The notes under the pieces: generated by a model | The model's input: only the letters and a program-made list of their open reading frames with translations | The model's database searches: none | Told to the model about the DNA's origin: nothing | Position numbers and translations under genes: made by a program | Shown here: positions 1 to 64,000 of the stretch, piece by piece | Layout: the number at the start of each line of letters is the position of its first letter | Numbering within the stretch: the stretch's first letter is position 1 | From: Natator depressus | Taxonomy: Eukaryota | NCBI RefSeq assembly: GCF_965152275.1 | Contig: NC_134246.1 | Span: 34,468,151-34,532,150 of the forward strand | Reading direction: 5' to 3' | Length of the DNA stretch: 64,000 nucleotides

Positions 1-253
1 TCGGTTAGCATGGGCTGCAGGTCAGGACTCAGGCACTGGTAGAGCTGTGGGGGGGCAGGGCTGGGGGGGCAGGGCCTGTGGGTCAGGAGTGAGGGGCACC
101 GGCAGAGCTGGGGGCGTACAGGGCTGGGGTAGCAAGAGACTGCAGGTCGGGAGTGAGGGGCACCGGCAGGGCAGGAGTGAGGAGCACTGGCATGGCTGGT
201 GCGGGGGATGGGTGTCAATTGACGGGGTGTCAGGTGTTGTGTAAATAACAATA

Positions 254-259
254 TTTAAT
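254..259 (-). promoter_or_regulatory. SLC12A3: Putative polyadenylation signal (ATTAAA on minus strand) for SLC12A3, ~300 nt 3' of the stop
   Basis: Plus-strand tttaat at 254-259 within gtaaataacaatatttaatatttacag. It is the only polyA-like hexamer shortly downstream of the stop codon. Confidence 0.4.
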
Positions 260-557
260 ATTTACAGTGCGGCGCAGTGGGGGTCGCCCCCGGGCGGGGA
301 CAGAGCACAGCAGGCTCCACCCCAGGTTGTGCATGGGACCCAGGCGTCTGAGTCCCTGTGGCAATGTCGGAGGGGACAGTTGAGCATGCAGAGATGGCAG
401 CACCAGGCCCCCGCCTGGCCCGGAGCAGGGCCACACTCCCAGCTGGCACCGCGGGGCATGGTCCGTCTAGCAGGGCCGGGCCGGGGCTGCTGCTCCACTG
501 CTGGGGAGAGAACCCAGGTTTCCCAGCTACTCCCTTGAGCTCAGCCCGCAACGCCCC

Positions 558-12206
<11,649 letters not shown>

Positions 12207-14309
12207 GGGGGTGCCGGGTCCACCTGGGGGTAAAGGGGGAATCCAGTACTCTGGGCAGGAAAGGGTCAAACTCACCCCACCCCACCCACTGAGTAGGCCC
12301 CGTCCCCACCAGCAGGGGGCAGCAGGGTCACACGCGCACGCACACACACACTCTCTCTCTCTGAGTTGTTCTTTCCATTTTAAAGATTGTGAAACTGGGG
12401 ACAGAACACAGGAGTCCTGGCTCTCAGCTCCCCCCCCCCCCCCACACTCTAACCACTAGACCCCACTCCCCTACCAGATCTAGGAGAGAACCCAGGAGTC
12501 CTGGCTCCCAATCCCCCACCACCACCTCGCTCTAACCACTAGACCCCACTTCCTTCCCAGGGCTGGGGGGCTGAGAGCCAGGACTCCTGGGTTCCCTTTC
12601 CTCAGAGTGGTGGAAGACGCAGACAGACAGACAAACCACCCCCCACCCCGCTGTCCCCCAGTACCTGCTGCCTGTCCGCTGGCCCTGAGTTCAATCCTGT
12701 GCCCCTCTCCCTGGCCCCTCCTTGCCTTATAAAGGGCCCAGGCTGAGAGGCTGGGCCAGGCCTTCCAGAACCGGCCCAGGCAGCCCCCGGCCGGCCCCAC
12801 CGCCCTGCCCCTAACCAACCCCCCCCCCCGCCCCCTTCTCCAAACACGGAGACTTTCCATCAGCCCTGGCCACCCTGTTTGCTCTGCTTATCAGCCCCAC
12901 GTTCTTTCCACTGGGGCCCACTCTGCCCGGCGTGGGGCAGGGGCACGGCAGAGGGGCCAGGGGACAACACCCCCCCCCGCGCGCATGGTGGGGGGCAGCG
13001 AGGGCTGGTCTGGAGGCCCAGGGGAATTGCCACCAGGAGGGAGCTGTGTGGGGGACAGGAGCCATGAGGGAATGGGCAGGGGGTGGTGTGGGGGTCAGCA
13101 CAAATACACCCGCCGAGCAGGGCTTGTGTGTGCATGCATCCCCTGATGGAGGGGATGGGCCCTGCTTGGGGTGTGTGTTTGTCCCTGCCTCATACTGCCG
13201 AGGGGGATTCTCCTCGGTACATGCTACTCTGAGGGCAGGCCGAGCAGTGGAGTGCCAGGCCTTCATAGCCTCCACAGGGACCCTTGACAATGAGGAAGGT
13301 TTGTGTCCCCCCGCAAATATCCTTACCCCCTCCCCAAAATGGCTCTAGGTGCTCGGCTGGACACTAGCCCCAGGGGATCGCACGAGGGTGGGGAACCCCC
13401 ACAGAGACAGCAGGTGGGGCAGAAAATTAGGAGCACCCCACCCACAAATCCCATCCCCACATCTCCCCACCCAGCCAGCTCATCTCCTCATCCCCCAGCC
13501 ATCCTGTACCCCCCACCCTATATACCCCATCCCCCACCCATCCTGTACCCACATCCCCCACCCAGCCATCCCATCCCCCACCCATCCTGTACCCCCTACC
13601 CCATACTCCACCCAGCCCTCTAGTCTCCCGATCCTCAGCCATCACGTCTCCCCATCCCGCCATCCCCCCACCCATCCTGTACCCCCTTACCCACTCCATT
13701 TCACCTTACACACACCCCCACAACTGTCCTTCCACATCCACCCCCCCCATCCACTTCCACCTGTCTGTCATTCTGAACTCCCCCTCCCCACCCCCTTTTG
13801 TTCTATTCCGGCTCTTTACACTCCGATGGAAAAACTAATTTGAACAAACTTTTCTGACCCCAGCTGGGAAAAGTGCCTTTAATCCCCTGGCAGGGGTGGG
13901 GTGGGGTCAGACTCTCTAATGAGGGTCTAACCACTAGGCCCCACTCCCCTCCCAGAGCCGAGGATAGAACCCAGGAGTCCTGGTGCCCAGCCCCCCTCTC
14001 TAACCACTAGACCCCACTCCCCATCTACCCCCTGAAGTCCCCTGTGCTTTGGACTCCTAGACACCAGCTCCTGGGAACTTCTATCCTTCCCCACTGTTGA
14101 ATCCCCTCAGGGGGGTGGGGGCAGTAGAGGGGCTAGGACATCTCTCCCTGCCCCCAGGAATCCCACCCACACCCCACAGCCAGGGGCCTCCAGGCTTAGG
14201 GCTCCTGGCCAGAAGCTCCCAGGCCACAGGGCCGCAGGCCAAGGGGAGGGCAGTACGGGGCCAGGACACGCAGGGGGCTGGCGGGGAGCCCGGCCTGCCC
14301 AGACCCGGC

Positions 14310-14316
14310 TATAATT
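14310..14316 (+). promoter_or_regulatory. TATA-like element (TATAATT), candidate promoter of a non-coding KLHL33 5' exon
   Basis: cccggctataattaacccc. A candidate donor gcag|gtaggg lies ~100 bp downstream at ~14414. It would pair with the acceptor just 5' of the ATG-containing exon at ~15636. Confidence 0.3.
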
Positions 14317-14519
14317 AACCCCTGGGATTGGGGCCAAAGCTCCCCCGCAGCTGCCCCATCTCCAGGCCTCGGGAAGGGTCATCCCACAGCCCACCCCACA
14401 GCAGGCCCCAGCAGGTAGGGGGCAGGGCTGGGCTGGGGTGGGGGGTGCTGGAGGCTATCGGACAGGAACTCTGGGCCTGGATGGGGGAGAAGGATGGGGG
14501 CAAGGGTCTGTGTCAAGCC

Positions 14520-15374
14520 TATACACCCCACAGCAAATGCAGACACACAGATACAGTAACTACACACACACAATAAGTACACACACACTGCAACCCCCCC
14601 ACAGCAACCACACACACGCACACGCACACTACAGACAGGAACTACATACACACCGCAACCCCTGCAGCAACTACACAAACACACTCGACACAGACAGGAA
14701 CTACACACATACACCACAACCCCCAACAGTAACCACACACAAGCATACACACACACACACACACAACACAGATAACAACCATACACCCACCACAAACACC
14801 CCCTACAGCAACTACATACACACACACCACAACCCCCACACAGCAACTACACAAACAACACAGGCAGCAACTACACACACACTGCAACCCCCCCACAGCA
14901 ACTACACACACACCCTGCAACTCCCCCACAGCAACTACACACACACACACAGCCTGCAAGACACACACACCCCGGCAACTACACACACAGACAGGAACTT
15001 CACACACACACCACAACCACCCCTCTCACTCCCCACAGCAACTACTCACAGCAAACACACACCCACAAAATGAACACAGGCACATGCAAATACCATACCC
15101 ACACACACCAACACACACTGCACACACCAGAAAGTTAATGACACCACACAGCCATACATCAGACACCCCCACACTTCACAACTACACACAGAGACACCAC
15201 AGATACTCCCACCCAGCACACAGGAGCACAGAGACGCCCCCAACATAGTGCACAAGACACACGTCATAAAATCCCTCAAATATACACCTCAACACCCACA
15301 GCTCACAACTCCCCAACCCTGTTACACAAACACCACATTGCAATTATGCACACATGCCACAAACACCCCCCCAG

Positions 15375-15412
<38 letters not shown>

Positions 15413-15415
15413 ACT
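14520..15415. repeat. CA-rich low-complexity region ending in an (AC)~22 microsatellite at ~15365-15412, in the intergenic region or 5' intron of KLHL33
   Basis: …caactacacacacac… imperfect repeats, then acacacacacacacacacacacacacacacacac. Confidence 0.8.
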
Positions 15416-15650
15416 TGAGTAGCTGTTGAATGGCATAAAGAGAATGGGGCATGGGGCTTGTCCCCTCTAAGGGCCACCAACTCCCATCTGGCCCCAGGGT
15501 GGGGACTGGCTGGCTCAGGGGGGTGGAAAATGGTGCACAGGACCTGCCCCTCTAAGGGGTGCTGGCTCTCATTTGGCCCCAGGGCGGGGGACTGACTGGC
15601 TCAGGGGCCAGGGCCTTTCACATCCTTTCCCGGCAGGCACCCCCAGGGCG

Positions 15651-16191
15651 ATGTGGCCAGGCGAGGGGTCGGAGCCGGCTGAGGAGCCAGGCGAGGAGGG
15701 CGACGTGCCTGAGCCGCGCTGGGAGCTGCGGAGCGAGTGCCACGCCCGGCAGTTCTTCGAGGCAGCGTTGGAGCTGCGCGGGCAGGGCCAGCTGACGGAC
15801 ATGACAGTGACAGCTAGCGCCCGGAGGTACCAGGCCCATGGCGTGGTGCTGGCTGCCATCAGCTCCTTCTTCTGCCAGCGGCTGGCATGCAGGGCCACCG
15901 GGGAAGTGGACGTGAGCCCACTGGCCACACCGTGCGGCTGGGAGGCCGTGCTGGATTTCGCCTATACCGGGGCCTTCGCGGCCATGCCGGGCACAGCCGG
16001 GGAGGTGGTGGCTGCAGCTCAGGCCCTGGGTGTGCCTCGGGTGGTGGAGATCTGCCAGAGGATGGGGGGCGGGCTGGAGGGCAGGAGCCTAGACGAGGAG
16101 CAGTGGGAGACGCTGCGGAGCATGGAGGAGCTGTACCGAGCCGGGGTGGGCTGCGACCTGGTGCTGACCACTGAAGGAGAGACCTTCCGAG
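15651..16191 (+). CDS. KLHL33: KLHL33-like exon 1 (BTB domain)
   Basis: ATG at 15651 is preceded by the acceptor tttcccggcag at ~15636. The donor is cgag|gtgaatgg. Confidence 0.7.
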
Positions 16192-19173
16192 GTGAATGGG
16201 GGCTGCAGGTCAGGAGTGAGGAGCACCGGCAGAGCTGGGGAGGGGGCAGGGCTGGGCTATCAGGGGGATGCAGGTTGGTAGTGAGGGGCACTGGCAGAGC
16301 TGGGGGAGCCCAGGGTTGGGATGGCCAGCACTGGGGGCAGGGCTTGGGTGCAGGGGGCTGTGGGTCGGGAGTGAGGGGCACTGCCAGTGATGCACGGGAG
16401 CCCAGGGCTGGGTAAGCAGGGGGCTGCAGGTCGGGAGTGAGGGGCACCGGCAGCCCTGGGCAAGGAGGAGCCCAGGGCTCGGGTGGCCGGCACTGGGGGC
16501 AGGGCTGGACAGCTTGGGGCTGTCTTTGGGATCTCCGTGCCTGACCTCCCCCTCTCCCCACAGCTCACCAGGCCGCCCTGAGCTGCGGCTGCGAGTACTT
16601 CCGGGCCATGTTCTGCAGCGGGATGCGGGAGGCGCACCAGGGGGCCGACCCCCTGCCCACGCTCATGGCCCCGGCCGACCTGCGCCTGCTGCTGCCCTTC
16701 GCCTACTCAGGGACAGTGGTGGGCAGCTGGGCCGAGCTGCTGGGCGCAGCTGAGACCGCCCTACAGTACCAGGCCTCGGGGCTGCTGGCACTGTGCCTGG
16801 AGGCCCTACAACAGACGCTGAGCCCAGCCCGCAGCCTGGATCTGCTGGCTTTCGCCCGCGCCTACGACCTGCGCCCGCTGGGCACTGCCACCCAGGCCTA
16901 CGCCCTGGCCAACTTTGATGGGGTGGCGCGGTGCCCTGGCTTCCCGGCTCTGCCGCTGGCCGAGCTGCTGGCCCTGCTGGGCTCGGACGAGCTCTACGTG
17001 GCCAGCGAGGTGGACACCTTTGAAGCTGCCCTGCGCTGGCTGGACGCCGACCGCACCCGCCGCCTGCCCCACGCCGAGGCTGTCCTGGCACGAGTCCGCT
17101 TCTACCTGATGGGCACGCGGGAGCTGCGCCGGGTGCGGGCCGCGGACCTGCTGGCACCGCCGGGCCGGCTCTACCAGCTGCTGGTGGCAGCAGTGGCAGA
17201 CGAGGGGCCCTGCCGTGTGCGCACCCCGGCCGGGGCCCTGGTGATCTGCGGGGGTGACGGGCTGGCGCCCAGCCTAGCCACCCGCCGCCCCGTCCGGGAG
17301 CTGTTCTTTGCCCACCAGTTCCACAGTGGTGTGGGGCTGGTCAAGCAGGTGGAGTGGAGGCGGCTAGGCCAGTTCCCGGACGGGCCACGGTTCCGCCACG
17401 CTGCCGCTGTGCTGGACAACGCGCTCTACGTGCTGGGCGGGAAGCACTACTACGGGGTGCGGGACACACTGGCCACGGCCTTCCGGTGAGTGGGGCAGGT
17501 GCTGGCCTCTAGGGGGTGCCAGCTCCCATCCCGCCCTGACGGGGGAGGCTGGCCAAGGGGGGTGGGGAATGGGGCACATGGCCTTTTCTGTCCAGGGGGT
17601 GCTGGCTCCCTCCAGCCCCAGGGTGGGGGTCTGACTGGCTAGAGTCAGGGGAAGGGATCTGTGGTGGGCGGTGAGATGGCCAGCCCAAGGGGGCAGGGAA
17701 TGGGACCTGAGGTGGGGGGGCTGGCTGGCTGGCTGGGGTGGGGGGAATGGGACCTGGGGATGGCTGGGGTGGGGGTGGGGCAGGGAATGTGATTTGGGGT
17801 GTGTGGGGCTGGCCGGCCCAGGAGGGCACGGAATGGGACCTGGAACAGGCGGGGTGCTGGCTGGTGGGGTGGGGGGAAGGGATCTGGGGTTGGTGGGGGG
17901 CTGGCCAGCCCAGGGGGCAGGGAATGGGACCTGGAACAGGCGGGGGGCTGGCTGGTGGGGTGGGGGGAAGGGATCCGGAGTGGGGGGGGGGCTGGCTGGC
18001 CCAGGGGGGCAGGGAATGGGACCGGGGGCAGGGAATGGGGTCCATATGGGGAGTGCCCACCCCCATCCCATTGCAGGTACGATCCCGCGCAGGACTCCTG
18101 GCAGCGCCTGGCTGACATGCCCAGCGCCCGTAGCTCCTTCCCAGCCGTGGGAGTGGCCGGGCGGATTTACGCCCTGGGGGGCAGCTCTGAGGACACCTAC
18201 TGCACGGATGGGGTGCAGTGCTACGACCCCCCTGCCGACACCTGGAGGTGAGAGGAGGTAGTGCCTGCTCCTGCTCTGGGAGCCCTGGGTCCCCTTTTCC
18301 CTCCAGGACCCCCACCCCCGCACGGCTGAGCCAAAGTACCCATTGGCACCAGGGTGGTAGGGGCCAGGAGGGTGCTATGGAGGGGCTGTGGGGCTGCCAC
18401 TGGGGGCTGCCATGGGCAGTGGTAGGGGCCATGAGGGGCTGTTTGTTTCTGCTTTTTCCTCTATTTCATTGGCTGATTTTTCTCTTTTCCTTTCTTTTCT
18501 GTGCCCCCTCCCCGGCTTCCCCCCCAGGCCGTGCTCCCCCCTGCCCGCCCCGCTTTGCGGCCACGCCGCCTGCACCTTGGACGGCGCCATCTACGTCTCG
18601 GGAGGCTGTGACGACTCCAATGAGGGCCGGGCCTGGCTGCTGCGGCTGGGCCCGGGGGGCCCCCCAGCCCAGCTGGCCCCCATGCTGGAGGAACGGGCGG
18701 GCCACATCATGGAGGCGCTGGGGGGGCGACTCTACGTGGCTGGGGGCTTGCGCTGGCACGATGGGGGCTACACCGACCAGCTGGCCTGCGAGGTCTACAG
18801 CCCCAGTACGGACGCCTGGGTCCGGCTGAGCCCGCTGCCCCAGGCCCACGTGGGGGGCGCCTCGGCCGTCCTGCAGGGGGAGCTGTATGTGCTGGGGGGC
18901 TACAGCCAGGAGACCTACCGGGACAACCACCTGGTGCACGCCTACCAGCCGGGACGGGGGCGCTGGGTTACGCTGGGCACCCTGCCCCAGGCCTGCGCTG
19001 ACCTGCGGGCCTGCGTCCTGCTGCTGCCGCCTGCCCTGCGGGGGGACCTGGCCTGCCTGGTGCCCCGCCACGGGACCGGGCAGCCCCTGGCACCTCCGCA
19101 CGGGGTGGGGACCCTGCCCCCCACCGAACAGGGGACCCCTCTGAGTCCCCCATGGGACAGGGTCCCCCTCTAA
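15651..19173 (+). CDS. KLHL33: BTB/POZ-BACK-Kelch repeat protein, KLHL33-like by synteny: coding region of 4 exons, ~760 aa
   Basis: Exon 1 15651-16191: MWPGEGSEP…HARQFFEAALELRGQGQLTDMTVTASARRYQAHGVVLAAISSFFCQRLA…GCDLVLTTEGETFR (BTB). Exon 2 16564-17485: AHQAALSCGCEYFRAMFCSGMRE…TALQYQASGLLALCLEAL… (BACK) …LYVLGGKHYYGVRDTLATAFR (kelch). Exon 3 18077-18247: YDPAQDSWQRLADMPSARSSFPAVGVAGRIYALGG…CYDPPADTWR. Exon 4 18528-19173: PCSPLPAPLCGHAACTLDGAIYVSGG…ELYVLGGYSQE…*. Splice phases are consistent (1, 2, 2) with gt/ag at every junction. The gene is adjacent to TEP1, as KLHL33 is in mammals. Confidence 0.75.
16190..16515. repeat. Dispersed minisatellite family (~65-bp unit …GGCACCGGCAGAGCTGGGG(A)GCCCAGGGCTGGGCTAGCAGGGGGCTGCAGGTCGGGAGTGAGG…), five units in KLHL33 intron 1
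   Basis: The same family is found at 1-240, 25250-25330, 26620-26770, 36505-36720, 36960-37145 and 42470-42625. Confidence 0.7.
16564..17485 (+). CDS. KLHL33: KLHL33-like exon 2 (BTB C-terminal part, BACK domain, first kelch blade)
   Basis: Acceptor ccccacag|ct and donor ttccg|gtgagtgg. The open frame is continuous for 307 codons. Confidence 0.7.
17680..18060. repeat. Tandem repeat (~60-bp G-rich unit) in KLHL33 intron 2. Related units (gggactggctggctcaggggg…ggtgctggctc…) occur at 15430-15610, 17500-17640, 29880-30110 and 49220-49400
   Basis: Direct reading. Confidence 0.6.
18077..18247 (+). CDS. KLHL33: KLHL33-like exon 3 (kelch repeat)
   Basis: Acceptor ttgcag|gtacgat and donor ctggag|gtgaga. 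Confidence 0.65.
18528..19173 (+). CDS. KLHL33: KLHL33-like exon 4 (kelch repeats, C-terminal tail, stop TAA 19171-19173)
   Basis: The acceptor follows a long pyrimidine tract (…ttcccccccag|g). It carries the kelch motifs GGxDD, LYVAGG and LYVLGG. Confidence 0.7.
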
Positions 19174-19437
19174 CCTCCCCCGATATCCCCATGGGACGGG
19201 GCCCCCTCTGACCCCCCACAGAACAGGGGACCCCTCTGACCCCCCTATGCAACAGGTCAGCCCCCAACACCCCTCAGCGGTATAGGGGAGCCCGATTTCG
19301 CCACATGGGGTGGGGGAGCCTCTCTGACAAGGACCCGACACCTCTCCCTGGGACCCTCCCTCGGACACCCCCCGGGGCCCCCTGAGGAGGGAGGGGGCCA
19401 GGCGGTGGGCGCTGGCTCCTGGGGCGCGAGTCGGGTC

Positions 19438-19443
19438 AATAAA
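19438..19443 (+). promoter_or_regulatory. KLHL33: AATAAA polyadenylation signal of the KLHL33-like gene
   Basis: tcaataaagagggttcgg lies ~265 nt downstream of the stop codon. Confidence 0.55.
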
Positions 19444-19954
19444 GAGGGTTCGGCTCAGCCCCCGTCTGGTCATTCCCCACTCGCGGGGCCGCCACGGACC
19501 CCACGCAGCGCTCTGGGGGGCCGGGAGCAGGACACCCGCCGCGCGCGCAGACAGAACCACGGGGGGTTGGGAACTCGGACTCCTGGGTCCTCCCAGGGGC
19601 GGGCTGAAATCTGAGCCCGGCTCTGGGGGCGGGTCAGGCAGGCACCTCCCACCAGTGATCCGGGCACCGGCCGGGCTGGGTGCGGTCACTGCGGTGCTTC
19701 CTGGTGCGTGGCCGGGGGGCCTGTGGGGCGGGGGCGAATGCAGGGGGAAGGCGCAGTGCAGAAAGGGGGTTGCTCTGGGGGGCTCCATGGGAGAAGGGCT
19801 TGGGAGTCTCCCAGGGCCAGGCAGCCCTGCTCTGTGACACACACACACCCATCCACTTGCGAAGCCCCCTCCCTATTCCTGACCCTGTGTTGGGGGAGCC
19901 GGGGCAGGTCTGGGGCCAGGGGGACAATGTTCTCCTCCACTCAGAGTGCGTTGG

Positions 19955-20160
19955 AGGCTGAGAGGCCGGACTCCTGGGTTCTCTCCCGGCTCTGGGAGAG
20001 GAGTGGGGTCTGGTGATCAGAGCAGGGGGGTTGGGAGCCAGGACTCCTGGTTTCTCTCCCGGCTCTGGGAGGGGAGTGGGGTCTGGTGATCAGAGCAGGG
20101 GGGTTGGGAGCCAGGACTCCTGGGTTCTTTCCCAGCTCTGAGCAGGGAGCGGCACTTGCT
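19955..20160 (+). mobile_element. tRNA-Glu-derived SINE family, three adjacent units; representative of more than 20 copies in the window
   Basis: Unit ≈ …ggctctgggaggggagtggggtctagtggttagagcaggggggttgggagccaggactcctgggttctctcc…, with A-box and B-box-like GGTCTAGTGGTTAGAGC and CCTGGGTTC. Other copies, in either orientation, at ~1480-1615, 8290-8400, 11330-11465, 12395-12570, 13915-14025, 20965-21065, 21985-22110, 30455-30525, 31195-31400, 31930-32070, 33195-33445, 36255-36310, 38480-38650, 40915-41050, 42060-42345, 45185-45265, 50830-50910, 59380-59500 and 61985-62225. Confidence 0.7.
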
Positions 20161-20232
20161 GTCTTCAAGCAGGAGTGTGGCCTCACTGGGCTCTTGAACT
20201 CCTGGGTTCTCATCTCACTCTTCTCTCTCCAG

Positions 20233-20507
20233 CTGTTGCAGCCATGAAAACTCCAGGTCCCGCCCCCCGTCCAAGCCCTGCCTCCTGCTGGCTGGAGAAC
20301 CCTTTCCTGGGGGGCCAGAGCCCCCTCCTCCCAGCATGGGTAGAGGAGATCAGGGCCCGGCTTCTCCGCCCTCTCCCGCCCCCTGCCCCGTGGCTGAGCT
20401 CCCTGACCCCCACAACCTGGCTGGCGCCTGCACCCAGCCGGGCGCCCCTTGCCCCTGGAGGTGAGGATGGGACCCCGGCCCGCAGCGAGGAGCTGGAGCC
20501 GCCCTGG
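20233..20507 (+). CDS. TEP1: TEP1 first coding exon, ATG 20244-20246
   Basis: The acceptor ctctctccag|ct lies before the ATG, which implies an upstream non-coding exon. The exon encodes [24 protein letters not shown]…SEELEPPW, with donor tgg|gtaaga. Confidence 0.6.
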
Positions 20508-23500
20508 GTAAGATGGGCTGAGACTGGAAGCCAACTCGTGGTAGCTGCGACGCACAGCGGCCTGCAATTCCCAACCTGCGATGCCATGCCGGGGGAGGGA
20601 CGCTGGGAGCACTCAGAGGGAGGGGGCGAAGTGGTGGGGGCGAGTGAGACAGGGGAGATGCCGAGGAGGGGCTGTGGGGTGGGGGGGCTGTAGGGGGTGG
20701 CAGTCGAGGCAGGGGGTCCCTGAGAGGGGACAGTTGGGGTGGGGGGCACTGTGTGTGGTCCCCATCCCTGTGGGTCACCCCCTGCTCTCCCTGCAGTGGG
20801 CCGACGCTGCCCCCGACCCCTCCAGCTCGCTGCCCCAGTACACCCTGACGGAGCTGCCGTCTGAGCCGAGCCTGGAGCCCCCAGGGCAGAGGGACCCTTG
20901 CCCCCAGCAGCCCCCTGGGAAGGGTCCCCAGCAACGCCTGAGAGAGCACAAGGTAAGAGATGGGGGTGGGGGGTCTGGACTCCTGGGTTCTCTCCCAACT
21001 CTGGGAGGGGAGTGGGGTCTAGTGGATGGGTGGGGAGGTGGCTGGGAGCTGGGACTCCTGGGTTCATCCCTGCTCCCTGTTCCCCCCAGCTGGCCCTGGT
21101 GAACCTGGCGTGCTGCTCCCTTGTGGAGGGGCCTGATTTGGGAGCCCCCAGTGACCCGATGCGTAGGTGCCTGGTGGAGCTGTGTGAGGAGCTGGCCCAG
21201 CTGGAGCCTGAGTTCATCCTTAAGGTACTGGGGGGTGGGGCTGCTGGCCAGGACGCCTGGGTTCAATCCTCCTACCTAGGGGGTAAGGGACAAGCAGTCC
21301 GAGTAGGTGGGGGGTGGTCTCAAGTGCCCTATGCCAGGGCTTGGGGAGGGGGAGTGAGCTTTAGTGAGTTAGAGCCGGGGTGCTTGGACGCCTGGGTTCT
21401 CTCCGGGCCTCAGTTTCTCCTCTCTCCCCACAGGTCGCCCTGTATACACGCCAGGAGCTGAACATCCGGGGAACGGCCAACTTCCTGCTGGCACTGGCGG
21501 CCCGGCTGCCACCCTGCCGGCCCCACCTGCGCCGCTACGTGTGCGCCACCCTGCAGCTGCCCTCCGACTGGACCCAGGTGGTCACGCTCTTCCAGGTACC
21601 CAGCTTACCCCAGTGGCGTGTCGTTCCGCCGGCCAGTGCCACCCCCTGCTGGCCAGCACTGACCCGTCTCCCTCTCCCTCGCAGAGCCTGGTGGGCGCAG
21701 GGCGCCCCCTAGCCCCGCTGCCCCGCTGCCTCCGCACCGGCCTGGCGGACAAATTCCAGCAATTCGATGCCTACCAGCTGGCCAAGTACAACTCGCGCAA
21801 GAGCCGTGGCAAAGCCAGGGGACGCCCAAGGCCCCGCCAGCTAGGGAGGGAACCCAGGAGTCCTGCTCTCAGGCCCCAGCCCTGCCAGCCTATTCTTCCT
21901 CCCGGAGTCCCCCCACAGAAACCTCTGCCCTGGACGAGGAGATTCCGGCTGTGCAAGGCGTTCAGCAAGCTTCAGACAAAGGTGAGAGGACTGGGGTCTA
22001 GTGGTTAGAGTGGGGGGCTGGAAGCCAGGACTCCTGAGTTCTGTCCCCTGCTCTTTGAGCAGTGAGTTACAGCAGAGGGGCTGGAAACTAGGACTCCTGG
22101 GTTCTCTGCTGATGTCTCCTGCAGTTTGAAAGTGGTCAGCCACTCCAGGAACCGCGCGAGACGAAGCCCTTCTCCCTGAAGGCACTGATCCGATGGCTGC
22201 ATATCTCCAAGCCAGCCCAGCATGTCATGAGTCTGCTGGGCTGCAGGTGAGAGCCCTGGGGAGGGACCCAGGTGTCATGGGTCCCAGCCCCTCCCCCACT
22301 CTATCCTCTAGACCTGAGAGCTGGCACAGAACCCCTTGTAGGCCCTGCTGGGACCCACCCTGTCTCTGCTGCCCCCCCCTCAGGTATCCCTCGGACCTGA
22401 GCTCCTTCTCCCGGAGCCACCTGCCAGGGCCCTGGGACCCCGCCCGTGCTGGGACCCGAATGAAACTTCCGCAGCCCCAGACCTGGGACCGGCAGCTCAG
22501 CCAGCGCGGGAACAAGGCTGTGGTCTGGGAGGAGCTGATCGGTAAGGAGGGGCTTCATGGGGGGTTGCGCTTGCCCCCAGTGGTGCCCTGAGTGTGTCTA
22601 GGTGTCACCAGGGGGCACTGTTAGTTCTTTTCCCAGAGTGTGCAAGCTAGTGTTGAGTGCAAGGAGACAGGGCATGTGTGGGACCGGGTGGGCTGTCCGT
22701 GGGGCAGGTGTCTGGCCTAGCTGGAGCAGGGTTTGCTCGGTGCTCTAACACCCCCAAGGAGAGTCTAGCCTCGGGGCAGAGTGGGAGGCATGGCACCGGC
22801 TCTGATTGGCCCATGGGCTGGCTGGGCACAGCTGTGGCACAAAGTTCCATGAGGAGTTGGCCTCTGCCCCGCTCGGCAATGAGGGGCTGACTTGGGGATA
22901 AGGGCCCCCCTGAATGCACCCTTTGGTAGCCACAGGTCTCCCAGCGCCCCCTGTGGGCTGCAACCGGCCCAGCACTCATATGAATGTGGCTGGTGGGGCC
23001 CAGCGCCCCCTGGGAGCAGCAGCGAGCACTGCACCCTTGTGGACACAGCGCCCCCTGCCTGTGGGTGGGGCTGTCTCCTAACCCTGCGTTGGGCTCTGCC
23101 TCACAGATTCGGGGAAGCTGCCATTCATGGCCATGCTCAGGAACCTGCAGAACATCATCCGGGCTGGGGTGAGCGAGCGGCACCACCAGCGAGTGCTCAG
23201 CCGGTTGCAGAACAAGGTATGGCCCTGGGACCCTGATTCCCCCCTCCCGACTCCCCAGAGCGAGATACAGCCCCGGGGACCCCGAATTCCCCCCTCACAG
23301 GTCACCAAAGTGAGGTATGGCCCCGAATTCCCCCCCCCCTCGGATCTCCAGAGTGAGATACAGCCCCAAAATCCCATCCCCCCAAGATGGGATGGCTGGA
23401 GTGGTGTGAAGGGTTGCTGGGATCCTCGCCCTGACACCCCCCCCCCCCCCCCCCCCCAATTTCCAGGCGTCGGTCATCCACAGCCGGCAGTTCCCCTTCC

Positions 23501-26500
23501 GGTTCCTGGCGGCGAATAAAGTCATCCAGGACATGGAGGAGCAGCTGAGGAAGAAAGGTGAGACCAGGGCTGCCAAGCGGTGACACAAATGAATCGCGAG
23601 ATTTAAAAAAAAAAAATTCGCCTTTCATGGCTGGTCGAATCGCACCGTTACCCTATCCAATAGCAACTGAAACGTACCCTAAATATCTTCAGCTGTTTTC
23701 CTCCATTTACAAATCCAGCGATTGCACTGACAATGCCGAAGACGAAGAGTCCGGGGCTCATGTGAGATTATTAGTTTGGATTACAAATATTTGCACTGTA
23801 GAAAAAGCTACATGTCTCAGCATGAAGGGGCATACAGATGTTTAGTGTATCTGGCACGTAAATACCTTGCCATGCCATGCGAACACCTGTTCTCACTTAA
23901 AGGTGACAGTGTAAATAAACTCACAGCATTATTTCCTGCAAATGTAACACCCGTGTTTGAGCGATCAGCTGAACGAGAAGTAGGACTGAGCAGACTCAGG
24001 TTCTAAAGTTTTACATTGGTTGGTTTCTGAGCGCAGTTGTTATTCTGCATTCGTACAGAGATCACCTGACAGCACTTGTATGATGTGAATAGAAATATTT
24101 GTAATAGAAAATAATCATCACTTTGTATTTTCCATGTGGTAATAGAAATTGATAATTTGAAAATGTAGAAAAGCAGCCAAAAATCTTTGATACATTTCAG
24201 TTGCTACTCTACTGTTGTTTAACGGTGCGATTAAAACTGTGATGAATTACAATTAATTTTGTAAAAAGAAAAGGAGTACTTGTGGCACCTTAGAGACTAA
24301 CACATTTGTTAGTCTCTAAGGTGCCACAAGTACTCCTTTTCTTTTTGCGGATACAGACTAACACAGCTGCTACTCTGAAACCAATTAATTTTGTTAATCC
24401 AGTTAATTTGTTTTGAGTTAATCGCGCCAGTTAACTGTGATTCATTGACAGCACTGAGACCCCGAACAACCAGGGGCAAGAGCAGGGGTGGGCAAACTTT
24501 TTGGCCTGAGGCTCACATCTGGGTATGGAAATTGTATGGGTGTCCATGAATGCTCATGAAACTGGGGGTTGGGGTGCGGGAGGGGGTGTGGGCTCCAGCT
24601 GGGGGTGCGGGGTCTGGAGTGGGCCCAGACATGAGGAGTTCAGGGTGTGGGAAGGGGTTCTGAGCTGGGGTAGGGAGTTGTGATGCAGGTGTGTGTGTGT
24701 GAGGTCTTGGGGTGGGGATGCGGGGTTGGGGGTGCAGGAGGGTGATCCGGGCTGAGACCGAAGGGTTTGGAGGGCAGGAGGGGGATCAGGGCTGGGGCAG
24801 GGGGTTGGGGTGCTGGAAGGGGGCAGGGGTGCAGGCTCCGGGCGGCGCTTACCTTGAACAGCTCCCGGAAGCAGCGGTATGTCCCCTCTCTGGCTCCTAT
24901 GCGGAGATGCGACCAAGCAGCTCTGCATGCTGCCCCGTCCACAGGCACCACCTCTGCACCTCCCATTGGCTGTGAGGGCAGCGCTTGGGGTGGGGGCGGC
25001 ATGCGGAGCCCTCTGGCTGTGTCCTATGCATAGGAGCTAGAAGGGGGACATGCCGCTGCTTCTGGGAGCCACGCGGAGCCACAGCATGCACAGATTGGCC
25101 CATGGGGGGGCAAGCCCCAAACCCGCTCTGCAGCTGGAGCACGGGAACGGGGCAAGACCTGGATCCTGCTCCCTGGCGGGAACTCAAGGGCAAGATTAAA
25201 AAGTCTGAAGGGCTGGATGCGGCCCCTGGGCCGTAGTTTGCCCACCCCTGGGCAAGGGGCACTGGCAGAGCTGTGGGGAGCTCAGGGCTGGGCTAGTAGG
25301 GGCTGTGGGTCAGGAGTGATGGGCACTGTGTCTCTACCCCTCACACCTCCAGACAGCCCCCTCCCCTCTAACGTGGAGCTGCTGCGGGCGCTGCTGAGGC
25401 GTGGGAAGAAGCAGCCGGGGGGCCTGCCTGGGGTGCGGGGGCGGCCGCCCTGGACACGCCGGGAGCTGCGCGCGGCCTTGTCCATCCCAGTCCTCTTCCG
25501 CACTGTGAAGAGCGAAAAGCAGCGGCTGCGGAAGGCCAGGTGAGGGCCCCATGCTGGGCTCCTGGGCATGGCCACAGGGGGGGCAGCAGGGAGGGGGAGG
25601 CTGGGAAGGGGTGGGGTGGGGGGGCTGGTCAGGTCGGGTGCCGGGTTGCAGGGGGAGCTAGGCAGGGGGCAGAAAGGGGGAGCTGGGCAGGTGATGCCAG
25701 GCTGTGGGGGGGGCAGGTGGGGTGCCAGGTTGCAGGGGGGCTGGGCAGGGAGTGCCAGGCTGTGGGGAGGGGGTCAGGGGATGCCAGGCTGTGATGAGGC
25801 AGGTGGGGTGCCAGGCTGCAGGGGGTGCCAGGCTGCAGGGCGGGGGCCTGGGTAGGGGCTCAGCAGTGGCTTGTGCCCCCCAGGGAGCTGCGCCCGGACC
25901 CTGCCCTCCTGCTCCGCTATCGCTGGGCCCTGGACGCCGCCATCCGCATCTCCGCCCGGCACAACCTGCCCCCCCTGCCCGGCCGCACTCTCATCCTCTG
26001 CTGTGCCTCCAGCGCCATGGCGACGCCCTACCACCGGGCCCGGGAGCTGCGTGGTGCCCGGCCAGAGCCCATGACTGTGAGTCGGGGGGGTGGGAGAGCT
26101 GTGCTCACCCCCTGGCAGTGCCCTGTGGAGGTGCGGGGCGCTGCGCTCACCCCGTGGCAGTGCCCGGTGGGGGCGGGGGCAGGGCAGGGTGCTGTGCTCG
26201 CCTCCCTGCAGTGCCCTGTGGGTGGGGCCGTGCCTGGCTCACAGCCCCCCATCTCGCCTAGGCGCTGGAGGTGGCCCTGCTGCTGGGCCTCATGGGCCGG
26301 GCTGTGGCGGAGCAGGCGCGCCTGGTGCTGTATGGCCGCGGCCACTGGGAGGAGGTGCCAGCGCTGGCTGGGTCGCTGCTGGAGAACGTCCAGAGCCTGC
26401 TCCAGCAGGTCCAGGTGAGAGCCCCCCATCCCTCTTCCCCGCCTGTCCCCTAGCTCTTCCCCCGTGCCCGCGGGGAGTCCCCCGCCGGGCCCGGCCTGGC

Positions 26501-29500
26501 ACCACATCTCACCCCATCTCTTTCCCAGGCCACAATGCAGCCGAGCAGCAGCTCTAGCACCGTCAGTGACGTCCTCTGGGACCTGGTGGCTCGTGGGGAG
26601 CCGGTGAGTCTGGGCTGTGGATCTAGAGTCAGGGGCACTGGCAGAGCTGGGGGGGGCAGGGCTGGGTTAGCAGGGGCTGCGCATCGGGAGTGAGGAGCAC
26701 TGGCAGAGCTGGAGGGGCTTTGGGCTGGGCTGGCAAAGGGCTGCAGGTCGGGAGTGAGGGGCAATGTTGAGGGTGGGGGCCCACAGCTGGGCGCAGACTG
26801 ACAGTATCCCCTTCCCCCCCCCCCCCCCACAGGTGGACACCCTGCTCGTGCTGAGCCCCAGCTCTGAGGCCCCCCTGGCCGGCCCTGCCCTGCGGCTGAT
26901 GCGGGATCGTGTCGCCCCCCGCTGCCTCTTTGTGAACCTCTGCCTAGATCCCTGGGGGTATGAACCCGCCCCTCCCCCACACCCCACTGTATCCCCTTGG
27001 GGGTGAGGACACCCCCTTGTTCCCTGCCTGTAGCCTGCGGGGTAGGGGGTTCTAGGGCCTTGCCCAGGCTGTGCCCTGGGGGTTTCTGGGAGGGGAGGGG
27101 GAATCCCTGGGACTCCAGGGGGCTGGGGCCAGGGGCCTCTCTGTGGGGAGGGGAGGGAGTATTCCCTGTGGCTTGGGGAGGGAGCGGGGCTCCCTGTGGC
27201 TCCGGGAGGGTCGGGAGAGTTCCCCGGGCCGCCCCACGGCTGAGGCGGCCCCGCCCGTGTCATTGCAGGCTCCAGGGGACCCCCGTGGATGAGGTGGAGC
27301 TGGCTGGGTTCAGTGAGCAGGTGCTCAGGTGAGTCTCAGCCTTACGGGGTGGCGGGTGGGGGGGTCACGTGAGCCAGGTGTGTAACTGCCCCCACCCCAA
27401 CGCAGGTTCCTGGCTGTGCGCGGCGTCTCCCATCTGCTGGAGCACGTGGGCAGGATGGACGAGATCCATGGGCTGCCCCCCCAGCCGGGGGCGCCCTGTG
27501 GGCACCCAGAGCTTCCTCCCGCCTCCCCCGCCCCCCGGAGCAGGTGAGAGGTCGGCTGGGCCTGCAGGCAGTCAGGGGGCTGGGAAGAGAGCAGGCAGGG
27601 GACTGATTCTCTGGGGTGTGGGAGGGAGTTGGGGGGGGGGGACCTAGGGCTGAGCTGGAGAGGGAGGGACCGGGTTGGGTGGTCTGGGACTGGTCCAGGC
27701 AAGGCGGGAGACAGTGGGGCCCATCTGGTGGGGAGGGACTGGGTTGGTGGGTCTGGCTCTGGTCTGGGAGGGGCCACCGGCTTGGAGGACAATGGGGCCT
27801 GCGGCGGGGGGGGGAGGGACCTATTCGGGAGGACAGGTACTGGTGGGGGGCAACAGAGGGGTCCATCATGGGGCAGGGGCCAGTGGGGTGGTGACAGTGG
27901 GGTCCATCGGGGGGCAGGGACAGAGGGGCCCATCGGGGGGCAGGGACCGGTGGGGGGCTGGGACCGGTCCAGGAGGGGAGTAGGGACTTGTTAAGGGATA
28001 GAGGGACCCATCGGGGGGGCAGGGGCCGGTGGGTGGCTAGGGCCCGGCCGGGCTCCCCCAGCTGGGGTCTGATGGGTCCCTCCCCAGGTGGCGCAGCGTC
28101 CGCGTGTTCATCTCGTCGCCAGTGCGGGACATGCAGGGCGAGCGGGACGTGCTGCTCCGGGCCGTGCTGCCCGCCCTGCGCGCCCGTGCCGCTCCCCACC
28201 GCTTGGCACTGCAGGAGATCGACCTGCGCTGGGGCATCACCGAGCAGGAGGCGCGGCAGGAGCGGTAGGCGCTCACCCTGCGGGCGGAAGGTTTGGGGGG
28301 GGAGGGGGCACTGTGCTGCAGAGAGTGGAGCAGGGGGTGCTGTGCTGAGGGGAGTCTGGGGGGAACTGGGCTGACTTGGGGAGCTGGGTGGTGCCATGCT
28401 GGGGTGCGGGGCTCAGTGGGGGGCCCCCTTGGTGCTGACCCTGGTCTCTCTCCCCACACAGGCAGCTGGAACTGTGCCTCTCGGAGGTGGCCCGGAGCCA
28501 GCTCTTTGTGGGCATTTTGGGAGACCGTTACGGCTACGTGCCCCGAGAATACGCCCTGCTGGACGCCCCCCAGTACGAGTGGGTGAGCACTGCCAGCACC
28601 CCATCAGTTGTATCGGGGTGCAGGGGACGAGAAGACGGTGCCCCTCGCACCCAGCTGGTGACTGACACCGCCCTGCAGCCCCCTTGCCTGCGGGAACCTG
28701 GCCTCTGAGCCTTCCCTCACAGTTGGTGGAAACAGTGGGATTTTGCTTTATTTGACTCTGGACAGTCATGTGTAGTGCTGTGGCCTCCCTCACCCAGTCT
28801 GCGGAACGGGGCACCCTGCACAGTGGCCTCTGGTACATACTGGCATTGGCATTCTGCCACCCCACCCACGTCCCTGTGCTGAGTCACTCCTCTCAGGATT
28901 GGGCAGCCTGGGAAGTGGCTTGCGATACTGGGCATGAGGCATGGTGTTGTCTTTTCCGTGGCCAGATGATGTGCTGCTCTCATTACGCCAGGGAGTGGCC
29001 AGCTGGGCAGTGCTCCCTGTGCCGGAGGGTTCCAGTAGTTGGTGAAATTGGTGTAGCAGTGGCATCGCTCCCACTAGGACAGTATAAAGTCACTGGAGGG
29101 GTTATTCTGTCAGCCCACGCCTGGCTTCGTAGCATGTTGGAGCCTGCCAGGGTGTCCTGTACCCCGGGGGTAGAGGCAGAGCTTGGGTGTCTCAGAATAG
29201 TGCTGGTAGGAGTGGTGGGATCCCTTCTGGTGATGGGGTGAAGCACAGAAGAGGGGCTCTGGTGCAGGCCTGTAAACATGCTGCCTAGCTTCATGCTCCA
29301 GAAGTTTTGCATCCAGGGACGGGAGCCTCTGAGGTGGCCAAGGACAATGGGAAGCCCCCAGTTCTGCTGAGGTTGGTGGGTGAGGTGGGATCCAGGCTCA
29401 TCTCAGCACAAAGCTCTTTGTGGCTGGCGCTGGCCTAGGCCTGCTGGCCGTGTCCACACAGCATGGGGCTCACAGACACAGGGACCCATGGTGGAGACAA

Positions 29501-32500
29501 GTTGGGGGAAGCCGGGCATCCCACTTCACAGTGGCCCAGGTGTGTTTCTTCCCCATGATGCCTGTTAGTCTAACCCTGCCTGAGAGCCATTCTGCCTGTG
29601 GGCTGGTGTGGCTGGCCTTTGCTTTGTGGCTCAATTGGTGGGAGTGGTGGGATCCCTCTGGGTAACAGGCTCGATCCCACGACGTGGGGGCTGACGATGG
29701 AGTCCCGTGTGCCATCGCTGCAGGTGAAGTCGTACCCTCGGGGCCGCTCCATCACCGAGCTGGAGGTCATGCAGTTCCTCAGCAGCCAGCGCGACTCCGG
29801 TTCTGCTGCCCAGGCATTCTTCTACCTCCGCGAGCCAGATTTCCTTGGGTAATTGTGCACCTGTTCCCCTCCTATCCGGCCCCATGGCAAGGACTGGCTG
29901 GCTTGCGGGGGAGGGAGGGAATGGGACATGGGGCCTGTCCCCTCTAGGGGACACCGATCCAGCCCCGTAATGGGGGGCTGCCTGGCTTGGGGGATGGGGA
30001 ACAGGGCCTTTCCCCTCTAGGGGGTGCTGATCCAGCCCCATGGTGGGGGGGCTGGCTGGCTCAGGGGGCAGGAACGGGACATGGGGCCCCTGACCTGTCT
30101 GTGGTGGGGCAGGTCCGTGCCAGAAGCCTGGAGGGCGGATTTCGTGGCAGAGTCAGAGGACGCTCGTCACCGAATGGAGGATCTGAAGGAGCGTCTGGGC
30201 CAGCGCCTGGGGGTGGCATCTGTCAGCAGGTAACAGGCCAGGAGATTGGTGGGTGTGGTGGGATCGCTGGGCCCCACAGTGTCTCCCTCATGGTCTTGCT
30301 CTCTCCCCCTAGGTACTCCTGCCAGTGGGGTGGCGTGGCTCAGGGCCGGCCGTATGTCAAGGGGCTGGAGGAGTTTGGGGCCCGGGTGCTGCAGGATCTG
30401 TGGGGCGCCCTCCAACGCCAGTTCCTTCAGGTAATGCGACTTGCTGTCTCTGGCGGGGAGGGAGTGGGGCCTAGTGGTTAGAGTGGAGGGTGCTGGGAGC
30501 CCGGACTCCTGGGTTCACGCTGATACCTGTGTCTGCCCCTGCCCCCCCAGGACGAGTCGGAGCCCCCTGGGGGCGAGGAGGAGGAGGGGCAGGAGCTGCA
30601 AGATGCCTTCCAGGACTTCCAGCAGCGCCAGTTCTGTGCCCGGGAAAAGCTGCTGGGCACCGTGGCCGGGCGGGTGCGGGAGAGTCAGCCCCCCCGCCGT
30701 GGGACAGGGGGCGGGCTCTACGTGGTGACAGGCGAGCCTGGCGATGGCAAGACTGTCTTCATGGTGAGGCTGGGGGGGGGAGCCTTGGGGCACCCAGTGG
30801 GCAATGGGGGGAGGAGTCTGGGGGCAGAAAGTCGAGGGGCTTGGTGATGGATTGTAGGCAGGGCCTGCAGGGGGCAGGGTCTGGGTCTGCTTCATAAAGC
30901 CTGGTGGGTGGGGCCGGGGGGAGGGGATGGGATCTGGCTGTGCTGGGTTGTGGTGGGAGGGGCCTGGAGAGGCCCCACCCCGAGTTGATCCACTGTCCAT
31001 TCCCCAGGCGGCGCTGGCGCGGGAGCTGAGCACCCATCCCCCGGCCCAGGACGCCTCCCCCACCCGCTGCCTGGTCGTCTCTCACTTCACTGGGGCCCGG
31101 CCGGACCAGGCCAGTGCCAGGGTGATGCTGAGCCAGCTGTGTGCCCGCCTGAGCCGCCTGCTTGGCCAGCCGGCCCCACCCCCTGCCAGCTACAGGTCAG
31201 GATGCCTGGGTTCCCTCCTGGCCCTGGGTGGGAGTGGGATCTAATGGTTAGAGCGGGGGAAGGGGGGGTGGGGCTGGGAGTCAGGATTCCTGGTATCCCT
31301 CTTGGTACTGGGTGGGAGTGGGTTCGAGCGGTTAGAGCAGCGGGGCTGGGACCCAGGACTCCTGGATTCTCTCCCCGGCTCTGGAGGGAAGTGGTGTCTA
31401 GGGGTTAAAGCTGGGGGCTGGGTTGCCTGGGTCCCATCCATGCCTGTCCCTTGCAGGGGACTGGTATGCTGTCTGGAGTCCCTCCTGCCCGCGGTGGCCG
31501 GGTCACTCCGGGGAGCCCAGCGCCTGGCCGTGCTGCTCGACGGGGCTGACCAGATCCACGGGGACAGTGGGCAGCCCGTCTCCGACTGGCTCCCGGCGCG
31601 GCTACCCCCGGTAAGTCCAGCACCCCCGCCCATGGGGGGACCCCCCCCCCCCCCCCGCCAATCCCGCTCACCTCACCATCCGCTCAGCCCCTCTCTTCTC
31701 CCCACAGCGTGTGAGCCTGGTTCTGAGCATCGGCGAGGACTCCGGACTCCTGGGTTCCCTACAGCAACGGGCAGATTCAGTCGTCATTCCCCTGGGATCC
31801 CTGGACCCCTGCGACCGGGCTGGGCTGGTCCGCCGGGACCTCGCCCTGTATGGCAAGAAGCTGGAGGAGACAGCGTTCAACAACCAGGTGGGGAGGTGCC
31901 TGAGTGCCTGGGTCCTCTGTCAGGGGCGCGGCGTCTAGTGGTTAGAGTGGGGGAGAGGCTGGGAGCCAGGACTCCTGGGTTCTATCCCAGCACTGGGAGG
32001 GGAGTGAGGTCCAGTGGTTGGAGCACGGGTGGGTTGGGAGATGGACTCCTGGGTTCTCTCCAGCTCTGGCTGGGTGGGGTGGGGGCACTGGCTGTCGCTC
32101 AGGGACTCCCTGCCTGCTGTGACCCTGTCTCTCTTTCCAGATGCGGTTGGTGCTACTGAAGCGCGGTGCCCGGCAGCCCCTCTACCTGGCGCTGCTCACC
32201 CAGGACCTGCGAGCCTTCACCCTCTATGAAAAGGTGCCTTAGCCCCGCAGGGGGACCCAGGCTTCGCCCTTCTAGGGACCCTAGGGGAGGGGCTGGGACA
32301 GAAGGGGACCCAGGCATCCAGGCTTGTGACATGGATCTGTTCCCGCGAGGGACCCTAAGGGAGAGGTCAGGATGGAAGGGGATCCAGGCATCTGGGCCAC
32401 CGGCATGGGTTTTTACCCTCTAGGGACCCTAGGGAGGTGCCAGGATGGAAGAGGACCCAGGCGTCCGCGCTGGCAGTGCAGGACTCTCCCTTCTAGGGAC

Positions 32501-35500
32501 CCCAGGGGAGGGATGGGGACAGAAGGGGACCCAGGCATCTGGGCTGGCAGCACAGGGCTCTCCGATCCCCTCAGGGTCCTGTGTCCCTCCCTCCAGGTCT
32601 CAGAGAGGATCCAGACGCTGCCCCCAGCGCTGCCCGCCCTGCTCCAGCACATGCTGGGCTGCCTGGAGCAGGAGCATGGGGCCGAGCCGGTGGCCATGGC
32701 TGTCACCGCCCTCTGGGCCAGCAAGGACGGTAAGAGACAGCTGGGGGTGCTAGGCGGCGGCAATGGGCGCTGCTACCAGGCCCTGCACCCCAGAGCTGGT
32801 TGCATCTCAGCGCCCGGTGAGCTGTCTTTTTGAAGTGTTATATGTGGCTGTTCCCCAGCTGCCCTGCCCCAGAGCTGGCTGCATTTCAGCACCAGGCGAG
32901 CTGTCCGTTTGCCATTATATGCAGCTGTCACTGAGCCTCCCTGCGCCACCCCAGAGCTAGCTGCATCTCAGCACTGGGTGAGCCATCCCTGGAGTGGGAG
33001 TCCCTGGAGATGCATCCCTGACCCTTGCTCCTCTGTCCCCCGCAGGCCTGCTGGAGCGCGATCTCCTCGCCGTGCTCACCACGTGGAAGGAGCTGGGCGG
33101 GGCACCCATCACCTGGGAGGGAGGCATGGCTGCTGGGGGCCACGCGGCGACCATCCCCAAAGCCCCGATTTATTCCCTGATGAGGAGCCTGAGGGGGTGA
33201 GTGGAGGCCAGGACGCCTGGGTTCTCTCCTGGGTCTGTGAGGGGAGTGGGGTCTAATGGTTACAGTTGGGTGGGTGGGTCTGGGACCCCAGACGCCTGAG
33301 TTCTCTCTGGCTCTGGGAGTGGAGTGGGGGCTAGTGGTTAGAGCAGGGGGGACTGGGAGCCCGGACTCCTGGGTTCTCTCCAACTCTGAGAGGGGAGTGG
33401 ACTGGGAGTTGGGGGGCTGGGATCTCGCATGCCTGGGTTCTCTCTGGCTCTGGCAGGGCCCTGGGACTTGGCCCTGAGTTCTGTTGCAGTCCGTTGATGG
33501 CCAGGAGCCAGTGTTCTCTGTCCCCTGTCTGTCCCCCCCAGGCTGGCGGGGGTGTGTGGGGCCCCCTCAGAGGCCCCTGGCTCGCGGCTCCACCTCTGTG
33601 GTGTCCCCCTGCGGACGGCGGTGGAACGGCGCTACCTGAAGGACCCGGGCCTGGAGCGAGCAGCTCACGCTCTGATAGCAGGTCAGGGAGTCGCCCTGTG
33701 GGGTTCAGGGCCAGGGGAGGCCCTGGGGGGGTGTGTGGGCCGGGCCTGTGACACCCCCCCCCCCACCGGCCGAGGGGTGCTGAGCATTCTGGGTGACAGT
33801 CTCTCCCCCACCCCCAGCTCATCTCTGGAAACTCTGCGACCCGTACGTGCCCTGGAGCTTCCAGGGCAGCGAGGCCGGGCCCCTGGTGGCTCTGCCCTAC
33901 CACTTGGTAGGTATGGGGCACTGGGGGGGCCTCGGCAGTGGGCAGGGTGGGGGCTGGGTGGGGGGGCAGGATTGGGCAGATGGGGTGAGGTGGGGAACTC
34001 GGGAGTGGCTGGGCAGGAGCTGGGGTGGGGCAGGAGGGGAGGGCGGGAGGCAGGGGACAGGGCTCAGTGTGGCAGGGGCTGGGGCTTGGCGAGGGTGGGC
34101 TGGGTGGGCAGAACCCCTGGGTGACCTCGCTGTTCCAGCAGGTCTGCGCTGGACGCCCCGACCTCCTGGGCTCCCTCCTGACCAACCTGCACTTTGTGGC
34201 AGCCCACGTCCGGCTGGGGCTGCTGCCCGCACTGGGCCGTGCCTACGCCCTGCACGGTGAGCAAGGAGTGGGGGGCACCTCTGGGGGCTGCTAGTCAGGA
34301 GCCAGCCCTGTGCGGAGGGGGGGCTGTCCACAGGGGCACAGGGAGGTGCCTTGGTGTAATTGTGGAGGGGGGGCTGGGGCTGCAGGGGGGGGAATGGGAG
34401 GCATGGGGGGGCTGCAGGGGGCTGAAATGGGGAGGTTGGGGGCTGCCGTGGGGGGAATGGGATGCATGAGGGGGCTACCGGAGGGCTGGGGGAGTGGGAG
34501 GCATGGGGGGACTGCCGGGGTGGGGAATGGGATGCATGGGGGGGCTGCCGGGGGGGGAATGGGAGGTGTGTGGGGGGGCTACCAGGGGCTGAAATGGGGC
34601 TGCCAGGGGGCTCCCAGGGTGCTGGGGGCTGTTGTACCCCCCGCCACAGACGTCTCCCCCGCAGCGGGCAGTGCCCAGCCCCCGGGCGAGGTGGGCGCAT
34701 TCCGTGCGATGGTGCAGGCGGGTGCGGCCCTGCTCTCCCAGAACCCGGCACTCCTGCCCCAGCTGGCAGCCAATGCTCCCGACGGCTCCTCGCTGGGCGC
34801 CCAGGCCCAGGCCCTGGCCCCCCCTGGAGGGCGACTGCTGCTCTGGCATAACAAGGCCCAGGACACCCCCCACCCCGACAGGTAACGGGGCTACCATGGG
34901 TAGGAGGGCCCCTGCCCCTCCCCCATCTCAGGATGCCTTCTCCTCCCCCCGGGCACCCACCTGCCCCTCACCCCAGTGTCTGGGCGCCCCCTTTTCCCCC
35001 CACGCCCTTTTCCCCTCTCCCCCCAGCACCCACCTGCCCCTCCCATGGGCCCCTGCCCCTCCCCCCCCCCCCCCCCCCGAGTCCCCAGGGCGCCGGCCCT
35101 GCTCCCGGCTGAGTTGGTCCATGGCCTGGGGCACCTGTGCTGGGTTGGGGGGACCCTTCTGTGACCTGGGGGGATGAGGTATGCAGGTCCCATGGACTGG
35201 GGAAGGCTGCAGGGCTGGGAGCCTGGCTTGTGGGGGCTGCACATCTCTGCCTTCGGGCTGGGTCCCTGTGGGGCTAGGGAGCTCCATTGGGGGAGGGGAG
35301 GGGTCCCTGGGGGGGCATGGTGTCCTGGGTTGGGGGGGCTGCCTGTCTCCAAGCTCAGGGGGTGGGCAGTGCTGGGTGCCCGGCCATTCCGGGGCCTTGT
35401 TCCCCCCTGATCTCTTCCCCCCCCCCCCACACATCCCCAGCATTGCCCTGGCCCTGCCTACGTCCCCCACCTGTGTGGCCGTCTCCCACTGCGGGCGCCA

Positions 35501-38500
35501 GGCCGCCGTGGGCAGCACCGATGGGACCCTGCACCTGCTGGACATACAGAGCGGCCAGGTACCGGGGGTGGGGGGCAGGGCAGATTCAGGGGATCTCTGG
35601 CCATGGGAAGACACTGTGGGGCTGCTTGGTTTGGAGGCAGGGGCAGAGGGAGCTGGGGGGGCAGGAAGGGAGGGGGGGCTAGGGAGCAGGAGGGGAAGCG
35701 GGGGGGGGGCAGGCTGAGAGGCAGGGGAGCTGGGGAAAGGCCAAGGGATAGGCTGGGGAGTTGGGGGGCAGGCTGGGGAGCTGGGGATAGGCTGGGGGCA
35801 GGAGAAGCCGGGGGGCAGGCAGGGGGCTCTGCAGGCTCACACCACCCCCTCTTGCTCCCAGGAGCTGAAGACCCTGCTGAGCGGCGGCACTGGGATCTCA
35901 GCCTGCGTCTTCCTGGCCGACAGGACCCTCTGCCTGGGCACCTTCGCCGGGGGGCTGGAGATCTGGGCCCTGCGTGAGGGCAGCAGGTACTATCAGGGTG
36001 TGGGGGGAAGGGCTGCCCCTCCAGGGGGCGCCGGCCATGATACAGCCCAGGGGATAGTGGGGGAGCTGGTTTGGGGGGTGATGGCGGGGACATCACATGA
36101 ATCTCTCTCCTTTCCAGGCTCCTGGCTACTGATGCTCACCGGGGCCGGGTCACGGGCTGTTGTGTCAGCCCTGATCGCAGACAGCTGGCCAGCGTCTCCC
36201 TGGATGGGCACCTGAAGGTACCAGCTACAGTCACCCCCCCGCCCTCCCTGTTCTAACCAATAGCCCCCACTCCCCTCCCCCAGCCGGGAGAGAATCCAGG
36301 CGCCCAGCTCTGGTTCTGACCCGCTGTCCTGTCTCTGCCAGCTGTGGGACTCTGCCCAGGGGCACCTGACCTGGGAGCTGGATCTCTCCTGCCCCTTGAA
36401 CTGTGCCGCCTTCCACCCCGATGGGCAGCTGGTGGCCACCGGGGGCTGGGATGGCGCCGTGACCATCCTGGGCCTGCAGAACCGGAGCGTGAGCTTGGTA
36501 TGGGGCACAGAGCGGTAGTGGCAGGGCTGGGAGCCCAGGGCTGGACTAGCAGGGGCGGCGGATTGGGAGTAAGGGGCACCACCAGGGCTGGGGGTGGTGA
36601 GGCTGGGCAAGGAGGGGCTGCGGGTTGGGAGTGAGGGGCACCGGCGGGTCTGGGGCCCCAGGGCTGGGCTGGCAGGGTCTGCGGGTCGGGAGTGAGGGGC
36701 ACCAGCTGGGCGGGCTGGGCTGTGACTCTGGCTCCCCCTGCAGGTTCTCTCAGGCCACGATGCTTCCATCCGCGCCGTGTCCTTCTCCCCTGCGGGCACC
36801 GTGCTGGCATCCGGCTGCCTGGCCGGGACGGTGCGTCTCTGGTCCTGGCGGGAGGCCGTGAGCCTGGCCACGTTCCCGGCACACCGGGGCTTCGTCTCCG
36901 AGGTCAAGTTCCTCTCCGGGGGTCAGGTCCTCCTCACGGCGGGCGAGGACACAAAGGTGCTGCGGGTTGGGAGTGAGAGGCACCAGCAGAGCTGGGCGGG
37001 GGCATGGGTCGGCTAGTAGGGGGCTGCGGATCGGCAGGGCTGAGCTAGCAGGGGGTCTGGGTCTGGAGTGAGGGGTGCTGGCAGAGCTGGGGGAGGGGTC
37101 AGGGGCTATGGGTTGGGAATGAGGGGCACCAGCAGGGTTGGGTGTGTGGGGGGGTGTAACGATGCTGGTTCTGGCGGGACTCAACTGAGAGAGGCAATTC
37201 AGGACAAATTGCTCAAAGCAGGGCAGTTACAGCCCAAGGCTGGGGTTTCTATCCACACCAAGGCAAACCAAAGCAGCCAAACAGAGAAGACTTTGGTTTT
37301 ACCCCCCTGGCTAACCACAAGTCACACAAGCAATTCCCTAGACACTCCAGTTTCCCAGTATCCCCACCAGTGCCCCTCGTTATGGGGACAGATGGTTATG
37401 AAAACCAGTACCGCAGGGAAAGAAAAAGGGTTCTCTTGATCACAAAGGACCCAGACCCAGGTCAATATACAAATCAGATCTTACCCACAAATCACGCTGC
37501 TGCTAATCCTTTAGAATCTAAAATCTAAAGGCTTATTCATAAAAGGAAAAGCTGTAGATGAGAGCTAAAATTGGTTAAATGGAAACAATTACATATAGTC
37601 ATGGCAAAGTGCCTGGCTCTGGCTTGCAGCAGTGATGGAATAAACTGCAGGTTCAAATCAAGTCTCTGGAGCACATCCACCGCTGGGAGGGGTCATTCAG
37701 TCCTTCGTTCAAAGCTTCAGTGTCGCAGAGTCCCTCCAGAGGTATGAAGCAGGACTGAAGAAGACCAGACGGAGGAGCTGCAGCAGCTTTTTGTAGTCTT
37801 TTGCCATGTGGTCTCTCTTTCTTTCTCCCAAAGACAAGCTGTCCCTCACATGGCCTGGAAACACCTCAGAGTTCTCTCCATAGGCAGATCCCCGCACACC
37901 TTGCTGAGTCCCCAGGCGTGTCTGCCTTCTCTCAATGGGTCACTTGTATCGCTGATGGTCCTTAATGGGCCATCAAGCAGGCTAGGCAGAGCTGACACCA
38001 ATTTCTCTGGGGTGTCACCCAGAAGCATAGCATAAGTTTGAACTACAGACAGTATAGAGCCAATACTTATAACTTTAAATACAAAAATGATACATGCATA
38101 TAGACAGCATAATCCTAACCAGCAAACCATAACCTTGTCTTAGACACCTTATTTGACCCCCTTTATACAAGATTTCGTGCCACTACAGGACCTTGGTTGC
38201 AACCATGTTCTGTATGGTCCCAGTTGAAGTCCATAACATGAGGAGGGGGCACAGCACTAACTGCTGATCTGTGGCCTAGGTCCAGCTCTGGCCGGGGCAC
38301 CTGGGCTGTGCCTGGGGCGCTCTGGGCTTGGGGCCGCTTTCTCCAGCCCTCTGCGTGGCCCCCAACCCCGCCGGCACCCTGCTCGCTGTGGGGCACCATT
38401 CAGATGATGTTTGGGTCTACGGCACCCCCTGGGGTAAGCGCCCAGACGCCTGGGCTCTGTCCCAGCTCGGGGGTGGGGTGGGGGGGATGAGGTCTAGTGG

Positions 38501-50300: not shown

Positions 50301-51799
50301 AGCTGGGATTCCTGGGCACACATTTTAGATGCTAAACTATTGGAAGGGGGAAGAGCCATAAAACCAGGGCTGGAGCAAACAGCTGGCAGAAAGAGGCCGA
50401 CAGAGCGTGGGCACTGTAGTTCGCCACCCCTCACCTGTGCTCTCTCCCCCGGCTCCGGGGTTGGGGCTGGCCCCACCATCCCGGGGTCTCTTTGGTGCTG
50501 AGGGCCGTTGTGGGGATGAGAAGCCAGGGACAGAGCTGGGCTCAGATGCCCCATCGTCATCCACAGCATCTGTGGAGAGAGGCCACAGGTCAGAGGGGGA
50601 GGGGAGGGTGCCACACCCCAGAGCTGGCCGCATCTCAGTGCCAGGCGAGCCACCCTGTGCATCGTCGCTATGACCCAGCTATGCCTAGCATCAGATTCTC
50701 CGGCCAGCTCCCTGGGGGATGATTAACGACTATCGAGCTTACGCTCTGATAGCGAGGCCTGCCCCACTCCGGGTACCTGAGACCTGCTCACCAACCGGAA
50801 CTGGGCCCTGGGAGCCTGAACCCCTTCCCCCAGCTTCCCACAGAGCCCGCTCTACCCACTAGGCCCCACTCACCTCCCAGAGCCAGGGAGAGAACCCAGG
50901 AGTCCTGGCTCCCTTCGTACCTGACTCCCTCCGTTCCATCCGGCGCTGGTGTCCGGTTCTGACGTTGGTCTGGGTCATCTGGGCCGTGTCCAATGTGTAG
51001 CGGGTCTGGCTGAACGTCACCTCTAGGCTGGGCCCCCCGTTGCCGCGCCGCGCACCCTCCAGCGCCAGGCAGGTGTCGGCAGGGTAGGGCAGCCACTGCC
51101 CCTCTTTGTCCCCCTGCCAGCACCACACGAAATCTGGGCCGCGGGCATCCTGTTAGCTCCCTGCTGGCGCTAACCCCTAGGGGGCCCTGCAGCTCCCAGC
51201 CTCTGGGGCAGTGACTGTGACGGGGCATTGGACCCAGGTGTCTAGGTGGCTGTGCAGGGTGTTCACCCCTGGGGGCCCCACAGCTCCCAGCGTCTGGGGC
51301 AGTGACCATGACTGGGCATGGGACCCAGGTGTCCGGGCAGCAGAGCAGGGTGTTCACCCCTAGGGGGCCCCATAACTCGGGGGAGTGATCAGGACAGGGC
51401 ATGGGACCCAGGCGTCCGGGACAACACTGCTCCCCCCACCAGGGCTCCCTGGGCACTCACAGGAGTCCTGGTCCTGGATGGCTGCTGCCACGCATCTGTC
51501 CTGCCCCATCTGTCCGTTCTGCTGCACCATCCGCCGCAGGTCCACACAGGAGCCCACAGTCACGCTGGGCTTCCCTGCCCTGGGGGGAGATGGAAGCGGC
51601 TCAGGGCCTGTGACTCCCCCACCACAGCCCAGGTCACGACATGCCCCCGCCAGGGCACTCACCTGGCCGCTTGTGTCAGTACCTCGCTCTGCTCAGGCAC
51701 GAAGCAATGCCAGGTGCCGCCAGGGTCCTGCCACTCCCAGCGCAGCTCCAGTGCCAGGCCCACGTCTCCTGCCTCGGCTACCCTCCGCTTCCGGCTCAT
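44173..51799 (-). CDS. PARP2: PARP2 (poly(ADP-ribose) polymerase 2): coding region of about 18 exons (span includes introns), with an N-terminal extension encoding two WWE domains
   Basis: Minus-strand exons, approximate coordinates (±2): A 51663-51799, B 51461-51579, C 50921-51133, D 50435-50569, E 49422-49492, F 49134-49184, G 48899-48998, H 48668-48743, I 48497-48593, J 47997-48150, K 47552-47690, L 46530-46593, M 46312-46446, N 45964-46088, O 45553-45652, P 45305-45403, Q 44958-45083, R 44173-44337. Human PARP2 matches: [16 protein letters not shown] (E), [17 protein letters not shown] (F), [32 protein letters not shown] (G, WGR domain), [26 protein letters not shown] (H), [28 protein letters not shown] (I), [20 protein letters not shown] (J), [23 protein letters not shown]…[17 protein letters not shown] (K), [21 protein letters not shown] (L), [25 protein letters not shown] (M), [18 protein letters not shown] (N), [33 protein letters not shown] (O), [21 protein letters not shown] (P), [10 protein letters not shown] (Q), [33 protein letters not shown] (R). 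Confidence 0.88.
46790..47170 (+). mobile_element. Partial internal copy of the MITE-like family, in PARP2 intron L/M
   Basis: …ggcatgttccccatccgggtcctaggcctaggggcagccagggggctctgcatgctgcc…caatgggagctgtggggg…gaacatgccactgc… It is followed by a 3x tandem of cacccctgagccaggccgcctg at 47095-47165. Confidence 0.45.
48235..48545. repeat. Three to four degenerate tandem copies of the 3' end of PARP2 exon I plus its splice donor
   Basis: On the minus strand: ctgcacatggacagccaacccccc|gtgagtgtgacccc (the real junction, 48480-48545), then ctgcacatggacagctgacccccagtgtgacccc and ctgcacatagacagccggccccctgtgagtgtgacccc (decayed copies). Confidence 0.6.
49640..50170 (+). mobile_element. Degenerate CR1-type LINE reverse-transcriptase fragment, in a PARP2 intron
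   Basis: The frameshifted plus-strand translation gives [21 protein letters not shown] … QAGFTENK … [11 protein letters not shown]. These match the CR1 RT motifs YRPVSLTSIPGKIMEQLIRDS, QHGFMENRS and [13 protein letters not shown]. Confidence 0.6.
50435..50569 (-). CDS. PARP2: PARP2 coding exon D: acidic and basic low-complexity linker with a KRPR nuclear-localisation-like motif
   Basis: Acceptor ctctctccacag|at and donor cacag|gtgagg. Encodes (D)[44 protein letters not shown]. It is phase-compatible both with exon C upstream and with the conserved PARP2 exon E ([17 protein letters not shown]) downstream. Confidence 0.6.
50921..51133 (-). CDS. PARP2: PARP2 coding exon C: complete WWE domain 2
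   Basis: Acceptor ggcccag|at. Encodes (Y)[70 protein letters not shown] with donor tcag|gtacga. This is a textbook WWE: W-x-W-(7)-W-x-Y … LE … Y-x-LD-x-x-x-M-x-Q-x-N-x-x-TG-x-x-R. Confidence 0.6.
51461..51579 (-). CDS. PARP2: PARP2 coding exon B: second half of WWE domain 1
   Basis: Acceptor ttccatctccccccag|g after a ~90-nt intron. Encodes (R)[39 protein letters not shown] with donor ctcct|gtgagtg. It carries the WWE C-terminal signature Y/C-x-[IV]-D-x-x-x-M-x-Q-x-N-x-x-TG-x-x-R. Confidence 0.55.
51663..51799 (-). CDS. PARP2: PARP2 coding exon A: start codon and first half of WWE domain 1
   Basis: Kozak-like ccaggATGa. Encodes [45 protein letters not shown] with a consensus donor cag|gtgagt that gives phase 2. 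The basic MSRKRR start resembles the mammalian PARP2 start MAARRRRS. Confidence 0.6.
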
Positions 51800-51879
51800 C
51801 CTGGGAGTGACGAGGGGGCTGGCGAGCAGAGAGAAAGGAGGCAGGGATCCACAGACTGTGATCCCCAAGCCATATAGCC

Positions 51880-52470
51880 CCATATGAACCATTCTACTGC
51901 AATCCATACAGCCCTGTATGGACCAGCACCGCTCCAGGCCATATAGCCCTATACAGACCATCCTACCGAAATCCATACAGCCTGTATGGACCAGCACACA
52001 CACATCCCAGGTCATATAGCCCCATACAGACCATTCTACTGCCATCCATACAGCCATGTGTGGACCACCCCCCCTTCCAGGCCATATAGCCCTGTACAGA
52101 CCATCCTATCGAAATCCATATAGCCCTGTATGTACCATCACAACCCCCGCCCCCAGGTCCTAGAGCCCCAGATGGGCCATTGTACTGCAATCCACAGAGT
52201 CTCTTATCCACCCCTCCGGCAATATAACCCTATATTGACCAGGCTACGGCAATCCATACAGCTTTGTGTGGATCAGCAGCCCCCCCCCCCCCATTTAGCC
52301 CTATACAGACCAGCCTATGGAGATCCACGCAGCCCTGTATATACCAGCAAAACCCAGCCCTGTATGAATGAGCATGTCCCCTCCCGTCCCCCGGCCAATC
52401 ACACAGCCCTATATGGACCATCCCACCATAATCTACGGAGCCATCCATGAACCAGTTCCCTCCCCTGCTG
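51880..52470. repeat. Satellite-like tandem array (~66-bp unit ×~9) in which each unit holds the palindrome CCATACAG-CC-CTGTATGG, starting ~80 bp upstream of the PARP2 ATG
   Basis: Unit ≈ ccaggccatatagccctatacagaccatcctaccgaaatccatacagccctgtatggaccagcacc. Dispersed related units are at 53320-53580, 53900-54200 and 54400-54450. Confidence 0.7.
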
Positions 52471-53106
52471 CAACTCTGCAATAGCTCCGGACCCCACTGA
52501 GTCCCCCACCCCCAGTGCAATATCCTAACCCTCCGTGCAATCTGCCCAGGACCCTTACTCCCTGCGCCCAGAACACCCCACCCCCCGACTCCCAGAGCAC
52601 CCCCTCCCCCACTGCATGCCCCCAGGCCGCCACTGCAACCCCAGCCCTGTTGCACCCCCTAGGGTCGCCCTGCATTCCCCCTCAACCCTCCCCCACTGCA
52701 ACCCCAGCTCCATAGCACTCCCTAAGGTCCCTCTGCACCCCTCCCTCACTGCAAACCCACCCCCTTGCACCGCAACCTCTCCCTCACCCTTCCCCCAATG
52801 CTCACCCGCCCCATTGCATCCCCTTAGGGTTCCCCTCCCCCCACCTGGCGGCGCGGCGGCGGCGGCGGCCCTCACCAGCCTGGGCGCTCCAGGGAACGTT
52901 CCAGTAACCGAACTCTCGCGCAGCCCACCCTCATTTGCATATCGCTCATTTGCATTAGCCCCGTCCCCTGCCCTGGGCGGTCGCTGGCGTAGAGGGGCCC
53001 GAGCCCCGCCCCCTAAGCAGTCGGGCGGGTTGGCGCGCAAAGCATTATGGAGACACACACCTAGCTCACCCGCTCGGCGACACTCAACGGCGGGCGGAGC
53101 CGGTTC

Positions 53107-53291
53107 ATTTGCATAGCGGGGGTGGTGCATGCTGGGAGTTCGCGCTCTCCTTTATACCCCCCCTTTAGACCCTTCTTCTGTGCAGAAGTGGAAGGGGTGC
53201 GATTTGCATACGCCATGGCTCATGCCGAAAGTTGCTCCACTCGCTCACCGTCACCTTTTAAGACAGAATATCAGGGAGCGTTATATAGCCC
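53107..53291 (+). promoter_or_regulatory. Pol III type-3 (snRNA/H1-like) promoter module: octamers ATTTGCAT (53107-53114 and 53204-53211), PSE-like TCACCGTCACCTTTTAAGAC (53248-53267), TATA TTATATAG (53284-53291)
   Basis: The octamer to PSE to TATA spacing (PSE start to TATA ~38 bp) is nearly identical to the compact human H1/RPPH1 promoter, where octamer to PSE TCACCATAAACGTGAAATG to TATAAG is 39 bp. Two more octamers lie at 52965-52972 and 52979-52986. The module is on the strand opposite to PARP2, as for mammalian RPPH1. Confidence 0.45.
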
Positions 53292-54946
53292 CTAACCCTA
53301 CCAGGGCTGCCTCTCAGAAGGTGACCAATTCATACTCCCGTCTCCAAGGCCATCCAGAGCTATATAGGCCCTGCAACCTCTCAACAGCCAGTGGTTCAGT
53401 GTGATGGGCCTGAGGGGGTCCACAACCCCACTCAGCCTGCTTCCTCTCAAGTAGACAACGCTGTATGGATCCTGAACCCTCTGTACAGCCACCCTGTATG
53501 TGCCTTGCACCCTCCTTGCTGCCTGCCATAGGTCATATAAACCTGTATGGGCCCTGCAGTCTCCCCACAAACTCATGCAAACCAGCTGTCAGATGGGATA
53601 AACCCCCCCGCCATTCCCCCAGAGCCATGGGGAAGATAAAGTCACTGACAGTTGTGACGGGCTCAGATACTATTGTGAGATCCGGGTCTGTGAATACGGC
53701 CCAGAGCTGCCCACCGACTGAGGAGGCCAACCCAAGATATTGACCTGCTGCTTATTCCATGCAACCGAAAAAGGCAGGGTCTGGGTGCTGGACATCACGC
53801 AACCCTGTTCTTAGGGCTGTAGGGTGATACAGCCCGCATTGAGCCGCTGGCTATGTTTTCAGCAATTGACCTTGTGACCTTCACTTGTTCCCCCTTTGGA
53901 TGCAACAGATAATTACATCAGGGCAATACAGCTTTGTCGGTTGGGATTGCTCTACCCCAGGCCATATATTCCAGTACAGACCAGGAGGTAATTGTATACG
54001 GACCCTTCCCCCAACCCCTTATATGGTTTCACAACCCAATTCAGAGCATTCTCCTCCAAACCCTTTTACATCTGACCTCCTTCCACCCAGGCCTTATTAT
54101 CCCATATTGACCAGCACCCCTTTGTGGGCTCTTACAGAATAAAGCCATCTCACCCACTACAGACACATGCCAGGCCATATATCCCAATCCAATCTGGTCC
54201 ATGCGATCAGGCATAGCTTTTTAATGAGGAGAGTAATTAACCACGGGAACAATGTCCCAGGAACCGGGTGGATTCGCCATCGCTGACACTTTCTAAATCT
54301 TGCTCAGATGTTTCCCCAAAAGACCGGCTCCAGGAATTGTTTGGGACTGTTCTCTGGCCTGTGAGATACTAGGTCAGTCAAGAAGATCACAATGGTCCCT
54401 TATGGCCTTGGAATCTATGAAGCCCCCTGCCTGGGCCGATATAGTCCCATATGGACCACAGGGACTCGTAGCCCAGTTCAGATCACTGGAACCCTCCCCA
54501 AGATCCTGTATAGATGGCCCCAGTCTGGTTATTATAACTCATCCAGACCAGGACTCGGGCAGTTTCGCTAATCCAGCCTATTTCAGGCTGGCCCATAAAG
54601 CCACTACAGACCAGCCCCCCCCCCCCGCCCCCTGTCCCAACTATGGGCCCTTCTGCTCCTCCCCCCATGCAGATTATCTTCTTCCTCTCCCCCCAGATTT
54701 TCAGCTTGCCTCCTCTCACCTGGGAGCTCCGGACCAGGGGAGAGCATTACGCTCACAGTGCATGCTGGGACCATGTGTCCTGCCCCTCCTCCCCACCCAT
54801 GAGCTCTGAGGCTGGGCGTGACCCAGGTGTGGGTAGGACACCACATACCATTGGGGAGGGTGGCTTCCCAGTGGGATGAAGGCCCCTGGGGCCAAGCTCC
54901 CGGCCCCTGAGGAAACAGGGATTGTCTCACAAAACGGTACAAATGC

Positions 54947-54952
54947 TTTATT
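54947..54952 (-). promoter_or_regulatory. AATAAA polyadenylation signal (minus strand), probably for the zinc-finger gene
   Basis: Plus-strand tttatt in caaatgctttatttcaaaacag lies ~480 nt 3' of the ZNF stop codon. Confidence 0.4.
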
Positions 54953-55429
54953 TCAAAACAGAAGCATCTGCCCATCTGAACCCAGCCCCAGCTTCCCCTC
55001 CTCCCCACATGCAGCCTGCAGCCCGCAGCCCATCCTCATCCTCGTGCCGGCGGTAGCTGGGCCCTGAACTCCAGAGCCGGGAGCTGGCAAAGATCCCAGC
55101 GGCCAGCACCTATCTGGTGGTGGAGCTAGCGCCTGGCTCCCAGCACAGTCTGGCTGTAACGGCACCCAGCGATGGAGGGGGCAGTTCCCCGGCTAATTGC
55201 TCTCGAGGTGCAAACACGGCCCCTGAGCTCCCGGCCAACTTCGTCTCACTGCTGCTACTGCAGCTGGGCCTCGTGGCTGGGCAAAGGGGCCGTGCCGAGC
55301 ACTCTCCCTGCCAGGCTGGTGCCAGCCTTCTGCCTGCCCCGCCTCACTGAGGGCCTTTTGGGGGCGCTGCGCCCGGCACGGGCTGAGGAGAGCACAGCGT
55401 CCAAGCATAGCGCTAGGGCCAGGACAGGG

Positions 55430-56803
55430 CTATGTAGTCCCCGTGGCAGAGGACACAGGGCTAGGGCTCTCTGTCTCCAAGGACCCCCAGCGGGCAGCAT
55501 CCCCGGTGGCCGGTGGGCAGCGCCCCTTGGCCCGGGCATGGGTGCGCTGGTGCACCACCATGTTGGAGCGGCGGTGGAAGCGTCGGCCGCACTGTGGGCA
55601 GGCGAAGGGGCGCTCGGCCGTATGGGTGCGCTGGTGACGGATAAGATTGGAGCTGCGGTGGAAGCGTCGGCCGCATTCGGCGCAGGCATAGGGCTGCTCG
55701 CCGGTGTGGGTGCGCCGGTGCACAGTGAGGGCCGAGCTCTGGGCAAAGGCCTTGGGGCAGTCAGGGCAGCGGTAGGGGCGCTCACCGGTGTGGCTGCGCC
55801 GGTGGGTGGCCAGGTGGGAGCTCTGGGCGAAGGCCTTGGGGCAGTCGGGACAGCGGTAGGGCCGCTCGCCAGTGTGTGTGCGGCTGTGCACCACCAGGTC
55901 AGAGCGCTGGGCGAAGCTGCGCCCGCAGTCTCCACAGCGGTAGGGTGATTCCTCCAGGTGGGCCCGCTGGTGGCGCCGGTGCACCGTGCTGTGGGCGAAG
56001 GCCAGGCCGCAGATGCCACAGCGGTAAGGCCGCTCCCCGGTGTGGGAGCGCCAGTGGCGCAGCAGCTCCGAGCTGCCAGGGAAGCCCTTCCCACACTGGG
56101 CGCAGCGGTAAGGCCGATCGGGCTGGTGCGTGCGCCGGTGCTGCGCCAGGTTGGAGCCGGTGCTGAAGCCCTTGCCGCAGTCGGCGCAGCGGTAGGGCCG
56201 CTCCCCGGTGTGGGTGCGGCCATGCACAGCCAGGTCGGCGCGCCGGGCGAAGGCCTTGGGGCAGGAGGGACAGGGGAAGGGGCGCTCACCGGTGTGGGCC
56301 CGCCGGTGCACTGCCAGGTTGGAGCGTTTGCCAAAGCGCCGGCCACACTCGGGGCAGGGGTGGGGGCGCTCGCCCGTGTGTACCCGCCGGTGCTTGGCCA
56401 GGCCCGAGCTCTGGGCGAAGGCCCGGCCACAGTCCTCGCAGGCGTAGGGGCGCTCGCCCGAGTGCGAGCGCCGATGCACAATCAGCGTGGAGCTTTGCGA
56501 GAAGGCCTTGCCGCACACGCTGCACCCGTACCGCCGGGGGCGCACCGGGACAGCCTGTCCCCTGGCCCTCGTCTGCTCCCCCTCCCCCATGGCCTGGCTC
56601 CCATGGTCCCCCTTCCTTCGGCTGCCCAGATCTGAGAGCGTCCCCGTGTCTCCATGTGCCTCTTCCCGCCACACATCCGGCCCTACGTCTCCACTAGCCT
56701 GGTGCCCGCCGTCCCCCTCCTGCTGGGGAGCACTGGCTCCACCCCGCCGCGGGGACGCGAGCCCAGCTGGGGTCAACATCACAGGAGGGGTCCCCTGGGC
56801 CAT
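55430..56803 (-). CDS. C2H2 zinc-finger protein: 13 tandem fingers on a single 457-codon exon
   Basis: Minus-strand ORF MAQGTPPVMLTPAGLASPRRG… followed by 13 repeats of the type Y-x-C-x2-C-x-K/R-x-F-x5-L-x2-H-x-R-x-H-TGE-R/K-P (for example YGCSVCGKAFSQSSTLIVHRRSHSGERPYACEDCGRAFAQSSGLAKHRRVHTGERPHPC…). No KRAB or SCAN domain lies in this exon. The acceptor-like tttctcctcccgcag sits 22 nt upstream of the ATG in an open frame, so upstream coding exons are possible. Confidence 0.8.
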   Translation of the reverse strand: MAQGTPPVMLTPAGLASPRRGGASAPQQEGDGGHQASGDVGPDVWREEAHGDTGTLSDLGSRRKGDHGSQAMGEGEQTRARGQAVPVRPRRYGCSVCGKAFSQSSTLIVHRRSHSGERPYACEDCGRAFAQSSGLAKHRRVHTGERPHPCPECGRRFGKRSNLAVHRRAHTGERPFPCPSCPKAFARRADLAVHGRTHTGERPYRCADCGKGFSTGSNLAQHRRTHQPDRPYRCAQCGKGFPGSSELLRHWRSHTGERPYRCGICGLAFAHSTVHRRHQRAHLEESPYRCGDCGRSFAQRSDLVVHSRTHTGERPYRCPDCPKAFAQSSHLATHRRSHTGERPYRCPDCPKAFAQSSALTVHRRTHTGEQPYACAECGRRFHRSSNLIRHQRTHTAERPFACPQCGRRFHRRSNMVVHQRTHARAKGRCPPATGDAARWGSLETESPSPVSSATGTT

Positions 56804-56879
56804 CCTGCTCCACGTCCCAGCACCTGCGGGAGGAGAAACATCAGGGAGATGGACAGCACCCCAGGCCGGCCTGTCGCCA

Positions 56880-57500
56880 CTCTGGGGGTGGGGAGGGAGG
56901 TGTAGAGTGGGCCAGTTGGCAGCCCGGACTCCTGGGTTCTATCCCAGCTCTGGAAGGGAAGCGGGGGGGGGGTGTCTAGTGGTTTTGGTGGGGGGAACCC
57001 CAACTCCTGTGTTCCAAGCCTAGCGCGGGGGGGGGGGGGGGAGTGGGGACTAGTAGCTTGGGGCGTTGTGGGGCTGGGAGTCCAGCCTCCTGTGTTTTGC
57101 GCCCAGCCCGGGGAGGGGGGTCTAGTGGCTGGCGGGGGAGGGGGCCGGACTCCTGGGTTCCGAGCCCAGCCCGGGGTCTAGTGGCTGGCGGGGGAGGGGG
57201 CCGGACTCCTGGGTTCCGAGCCCAGCCCGGAGTCTGGTGGCTGGCGGGGGAGGGGGCGGGACTCCTGGGTTCCGAGCCCAGGCCGGGGTCTGGTGGCTGG
57301 CGGGGGAGGGGGCCGGACTCCTGGGTTCCGAGCCCAGCCCGGGGACTAGTGGCTGGCAGAGGAGGGGGCCGGACTCCTGGGTTCCGAGCCCAGCCCGGGG
57401 ACTGGTGGTTGGCGGGGGAGGGGGCCGGACTCTTGGGTTCCGAGCCCAGCCCGGGGACTAGCGGCTGGCGGGGGAGGGGGCCGGACTCCTGAGTTCCGAG
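56880..57500. repeat. Tandem array of about 9 SINE-derived units (~59 bp) immediately 5' of the zinc-finger gene
   Basis: Repeating unit gggtctagtggctggcgggggagggggccggactcctgggttccgagcccagcccgg from ~57040 to 57500, preceded by single SINE copies at 56880-57040. Confidence 0.7.
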
Positions 57501-60500
57501 CCCAGCAGCCGAAGCGGCCCCCACCCCCACAGCGCTGGCCCGGCTCAGCTCTTACCGCAGGGGGCGCCGCGCTCCGCTCGGACACCGCTCAGAGCCAGTG
57601 TCCCCGGGCCAGACTACTACTCCCGGCATGCCCCGCGCGGGACTGCAGCTCCCGGCATGCCCCGCGGGGCCTCCCCGCTCCTGTGCTGGGAGGGTGTATG
57701 GCCCTGTACCCCCAGACCTGCCATTGCACCCCAGCTCTCCCTGTGCACCTTCAGACCCTGTATCCCCAGCTCCCCGTGCACCCCAACTGTGCACCCCCCA
57801 TCCCATACCCCCAGCTCTGCTGTGCACTCCAGCCCCTCAGTATCGCAGCCCTGCCAGTACACCCCAGCTATCCCCAGGTAACCCCAGACCCTGCACCCCC
57901 AGTTCTGCCCCTGCATCCCAGCCCCTCTGTATCCCAATCCTACCAGCGCATCCAGTCCCTCTTCACCTCAGCTCCCTCTGTGCACCCCCAGACGCTGTAC
58001 CCCCATTGCTCCCCATGCACCCCCAGACCTGCCCCTGGCTACACCCCAACCTACTTCACAGCTCAGCCCCTGCACCCCCAGCCACTCTGTATCCCAGCCC
58101 TGCAAGTGCACCCCAGCTCTTCTCATGGACCCCCCCACCGCTGTATCCCCAGCTCTGCCACTGTACCCCAACATCCCTCTTCCTGCACTCCCCAAAGTAT
58201 TTGGGGAAAAATCTCCCTGTGAGTGGATCCTGGGAGGGGAGGGGCATTGGGAGCAGGGGGTAGGGAACAGGAGGAGAGGGATTTGGGGCTGCAGTGAGGA
58301 GAGGGGGGCTATGGGGAGGGAGATAAATGGGGTTGGGTGGCAGGGGAGGGGAGAGAGGTTGGGATTGGAGGTGTTGGGGAGGGGACACTGGGGAGAACAG
58401 GAGAAGGGGCAACTGTCAGCCCCACTTGCTCTCTGCTCCTGTGTGTGCTCCCAGATCTGAGGGGTCCAGCCCCTAGGTGGGACAGAGCCCCTCTCCCTGC
58501 CCCCCGACCTGTGTGTGCGGGGATTCAGGGCCCCCTTCACCCCTTTCTGGCCCCTCCCCCAGTGCCCTTTCCTCCCAGCCTGCCTGTTGAAGGGCCCTGA
58601 AGTCCCCATGCTAGGCTGGGTTTTCCAGCAATTTACCATCCTCATCTCACCAACAACTGCTGCCACCTGCTAGCGTGAGGCTGCCCACCGCCTGGACTGC
58701 GGCCACATAACCCCCATTGCGACGGCCTGCTCCAGGGGGCTGGAAGGAAGGTGGGGTGGGCAAGCTTTTGGTCTCTTCACCATGTTCCTGGACTCTTGGG
58801 GGCACAAGGGGGCTGGGAAAGGAGGGGAAGAGCTTTGTGCATCTCAGCCACCACGGGGCTCATGGTGGAGCACTACACTACCTGTGTTCATGGGGAGTCA
58901 CAGAATGAGGGCAGAGTTAAGGTGACGCAGGCACCCTTAACGGTGCATTTCCTGCTTTGGCCAGGTTTCGTTTGGCATGCTTCAGCATTCTGCAAAGGGA
59001 CAATCTGCTGCCAAGCAGCCTGAACTACGTGTAGATGCGGATTACGGAGAGCTGGGTGTGTGTGCACGGAGATGACAGCAGTGCAGGAAAGTTGCTACTC
59101 ACAGTTCTTCCCATAGTCCAACCCATTCCCCTCTGGGCTGCGATGAACAAAGGGTTAATGGCCAGCCTAGCCCATCCACGGCATGCTGGGAGGAGTAGTC
59201 CACCAGCAGCAGGGATGCTGGGAGTGATAGTTCTTGGCCACTTTCCTATTAGGGTTAGGGTGTGTCTTTCCAGGACACCTCTCTTCACATTGCAGGTTCG
59301 GGGTGGGATTCAGTCACGGCACAGGGGCTCGAAGGGAGATGCCAACTCACCCAGCCCCCCCACTCTAGCCACTGCACCTCACTCTCCTCCCTGAGCCAGG
59401 ATAGAACCCAGGAGTCCTGGCTCCCGGGCCCCCCCCCACTCTAACCACTAGACCCCACTCCCCTCCCAGAGTTGGCATAGAACCCAGGAGTCTTGGTGCC
59501 CAGCCTCAACTTCCATTGGATCCCAAAGCCTAGAGTGGATTTTGGGGACGAAGTGCAGAGGAGCCTGGGACACAGGTTATGTAGCAGCGGGGCCGGGGGG
59601 TTGCCCATCCCTGGGGGCAGGGAGAGTACTAGCCACTCAGGGCATCCCTGGGTCACTGAGCCACCTAATTCCCTCCCCCCATAGGGATTGGCACTGGGCA
59701 AGCCATGGGCGCAGGAGACTGGCGCCTCCTGCTAAACCAGCTTCGCCGAGACCAGAGCTGTGCCCCGGGCCGAATCCAGGACCCAAGGCGGTGGTGGGCC
59801 TGAGGGGTGCTGAGCCTGGGGACTGGGGCAGCCGGACTGAGACCCAATCTGCCTCCCTGTGGGCTGAGCTGTAGGGGTCCCTGGAGGGAGGGGTTGTTGG
59901 CTACCCAGCCAGATCTCTGCCTGTGGGGCTGGGGCAGGTGCCAGATCCGCTTCAGAGCAGCTTTCGAATCCCCATTACCTGGAACCTTGGCGCATATCTT
60001 GGGGGCACTGGGTCTGGTGCATGAGCCCAATTGGGGCCATTTGCCCAGGTGGTGCCTGAACTGCAGCCCCGCCCCACAAAACCAGCTTCTCTTACATTCC
60101 CAAGCTTTTCCCAGCATTGCTGGGCTGGGAGTTGAGGAGGAAACCCGGGCATTGCTCCTGGCATGGTGGGGGCCATGGCACGGAGGTTGCAAGTTGAAAC
60201 CTGCCCCTGGGTGGAGATCTGCCCGGGGCTCTTGGCGAATATTTATTCCGGGGAGATGTAAGCTGCACCCAGCGGGCAGTTCAGACAGGGCTCAAAGAGC
60301 TTTTGGGAAGCAATTGAAATGCCCCATGTGACCGCTGGCTGGAAGGGGGAGGTGAATTAGTGGGCAGAGCCCAGCCAGACCATCTCTTTCAATTCCCAAC
60401 CTGGGGAATCTCTGTGTGGTGTTATGTGCAGCTGTTCCCCAGCTGCCCCACCCCAGAGCTAGCTGCATTTCAGCATGGGGTGAACCACCCTCACGCAGGA

Positions 60501-63500
60501 ATCCCAAGCAAGGGGACAGCGCAGGGGACTCAGGGTGGCTTGGTGGGCTGTGATTCCTGCTCAGCATAGCCCCTTTCCACACACGGTCTGCACCCTGCCC
60601 CTCCACCGTCCCAGACACGAGTAGCAGTGAGTTCCACAGTCACACAGACTGATTTCCCCCTAACACCTACGGGCTCTCCTCTCCTGCATTAGAGTAATAC
60701 CACATGGATCCCTGGCATTGGCTGGTGGCCTATAGGGTATTGGGGTCCAGCTGCTGGGGTCCACACATAATACCAGAAGGGGGCAGTGCCAGAGGGCTGC
60801 TCCTGATCCGAGTGACACCAATGGCCCAAAATTCCCCCTCTGAGCCTGGCTGATAGCTCCCTCCTTGGGCCCTGCCTGCTGGGTGTGGAGGGCGGTGGGT
60901 ATGGCAAATGTAGCCCAGGAGAGAGGATGGGACACCTGCCCCTGAGATGCAGCCAGCTCTGGGATGGGGCACCTGGGGAACAGCCACATATAACACTGCA
61001 CAGGGATAGGATGACCCCCACCTCCCCTCCCCCCGCACCCCCCCAGGTTGTGGGCAATAAATCCGGCCCAGCTCTGGCACATCCATCCACCTGCAACTGC
61101 CCAGCTGACTTCCCCAGCTTCCTTCCCCATCCCCTGCTCCAGCGCGCATGCCCCCCAAAACACCCCCGGCATGCGTGGCTGGCCAGCTGCTGGTACAAAC
61201 CAGCATCACCCTATTGGCTGAAATGCTGCACTGGCCACAATCCACCACCTGGGCACCTGGCCCCATTGCCTCCAATGGAGTGACCCCATTGCAGGCAGGG
61301 CGTGACTCCGGATTGAGGCCACAGGGCTGGGAGCAGAATCCAGCCCTGTCCCACTGCTGTCGGGAGTAACTCTGGCTTGACCCCGGAGGCCTGAGATCAG
61401 CGTTCAGTCCTGTGCACAAGGAGATCTGGCTGGCATTTGTGAGTCGCTCTGCAGACAGATTTCAGCTACACCCTTTGGCCCATTGTCCAGATTTGCTCTG
61501 GATGTGCCCAGCCCGGCGGGTGATCCCTCCACTTGGCTTCCCGGAGCCCCTGGCCTCTCCAGCTCCACCTCAGACGTGTGGCTTCTCCCGGGGCCGGGGC
61601 CAAGGCCTCCCCACCCCACCCACGAGAATGAAACTCACCAGCACTGGGGAGGAATGGAAAGTGAAACCCAGGTGGGGGAACCTTCACTCCCCAGCCGGGC
61701 AACCAGGGAGGTTTCAATCTGCCCTGGCAGCTCCTCTGCCCAGCTGGGGAGGTGTGCGAGCCCAGAGAGGGCCGTGCGGGCAGAGGCTGGTGCAGCAGGT
61801 ATATGGGAGCGCCCGGGGTGGAGGGGGATTGGTACCCATGGAGCAGTGGAGCATCCGTTAGGGGCTGCTGGCACAGCCAGGGGCCAGGCACAGCGCTGGG
61901 GTTGGCACTGGCCACCCATTTCAGGCCCAGGGCAGAGGTGGCACTGGCTGGTCAGCACCCTGTGGAGGGGACATCTCTCCTCGTGCTCCCAGCCCCCCAC
62001 CCCTGCTCTAACCACTAGACCCCACTCCCCTCCCACACTCGGGGACAGAACCCAGGAGTCCTGGCTCCCAACTCCCCCCGCTCTAACCACTAGACCCACT
62101 ACACTCCCAGAATCAGGGATAGAACCCAGGAGTCCTGGATTGCAGCTCCCCTCCTTGAACCACTAGACCCCCACTCCTCTTCCTGAGCCCAGAATAGAAC
62201 CCAGGTGTCCAGGCTGCTGGTGCCCGCTCTAACCACCACCCGGCACTGTCTCTAGCAGAGCTCCAAGACCAGGCGTGGGCCCTGAGCTGTGCCTGGCCCC
62301 TCTCCGCTGCTGCGGGCCGCGCTGTCAACCTGCCGGGCGCTCCGAGCCACAATGGGACCTGTCTTGGCTGTCTGGGGACGACTCTCAAGCAAGCTTGGTG
62401 CACCGGTGGCCCTCGGGGGCAGAGCTGGGAGGTGCCTCCAGCCCCCCACCAGCGACACCAAGGCCCGGGAGGGGGCCAAGCTGTGCCCTGAGGGGCCTGT
62501 GGCGAGGACGGAGCCAACCCCCCACCGGGGCCCACAGGGAGCTTCCCTGGGAGACCGATGCACAGAGACCTTGTTCATCACGCTGCCAGAGATGGACCTG
62601 TGGGAGCAGCTTTCGGGGGTCCTGGCAACCTCCCTCTGGCAGGTGATGGCCAGAGGGCACTGCCAGGGGGATGCCGGTGTAACCCTTCTGCCCGTCAGAG
62701 TTGGCAGCAACAAGGGCCGGGTTCAATATCTAGGGGATCCATTCCAATAACACAATGCAAACCGGCTGGAGCCCCCACCCAGTGACCTGGGACAAATATA
62801 TACCACCCCCGCTGGGCGCCTCCAAGAGGCAATACTTCCCCTCTCGCAAGTACATAGTCTGAGTGTAGCAAAAAGCCTTTTAATAACAGAGAGAAACAAT
62901 GTGGCATTATGTTGGGGAAACACCACCAACAGGATTCATAACACAACCCATGAGCAAAAAAACCCACCCCAAGCAAATTGGGGCATGCCCCTTTCCCTTT
63001 GGTTCTTGAGTCCAGCAACCCCAAATCACCCAAAGTCCCAAAAGTCCAATGACCCAAAAGTCTCTGTCCCTGGTCAGGGCAGCCCCAGAGTTCGAAAGTT
63101 TATCTGCAGAGCTTTACCTCCCAGCCTGGGTGGAGATGGGACGGGGGTAAGAGGCACCTTACATGATCTGAAGCTGACCACCCCACAGCTCCATAGGCCT
63201 TCGCTCTGCTCCGCCAGCCGCCCCACAAACTCCTTTGCTCAGCTCCGCTCCCCACCAGCAGCTCCCGCCGTCCCACAAACTGCTCCGCATCCCACCAGCA
63301 GCTCCCGCCGTCCCACAAACTGCTCCCCCAGCCTGTCCACAAGGCACTCCAGCCATCCCGCAAACTGCTCCACAATATATCTTCAGGCTCCCCCACTACT
63401 TAACACAATGCTCAGTGATTTCAGCTCTTAGTCAGTTCAGCTCTTTGGTGAATTCAGCTTGTAGTAGGGGAGCCTCAGTGCTGGTGCACCATTAGCCCAA

Positions 63501-64000
63501 AGTGAGCTCAGCAGCCTGTAACTAGGCTCCTAATGGAATCAAAATTAGCTCTGATATTCCACAGTGGAGAGAGGAAGAAATGCAATTAGCATGTAAGGCC
63601 TTCACCAAGGGGGCCCATGCCACCAAGCACTAATACTTAGCCCCAACCTCTCTCAATTCACAGAGTTTTGGAACCCATGACCCTTGCCTAGCGAGTGCTA
63701 CTTAGTTGATGGTGAGTCCCTCCACCATAACAAAAGGCCAAGTACAGTTCCAAGCACAGTTCCCATAATCAGGGTAATAACAATTTATGCTTCCTGCCCC
63801 AGTAACAGAGACACTGGGGATCCCACAGCAGCCAAAGTGACCATTTGGGCAGCTATGGCCTCAGTCTAGGCGGGGTGGGTGTGCCTATGCAAATGAGATT
63901 GGCCCCTGAAGTTTTTTTCCACAACTTGCCACACCTCACCACCAGATGTCAGGGTGGAGCTCATCCTGACACTGCTTACACCGGCATCCTGGCCCTCTCC

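What the first reader, a model, noticed from the sequence alone, without database searches (positions are those of the whole stretch)
50435..51799. PARP2 appears to carry an N-terminal extension encoding two tandem WWE (poly-ADP-ribose-binding) domains
Four minus-strand exons lie upstream of the first exon that aligns to mammalian PARP2 ([17 protein letters not shown]). They are A 51663-51799, B 51461-51579, C 50921-51133 and D 50435-50569. Every junction has gt…ag, strong polypyrimidine acceptors and matching codon phases (A 2-phase, B 1-phase, C 1-phase, D 1-phase into exon E). Spliced together they encode [218 protein letters not shown]… Both blocks fit the WWE signature: W-x-W … W-x-(Y/C) … LE … (Y/C)-x-(L/V)-D-x-x-x-M-x-Q-x-N-x-x-TG-x-x-R. 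WWE domains occur in PARP11/12/13/14, TIPARP, RNF146 and DTX E3 ligases. They are not known in mammalian PARP1/2/3, whose PARP2 N-terminal region is a short disordered basic segment. A DNA-damage-activated PARP fused to PAR/iso-ADP-ribose readers would be a new domain architecture with clear mechanistic implications, namely self-recruitment to PAR chains. The alternative is an unannotated separate WWE gene whose exons only look spliceable to PARP2.
Basis: partly seen in the sequence, partly recalled or inferred. Interest (0 to 1): 0.85.

Follow-up and report, generated by a model that had tools for sequence, protein, structure and literature searches.

The report
Turtle PARP2 keeps ancestral WWE domains
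The four exons are real and do put two WWE (poly-ADP-ribose-reader type) domains on the front of this sea turtle's PARP2, but this is the ordinary, already annotated form of PARP2 in most animals, which placental mammals have lost.

Summary
Exons A-D (51663-51799, 51461-51579, 50921-51133, 50435-50569, minus strand) are GT-AG bounded and in phase. They splice into the first PARP2-body exon and encode two WWE domains (Pfam PF02825, E=1.8e-24) plus a disordered linker. With 14 further exons they give an intact 698-aa protein: WWE-WWE-WGR-PARP_reg-PARP.

The interpretation "new domain architecture" is wrong. The 698-aa product is 100% identical to deposited PARP2 proteins of the flatback turtle Natator depressus. 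The same four-domain architecture is annotated as PARP2 in turtles, crocodilians, squamates, tuatara, marsupials, platypus, amphibians, lungfish, sturgeon, sharks, oyster, snail and a nematode. Intron-free RNA-derived contigs from a lizard and from oyster carry the whole fusion. Perina et al. 2014 (DNA Repair 23:4) already note WWE domains at the N-terminus of non-mammalian PARP2. Human PARP2 has no room for them, so the loss is in placental mammals.

WWE2 keeps all four iso-ADP-ribose-binding positions of RNF146. WWE1 lacks the Tyr144 equivalent in every orthologue examined. PAR binding is therefore plausible for WWE2 but untested. I found no functional study.

Verdict: real feature, already known, low interest.

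The parts
52876..52955 (-). Upstream exon 0 of PARP2 (5' UTR or alternative N-terminal extension). The 5' end is not determined; it lies in a CpG-rich block at about 52800-53200.
   Evidence: The donor ggctg|gtgagg follows 52876. Translated, the exon gives MQMSDMQMRVGCARVRLLERSLERPG, the start of RefSeq Natator isoform X2 (P0319), and matches the Chrysemys and Terrapene model N-termini. CpG o/e is about 0.8.
51663..51818 (-). Exon A. The conserved start codon is at 51799-51797 and the CDS is 51663-51799. It encodes MSRKRR... and the first half of WWE1 (W21, W23, W30).
   Evidence: The acceptor at 51819-51820 is inferred from P0319. Pfam WWE.
51461..51579 (-). Exon B: second half of WWE1 ([10 protein letters not shown]...R74).
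50921..51133 (-). Exon C: the whole of WWE2 (aa 86-156). It is a phase 1-1 symmetric exon and keeps W91, Y131, Q140 and R149.
   Evidence: (54.5 bits alone).
50435..50569 (-). Exon D: acidic, then Pro/Ser-rich, disordered linker containing PKRPR (aa 182-186), which resembles a nuclear localisation signal.
   Evidence: AlphaFold pLDDT is below 50 for residues 163-246 of the Chelydra orthologue. The NLS reading is inference.
49422..49492 (-). Exon E: the first exon alignable to human PARP2 ([24 protein letters not shown]).
49134..49184 (-). Exon F (start of WGR).
48899..48995 (-). Exon G (WGR).
48668..48743 (-). Exon H (WGR).
48497..48593 (-). Exon I (end of WGR).
47997..48150 (-). Exon J (start of the regulatory helical domain).
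47552..47690 (-). Exon K (PARP_reg).
46530..46593 (-). Exon L (PARP_reg).
46312..46446 (-). Exon M (PARP_reg).
45974..46098 (-). Exon N (catalytic domain).
45552..45651 (-). Exon O (catalytic domain, His543).
45306..45404 (-). Exon P (catalytic domain, Tyr577).
44958..45082 (-). Exon Q (catalytic domain).
44173..44332 (-). Exon R coding part (catalytic Glu673, stop TAA at 44173-44175). An AATAAA signal follows at 44119-44124.

Best explanation
Exons A-D are the genuine 5' coding exons of the PARP2 gene of a cheloniid sea turtle; the product is identical to Natator depressus PARP2. The gene has 18 coding exons on the minus strand (44173-51799) and ends tail to tail with TEP1. It encodes a 698-aa enzyme with a tandem WWE module (aa ~17-156), a disordered linker of about 50 aa with an NLS-like PKRPR, the DNA-break-sensing WGR domain, the regulatory helical domain and an H-Y-E catalytic domain. 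This architecture is ancestral for animal PARP2 and was lost on the lineage to placental mammals, which keep only a short basic N-terminal region. Those points are shown. The mechanism is inferred, at about 55% likelihood. WWE2 retains every residue that RNF146 needs to bind iso-ADP-ribose, so it probably docks PARP2 onto PAR chains already made (mostly by PARP1) at a lesion, while WGR engages the 5'-phosphorylated break. That would make recruitment and/or activation PAR-primed, the same logic reported for the PAR-binding N-terminus of human PARP2. WWE1 lacks the Tyr144-equivalent in all orthologues examined. It more likely acts as a structural partner or a reader of something else, as the first WWE of ZAP/PARP13 does.
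For: - Gene structure: all 18 exons are GT-AG and in phase, giving a 698-aa ORF. Pfam finds WWE x2, WGR, PARP_reg and PARP, all far above their cut-offs.
- Identity to deposited proteins: 698/698 to Natator CAM5096123.1, 681/681 to RefSeq X2 and 636/636 to X6. There is also gapless end-to-end alignment to the 698-aa PARP2 proteins (six RefSeq, one UniRef) of 7 other turtle species.
- Breadth: the four Pfam domains co-occur in PARP2 of crocodilians, squamates, tuatara, marsupials, amphibians, lungfish, sturgeon and sharks, and in platypus, oyster, snail and a nematode.
- mRNA-level proof: Logan contig SRR6291288_45851 is 2530 bp with one uninterrupted 715-aa ORF containing all four domains; it is closest to Pogona. 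Many oyster contigs of 2.3-3.5 kb encode the 741-744 aa fusion.
- No AATAAA or ATTAAA occurs on the minus strand between exons A and E.
- Constraint: W89, W99, Y131, M138, Q140 and N142 are invariant across 31 vertebrates. Natator and Caretta differ at 5 of 156 WWE residues and at 15 of 542 elsewhere.
- Fold: pLDDT is about 90 or more for residues 15-160. Foldseek gives HUWE1 WWE at TM 0.84 and rmsd 1.6 A, and the top hits are the tandem WWEs of DTX1, Deltex and ZAP.
- Ligand residues: RNF146 Y107/Y144/Q153/R163 correspond to W91/Y131/Q140/R149 in WWE2.
- Placental loss: full-length human PARP2 (6x0l_P) aligns only from query residue 145 to chain residue 29.
- Literature: PMC4245714, PMC6089979, PMC9023293.
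- Synteny: TEP1 propeller hits lie on the + strand just downstream.
Against: - I could not inspect RNA-seq from this species. RefSeq XP_ models are predictions.
- RefSeq also lists isoforms that start at Met63 (636 aa, no intact WWE1) or Met138 (561 aa, no WWE). The Chelonia mydas X3 model skips exon C. The proportion of WWE-bearing protein is therefore unknown.
- PAR binding is not shown for any PARP2 WWE.
- One live-cell study found that, of several WWE domains with conserved binding residues, only RNF146's was recruited to damage (bioRxiv 10.1101/2023.12.29.573650).
- The predicted tandem superposes poorly as a unit on DTX1 and ZAP (rmsd 9-14 A).
Confidence: 0.9

Rival explanations
1. Exons A-C(D) form an independent, unannotated WWE gene that only looks spliceable to PARP2.
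For: Older or partial annotations name fragments 'uncharacterized protein LOC...' in Terrapene and Chrysemys.
Against: Those 'uncharacterized' Chrysemys models themselves contain PARP2 exons. P0003 reads exon J out of frame, and P0217 carries all four domains. There is no polyA signal between exons A and E. Intron-free contigs carry the fusion in a lizard and in oyster. The collinear architecture is conserved from molluscs to marsupials.
Confidence: 0.02
2. The WWE exons are included only in minor isoforms. The main turtle PARP2 protein would start downstream (Met63 or Met138) and be functionally like the placental enzyme.
For: RefSeq predicts isoforms of 636 aa (start MVQQNG...) and 561 aa (start MTQTNV...) in Natator, Chelonia, Lepidochelys, Eretmochelys and Dermochelys. 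The C. mydas X3 model skips exon C. Exon C is phase 1-1, so skipping it keeps the frame.
Against: Residue-level conservation of both WWE domains across about 450 Myr of vertebrates is not expected for rarely translated sequence. The full-length fusion is what is assembled from RNA in the lizard and in oyster. The truncated starts lie inside WWE folds, which is typical of Gnomon 'first in-frame Met' models built on 5'-variant transcripts.
Confidence: 0.07
3. The WWE module is real and expressed but does not read PAR. It would serve as a protein-protein or autoinhibitory module, or bind another adenine nucleotide.
For: WWE1 lacks the Tyr144 equivalent in every orthologue aligned. WWE domains of TRIP12 and DTX2 with conserved binding residues were not recruited to damage as isolated probes. 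PDB entries show WWE domains bound to ATP, ADP or ADPr as well (entry titles).
Against: WWE2 keeps all four positions essential in RNF146, and three of them are invariant across 31 vertebrates. Full-length DTX2 does need its tandem WWE for PARP-dependent recruitment (PMC11345397).
Confidence: 0.3

Closest known systems
PARP2 of non-placental animals (RefSeq/UniProt 'poly [ADP-ribose] polymerase 2', e.g. Natator depressus XP_074826595.1 and CAM5096123.1, Xenopus laevis parp2.S, Monodelphis, Ornithorhynchus XP_028933514.1, Crassostrea gigas XP_011443308)
   Same: It is this protein. Identity to Natator is 100%. The domain order WWE-WWE-WGR-PARP_reg-PARP is the same, and in turtles so is the exon structure.
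   Different: Nothing of substance. Only the annotated 5' ends vary, with optional N-terminal extensions read from repeat or UTR sequence.
Human/placental PARP2 (PDB 6x0l, 6usj)
   Same: WGR, regulatory and catalytic domains align over residues 202-698 with high conservation. The H-Y-E triad and the TEP1 neighbour are shared. The placental protein is also reported to be PAR-responsive through its N-terminus.
   Different: The placental protein has only a short basic disordered stretch before WGR and no WWE domain. RPPH1, which sits head to head with PARP2 in mammals (my recollection: Ame et al. 2001), was not detected in this window.
Tandem-WWE readers: DTX1/DTX2/DTX4 (8r5n, 2a90) and ZAP/PARP13, PARP12 (7kzh, 7sz2)
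   Same: Two consecutive WWE folds. These are the best sequence and fold matches. In DTX2 the tandem drives PARP-dependent recruitment to breaks. In ZAP one WWE binds ADPr and the other does not (my recollection of the ZAP structural papers; only the PDB titles were seen here). That parallels WWE2 versus WWE1 in this protein.
   Different: The partner domains differ: RING-DTC E3 ligase, or CCCH fingers plus an inactive or mono-ART domain, against a DNA-activated poly-ART here. The predicted inter-domain geometry does not superpose (rmsd 9-14 A).
Single WWE domains of RNF146, HUWE1 and TRIP12
   Same: WWE2 has the same fold (TM 0.73-0.84) and the same four ligand-contact positions.
   Different: Those proteins are ubiquitin ligases that read PAR in order to degrade targets.

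Membership tests
WWE domain (Pfam PF02825) | Significant match to the family HMM above the curated cut-off, for each repeat | tested here: met
   Whole N-terminus 86.3 bits (cut-off 21.1). WWE1 alone 37.5 bits, WWE2 alone 54.5 bits.
WWE domain (Pfam PF02825) | WWE fold (half beta-barrel plus helix) | tested here: met
   The AlphaFold model of the 89%-identical Chelydra orthologue has pLDDT of about 90 or more over residues 15-160. Foldseek matches HUWE1 6miw (TM 0.84, rmsd 1.6 A), TRIP12 (0.82) and RNF146 (0.73).
PAR/iso-ADPr-binding WWE subclass (RNF146 type) | Four essential ligand residues equivalent to RNF146 Tyr107, Tyr144, Gln153 and Arg163 | tested here: met
   WWE2 has W91, Y131, Q140 and R149. 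HUWE1, TRIP12 and DTX1 also have Trp at the first position. Y131 and Q140 are invariant, and W91 and R149 are conserved at 90% or more, across 31 vertebrates.
PAR/iso-ADPr-binding WWE subclass (RNF146 type) | The same four residues in WWE1 | tested here: not met
   WWE1 keeps W23, Q65 and R74 but has no aromatic residue at the Tyr144 position. Sauropsids have a gap or small residue there; other vertebrates and oyster have Leu or Ile.
PAR/iso-ADPr-binding WWE subclass (RNF146 type) | Measured binding to iso-ADPr or PAR | not testable with these tools
   This needs ITC, SPR or pull-down with recombinant protein. No published measurement was found in the held library.
PARP2 orthologue (clade 1 DNA-dependent PARP) | WGR + regulatory helical domain + catalytic domain with the H-Y-E triad | tested here: met
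   Pfam WGR 89 bits, PARP_reg 138 bits, PARP 238 bits. The triad is H543, Y577 and E673. The best PDB hit is human PARP2 at E=1.9e-241, against PARP1 at 6e-117.
PARP2 orthologue (clade 1 DNA-dependent PARP) | Orthology by best hits and conserved neighbourhood | tested here: met
   Of the 120 best database hits, those that carry a source name are nearly all named PARP2, and the rest still carry the PARP2 Pfam domain set. TEP1 beta-propeller exons converge on the 3' end, as in human 14q11 (the human arrangement is from my own knowledge).
Tandem-WWE module (Deltex / ZAP type) | Two WWE folds packed into one rigid unit with a defined interface | tested here: inconclusive
   These are the top Foldseek hits (E 1.7e-8 to 4e-6), but rmsd is 9-14 A over about 155-165 columns. 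Either the relative orientation differs or the model does not fix it.

The most novel reading that the evidence does not exclude
The WWE2 domain is a working iso-ADP-ribose reader that makes ancestral PARP2 a PAR-primed, second-wave polymerase, recruited and/or switched on by PARP1-made chains. Placental mammals would have replaced this folded reader with a basic disordered PAR/DNA-binding tail. WWE1, which has lacked the key tyrosine since before the bilaterian split, would have a separate, unknown role. The architecture itself is not new; only its function and the reason for its loss are open.
Probability: 0.5. Interest if true: 0.45.

Novelty: already known. Interest (0 to 1): 0.18.

Why it matters
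As a discovery it does not matter. The gene model is in RefSeq and ENA for this species, the domain combination is precomputed in public protein databases for more than a hundred species, and a 2014 survey mentions it.

Its residual value is as a reminder. Almost all PARP2 biochemistry comes from human and mouse, which are the exception. The ancestral enzyme carries a conserved reader module whose ligand and role have, as far as I could find, never been tested.

Xenopus egg extract, zebrafish or marsupial cells would be ready systems for that test. The question is whether PAR-dependent recruitment and branching by PARP2 originally ran through a WWE domain.

Tried and rejected
I used the 89%-identical Chelydra protein P0001 instead.
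- The first word-indexed search, with the 225-aa N-terminus, returned only four turtle fragments and briefly suggested a turtle-specific or mis-annotated feature. The full-length query corrected that.
Rfam found nothing in the whole window at gathering threshold and nothing in 52800-55000 at E<=1.
- Wang et al. 2012 (PMC3278890), the primary source for the RNF146 ligand residues, is not held. I took the four residues from a preprint that cites it. I then fixed the numbering on the 3V3L chain sequence; all four residue types fall on the stated numbers.
- I found no RNA-derived contig from a turtle. The only Logan contig among the top 120 hits is from an agamid-like lizard.
- Citarelli et al. 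2010 say WWE occurs in clades 2 and 3 only, so the literature record rests on one sentence in Perina et al. 2014.
- I considered and rejected the in-frame upstream ORF (MAVWMAVEW..., 51800-52057) as real coding sequence. It lies in a 142-bp tandem repeat and has no counterpart outside sea turtles.
Full report

Yes, exactly as described. On the minus strand the four segments are A 51663-51799, B 51461-51579, C 50921-51133 and D 50435-50569. Each sits between a pyrimidine-rich AG acceptor and a GT donor.

Exon D ends in phase 1. Its last G, plus the first two bases of the next exon (E, 49422-49492), makes the Glu codon of [18 protein letters not shown].

Pfam's WWE model (PF02825) hits the peptide at 86.3 bits, E=1.8e-24, in two stretches. 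Tested alone, each block passes the 21.1-bit cut-off: 37.5 bits for WWE1 and 54.5 bits for WWE2. This is not a chance ORF.

**2. What is the whole gene?**

I followed the reading frame downstream and defined 14 more exons, E to R, all GT-AG and all in phase.

- The product is 698 aa with a stop at 44173-44175 and an AATAAA signal at 44119-44124.
- Pfam finds WWE x2 (aa 21-76 and 87-153), WGR (236-316), PARP_reg (348-478) and the PARP catalytic domain (492-692, 238 bits).
- The catalytic triad is present: H543, Y577, E673.
- WWE1 is split between exons A and B.
- WWE2 is exactly exon C, a phase 1-1 exon.
- Exon D is a linker carrying PKRPR.
- The best solved relative of the body is human PARP2 (E=1.9e-241, against 6e-117 for PARP1).
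- TEP1 propeller exons converge on the 3' end from the + strand. From my own knowledge, this is the human 14q11 arrangement.

**3. Are the WWE exons really part of PARP2 transcripts?**

Five independent lines say so.

(a) Identity to deposited proteins.
- The 698-aa model is 698/698 identical to a deposited Natator depressus protein. That protein is CAM5096123.1, 784 aa, the same sequence with an 86-aa N-terminal extension.
- It also matches RefSeq PARP2 isoforms X2 (681/681) and X6 (636/636) of that species. The window is therefore flatback-turtle DNA.
- The model aligns end to end without a gap to the 698-aa PARP2 proteins of Dermochelys, Eretmochelys, Emys, Malaclemys, Gopherus and Mauremys (RefSeq) and of Chelonoidis (UniRef).

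(b) Domain co-occurrence across vertebrates. A full-length search returned proteins annotated as PARP2 that carry PF02825, PF05406, PF02877 and PF00644 together. They come from turtles, crocodilians, squamates, tuatara, marsupials, caecilians, frogs (including Xenopus laevis parp2.S), salamanders, lungfish, sturgeon, sharks and rays.

(c) Wider reach.
- An exhaustive HMMER pass over 1.8 billion cluster representatives found single proteins matching the query continuously from WWE1 through WGR. They are from platypus, frogs, an electric ray, coelacanth, oyster, a snail and a nematode.
- My own Pfam scan confirmed all four domains in six of the ten proteins scanned: platypus (two entries), ray, oyster, snail, nematode (one WWE) and an unnamed RNA-derived protein.

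(d) mRNA-level evidence.
- Logan contig SRR6291288_45851 is 2530 bp and carries one uninterrupted 715-aa ORF with WWE, WGR, PARP_reg and PARP. Its closest relative is Pogona PARP2 at 85%.
- The oyster cluster contains many 2.3-3.5 kb contigs encoding the 741-744 aa fusion.
- Contigs this short cannot contain introns, so they come from spliced RNA.

(e) No termination signal. There is no AATAAA or ATTAAA on the minus strand between exon A and exon E.

The fragments named "uncharacterized protein" in Chrysemys and Terrapene first looked like support for a separate gene. They are partial or frame-shifted models of the same locus. P0003 runs from the WWE exons into exon J read out of frame. P0217, from the same LOC number, has all four domains.

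**4. Is it new?**

No. Perina et al. [quoted passage not shown] That paper is internally inconsistent about birds, since it also says PARP2 is undetectable in bird genomes. The earlier survey by Citarelli et al. 2010 places WWE only in clades 2 and 3. The printed record is therefore thin, but it exists, and the database record is massive.

Marsupials and platypus have the WWE pair. Full-length human PARP2 (6x0l_P) aligns only from query residue 145 to chain residue 29, which leaves no room for about 140 residues of WWE. The loss is on the placental lineage.

**5. How does it probably work?**

Shown:
- Both domains are under constraint. In an alignment of 31 vertebrate orthologues, W21, W30, D59, W89, W99, Y131, M138, Q140 and N142 are invariant. 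W23, M63, Q65, W91, R149 and R153 are at least 90% conserved.
- Natator and Caretta differ at 5 of 156 WWE positions and at 15 of 542 elsewhere.
- An AlphaFold model of the Chelydra orthologue predicts residues 15-160 at pLDDT of about 90 or more as two WWE folds. The linker, residues 163-246, is disordered.
- Foldseek's best hits are the tandem WWEs of DTX1, Drosophila Deltex and ZAP/PARP13. Single-domain matches are to HUWE1 (TM 0.84, rmsd 1.6 A), TRIP12 and RNF146.
- The tandem as a unit superposes poorly (rmsd 9-14 A), so the inter-domain geometry is unsettled.

Ligand residues:
[quoted passage not shown] 2012). I fixed their positions on the 3V3L sequence.
- In a MAFFT alignment they correspond to W91, Y131, Q140 and R149 of WWE2. 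The pattern is the same in every PARP2 orthologue aligned and in the PAR-binding HUWE1, TRIP12 and DTX1 domains.
- WWE1 keeps W23, Q65 and R74 but never has an aromatic residue at the Tyr144 position. Sauropsids have a short deletion there; other vertebrates and oyster have Leu or Ile.

Inferred:
- WWE2 is a competent PAR reader.
- WWE1 is a degenerate partner.
- The module tethers PARP2 to PAR made at a lesion, while WGR binds the break.

The logic is not new for PARP2. The N-terminus of human PARP2 is reported to bind PAR and to stimulate branched-chain synthesis (PMC6089979). PARP2 foci are mainly PARP1- and PAR-dependent (PMC9023293). DTX2 needs its tandem WWE for PARP-dependent recruitment (PMC11345397).

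Against over-confidence: isolated TRIP12 and DTX2 WWE probes were not recruited in live cells despite conserved residues, and no PARP2 WWE has been assayed. I put the PAR-reader mechanism at roughly 55%.

**6. Caveats.**

- I could not see turtle RNA-seq.
- RefSeq lists alternative isoforms that start at Met63 (636 aa) or Met138 (561 aa). The Chelonia mydas X3 model skips exon C. Some PARP2 protein may therefore lack one or both WWE domains.
- Several annotated N-terminal extensions are read from a 142-bp tandem repeat (51863-52278) or from an upstream exon around 52876-52955. I treat the ATG at 51799 as the conserved start. It gives the N-terminus of the 698-aa RefSeq PARP2 proteins of other turtles, and a basic (K/R)-rich N-terminus is shared by the other vertebrate sequences.

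**7. Verdict.**

The gene model is correct. The architecture is ancestral and already annotated and published, and only its function is unstudied. Novelty: already known. Interest: low (0.18).

The open question worth a bench experiment is whether WWE2 binds iso-ADP-ribose and why placentals dispensed with it.

Noticed in passing
window 52940-53290 (both strands): A CpG-rich block upstream of PARP2 holds four exact ATGCAAAT octamers (about 53210, 53113, 52955 and 52940, read on the minus strand). On the + strand there is a PSE-like CTCACCGTCACCTTTTAAGA followed about 20 nt later by TTATATAG. Together these look like a type-3 Pol III (snRNA/H1-type) promoter pointing away from PARP2, where mammals have RPPH1. 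Yet Rfam finds no RNase P RNA or any other family downstream or anywhere in the window.
   Followed up: partly
window 51863-52278: A tandem repeat with a 142-bp period (2.9 copies) sits immediately 5' of the start codon. It is open in frame with exon A. Some deposited sea-turtle PARP2 proteins read it as an 86-aa N-terminal extension (MAVWMAVEW...): CAM5096123.1, and the X3 models of C. mydas and L. kempii. This is probably an annotation artefact.
   Followed up: partly
window 47753-47960 and about 48280-48500: Intronic tandem duplications copy exon ends. A 114-bp unit repeats the acceptor plus the first codons of exon K (cag|GGAAGCTGAC...), and one upstream copy stays open in frame into exon K. 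Degenerate copies of the exon I 3' end plus its donor (CTGCACATGGACAGC...GTGAGTGTGACC) follow exon I. These are potential cryptic splice sites.
   Followed up: no
window 50921-51133 (exon C) and the isoforms: WWE2 is one symmetric phase 1-1 exon, and a RefSeq Chelonia mydas isoform (X3) skips it in frame. Other predicted isoforms begin at Met63 or Met138. If real, they would give PARP2 without one or both WWE domains.
   Followed up: partly
window about 36396-43308, + strand: WD40 exons here match the Pfam TEP-1 second and C-terminal beta-propellers, so the 3' end of TEP1 converges on the PARP2 3' end (conserved synteny).
   Followed up: yes
window 55430-56803, minus strand: A single 457-aa ORF encodes about 11 C2H2 zinc fingers with HTGERPY linkers (zf-C2H2 248 bits). 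It lies upstream of PARP2 on the same strand, and its 84-bp periodicity shows up in TRF.
   Followed up: partly
query residues 145-201 against human PARP2 chain 29-85: The basic N-terminal region of human PARP2 aligns weakly with the last strand of turtle WWE2 plus the exon D linker. Both proteins begin with M-x-(R/K)-rich sequence (the human start is from my recollection). This hints that placentals lost the WWE core by internal deletion rather than by acquiring a new first exon.
   Followed up: no
PMC4245714, sections 3.1.1 and 4: The one paper that reports WWE domains in PARP2 cites 'bird' among its examples, yet states elsewhere that PARP2 is undetectable in all sequenced birds. No bird protein appeared among the 120 best hits here.
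   Followed up: no

Follow-up and report, generated by a model that had tools for sequence, protein, structure and literature searches.

Upstream of PARP2 in the flatback turtle, Natator depressus, we identified what is probably a turtle-wide RPPH1 pseudogene together with the orphaned type-3 pol III promoter of the ancestral amniote RPPH1, which stands head-to-head with PARP2. In the window analysed (the whole 64-kb stretch of DNA) the minus strand carries PARP2, with exons at 44176-49496 and, in the RefSeq model, an exon 1 extending up to 52955. The promoter lies on the plus strand and consists of an octamer (53202-53209), a PSE (53245-53264) and a TATA box (53281-53288). An initial annotation had placed the pol III motifs on the strand opposite to PARP2, where all were present, and had offered three options for the DNA downstream (a strongly diverged RNase P RNA, some other small pol III RNA, or a relic), of which the evidence favours the relic.

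Promoter Elements Opposite PARP2

Octamers (ATTTGCAT, plus strand) start at 52933, 52948, 53107 and 53202, all four inside 277 bp, and the rest of the 64 kb has just two more, each on the minus strand. The additional octamers had been listed at 52965, 52979 and 53107, the last of which was exact and the other two ~31 nt off. The two distal octamers (52933-52940 and 52948-52955, plus strand) fall within the RefSeq-modelled PARP2 exon 1, with 15 of 16 columns of the pair invariant across five durocryptodiran lineages. A distal sequence element (53107-53138, plus strand) consists of the octamer at 53107-53114 and a Staf/ZNF143 site at 53121-53138, the combination of a type-3 promoter. Under the site definition of PMC3082894 the minus-strand reading of this Staf site, CTCCCAGCATGCACCACC, has CCCR at positions 3-6 and C at position 12. 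The sequence of the distal element, GCATGCTGGGA, was identical in seven of the eight turtles aligned, with one change in Mauremys. The proximal octamer (ATTTGCAT, 53202-53209, plus strand; seven of eight columns invariant) adjoins a degenerate proximal Staf site (53214-53231, minus strand), recognised by alignment, whose CCCR core is mutated to TTCG in sea turtles and is intact in Platysternon, Mauremys, Gopherus, Emydura and Carettochelys.

The PSE (TCACCGTCACCTTTTAAGAC, 53245-53264, plus strand) was located by motif scan and turtle alignment, and begins with a core of the TCACCNTNA type (TCACCGTCA, 53245-53253); the core CTCACCNTCA was retained in five of six durocryptodires. The TATA box (TTATATAG, 53281-53288, plus strand) follows, its TATATA starting 37 nt past the PSE start. 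With the PSE taken as 17 nt, following the definition of PMC1790723, TATATAG at 53282 lies 20 nt past it, within the canonical PSE-TATA gap of 18-22 nt, a fixed distance that specifies pol III rather than pol II (PMC1790723). By the rule of the same paper that transcription starts ~30 nt past TATA, +1 is predicted at ~53312, with a predicted pol III start range of ~53309-53316. The initial annotation had recognised these same motifs with coordinates 2-3 nt off (octamer at 53204, PSE at 53248-53267, TATA at 53284-53291). Its octamer-PSE spacing of ~37 nt was off, the measured distance being 43 nt start to start, and its PSE-TATA spacing of ~38 nt came within a nucleotide of the value measured in the same way.

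A single copy of the composite TCACCNTNA-N26-30-TATAWA is present in the 64-kb window, none of 100 dinucleotide shuffles contained it, and four other turtles have it at the orthologous site. The distance from PSE start to TATA is 37-38 nt across six turtles, with the PSE core, TATA and proximal octamer near consensus in all six durocryptodires. A promoter still near consensus though orphaned is the best reading of these data. A TTTATA at 53151 was considered as a second TATA box and discarded; it is sea-turtle-specific and is accompanied by no PSE.

RNase P RNA in Crocodile, Lizard and Turtles

The proposal that a type-3 promoter occupies the syntenic RPPH1 position was borne out by comparison with other reptiles, as Crocodylus porosus and the lizard Tiliqua scincoides have RNaseP_nuc exactly there, divergent from PARP2. 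The crocodile gene scored 134.5 bits (locus L003, 9481..9170; ~520 bp from the PARP2 start) and the lizard gene 195.3 bits (locus L007, 7902..7574). The turtle PSE/TATA block is alignable with the PSE/TATA of crocodile RPPH1, and the turtle promoter is orthologous in position to the crocodile one.

No match to any Rfam family, RNaseP_nuc included (RF00009; gathering threshold 28 bits), was obtained at the gathering threshold in the entire 64-kb window. A search of 52300-55000 at E<=10 returned no match to any Rfam family, and lax filters applied to 53590-54090 returned just two chance-level matches to unrelated families. The Rfam check proposed in the initial annotation (RNase P, MRP, 7SK, U6, Y and vault), extended to every other family and run on the window and on sub-windows, yielded nothing relevant. 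The RNase P RNA gene was missing at the PARP2 site in all eight turtle sequences searched with RNaseP_nuc (Natator, Chelonia, Emydura, Trachemys, Carettochelys, Gopherus, Mauremys and Platysternon), and there was no RPPH1 copy in the 64-kb window or in the seven other turtle loci, which were searched to 10 kb either side of PARP2. The earlier statement that no RNase P RNA is recognisable downstream of the promoter agrees with the zero Rfam matches; it overlooked RPPH1 fragments at 53367-53462 and 54034-54067.

RPPH1-Derived Fragments Downstream of the Promoter

Fragment A (53367-53462, plus strand) aligned to positions 210-318 of crocodile RPPH1 and is a degraded version of the gene's 3' third, with a CR-IV-like motif (AGTGTGAT) and a CR-V-like motif (ACAACCCCACTCAG). 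Sixty-eight of 115 alignment columns were identical to the crocodile gene. In shuffle tests the alignment score was reached by 1 of 1000 shuffles for the window and by 0 of 1000 each for Chelonia and Platysternon. Nhmmer gave E = 0.008 for the window and 2e-4 for Chelonia, with no match to fragment A on the turtle majority consensus, in which one superfamily predominates. When crocodile RPPH1 was aligned directly, with shuffle controls, fragment A proved genuine in sea turtles and Platysternon. A further similarity between 53297-53324 and RPPH1 95-127 (E = 0.37) overlaps the region before the start site and was treated as chance.

Fragment A is followed by a satellite-like spacer (53463-53625) containing degenerate copies of the CCAGGCCATATAGCCCTGTACAGACCA family, and both fragments are set among satellite-like DNA. 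ARAGORN found no tRNA in a 'GCCGGTAGCTCAGTG'-like stretch of the spacer, and a tRNA or tRNA-SINE origin was rejected. Five turtles retain the fragment B motif GGGGAAGATA, and in these 199-607 nt, spanning fragment A and the spacer, separate it from the predicted start.

Fragment B (53626-54067, plus strand) resembles both ends of the gene. Its 5' part (53626-53712), identified both by crocodile alignment and by nhmmer with the turtle consensus (E = 0.007 in 540 nt), contains a GGGGAAG 5' motif, GGGGAAGAT at 53630, a P3-like hairpin (GTCAC..GTGAC) and, at 53685-53712, a CR-I-like block (GGTCTGTGAATACGGCCCAGAGCTGCCC) that matches crocodile RPPH1 67-93. The similarities of the CR-I-like block and of the 5' motif are each weak taken singly. 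The interior (53713-54024) has no recognisable RNase P similarity and includes an internal TTTT (53856-53859), the first T4 past the predicted start. A by-eye likeness of 'GGCAGGGTCTGGG' at 53773 to CR-I/CR-II was not accepted as a relic, as it is missing in Emydura and has no nhmmer support. The 3' end (54025-54067) consists of CR-V (ACCCAATTCAGAG), the 3' strand of P1 and a pol III terminator (TTTT, 54064-54067). CR-V is near-perfect at 54034-54048, and the 3' end with its TTTT (54025-54067) was detected by blastn (E = 4e-4) and by nhmmer (9.7 bits, equalled by 0 of 2000 shuffles). Six other turtle loci have an orthologous tail match, and Carettochelys has none.

Significant similarity to RPPH1 at the ancestral locus and on the strand of the gene was found in the tail and in fragment A, and the CR-I-like block is collinear with the 3' tail in the turtle consensus. 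Fragment B is without CR-IV, a CR-IV-like motif being present only in fragment A, and CR-I, CR-IV and CR-V were not found together in one P4-forming molecule. Read by eye, P4 pairing is possible at four of five positions and the P1 strands are non-complementary. The fold of fragment B is not more stable than that of shuffles (z = -1.4).

Conservation Across Turtles

The RPPH1-derived fragments show lineage-specific disruption. Fragment B is partly deleted in Trachemys, which is without the 5' part, and in Gopherus, which is without pieces of it, and unrelated insertions of 655 nt and 1133 nt lie inside it in Platysternon and Mauremys, respectively. Identity of the N. depressus remnant to other turtles is 81-85% (with gaps) versus 86-87% for the best PARP2 intron alignments. 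No purifying selection on the RNase P remnant was evident, given lineage-specific indels and an identity no higher than that of introns, and neutral drift under no constraint appears to be the best reading. The first T4 past the predicted start comes after 544 nt in N. depressus and after 364-753 nt, in non-homologous places, in other turtles, with a TTTT at the predicted start in Gopherus. In the putative transcribed region 17% of columns are invariant.

Across five durocryptodiran lineages, 21 of the 26 columns of the proximal octamer, PSE core and TATA are invariant, compared to 52 of 164 local non-motif columns (Fisher p = 3e-6), an excess that was gone against the better-aligned fragment-B background (p = 0.32). 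The invariant core columns hint at selection acting on a promoter left without a living gene. In deep lineages the promoter has decayed, as Emydura is missing the 35 nt with the PSE and Carettochelys has no TATA at the right spacing.

Evaluation of Alternative Explanations

The promoter could be an active pol III unit, exapted once its gene was lost and kept by selection for a turtle-specific ncRNA or for Oct-1/ZNF143/SNAPc/TBP occupancy needed for PARP2, a reading we consider unlikely. The near-consensus PSE core, TATA and proximal octamer at 37-38 nt spacing in six durocryptodires, and the invariance of the core (21/26) against a local background of 32%, are consistent with it. So are the ~30 extra human PSE/DSE units that yield regulatory pol III RNAs (PMC1790723) and the human PARP2-RPPH1 promoter, where mutation of the single Staf site lowers expression in both directions (PMC3082894). 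However, core conservation is no greater than that of nearby well-aligned neutral DNA, the proximal Staf site is destroyed in N. depressus, and either PSE or TATA has been lost in Emydura and Carettochelys. The sequence that would be transcribed has just the 17% of invariant columns noted above, and both the promoter-remnant distance and the position of the first T4 vary by species, to the point of a TTTT at the start in Gopherus. That selection has held the promoter for >100 million years past the death of the gene in hard-shelled cryptodiran turtles, either for normal divergent PARP2 expression that depends on pol III factor occupancy or transcription there, or for a turtle-specific pol III RNA made of RPPH1 debris and satellite, appears to us improbable to the same degree. 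A different small pol III RNA, an option of the initial annotation, is unlikely because the transcribed region is non-conserved and the T4 places, 364-753 nt from the start, differ between turtles.

A functional, highly divergent RNase P RNA that models fail to recognise, encoded by fragment B or by A plus B, would account for the roughly correct order of landmarks in fragment B (GGGGAAG, P3-like hairpin, CR-I-like block, near-perfect CR-V, T4), and the RNase P and MRP RNAs of bird assemblies are reportedly often missed by models (PMC4378963). It is nevertheless very improbable here. The model that gave 134 and 195 bits in crocodile and lizard gave no match at E<=10 or with lax filters, fragment B has no recognisable CR-IV, its P1 strands do not pair and its P4 pairs at only four of five positions by eye, and it lies ~320 nt from the promoter with an internal TTTT at 53856 that would stop pol III. 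In addition to this, the losses in Trachemys and Gopherus, the 0.65-1.1 kb insertions in Platysternon and Mauremys, conservation no higher than that of introns and a fold no better than shuffles all argue against a working RNA, and we rejected a divergent RNase P RNA because the remnant combines the lack of a covariance-model match with lineage-specific deletions and insertions. The probability that the cluster has no pol III history and reflects chance or purely PARP2-related sites (octamers, GC boxes and a TATA-like run) is negligible. Bidirectional pol II promoters often contain octamers and Staf sites (PMC3082894), but none of 100 shuffles contained the PSE-TATA composite, other turtles retain it at the orthologous site, and it can be aligned with the PSE/TATA of crocodile RPPH1. 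Behind it, on the same strand, come significant RPPH1-derived fragments, which are unlikely to be assembly artefacts, as seven species show them in independent assemblies.

Origin and Significance of the Probable Relic

Under the preferred reading of a pseudogene behind an orphaned promoter, the RNase P RNA gene at the PARP2-adjacent site would have been destroyed before the living turtle lineages diverged. A partial duplication or deletion may have left the 3'-third fragment A directly behind the promoter, and fragment B would be a promoter-less second copy ~320 nt downstream, with satellite-like DNA between the two fragments; both may have drifted neutrally since. The order of the fragments (3' third, 5' part, 3' end) requires at least one duplication plus deletions, and this counts against the explanation. 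The octamers and Staf sites may survive because the divergent PARP2 promoter uses them too, as happens with the single Staf site of human PARP2-RPPH1. The PSE and TATA probably persist because turtle sequences decay slowly, perhaps with some help from residual promoter function. A promoter that still fires would give a non-conserved transcript of ~0.4-0.75 kb, composed of RPPH1 debris and satellite and ending at the first T4 (53856 here).

We infer that no functional RNase P RNA is made from the PARP2-adjacent turtle locus and that a working turtle RPPH1 therefore lies elsewhere in the genome, presumably after relocation; that turtles are without any canonical RPPH1 is an extreme case to which we give very little credence. 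RPPH1 is an essential ribozyme gene whose pairing with PARP2 is known in mammals from the literature and was seen here in lizard and crocodile. Every turtle examined has only wreckage at the RPPH1 site, and therefore the gene probably moved, or was re-founded from a duplicate, early in turtle history, in which case its loss at PARP2 dates a rare relocation event. The locus also shows, as a clean natural experiment, how a bidirectional pol II/pol III promoter fares once its pol III partner is lost, and it warns that RPPH1 prediction guided by synteny or by the promoter would lead to a dead locus in turtles. A literature search on turtle RPPH1 or on a census of RNaseP_nuc in reptiles found nothing, and the turtle orphan RPPH1 promoter is apparently undescribed; it is a modest curiosity and no new kind of system.

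Comparison With Known Systems

The closest comparison is with human and mouse H1 (RPPH1), likewise head-to-head with PARP2 and with the same order of octamer, Staf site, PSE and TATA. Myslinski and co-workers reportedly described the human H1 promoter as compact in 2001. Its PSE-TATA spacing of ~38 nt is like the 37 nt of the turtle, whose predicted start likewise falls ~30 nt past TATA, whereas its octamer-PSE distance of ~29 nt differs from the 43 nt of the turtle. The H1-like compactness claimed in the initial annotation was partly upheld, as the order octamer-Staf site-PSE-TATA is ancestral for turtles, while the proximal Staf site has decayed in N. depressus. The turtle promoter is less compact than that of H1, with a second octamer-plus-Staf element 138 nt upstream of the PSE; in the crocodile promoter the same pairing of an octamer with GCTGGGAGG is found ~150 nt upstream of the PSE. 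Unlike H1, the turtle promoter precedes no RNase P RNA gene and, in N. depressus, has a mutated proximal Staf site. A bidirectional PARP2-RPPH1 promoter is known in mouse and human (Ame et al., 2001, as cited in PMC3082894).

RPPH1 of C. porosus and T. scincoides has the same position and strand relative to PARP2 as the turtle relic, fragments A and B of which match crocodile positions 210-318, 67-93 and the 3' tail. The crocodile and lizard genes are intact, whereas the turtle sequence is fragmented, rearranged, interrupted and without a covariance-model match.

The human orphan 'snRNA gene-like' PSE/DSE units (e.g., 21A; PMC1790723) resemble the turtle locus in having PSE, TATA and octamer without a classical small RNA, and a possible turtle product would be similar, an ncRNA of a few hundred nucleotides ending at T4. 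Transcription of the human units has been shown, and one is functional (PMC1790723), whereas the turtle counterpart is a putative unit whose downstream DNA is demonstrably the non-conserved debris of a known gene. Insects and crustaceans provide a precedent for an animal lineage changing the place and manner in which RNase P RNA is encoded, as their RNase P RNA genes, deprived of a pol III promoter of their own, came to reside within introns of pol II genes (PMC4287351). There the gene survives without its promoter, whereas in turtles the promoter survives without its gene.

Promoter elements opposite PARP2

PARP2 exons were located at 44176-49496 on the minus strand (tblastn, PARP2 protein query); the nearest match of the PARP2 translation stitched from the window was sea-turtle PARP2, and the clean exons were 100% identical to Natator depressus PARP2 models, which marks the window as flatback turtle DNA or a sequence that cannot be told apart from it. 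The first coding exon of a RefSeq-type PARP2 model (P0002) was at 52955..52887, which places the PARP2 start site just left of the promoter and the two units head-to-head. P0002 is PARP2 isoform X5 and begins MQMSDMQMR (window 52887-52955, minus strand). Read in reverse complement, the two distal octamers (ATGCAAAT) supply the ATG codons of this start. Both octamers are therefore contained in the first exon as modelled, and the P0002 start codon is doubtful. The PARP2 5' region also holds a satellite array (51863-52463; 35/70/142-nt units, CCAGGCCATATAGCCCTGTACAGACCA family). Residues 1-132 of a Natator 'unnamed protein product' (P0121) map 100% to 52057..51662, so its coding sequence was modelled straight through the satellite and is there probably an annotation artefact.

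A motif scan placed four octamers on the plus strand (52933, 52948, 53107, 53202), with only two more in 64 kb, both on the minus strand. A proximal sequence element (PSE; TCACCGTCACCTTTTAAGAC, 53245-53264) and a TATA element (TTATATAG, 53281-53288) followed on the plus strand, with 43 nt from octamer to PSE and 37 nt from PSE start to TATA. With the PSE taken as 17 nt, the PSE-TATA gap was 20 nt, the canonical range being 18-22 nt under that definition (PMC1790723). The same source puts the start ~30 nt past TATA, which predicts +1 near 53312. The composite TCACCNTNA-N26-30-TATAWA occurred once in the window and in 0/100 dinucleotide shuffles. A Staf/ZNF143 site as defined in PMC3082894 (53121-53138; minus strand reads CTCCCAGCATGCACCACC, CCCR at positions 3-6, C at position 12) adjoins octamer 53107. 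The type-3 promoter motifs that the initial annotation saw opposite PARP2 are thus present, although its positions were 2-3 nt too high (~31 nt for the two distal octamers).

RNase P RNA at other PARP2 loci

PARP2 with 10-kb flanks was compared in nine species: Chelonia mydas (L001), Emydura macquarii (L002), Crocodylus porosus (L003), Trachemys scripta (L004), Carettochelys insculpta (L005), Gopherus flavomarginatus (L006), Tiliqua scincoides (L007), Mauremys mutica (L008) and Platysternon megacephalum (L009). Rfam detected a full-length RNase P RNA (RNaseP_nuc) divergent from PARP2 in C. porosus (134.5 bits, L003 9481..9170) and T. scincoides (195.3 bits, L007 7902..7574), the same layout as the bidirectional PARP2-RPPH1 arrangement of mouse and human (Ame et al., 2001, as cited in PMC3082894). 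No RNaseP_nuc match was obtained in the window, in agreement with the earlier failure to recognise the RNA downstream, or in any of the seven other turtle PARP2 loci. As the turtles sampled cover Pleurodira, Trionychia, Testudinoidea and Chelonioidea, the loss predates their common ancestor. Emydura also carries intronless, side-by-side PARP2 exon-like matches ~9 kb upstream of PARP2 (L002 878-1838), possibly a partial or processed copy of the gene, and at the upstream edge of the crocodile locus there is likewise a PARP-domain gene (L003 1-523).

Remnants of RPPH1 downstream of the promoter

A profile HMM was built from crocodile, lizard and human RPPH1 (the results also held without the human sequence). 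Its top non-self match in 272 kb was GGTTTCACAACCCAATTCAGAGCATTCTCCTCCAAACCCTTT (54025-54066, plus strand), comprising conserved region CR-V, the 3' strand of P1 and the terminator, with a score reached by 0/2000 shuffles of the 811-nt downstream region; the orthologous site was matched in every other turtle locus except Carettochelys (six of seven). The turtle consensus gave a second collinear match over the CR-I block (model positions 68-96; E = 0.007 in 540 nt), where GGTCTGTGAATACGGCCCAGGGCTGCCC corresponds to window 53685-53712. GGGGAAGAT lies 55 nt upstream of this block, the equivalent crocodile distance being 61 nt. The stretch that holds these three pieces is fragment B (53626-54067, plus strand). 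Fragment A (53367-53462, plus strand), within the first 150 nt past the predicted start, aligns to crocodile RPPH1 positions 210-318 with 68/115 columns identical (shuffle tests: window 1/1000, Chelonia 0/1000, Platysternon 0/1000), and its AGTGCAATGGGCC is exactly as in crocodile in the Chelonia copy.

The satellite family that fills 51863-52463 recurs as degenerate units before fragment A and between fragments A and B. Both RPPH1-like tails open with CACAACCC, and satellite-like units come after each, which fits a partial tandem duplication. Between this debris and the window end sits a 457-aa open reading frame (55430-56803, minus strand) encoding a C2H2 zinc-finger array (84-nt period, ~11 fingers); gene calls of similar size occupy the corresponding position in Chelonia, Gopherus, Mauremys and Platysternon. 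At 57117-57506 a GC-rich 56-nt unit is repeated in tandem (7 copies, 93% identity).

The remnants were rejected as a functional RNase P RNA, whether divergent or not, since fragment B lacks CR-IV, its P1 strands are not complementary, and Infernal with lax filters found no RNase P RNA match in its region. It contains TTTT at 53856, and its fold stability was not above shuffles (z = -1.4). Trachemys has deleted 53609-53685 (window equivalents) and Gopherus several pieces, and unrelated sequence interrupts fragment B in Platysternon (655 nt at the 53668 equivalent; L009 8659-9314, AT-rich start) and Mauremys (1133 nt at the 53675 equivalent; L008 8132-9265). The two insertion points are within 7 nt; the inserts are unrelated to each other and are probably independent transposon insertions. 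Identity of fragment B to other turtles was 81-85% with gaps, not above the best PARP2 intron alignments (86-87%). A different, conserved small RNA is also unlikely, as the spacing between the start and fragment B ranges from 199 to 607 nt among turtles, the first TTTT falls 364-753 nt downstream of the predicted start at non-homologous places (in Gopherus a TTTT lies at the start itself), and only 17% of columns are invariant over 53289-53480.

Conservation of the promoter across turtles

The six durocryptodires share the order octamer, Staf site, PSE (CTCACCNTCA), 37-38 nt, CTTATATA, with one change each in octamer and PSE in Trachemys. An intact proximal Staf site is retained by Platysternon, Mauremys, Gopherus, Emydura and Carettochelys; in the sea turtles and Trachemys the site is mutated. 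Emydura is without the 35 nt bearing the PSE; Carettochelys keeps the PSE core with no TATA at the correct distance. Ancestrally, the turtle promoter was thus compact and H1-like, with an extra octamer-plus-Staf element ~140 nt upstream, and the crocodile promoter likewise carries such a further upstream element. Of all elements in the intergenic region, the distal Staf core GCATGCTGGGA (53126-53136 in the window, with its orthologous sites) is the most conserved, above every pol III-specific element: it is identical in 7/8 turtles and has one change in Mauremys.

Across five lineages, 21/26 columns of the core pol III elements (proximal octamer, PSE core, TATA) were invariant, compared to 52/164 of the adjacent non-motif columns (Fisher p = 3e-6). 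Set against fragment B, a well-aligned block (71-76% invariant), the excess was not significant (p = 0.32), so selective constraint on PSE and TATA is possible, and unproven.

Discussion

The locus is best explained as the orphaned promoter of a turtle-wide RPPH1 pseudogene, the relic being the best supported of the three options first offered. The octamers and Staf sites were plausibly kept because they serve PARP2; in human PARP2-RPPH1, mutating the single Staf site lowers expression in both directions (PMC3082894). The PSE and TATA may survive through slow turtle sequence decay, residual function being another possible contributor; sea turtle and Emydura are ~77% identical in alignable non-coding DNA. 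As RNase P RNA is essential, we infer that a working RPPH1 is located elsewhere in turtle genomes. According to PMC4378963, RNase P and MRP RNAs frequently go undetected in bird assemblies, which shows the need to check whole genomes before such a gene is called absent.

Our literature search found no paper describing a turtle RPPH1 relic with an orphaned promoter. A pseudogene whose promoter survives is a known kind of thing, of which the turtle locus is a new example; its interest is modest and comes chiefly from the gene concerned, an essential ribozyme whose genomic position is otherwise deeply conserved.
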